DNA of 23,584 bases, from the UHGV virus genome UHGV-1336742; one strand, given 5' to 3'. Positions within the stretch are counted from its first letter, which is position 1, and each line of letters opens with the position of its first letter. The stretch is from a virus. Below, piece after piece: positions 1 to 23,584 of this stretch. Made by a program: the position numbers and the translations under genes. The notes beneath the pieces are model-generated. The model ran no database searches and was not told the DNA's origin. It worked only from the letters and a program-made list of their open reading frames with translations.

Positions 1-8114: not shown

Positions 8115-8345
8115 TCAACTCAAGAGCCTTATTGCTGCTTCCAGAATTTCTTCTGAAGTAACATGTCGATCCGCGGCTACATAAATGACTTTATGATCTC
8201 CGGTCAGAGATGGAAACCCTGCGGCCATTACAGTAAGGTGTGTTTTTTCGCCATTTGGATATTCACGCATGATGGTGTTAACTCCAGTCATCGCTGGCAC
8301 TACCACTGCTGGTTCAGAGTTAAAAAAAACTATGATTTTTTTCAT
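8115..8345 (-). CDS. ynfN: YnfN-like small protein; the ORF is open upstream to give a 76-aa form
   Basis: C-terminal 51 aa (MREYPNGEKTHLTVMAAGFPSLTGDHKVIYVAADRHVTSEEILEAAIRLLS) equals the expected YnfN length; here an in-frame MKKIIVFFNSEPAVVVPAMTGVNTI extension precedes it. Confidence 0.45.
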   Translation of the reverse strand: MKKIIVFFNSEPAVVVPAMTGVNTIMREYPNGEKTHLTVMAAGFPSLTGDHKVIYVAADRHVTSEEILEAAIRLLS

Positions 8346-8387
8346 GATGTTACCGTAGTATGTGAGTATCCATCGAATAGATACCAA

Positions 8388-8410
8388 GCAAAAAAGCTCC
8401 CGAAGGAGCC
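8388..8410 (-). terminator. Rho-independent terminator downstream of cspI
   Basis: Hairpin GCTCC-CGAA-GGAGC at 8396-8409 followed by a T-run on the minus strand. Confidence 0.5.
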
Positions 8411-8616
8411 TTCATTTTCACTTTTTTAAATCCAACGACAGACGGCTGGCATTTAAGTATTGTGAAATATTATCAAATGTAATCATCATTGATTTACAAA
8501 AGATACATTTTGCCCCGAAAGGATTCATGTCAGAAACATCAAAAGATGATGTTCTATACTGGGAACCATGACAACACGGGCATCTAAAGTGAATATGGTT
8601 TGTAATATTGTCTACC

Positions 8617-8829
8617 TCAAAGCGCCACTACATGAACAGCGGCAGGACCTTTAGGTCCGTTCTCAATACCAAATTCAACTTCCTGATTCTCAGTTAATGT
8701 TTTGAAATCGTTGCTCTGAATTGCTGAGAAATGGACAAACACATCTTTGCTGCCATCTTTCGGCGTGATGAAACCAAAACCTTTTTCAGGGTTAAACCAT
8801 TTCACTAAACCAGTCATTTTGTTAGACAT
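8617..8829 (-). CDS. cspI: Cold-shock protein CspI
   Basis: [70 protein letters not shown]: cold-shock domain with RNP motifs; matches CspI as I recall it. Confidence 0.9.
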
Positions 8830-9191
8830 AATTATTACCTTTTGAAGAAATTAGCCCTTGGGCAGAATGGTCCGAAAAAAAATATCAGAGAGAAAAACCA
8901 ACAAGGAAATCTCAAGAGGTACAAATAATAAAATTATAACAATGACTGCTTCAGATAAATTTGTAACAAACCAGAACACCATTAACGCATGATTAACCAC
9001 CCATAGCAAGGATTACTTTTGTAAAGAAAAACACAGCAATGAAAGAATAGCTTTATTTATTAATAAAACGTGTCATTCTGATTAAGACCTTTTATCTTAC
9101 CCTTAAGATTTCAGGAATTTTGGCTCATGGAAGAGTCCTTTTTATTTAAATTTTACATTCCGCGATGTAAATGTTCCGATTTAATATTACC

Positions 9192-10215
<1,024 letters not shown>

Positions 10216-10219
<4 letters not shown>

Positions 10220-10527
10220 ATATATTTATGATGAGGACGCTCGTGCTTATTGGCAGGATTTTCAATCTTAAAGGAGTACTGATGCTGCAGATAAGACTCA
10301 ACTTTTTCTGACAATTTTTCTGCTACTTCCAGGAAGACTTGCCGGACGCTCCTTCTGGCTGCTGCCTCATAAAACTCCAGCGCAGCTCCTTCAACACGGT
10401 CCATGGCGACATCCAGGTCAAAAATTTCACCGTCAAAGCGTTCCTTGTCCTGTAAGGCTACAGTTACCGTAACTTTATTCTCAAAATTACGGACTCCTTT
10501 CACAACCAGTTCATAGTCTTGAGTCAT
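10216..10527 (-). CDS. ydfR: YdfR-like protein of unknown function (103 aa) between holin and endolysin
   Basis: ORF MTQDYELVVKGVRNFENKVTVTVALQDKERFDGEIFDL...; assignment by position and length. Confidence 0.55.
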
Positions 10528-10531
10528 TGGA

Positions 10532-10747
10532 TTACTCTCCTCTCGCAGCCTTACGCCTGTCTTCTTTAATCTTGAAATAAAGATTTGTCAGATACGTCAG
10601 CAGGCCAAAAACCAGGCTACCCAGCACACCGATTGCAGCCCACTGTGACGGAGTTACTTTATCGAGTAACTGTAATGCCCAGAAACCAGCATTACCCGCC
10701 GATGTGCCATAGGCAACACCTGTTGTTAACTTATCCATTGATTTCAT
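10532..10747 (-). CDS. essQ: Class II pinholin (phage 21 S-type) with dual-start MKSM motif
   Basis: [71 protein letters not shown] closely resembles S21 pinholin; Met1/Met4 dual start as in the S21 holin/antiholin pair. Confidence 0.85.
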
Positions 10748-10967
10748 ATCCTCACCCCGATGTACACGGATGGTGCAATATGTTTGAAAAAGATCGGAGT
10801 CTACGGGGTAGTTTTGACAGCACACGTTGTTCTCAACGGCGCTAAAGAAACATACACATTAAAAATGTGAGTAATTATTTTGAAAGAAAGTCATATATAA
10901 AATAATAATACGAGAAATGTTTTCATATTTAGTGTACTGTATACGGCCATTTATACAGGAAAAGCCT

Positions 10968-11138
10968 ATGTCAGAACGTAAAGACTCAAAATCACGCCGT
11001 AATTATCTCGTTAAATGTTCCTGCCCAAACTGCACCCAAGAGTCAGAACACAGTTTTTCAAGAGTACAAAAAGGTGCCCTTTTGATCTGCCCTCATTGCA
11101 ACAAAGTATTCCAGACAAATCTTAAAGCTGTAGCCTGA
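10968..11138 (+). CDS. Small zinc-ribbon-like protein (56 aa)
   Basis: MSERKDSKSRRNYLVKCSCPNCTQESEHSFSRVQKGALLICPHCNKVFQTNLKAVA has CxxC...CxxC; on the strand opposite to its neighbours. Confidence 0.45.
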   Translation: MSERKDSKSRRNYLVKCSCPNCTQESEHSFSRVQKGALLICPHCNKVFQTNLKAVA

Positions 11139-11194
11139 TTGATTTTATTAGTAACAAGTATTTTTTATATTTTAATAATATATTTAAAGCAGAT

Positions 11195-11228
11195 AATAAA
11201 AAACCCGCCTGAGCGGGTTTGAGATTGT
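11195..11228. terminator. Bidirectional terminator-like hairpin
   Basis: ACCCGC-CTGA-GCGGGT at 11204-11219 with a T-run on the minus strand and a weaker one on the plus strand. Confidence 0.5.
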
Positions 11229-11501
11229 GGTGCTTTTTGTGGGAGTCATCCACTTACGCACTTTGTTTTGCGATGCCAGCAGTTAGCTTCTGCTGTGAAA
11301 CTATTCATGCAGCAAACCTGCACTTCACCACAATGGTTAGCATACTTTTCCTGATTAAGATTTTGCCAAATATGCTAGCCATTGTTTCATGTATTGGACC
11401 TCCTTACTTTTTATTAAAGAGATCCAATATTCACTACTCTGTCCGTATCTCTACTCAGGCATCAGCCTTCTTCGTTATCGTATACAGACGAGCGATGAAT
11501 T

Positions 11502-11717
11502 TTAATCAGTAATGATGACATTTGCTGCTGCAGGACCTTTAGCACCACTCTCTATAGAGAAGGTAACCTTTTGACCTTCAAATAAGGTTCGATAATTATC
11601 ATTCTGAATCGCAGAAAAATGCACAAACACATCTTTACTACCATCAACAGGAGAAATAAAGCCGAAACCTTTATCAGCGTTAAACCATTTTACTAAACCA
11701 GTCATTTTATTTGACAT
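11502..11717 (-). CDS. cspB: Cold-shock protein CspB
   Basis: [71 protein letters not shown]; matches CspB as I recall it. Confidence 0.9.
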
Positions 11718-12015
11718 TCTACATTCCTTAACTTGAGCCTTTCGGCATAAATGGTTTGCATAACAGAAACGACTTCGTACTTAATTGGAGAGACTCAAAG
11801 AAGGAATAAGTGAATAACACCTGAAATGAGAACTGCTTTAGTAAACTACTTCGTATATCGTCTGTTCTTCAAACCGACGCAGTCATTAACTCATAGTTGA
11901 ACATATGAAGCAATGTTTATTTTAGACATCCAGCCACCTTCAATCCTATCAAAAAAGTAGTTTTCTCCAGGAACGTGTGTATGGTGCACCAGGTTATCAG
12001 TATTAAGGAGTTTTT

Positions 12016-12230
12016 CTGTCCCCTAAAATGACAGGAATTGTCAAAAACTTTGACTACAAAAGCAGCAAAGGTCTTATATTCCCATCCGATGGCGTATCGA
12101 TGCCCAGCTTCACGTTTCAGCTCTCAATCTTCGAGATGCAGAAGAAATTACCACAGGATTACGCGTGGAATTTTGCTGGATAAATGGTTCGCGTGGACCT
12201 TCAACTGCCAATGTTTATCCCGGGATGAGA
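12016..12230 (+). pseudogene. cspF-like cold-shock gene remnant: start codon position reads CTG and a -1 frameshift splits the cold-shock domain
   Basis: AAGGAG is spaced for codon 12016 (CTG). [22 protein letters not shown] (from 12028) and [42 protein letters not shown] (from 12093) are both Csp-like but in different frames, overlapping at base 12093. Confidence 0.55.
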
Positions 12231-12262
12231 TTCAATATCTCTATTGCCCCATTTAAAGCACA

Positions 12263-12295
12263 AAAACCCGCTTATAAGCGGGTTTTCTACTTTTT
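12263..12295. terminator. Bidirectional rho-independent terminator between the cspF remnant and Q
   Basis: AACCCGC-TTATAA-GCGGGTT flanked by A-run upstream and TTTTCTACTTTTTT downstream. Confidence 0.6.
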
Positions 12296-12392
12296 TCTAA
12301 ACGTCGGATACACAAAGCCCATCGTTGAGAAAATCTTATCCATGTTTTTTGAAAAATGCAAACATCATGTCGCCATCTTCAGCAAAAATCAT

Positions 12393-13145
12393 TTATCTCG
12401 TCACCTTCCTCAATTGCGCTTCCGCGTATGCTTCTTCCTGCCAGCACTTTGTTACCAGTTTACCAATGACGTCCGCATACCCCTTATACCACTGATAATC
12501 GGTCAGGTCTGGTACCAGCTTCTGGACATGACGTCGTGCCAGCGTGGTCGGTAAACGACTAAACCGGTTTCCATTACAACGCCCACAAATCTTATATACC
12601 GGTACGCCATGAAACCGGGTTCTTTTTTCATCCAGAACAATCCCTTTACCCTTACACCCTCTGCACGCTGTGCTGACTTCACCCTTACCATGGCAATGCT
12701 GACATAGTTCCTTTACCCATTCTTCCTTGATTACAGATTCCCCGCGTCTGTAGTGTTTCACCACTTCGCGCAATACATTATAAAATCCCGTACCTGAACA
12801 ATGCTCACAGCGAGCCTTACTTGCCGCAGACCTGGAATAATCAGCAAAGGCAAAATTCACGAGGTAAGGAATAATCTGTAACCGGCTTTCTTCACTCAAT
12901 TTGTTCAATGTCGGGTTATCCAGTGCCATCGCGTAATTTAGCAGGCCTTCAATCGCAAACTGAGGGTCCTGAACACCAACTTTTGCCAGAAATAAGGCCA
13001 ACCCAAGTGGTGCTTTCGACTGCACCATCCCCTGCGCTGCCATTACATCCGTAATTGTTAAACAACCGGTGCCTGTCGCTGGAGCGTCATCGCTCAATTT
13101 TGGAGATTTTGGGGAGTAATATTTTGGTAAGGCTTCAAGGTTCAT
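12393..13145 (-). CDS. quuQ: Late-gene antiterminator Q (250 aa from Met at 13145)
   Basis: Cys-rich zinc-binding region (CEHCSGTG...CQHCHGKG...CRGCKGKG...CGRC); start at 13145 has GGAGA Shine-Dalgarno 6 nt upstream. Confidence 0.75.
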
Positions 13146-13158
13146 GCTCGTTCTCCAC

Positions 13159-14247
13159 TTACGCCAGTACGCCAATTGCCAGCGCGCGATCGATAAAACG
13201 AAATATCAGCTCCAGTTGGGAGCCATACTTCTCTTCAAATGCCACTGTATCCGTATGCAGCTCGTTGTGATGCTTTCTGCACAAAGGCAACACAAAGAGA
13301 TCATGTGCTTTTGTTCCCATTCCGCCCTGCCCGTGACCAATCAGATGATGCGGATCGTCGGCTGGCATACCGCAGCAAGCACACGGCTGTGTCTTAACCC
13401 AACGTGTGTATTTCTCCTTAACCCAGCGGCGACGTTTAGGCAGCTTCATGAAAGATTCCGGAGACTCTGGATCAACGGTGATGCTTACCACCGTCTTTTC
13501 CTGTGGTAGTTTTTGTTGCTGGTGGGCGTAAGGCAACGGTGCAAGATTTTTTGTGCGTTGTTTCAATATGCTGGTGGCGGTCTGCTCTCCCGGTACGATG
13601 TCGCTTTCGCGGTACACCGAGCAGATTTTTTCCGCTGGTAATCCCAGCGAACGACGCGATACAGCCTCAGGTAGTGCATCCACCACCTGATTGCAGACCG
13701 CCCACCAGGATAATTCAGCCAAAGATAATTCCCGCTCCTGCGTACCGCTTATTGCGTGACGGATGACGTCAATCACCCATGCTGTCAGATTTTGTTGAGC
13801 AAGCAGCTCCAGTGATTCCGATGTCTGGTCACGCAGTTGGTTGTCGCAGTGCCAACACAACACCATTGCGCCGGTACCATAACGGTGAATGACTGTTTCA
13901 GTGTGATGGTAATCTCCATTAGGCCACTGGCAGGATGTAACATGACGTAATAGCCAGTCAGACAATGCGCCAACGCCGCCAGCAGCACGAATCACCCGTT
14001 CGTTACTAAAAAACGGCAGCAATGTTTTGTCTTCCGCCAGCGGCTGGCCAACGGCAGGAACGACTCCGGATGGCAGATTACGCATGCTTTTTGGTTCCGG
14101 TTCCACCAGCACTCGAGGATTATGAAATATCTGTATGGATTCACGGCCCGGCTTAAGGACCACCAGCCCAAGCTCAGGCACCAGAACAGGTCTAAGTAAT
14201 ACCCGCACGTTACCTCCAGATCCGTTGCTGGAAAGTGCGGGACGCAC
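13159..14247 (-). CDS. ydfU: YdfU-like DUF968 protein with HNH-like motif (start uncertain)
   Basis: C-terminal CACCGMPADDPHHLIGHGQGGMGTKAHDLFVLPLCRKHHNELH resembles an HNH/zinc-binding nuclease motif; first ATG at 14247 overlaps the upstream ORF by 38 nt, alternative Met at about 14085. Confidence 0.7.
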   Translation of the reverse strand: MRPALSSNGSGGNVRVLLRPVLVPELGLVVLKPGRESIQIFHNPRVLVEPEPKSMRNLPSGVVPAVGQPLAEDKTLLPFFSNERVIRAAGGVGALSDWLLRHVTSCQWPNGDYHHTETVIHRYGTGAMVLCWHCDNQLRDQTSESLELLAQQNLTAWVIDVIRHAISGTQERELSLAELSWWAVCNQVVDALPEAVSRRSLGLPAEKICSVYRESDIVPGEQTATSILKQRTKNLAPLPYAHQQQKLPQEKTVVSITVDPESPESFMKLPKRRRWVKEKYTRWVKTQPCACCGMPADDPHHLIGHGQGGMGTKAHDLFVLPLCRKHHNELHTDTVAFEEKYGSQLELIFRFIDRALAIGVLA

Positions 14248-14488
14248 GTGGTGGGCGTTCGGAGTAAGGCAATCTGACTGAGATTATCCAGTGACGGTAG
14301 TCGAGACTAAGGGCTTTCTTAACCTCGTATCCGCGTCTGCGGTAACACTGAATTATCCATTCAGCCTGCTCTTCAGTGCATGGAGGGTGTTGGAACCATT
14401 CAGACTTGAATGCGTGAGAATACCGCTCGTGCGTGCAGGCAAGAACGGGCGAATTATCAGAATTGTAATATTTTACGTTGCGTGCCAT
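14210..14488 (-). CDS. Hypothetical protein (92 aa); 3' end overlaps the ydfU start region
   Basis: ORF MARNVKYYNSDNSPVLACTHERYSHAFKSEWFQHPPCTEEQAEWIIQCYRRRGYEVKKAL...; GGAG Shine-Dalgarno about 7 nt upstream of the ATG. Confidence 0.4.
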   Translation of the reverse strand: MARNVKYYNSDNSPVLACTHERYSHAFKSEWFQHPPCTEEQAEWIIQCYRRRGYEVKKALSLDYRHWIISVRLPYSERPPRASRTFQQRIWR

Positions 14489-14554
14489 CGGTTTTCTCCG
14501 GTGGCACGGTGTTACTCAGCGGGAGTTCAGCCCCGCGCAAGATTGTAGATGAGT

Positions 14555-14806
14555 TTATTCTTCTGCAAAAGCTGAAAAGCCTGCTTTTATTCCGATCTCT
14601 TTCAGTGCCTGTAATGAAGTGACAAACTCACCTTCGCGCAAGATAAATCCGTCTGTCACTCGACCATCCACAAAATTAATTAACGCAGCCCCATTCTTTC
14701 GCAAACACATAATGCGGTAATGACTAACAAGATTTCCATTTTCAACGCACACAGCATAGAGGCCATCTTCACAAAAAATTTTACGCAGTTCTTCGATGTT
14801 CATCAT
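14555..14806 (-). CDS. Small protein of unknown function (83 aa), Rem-like by position and length
   Basis: ORF MMNIEELRKIFCEDGLYAVCVENGNLVSHYRIMCLRKNGAALINFVDGRV...; GGAAGG Shine-Dalgarno 7 nt upstream. Confidence 0.45.
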   Translation of the reverse strand: MMNIEELRKIFCEDGLYAVCVENGNLVSHYRIMCLRKNGAALINFVDGRVTDGFILREGEFVTSLQALKEIGIKAGFSAFAEE

Positions 14807-14924
14807 CAGAATCCTTCCGGATAATTAGCTCTCCCCTTTAAGGGACCATCCCTCTTATCCCTGCGCGCTACTTAAGTATTTTTGATTCTATTCCGGCACC
14901 GTCCAGAACTTCAAACGCGTTGAA

Positions 14925-14953
14925 AATAAAAACAAAAACCCGCCGAAGCGGGT
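14925..14953 (-). terminator. Rho-independent terminator downstream of hokD
   Basis: ACCCGC-CGAA-GCGGGT at 14938-14953 followed on the minus strand by TTTTTGTTTTTATTTTC. Confidence 0.6.
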
Positions 14954-15022
14954 TAAGTGCGGGTGCGTTGAGGATGCCTGCCACATCAGAGGTGGCGAGG
15001 GATTTCTCCCTCGCCGGGTCTC

Positions 15023-15178
15023 TTACTCCTCAGGTTCGTAAGCTGTGAAGACAGCGACCTCCGTCTGGCCGGTTCGGATTCGTACCTCGCAGAGGTCTTT
15101 CCTCGTTACCAGTGCCGTCACTATGACGGTTAAACAGATGACGATCAGGGCGATTAACATCGCCTTTTGCTGCTTCAT
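15023..15178 (-). CDS. hokD: Hok-family type I toxin (51 aa)
   Basis: MKQQKAMLIALIVICLTVIVTALVTRKDLCEVRIRTGQTEVAVFTAYEPEE: Hok/Gef family; AAGGAG Shine-Dalgarno 9 nt upstream. The track ORF extends in frame upstream to 15235 (mok-like leader). Confidence 0.85.
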   Translation of the reverse strand: MKQQKAMLIALIVICLTVIVTALVTRKDLCEVRIRTGQTEVAVFTAYEPEE

Positions 15179-15389
15179 AGCCTGCTTCTCCTTGCCTTCC
15201 GGCACGTAAGAGGCTAACCTACATGTGTCTAGCATGAAATTGGCCTCAGATTAATGTTAAGCGTCTTGCAGGACGCGTAATGTTAACTGGGGCTTTTCTC
15301 TATCTGCCTTTGGTGTTCATGCCCGAGGCAGATAGCCTCAAGCACCCGCAGCCATTCTACTTAACTACCTTTACCTCGCCAATATGAAA

Positions 15390-15479
15390 TCAGTCAGAAA
15401 GGCGATCCATAAGAACAATAGCAAGACAATAAATCGCCATTACAGCCGTAATAGCCAGCGCACATTTGAGAACCAGCAC
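15390..15479 (-). CDS. Candidate 29-aa hydrophobic single-TM peptide with strong Shine-Dalgarno
   Basis: AGGAGG (complement of 15485-15490) lies 5 nt before GTG at 15479; reads MLVLKCALAITAVMAIYCLAIVLMDRLSD then TGA. Not in the ORF track (too short). Confidence 0.25.
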   Translation of the reverse strand: MLVLKCALAITAVMAIYCLAIVLMDRLSD

Positions 15480-15681
15480 CACAACCTCCTGTATTGGACG
15501 TACACCAGTCCTGATGAATATGAGGCTGTCTCGTCAGTGATTCAATACAACTATTGGGTATAGTTTCTCTGATTTTTTCTGTGGAAATGGGACATTACAA
15601 CCTATCGCCACCAACAATTGAGACGCTAATCGCCCCATCTCGTAACCTTATCCAAAACGGGGCCTAAATCATGGCAATTGA

Positions 15682-15894
15682 CTAACGTTTCTGAGTAGAT
15701 AATGCCCTGAAGTAAGCGTTGCTAATCGATTGATAAATCTCAATATCTTCAGAACCTGCAAGTTCGACATACTCACTCTCACATGTAGACGGTTGAGCAG
15801 TGTGTTGGACACTTCTCGTGTTCGAGTGGATTGTTCCTATACTAACTTCTGTTAATATAGGTAGTTCCAACTGGTTTCTGTCGTTTTTTTTCAT
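15682..15894 (-). CDS. Hypothetical small protein (70 aa) immediately downstream of the deaminase gene
   Basis: ORF (M)KKNDRNQLELPILTEVSIGTIHSNTRSVQHTAQPSTCESEYVELAGSEDIEIYQSISNAYFRALSTQKR; an in-frame GTG overlaps the deaminase stop (GTGA); no clear Shine-Dalgarno. Confidence 0.3.
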   Translation of the reverse strand: MKKNDRNQLELPILTEVSIGTIHSNTRSVQHTAQPSTCESEYVELAGSEDIEIYQSISNAYFRALSTQKR

Positions 15895-15899
15895 ATAAA

Positions 15900-17537
15900 T
15901 CACTCAAGCCTCAACAAGTTAAGTTTATTACTATCAACTTCAGCAATAACTACCTGTTCTAATTTAGGAATCGCTTTGAGACTAACGCTATCCACAGGCA
16001 TAGCCGCACCCTCTGTCGCTAACTCTAGCACCCCAGCTTTAGATTTTCGAGATCCAGATTCAAAAAGCTCAAGAAACCTAGTTGGAGCTACTCCATCAAA
16101 TTGTATCAATTTCACTTTTTCATCCGTCTCGATTACTGATTCGGTCATCGCATCCGAATGAAGTTTAAGAGCTAAGCTTTTTCTATACGGCTCAATAAAA
16201 TATACTTCAGAGATACCAGAAGCGATAATATGCCTTGCGCAGGAATGACATGGATAGGTTGTTACAAATATTTTTCCGCCTAAAATTCTTTCTCCTGCCA
16301 CACGAGATGCGCCAAGAATCGCGTGCATTTCTGCATGAACCGCTCTTGAAAACTCTATTAAATCTTTTAATCGTGAGTTTTTTATAATAGTTTGAATCGC
16401 CGCTTCTCTTTTTTTTACAGGGATTATTTTTTCCTGTACAAGGCTATCAATGACAACTTCAGCCAATATTCTCTTTTCCGCATCATTCGAGCAATTTCTA
16501 TTTTGTAATGTATAACAACGATGATCAGGATCAATAACTTTTAAGCGGATAGATTGTTTACCATAGAGACCACCACCATTACGAGGCACATCATTCCAAC
16601 CGGTAGAAAGAAGTTCTCCAGATGAAGATGTTACTGCAGCACCAACTTGTCTTGATAGACATGCAGAATTACGAGCCGCTGAGGTGGCTGCATACATTGC
16701 ATTTTCCTCTTCAGTCGGTGATATAACTGAACTCCTAAAAATTAGCTTAAAGAAACGTTCCAGTTTAGATAGAATTTGGCCTTTAGCATCGGCATTTCCT
16801 GGCTCTGCCAACCCACTGTCAACCCGCAAAAAGTAATCACACTTCGGGAAAGTGTCTCTAACTGATTGCCCATGATCGAACTCTTCACCAGAATCGGTAT
16901 TGATTAGTTCAGCAATATCTTCAACGCTTAGTCTATTAATTTTTGAAAGATTTTCACGCCTTGCCTCTAAAGGGGAAAATACACCTATAGAGAAAATCAT
17001 TTTTCCATAGATTGATTTCAACAACTCAAGCTCAGAAGAGTTTTTAACTGAGTCAATAATATGACAAATTTTTTGATTTTTAATCTTACTCGCTTCCCCT
17101 TTGCTGGATTCATTAACAATATCATCAAATTCACCAAAGTTTTTTTTACGCTCGGCGCTAATTTTAGCAATAGCTAATTTTGCAAGAATATCACTACCAT
17201 AAATTTCACGAAGTTTATCACCCACAGTTATAAGTGACTTGAATTTCTTTAGATTAGTGCTTTCATCAATATTAATTGATGTATATTTTGAATTAATCCG
17301 GATTAGATCACTCAAGCGTATGTCGTATGTTTTATAGCCATATTTTTTAAGCGAGAATGATATCTGCTCAGCAGTCTCATGTAGCGGTGAACCAATTGGC
17401 CCACAAAGTGCGATTATAATCTCTGGAGTAACACTGTCTTTTATTTCTTGAGTTGCATTAATTGTTGACAGCTCGGCAACATCATCATTCCCAACAAGTT
17501 GAAACTCTTGACTTTTATCTAAGGCTGTGCCTTGCAT
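15900..17537 (-). CDS. 545-aa dCMP/cytidine-deaminase-domain protein with a non-canonical N-terminal domain; candidate nucleotide-depletion anti-phage defence deaminase
   Basis: Zinc-deaminase signature HAEMHAIL...PCHSCARHIIASGISEVYF preceded by SAARNSACLSRQVGAAV; N-terminal roughly 260 aa holds a Gly-rich ALCGPIGSP segment lacking canonical Walker-A GK[ST]; gene is AT-rich and sits where K-12 Qin has relBE. Confidence 0.8.
   Translation of the reverse strand: MQGTALDKSQEFQLVGNDDVAELSTINATQEIKDSVTPEIIIALCGPIGSPLHETAEQISFSLKKYGYKTYDIRLSDLIRINSKYTSINIDESTNLKKFKSLITVGDKLREIYGSDILAKLAIAKISAERKKNFGEFDDIVNESSKGEASKIKNQKICHIIDSVKNSSELELLKSIYGKMIFSIGVFSPLEARRENLSKINRLSVEDIAELINTDSGEEFDHGQSVRDTFPKCDYFLRVDSGLAEPGNADAKGQILSKLERFFKLIFRSSVISPTEEENAMYAATSAARNSACLSRQVGAAVTSSSGELLSTGWNDVPRNGGGLYGKQSIRLKVIDPDHRCYTLQNRNCSNDAEKRILAEVVIDSLVQEKIIPVKKREAAIQTIIKNSRLKDLIEFSRAVHAEMHAILGASRVAGERILGGKIFVTTYPCHSCARHIIASGISEVYFIEPYRKSLALKLHSDAMTESVIETDEKVKLIQFDGVAPTRFLELFESGSRKSKAGVLELATEGAAMPVDSVSLKAIPKLEQVVIAEVDSNKLNLLRLE

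Positions 17538-23584: not shown

What the first reader, a model, noticed from the sequence alone, without database searches (positions are those of the whole stretch)
15390..15491. Unannotated 29-aa hydrophobic peptide with a near-ideal Shine-Dalgarno, antisense to a 59-aa ORF, upstream of hokD
On the minus strand AGGAGG is followed 5 nt later by GTG and an ORF reading MLVLKCALAITAVMAIYCLAIVLMDRLSD, a single predicted TM helix with a charged tail, the shape of type I toxins and small membrane proteins. It lies about 210 nt upstream of hokD in the region that replaces relBE, and a plus-strand 59-aa ORF (15384-15563, no Shine-Dalgarno) is fully antisense to it. It could be an additional small toxin with an antisense RNA, or part of the deaminase locus regulation.
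Basis: seen in the sequence. Interest (0 to 1): 0.45.

Follow-up and report, generated by a model that had tools for sequence, protein, structure and literature searches.

The report
Unannotated small prophage membrane protein gene
A 29-codon gene for a tiny membrane-spanning peptide, missed by standard annotation but present in about a third of complete E. coli genomes, sits with its own promoter next to a hok/sok toxin module in lambda-like prophages; it is probably real, shows no sign of being a toxin with an antisense RNA, and has nothing specific to do with the neighbouring deaminase.

Summary
On the minus strand AGGAGG (15490-15485), 5 nt, then GTG (15479) opens a 29-codon ORF ending at 15390. 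A 59-aa plus-strand ORF lies antisense to it, and hokD starts 212 nt downstream.

Comparative data make it a probable real gene.
- 34 unbiased nucleotide haplotypes show 44 synonymous against 38 non-synonymous changes (null 25±4, P<2e-4), with third-position periodicity.
- The GTG is invariant and the Shine-Dalgarno conserved.
- Four diverged upstream classes keep only TTGAAK-N17-CATATT, a GTRTACGTCMA leader motif and GGAG.
- All 118 copies found by a leader anchor are intact.
- The antisense ORF is not conserved.

The peptide is one very hydrophobic helix with an acidic tail. It matches no Pfam, NCBIfam, PHROG or PADLOC family and has no relatives outside Escherichia/Shigella prophages.

The module borders a hypervariable cargo hotspot: 40 unrelated cargo classes, with the deaminase in 3 of 99 loci. 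It occurs without hok, and cargo junctions inside the ORF truncate it in a third of hok-adjacent loci. It is therefore accessory and tied to neither neighbour.

I found no conserved antisense promoter, terminator, RNA structure or Sok complementarity, so the type I toxin reading is unsupported. Function and translation remain untested.

The parts
15390..15479 (-). Small ORF: GTG start (15479-15477), 29 codons, TGA stop (15392-15390). Product MLVLKCALAITAVMAIYCLAIVLMDRLSD, one hydrophobic helix (about residues 2-24) and an acidic tail.
   Evidence: for the sequence. Intact in 118 of 118 leader-anchored loci and in 111 of 111 full-length hok-anchored loci. 44 synonymous against 38 non-synonymous changes with codon positions 22/17/43, z=4.5 against the null. 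Pairwise dN/dS about 0.10-0.13 against the most diverged copy L006. Hydropathy 2.58.
15485..15490 (-). Shine-Dalgarno AGGAGG, 5 nt before the conserved GTG.
   Evidence: GGAG is kept in all four diverged upstream classes. The one copy with a mutated SD (AGAAAG, L010) also carries a 2-bp frameshift in the ORF.
15495..15505 (-). Conserved leader motif GTGTACGTCCA (family consensus GTRTACGTCMA). Its role is unexplained.
   Evidence: Invariant island between diverged flanks in the five-sequence comparison. RNAalifold pairs it with codons 5-7 but without compensatory changes.
15517..15522 (-). Promoter-like -10 hexamer CATATT. The transcription start is inferred near 15510-15512, giving a leader of about 31-33 nt.
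   Evidence: Below the 9-of-12 threshold of the generic scan, but invariant across classes.
15540..15545 (-). Promoter-like -35 hexamer TTGAAT (TTGAAG in other classes), 17-nt spacer to the -10.
   Evidence: At the same position in 6 of 7 diverged representatives. 11 of 12 hexamer columns are invariant against 16 of 56 other columns, Fisher p=7.6e-5. Missing in one subclass (TCTCAT) and in the BL21 deletion.
15372..15389 (-). Conserved 18-nt tail after the stop codon. It overlaps the hok -35 (TTGGCG, 15382-15377) and about its first 13 nt are recognisably retained where hok is absent.
15546..15619 (-). Class-specific conserved non-coding flank upstream of the promoter. Homology with other cargo contexts ends near 15619, which is the right-hand cargo junction in this window.
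14937..15382 (-). Context, not part of the gene: a complete hok/sok module. It comprises the hok promoter (15382-15354), the hok leader/sok region (15173-15347), hokD CDS (15023-15178) and a terminator (14954-14937).
   Evidence: Rfam RF01794, 117 bits; PF01848.
15384..15563 (+). The 59-aa antisense ORF: judged not to be a gene.
   Evidence: 20 synonymous against 62 non-synonymous changes, and stops in 9 of 29 haplotypes. No SD. Only weak chance-level PHROG hits.

Best explanation
The ORF is a genuine accessory gene of Qin/lambda-like prophages of Escherichia and Shigella. It encodes a 29-residue single-pass inner-membrane peptide.

Shown at sequence level:
- It forms a compact unit of about 175 nt (15372-15545): a sigma-70-like promoter (TTGAAK-N17-CATATT), a leader of about 31-33 nt with a conserved GTRTACGTCMA motif, a strong SD, an invariant GTG, 29 codons and a short tail.
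- The unit is the first conserved element to the right of a hypervariable cargo hotspot that lies between the replication genes and the hok/sok-rem-ydfU-Q block.
- It is independent of whatever cargo sits in the hotspot, separable from hok/sok, and dispensable.

Inferred:
- It is transcribed in the same direction as the phage early-right operon, and its transcript probably reads on into hok as far as the hok terminator.
- By the positive-inside rule the peptide inserts with Lys5 in the cytoplasm and the acidic D/E-R/H-L-S-D tail in the periplasm.
- It acts in the membrane, most likely by binding or modulating a membrane protein or membrane process for the prophage, rather than as an antisense-controlled toxin. 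The target is unknown.
For: - Coding signature. In 34 haplotypes collected without reference to ORF content, a minimum spanning tree has 82 changes: 44 synonymous and 38 non-synonymous. The null expectation is 25.2±4.2 synonymous (z=4.5, 0 of 5000 simulations). Codon positions are 22/17/43, and none of the other five frames shows this.
- dN/dS is about 0.10-0.13 against the most diverged copy, L006.
- Non-synonymous changes are conservative (A/V/T, I/V, M/V/L/T, D/E/N, R/H, L/F). GTG, L2, L4, L8, A9, I10, I16, Y17, L19 and D29 were invariant in the 29-haplotype tabulation. S28 was invariant there too, but one S28T variant appears in the 34-haplotype union.
- Integrity. 118 of 118 loci found through the leader motif carry an intact ORF. 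So do all 111 full-length loci found through the 3' tail. The single frameshifted copy has also lost its SD.
- Expression signals. Four upstream classes with unrelated spacers and no indels keep only the two hexamers, the leader motif and GGAG.
- Membrane character: 19-aa Kyte-Doolittle mean of 2.58.
- Independence. There are 40 cargo clusters in 99 loci, and 10 of 122 loci lack hok (15, 21).
- The module is present in plaque-forming or temperate phages mEp460, Evi, Tritos and HannyBb.
- Gene callers occasionally call the ORF, as 'hypothetical' or 'membrane protein' in REL606 and BL21.
Against: - There is no experimental evidence of transcription, translation or membrane insertion. No literature hit was found for the peptide or its accessions.
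- Constraint is only moderate overall (omega about 0.4). One lineage, the BL21 / E. coli C / HannyBb type, shows dN at or above dS in some comparisons.
- In codons 17-29 of the first, partly biased set the ratio was only 4:4.
- The gene is often lost. 55 of 166 hok-anchored loci keep only a 3' remnant of about 18-48 nt.
- One subclass lacks the -35 hexamer, and BL21 lacks the whole promoter.
- Distribution is narrow and all copies are at least 83% identical, so part of the conservation reflects recent common ancestry.
- No terminator of its own was found.
Confidence: 0.7

Rival explanations
1. It is a type I toxin: a membrane-damaging peptide kept in check by a cis- or trans-encoded antisense RNA.
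For: It is small and very hydrophobic with a charged tail. It sits beside a bona fide type I system, hok/sok. A long ORF-free or ORF-bearing antisense strand exists.
Against: - No antisense promoter-like site is shared between classes, and there is no plus-strand terminator-like hairpin.
- Antisense-strand folding has z=-0.14. The sense leader is only about 31-33 nt, with z=-1.1 and no compensatory pairs.
- Sok does not pair with it better than with shuffles.
- It matches no toxin family.
- A strong SD behind a conserved promoter, with no visible antidote, in 35% of complete genomes including healthy laboratory strains argues against high toxicity.
Confidence: 0.1
2. It is not translated. The stretch is conserved non-coding DNA, such as an upstream part of the hok promoter region or a recombination flank of the hotspot, that happens to be an open frame and is conserved through recent spread.
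For: - All copies are closely related (at least 83% identity).
- 3' remnants are retained next to hok even when the ORF is destroyed.
- Absence of stop codons alone is not significant: P(at least one stop) is only 0.43 under the null.
- The SD-plus-start pattern is not rare in the window.
Against: - The excess of synonymous changes and the third-position periodicity are specific to this frame.
- There are no indels in 34 full-length haplotypes, while the flanks do carry indels.
- Conservation falls into islands at exactly the -35, -10, SD and start.
- SD loss and frameshift occur together in the one decayed copy.
- The module also occurs away from hok.
Confidence: 0.12
3. It is a regulatory upstream ORF or leader. 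On this view the act of translating it, or transcription from its promoter, tunes expression of hok or the downstream rem-ydfU-Q genes, and the peptide itself has no role.
For: The stop codon lies 7 nt from the hok -35 (TTGGCG starts at 15382). No terminator separates the two, so read-through into hok is expected. 112 of 122 loci have hok downstream.
Against: Selection acts on the amino-acid sequence, with conservative replacements and invariant residues. The module occurs without hok. About 70% of related hok loci lack it, comparing the place counts with those. hokW/sokW works as a TA system without it (PMC8621323).
Confidence: 0.06
4. It is an accessory or regulatory component of the neighbouring anti-phage dCTP deaminase.
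For: Adjacency in this window: the deaminase is at 15900-17537 on the same strand.
Against: The deaminase is the cargo in only 3 of 99 loci. The identical module flanks DUF7380, zeta toxin, ParA, SIR2, QueH, SLATT, FRG, AAA_13, DUF5677 and others. Homology between contexts breaks at about 15619, between the ORF and the deaminase.
Confidence: 0.01

Closest known systems
Validated small (50 aa or fewer) single-pass inner-membrane proteins of E. coli, such as YohP, YnhF, YncL, AcrZ, MgtS, KdpF and CydX. This comparison rests on my own knowledge of the small-protein literature.
   Same: Length class, one hydrophobic helix, short charged tail, strong SD, own promoter, and routinely missed by annotation pipelines.
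   Different: No sequence similarity to any of them: no NCBIfam or Pfam hit at E up to 1. It is prophage-borne, confined to Escherichia/Shigella, and frequently lost. Partner and function are unknown.
Type I toxins: Hok/Gef (PF01848), and also TisB, ZorO, ShoB, Ibs, Ldr and DinQ.
   Same: A small hydrophobic membrane peptide lying directly beside a hok/sok locus.
   Different: No match to the Hok/Gef model. No conserved antisense RNA gene, no long structured leader, an acidic rather than basic or aromatic tail, and an apparently unhindered SD.
hokW-sokW of Stx phages (933W, Sp5); Takada et al. 2021, PMC8621323.
   Same: The hok/sok module downstream of the ORF is 95% identical to the hokW/sokW leader region. 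Both lie in the same part of lambdoid genomes.
   Different: 933W and Sp5 lack the small ORF: homology ends at window 15375. The ORF lies outside the Rfam hok/sok model.
Phage 'morons' and lysogenic-conversion genes.
   Same: A small autonomous unit with its own promoter, inserted between conserved phage genes; accessory and variably present.
   Different: No terminator of its own. No phenotype is known.

Membership tests
Type I toxin-antitoxin system | Small hydrophobic peptide with a transmembrane helix | tested here: met
   19-aa hydropathy 2.58, GRAVY 1.74.
Type I toxin-antitoxin system | Antisense or overlapping sRNA gene with its own promoter and terminator, conserved together with the toxin | tested here: not met
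   No antisense promoter-like site shared by classes. No plus-strand terminator. Antisense fold z=-0.14. No Rfam family over the ORF; a weak reverse-strand sok hit at 15289-15431 scores 20 bits against a gathering score of 59. Sok duplex energy equals that of shuffles. These are sequence-level tests only.
Type I toxin-antitoxin system | Long, structured toxin-mRNA leader that sequesters the ribosome-binding site | tested here: not met
   The inferred leader is about 31-33 nt. Fold z=-1.1. Covariation term -0.71, with 1 of 38 pairs compensatory.
Type I toxin-antitoxin system | Toxicity on expression, neutralised by the RNA | not testable with these tools
   Needs an inducible-expression experiment.
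Hok/Gef family (PF01848) | Match to the family profile | tested here: not met
   No Pfam, NCBIfam or PHROG hit for the peptide at E up to 1, whereas the adjacent hokD scores 3e-23.
hok/sok module (as an integral part) | Lies inside the module and always co-occurs with it | tested here: not met
   Rfam sok/hok leader ends at 15347 and the hok promoter at 15382, while the ORF starts beyond at 15390. 10 of 122 loci lack hok. 933W-type hok loci lack the ORF.
Anti-phage dCTP deaminase system | Conserved co-occurrence with the deaminase gene | tested here: not met
   3 of 99 loci; 40 cargo clusters. The deaminase matches PADLOC dCTPase and the peptide matches nothing.
Small single-pass membrane proteins (a functional class, not a homology family) | Conserved start codon and ribosome-binding site | tested here: met
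   GTG invariant in 29 of 29 haplotypes. GGAG kept in all classes.
Small single-pass membrane proteins (a functional class, not a homology family) | Purifying selection in the reading frame | tested here: met
   44 synonymous against 38 non-synonymous changes with a null of 25.2±4.2, in this frame only. dN/dS about 0.10-0.13 to L006.
Small single-pass membrane proteins (a functional class, not a homology family) | Demonstrated translation and membrane localisation | not testable with these tools
   No data held. Literature searches were empty.
Phage moron | Own promoter | tested here: met
   Phylogenetic footprint of TTGAAK-N17-CATATT. Sequence-level evidence only.
Phage moron | Own terminator | tested here: not met
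   No terminator-like site lies between the stop codon and hok. The next one is at 14954-14937, after hokD.
Phage moron | Accessory: present or absent among otherwise similar phages | tested here: met
   Intact in 111 and reduced to a remnant in 55 of 166 hok-anchored loci. Full length in 1895 of 5426 genomes.

The most novel reading that the evidence does not exclude
The peptide could be a new membrane-acting prophage factor functionally coupled to its usual neighbour Hok. For example, it could act at the protein level to modulate Hok insertion or lysis timing, be a second antisense-independent membrane effector, or be a superinfection-exclusion peptide. It would then be one of the most widespread unannotated functional genes in E. 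coli, full length in 35% of complete genomes including E. coli C and B strains.
Probability: 0.15. Interest if true: 0.6.

Novelty: new member of a known kind. Interest (0 to 1): 0.38.

Why it matters
If translated, this gene is absent from RefSeq annotation of thousands of E. coli genomes. In every row displayed by the searches, PGAP had nothing annotated at the ORF; the one feature listed was a DUF977 fusion CDS overlapping it in a BL21 derivative. It would add a prophage-borne member to the poorly understood class of very small membrane proteins.

It also marks the right-hand border of a hypervariable cargo and defence hotspot in lambda-like prophages, which is useful for finding new cargo. 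It sits directly upstream of a functional-type hok/sok system whose transcription it may feed into.

It is easy to test, because common laboratory strains carry it: E. coli C has the full module, and BL21 and REL606 have a copy without the promoter. On present evidence it is an ordinary though uncharacterised accessory gene, not a new kind of system.

Tried and rejected
- Family searches of the peptide (PHROGs, NCBIfam, Pfam, PADLOC) found nothing at E up to 1.
- phmmer of the 30-aa version against 1.84 billion representatives gave only 9 hits. All are the same locus with spurious N-terminal extensions, so there are no distant or longer homologues. That rejects 'fragment of a larger gene'.
- The genome-contig scan found only Escherichia and Shigella, plus three short MAG contigs binned elsewhere that are probably mis-binned phage DNA.
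- Structured-RNA readings were rejected: Rfam has nothing over the ORF, fold z-scores are unremarkable, and covariation is negligible. The terminator-like hairpin inside the ORF (15455-15436) is broken in L006, by my own reading of the L006 sequence, so I treat it as chance.
- Sok acting in trans was rejected.
- The first GTG (15482) as start was rejected because it is not conserved.
- The upstream in-frame 34-aa ORF (15534-15638) as part of the gene was rejected. It is separated by a TGA and crosses the cargo junction, and fusions occur only in sporadic variants.
- The antisense 59-aa ORF was rejected.
- My first synonymous/non-synonymous counts used loci found by peptide patterns and were therefore biased. 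I replaced them with samples anchored on flanking DNA.
- Literature searches for the peptide string, protein accessions, and small proteins near hokD returned nothing relevant.

Full report
**1. What is in the sequence**

The window is a Qin-like lambdoid prophage of E. coli. The stretch 15236-15700 is 99.8% identical to strain KK19-02.

- The annotated gene order there on the window's minus strand is: O-like, DUF977 (frameshifted), anti-phage dCTP deaminase, then nothing annotated, then hokD, rem, a hypothetical gene, ydfU and ydfT/Q.
- Reading the minus strand gives CAGGAGG-TTGTG-GTG. AGGAGG is at 15490..15485, a 5-nt spacer follows, and the GTG is at 15479..15477.
- 29 codons follow, ending in TGA at 15392..15390. 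The product is MLVLKCALAITAVMAIYCLAIVLMDRLSD.
- The ORF listing starts one codon earlier, at the GTG at 15482. That codon is not conserved (see section 3).
- The plus-strand 59-aa ORF 15384..15563 is present and shares codon register with the small ORF.
- The hokD CDS is 15023..15178, so the ORF's stop lies 212 nt upstream of it.
- In K-12 Qin, relE-relB abut hokD and the small ORF is absent.

**2. Is it more than chance?**

From this window alone, no.

- AGGAGG-N4-9-(A/G/T)TG occurs four times, against 2.4±1.5 in shuffles.
- The peptide's best 19-residue Kyte-Doolittle mean is 2.58, far above the usual membrane-helix threshold. That places it in the top 0.7% of the window's 436 short stop-to-stop segments.

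The case rests on comparison with related loci.

**3. Comparative evidence that it is a gene**

The 135-nt stretch around the ORF matches 2494 of 5426 complete E. coli genomes. It matches at 80% coverage or more in 1895 of them (35%), with up to five copies per genome. No gene is annotated at the ORF in any of the rows displayed. The single feature listed under a match was a 'DUF977 family protein' CDS in a BL21 derivative; see section 6.

An alignment of copies retrieved by DNA similarity shows several things.
- The second GTG, the SD and the whole frame are kept while upstream sequence diverges.
- The first GTG varies: GTC, TAT or GTT.
- The one copy with a 2-bp deletion in the ORF (L010) has also lost its SD (AGAAAG).

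My first larger sample came from peptide-pattern scans and was therefore biased. I built two samples that do not depend on ORF content.
- Leader anchor GTRTACGTCMAANRNRGGAGRT in IMG/VR. All 118 untruncated loci have an intact ORF starting at the expected GTG. 115 have 29 or 30 codons. Three have C-terminal extensions; the two 35-aa copies (L160/L170) arose from an 11-nt deletion of the stop.
- 3' anchor GATTTYAYATTGGCGAGGT, which is the tail plus the hok -35. Of 166 loci, 111 carry an intact full-length ORF and 55 carry only a 3' remnant. No full-length copy is disrupted.

Pooling these with the blastn set gives 34 distinct haplotypes.
- A minimum spanning tree has 82 changes: 44 synonymous and 38 non-synonymous.
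- Placing the same transitions and transversions at random gives 25.2±4.2 synonymous (z=4.5, 0 of 5000 simulations).
- Changes by codon position are 22/17/43, and no other frame shows this pattern.

Pairwise dN/dS against the most diverged copy (L006) is about 0.10-0.13. It is about 0.5 for the 35-aa variant. In the BL21 / E. coli C / HannyBb lineage dN is at or above dS in some comparisons. Constraint is therefore real but moderate.

Replacements are conservative (A/V/T, I/V, M/V/L/T, D/E/N, R/H, L/F). In the 29-haplotype tabulation, GTG, L2, L4, L8, A9, I10, I16, Y17, L19, S28 and D29 did not vary. One S28T variant appears in the 34-haplotype union.

The absence of stop codons is not informative by itself: P(at least one stop) is 0.43 under the null.

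**4. Expression signals**

Four upstream classes have essentially unrelated spacer and leader sequences but identical lengths. They keep only four islands.
- ATTGAA(T/G)
- CATATT, 17 nt further on
- GT(R)TACGTC(M)A
- GGAG

Of the hexamer columns, 11 of 12 are invariant, against 16 of 56 other columns (Fisher p=7.6e-5). In the window these are -35 at 15545..15540 and -10 at 15522..15517. A start near 15510-15512 is inferred, which gives a leader of about 31-33 nt.

At 8 of 12 matches, the pair falls below the threshold of the generic scan. That scan does find the hok promoter (15382..15354) and the terminator after hokD (14954..14937), and nothing between the ORF and hok. Read-through into hok is therefore expected, but this is an inference.

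One subclass has TCTCAT in place of the -35. A deletion in BL21 removes the whole promoter.

The leader motif is unexplained. RNAalifold pairs it with codons 5-7, but without compensatory changes.

**5. What it is not**

- Not part of hok/sok. The Rfam hok/sok model covers 15173-15347 (117 bits). Homology to the hokW/sokW locus of 933W ends at 15375, and 933W has no such ORF. 10 of 122 loci have the module without hok, with a convergent DUF1971 gene downstream. Comparing place counts, only about 30% of related hok loci have the ORF.
- Not linked to the deaminase. The 1.5 kb on the cargo side falls into 40 unrelated clusters among 99 loci, and the deaminase accounts for 3. Other cargo includes DUF7380, zeta toxin, ParA, an MFS transporter, SIR2, QueH, DUF5677, SLATT_4, FRG and AAA_13.
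- No sign of a type I toxin architecture. No antisense promoter-like site is shared between classes. There is no plus-strand terminator. Fold z-scores are -1.1 (sense) and -0.14 (antisense). The covariation term is -0.71, with 1 of 38 pairs compensatory. Sok pairs with the ORF's mRNA no better than with shuffles, while its true target scores -136 kcal/mol.
- Not a fragment of a bigger protein, and not a member of any known family. Pfam, NCBIfam, PHROGs and PADLOC give no hit. phmmer against 1.84 billion representatives finds nine proteins. All are the same locus at 83% identity or more, with accidental N-terminal extensions.

The ORF has been called sporadically in GenBank as 'hypothetical protein' or 'membrane protein', for example ACT39199.1 of REL606. 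I found no paper mentioning it.

**6. Dispensability**

In the hok-anchored sample the cargo junction lies inside the ORF in 55 of 166 loci. At least four independent remnant classes are left.
- About 21-27 nt directly after the QueH stop: 45 loci.
- About 18 nt, diverged: 5 loci.
- About 39 nt: 2 loci.
- About 48 nt: 3 loci.

A complete genome confirms the QueH junction. The partial matches (query positions 1-37) are the same thing.

In BL21-type strains a deletion fuses DUF977 to the module just upstream of the leader motif.

The gene is therefore accessory and often lost. When the full length is present it is kept intact.

**7. Most likely mechanism**

*Shown at sequence level.* This is an autonomous unit of about 175 nt (promoter, leader, SD, 29 codons) under in-frame purifying selection. 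It encodes one very hydrophobic helix with an acidic C-terminal tail. It is carried by functional temperate phages (mEp460, Evi, Tritos, HannyBb) and by prophages of Escherichia and Shigella. It lies at the right edge of a cargo hotspot, between the replication genes and the hok/sok-rem-ydfU-Q block.

*Inferred.* The peptide is made in lysogens and/or during early-right transcription. It inserts in the inner membrane with Lys5 inside and the D/E-R/H-L-S-D tail outside, by the positive-inside rule. It acts there on a membrane protein or process for the prophage's benefit. I put about 0.7 on 'real small membrane-protein gene'. The specific target is unknown.

*Rivals.*
- Type I toxin: about 0.10.
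- Untranslated conserved DNA: about 0.12.
- Regulatory upstream ORF for hok or downstream genes: about 0.06.
- Deaminase accessory: about 0.01.

**8. Novelty and verdict**

This is an uncharacterised and largely unannotated member of a known kind, the very small single-pass membrane proteins and phage accessory genes. It is not a new type of system.

It is moderately interesting because of its prevalence, its absence from reference annotation, its position next to a functional-type hok/sok module and a defence hotspot, and the ease of testing it in E. coli C or B strains.

Noticed in passing
window about 15620-17900 (cargo side); loci L100-L289: The segment between the DUF977 replication-region gene and the small-ORF/hok block is a hypervariable cargo hotspot. 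It falls into 40 unrelated 1.5-kb clusters in 99 loci. Many are defence-like: dCTP deaminase, SIR2, SLATT_4, FRG, AAA_13, DUF5677, zeta toxin, DUF7380. QueH, ParA and an MFS transporter also occur. K-12's relBE sits at the same place. I found no paper describing this lambdoid hotspot, but the search was limited.
   Followed up: partly
window 14937-15385 (-): The gene annotated 'hokD' here is a complete hok/sok module. It has its own promoter, a leader 95% identical to hokW/sokW of 933W, a 70-aa in-frame 'MokW-like' extension and a terminator. K-12 hokD, by contrast, is fused behind relBE.
   Followed up: partly
window 15495-15505 (-): The leader motif GTRTACGTCMA is invariant across four otherwise diverged upstream classes, about 10 nt before the SD. 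No function is assigned. A possible pairing with codons 5-7 has no covariation support.
   Followed up: partly
L220 and 44 similar IMG/VR loci; L290 (E. coli FORC_043) 1501-1540: A widespread deletion joins the QueH stop codon to codon 24 of the small ORF. It leaves AAGGAG-N7-ATG GAT CAC CTT TCT GAT TGA, a 6-codon mini-ORF with a fortuitous SD.
   Followed up: partly
L004 (T7Express/BL21) 2565-2924; L005 (E. coli C): In BL21-type strains a deletion fuses a shortened DUF977 gene (119 aa instead of 140) to the module. This removes the small ORF's promoter, and the fused CDS overlaps the ORF's 5' end. E. coli C has the full module downstream of QueH.
   Followed up: partly
L001 (phage HannyBb) 2545-2834: The automated annotation of phage HannyBb calls two plus-strand 'hypothetical proteins' over this region: the 35-aa ORF antisense to the hok leader, and the ORF antisense to the small ORF. 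The antisense frame shows no coding signature, so these are probably wrong-strand calls.
   Followed up: partly
window 15682-15903 (-): A 73-aa ORF overlaps the stop codon of the dCTP deaminase and runs into the deaminase-to-small-ORF spacer. It has no PADLOC hit and is not annotated by PGAP. Not examined further.
   Followed up: no
window 15534-15638 (-): A 34-aa ORF lies in the same frame as the small ORF, separated from it by a single TGA (15533-15531). A database protein (P0011, 82 aa) is the read-through fusion. The 34-aa ORF crosses the cargo junction, so it is not conserved.
   Followed up: partly
window 14933-15014 (-): Weak sub-threshold Rfam match to isrK, a Salmonella prophage Hfq-binding sRNA, over the hokD 3' end and terminator: 25.7 bits against a gathering score of 50, E=0.003.
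   Followed up: no
L160, L170 (IMG/VR): The most diverged full-length variant, MLALTCVLAIVAVLVIYCLVVAFMERFSDWRGRGS, has lost its stop through an 11-nt deletion. Its ORF therefore ends inside the hok promoter region.
   Followed up: partly
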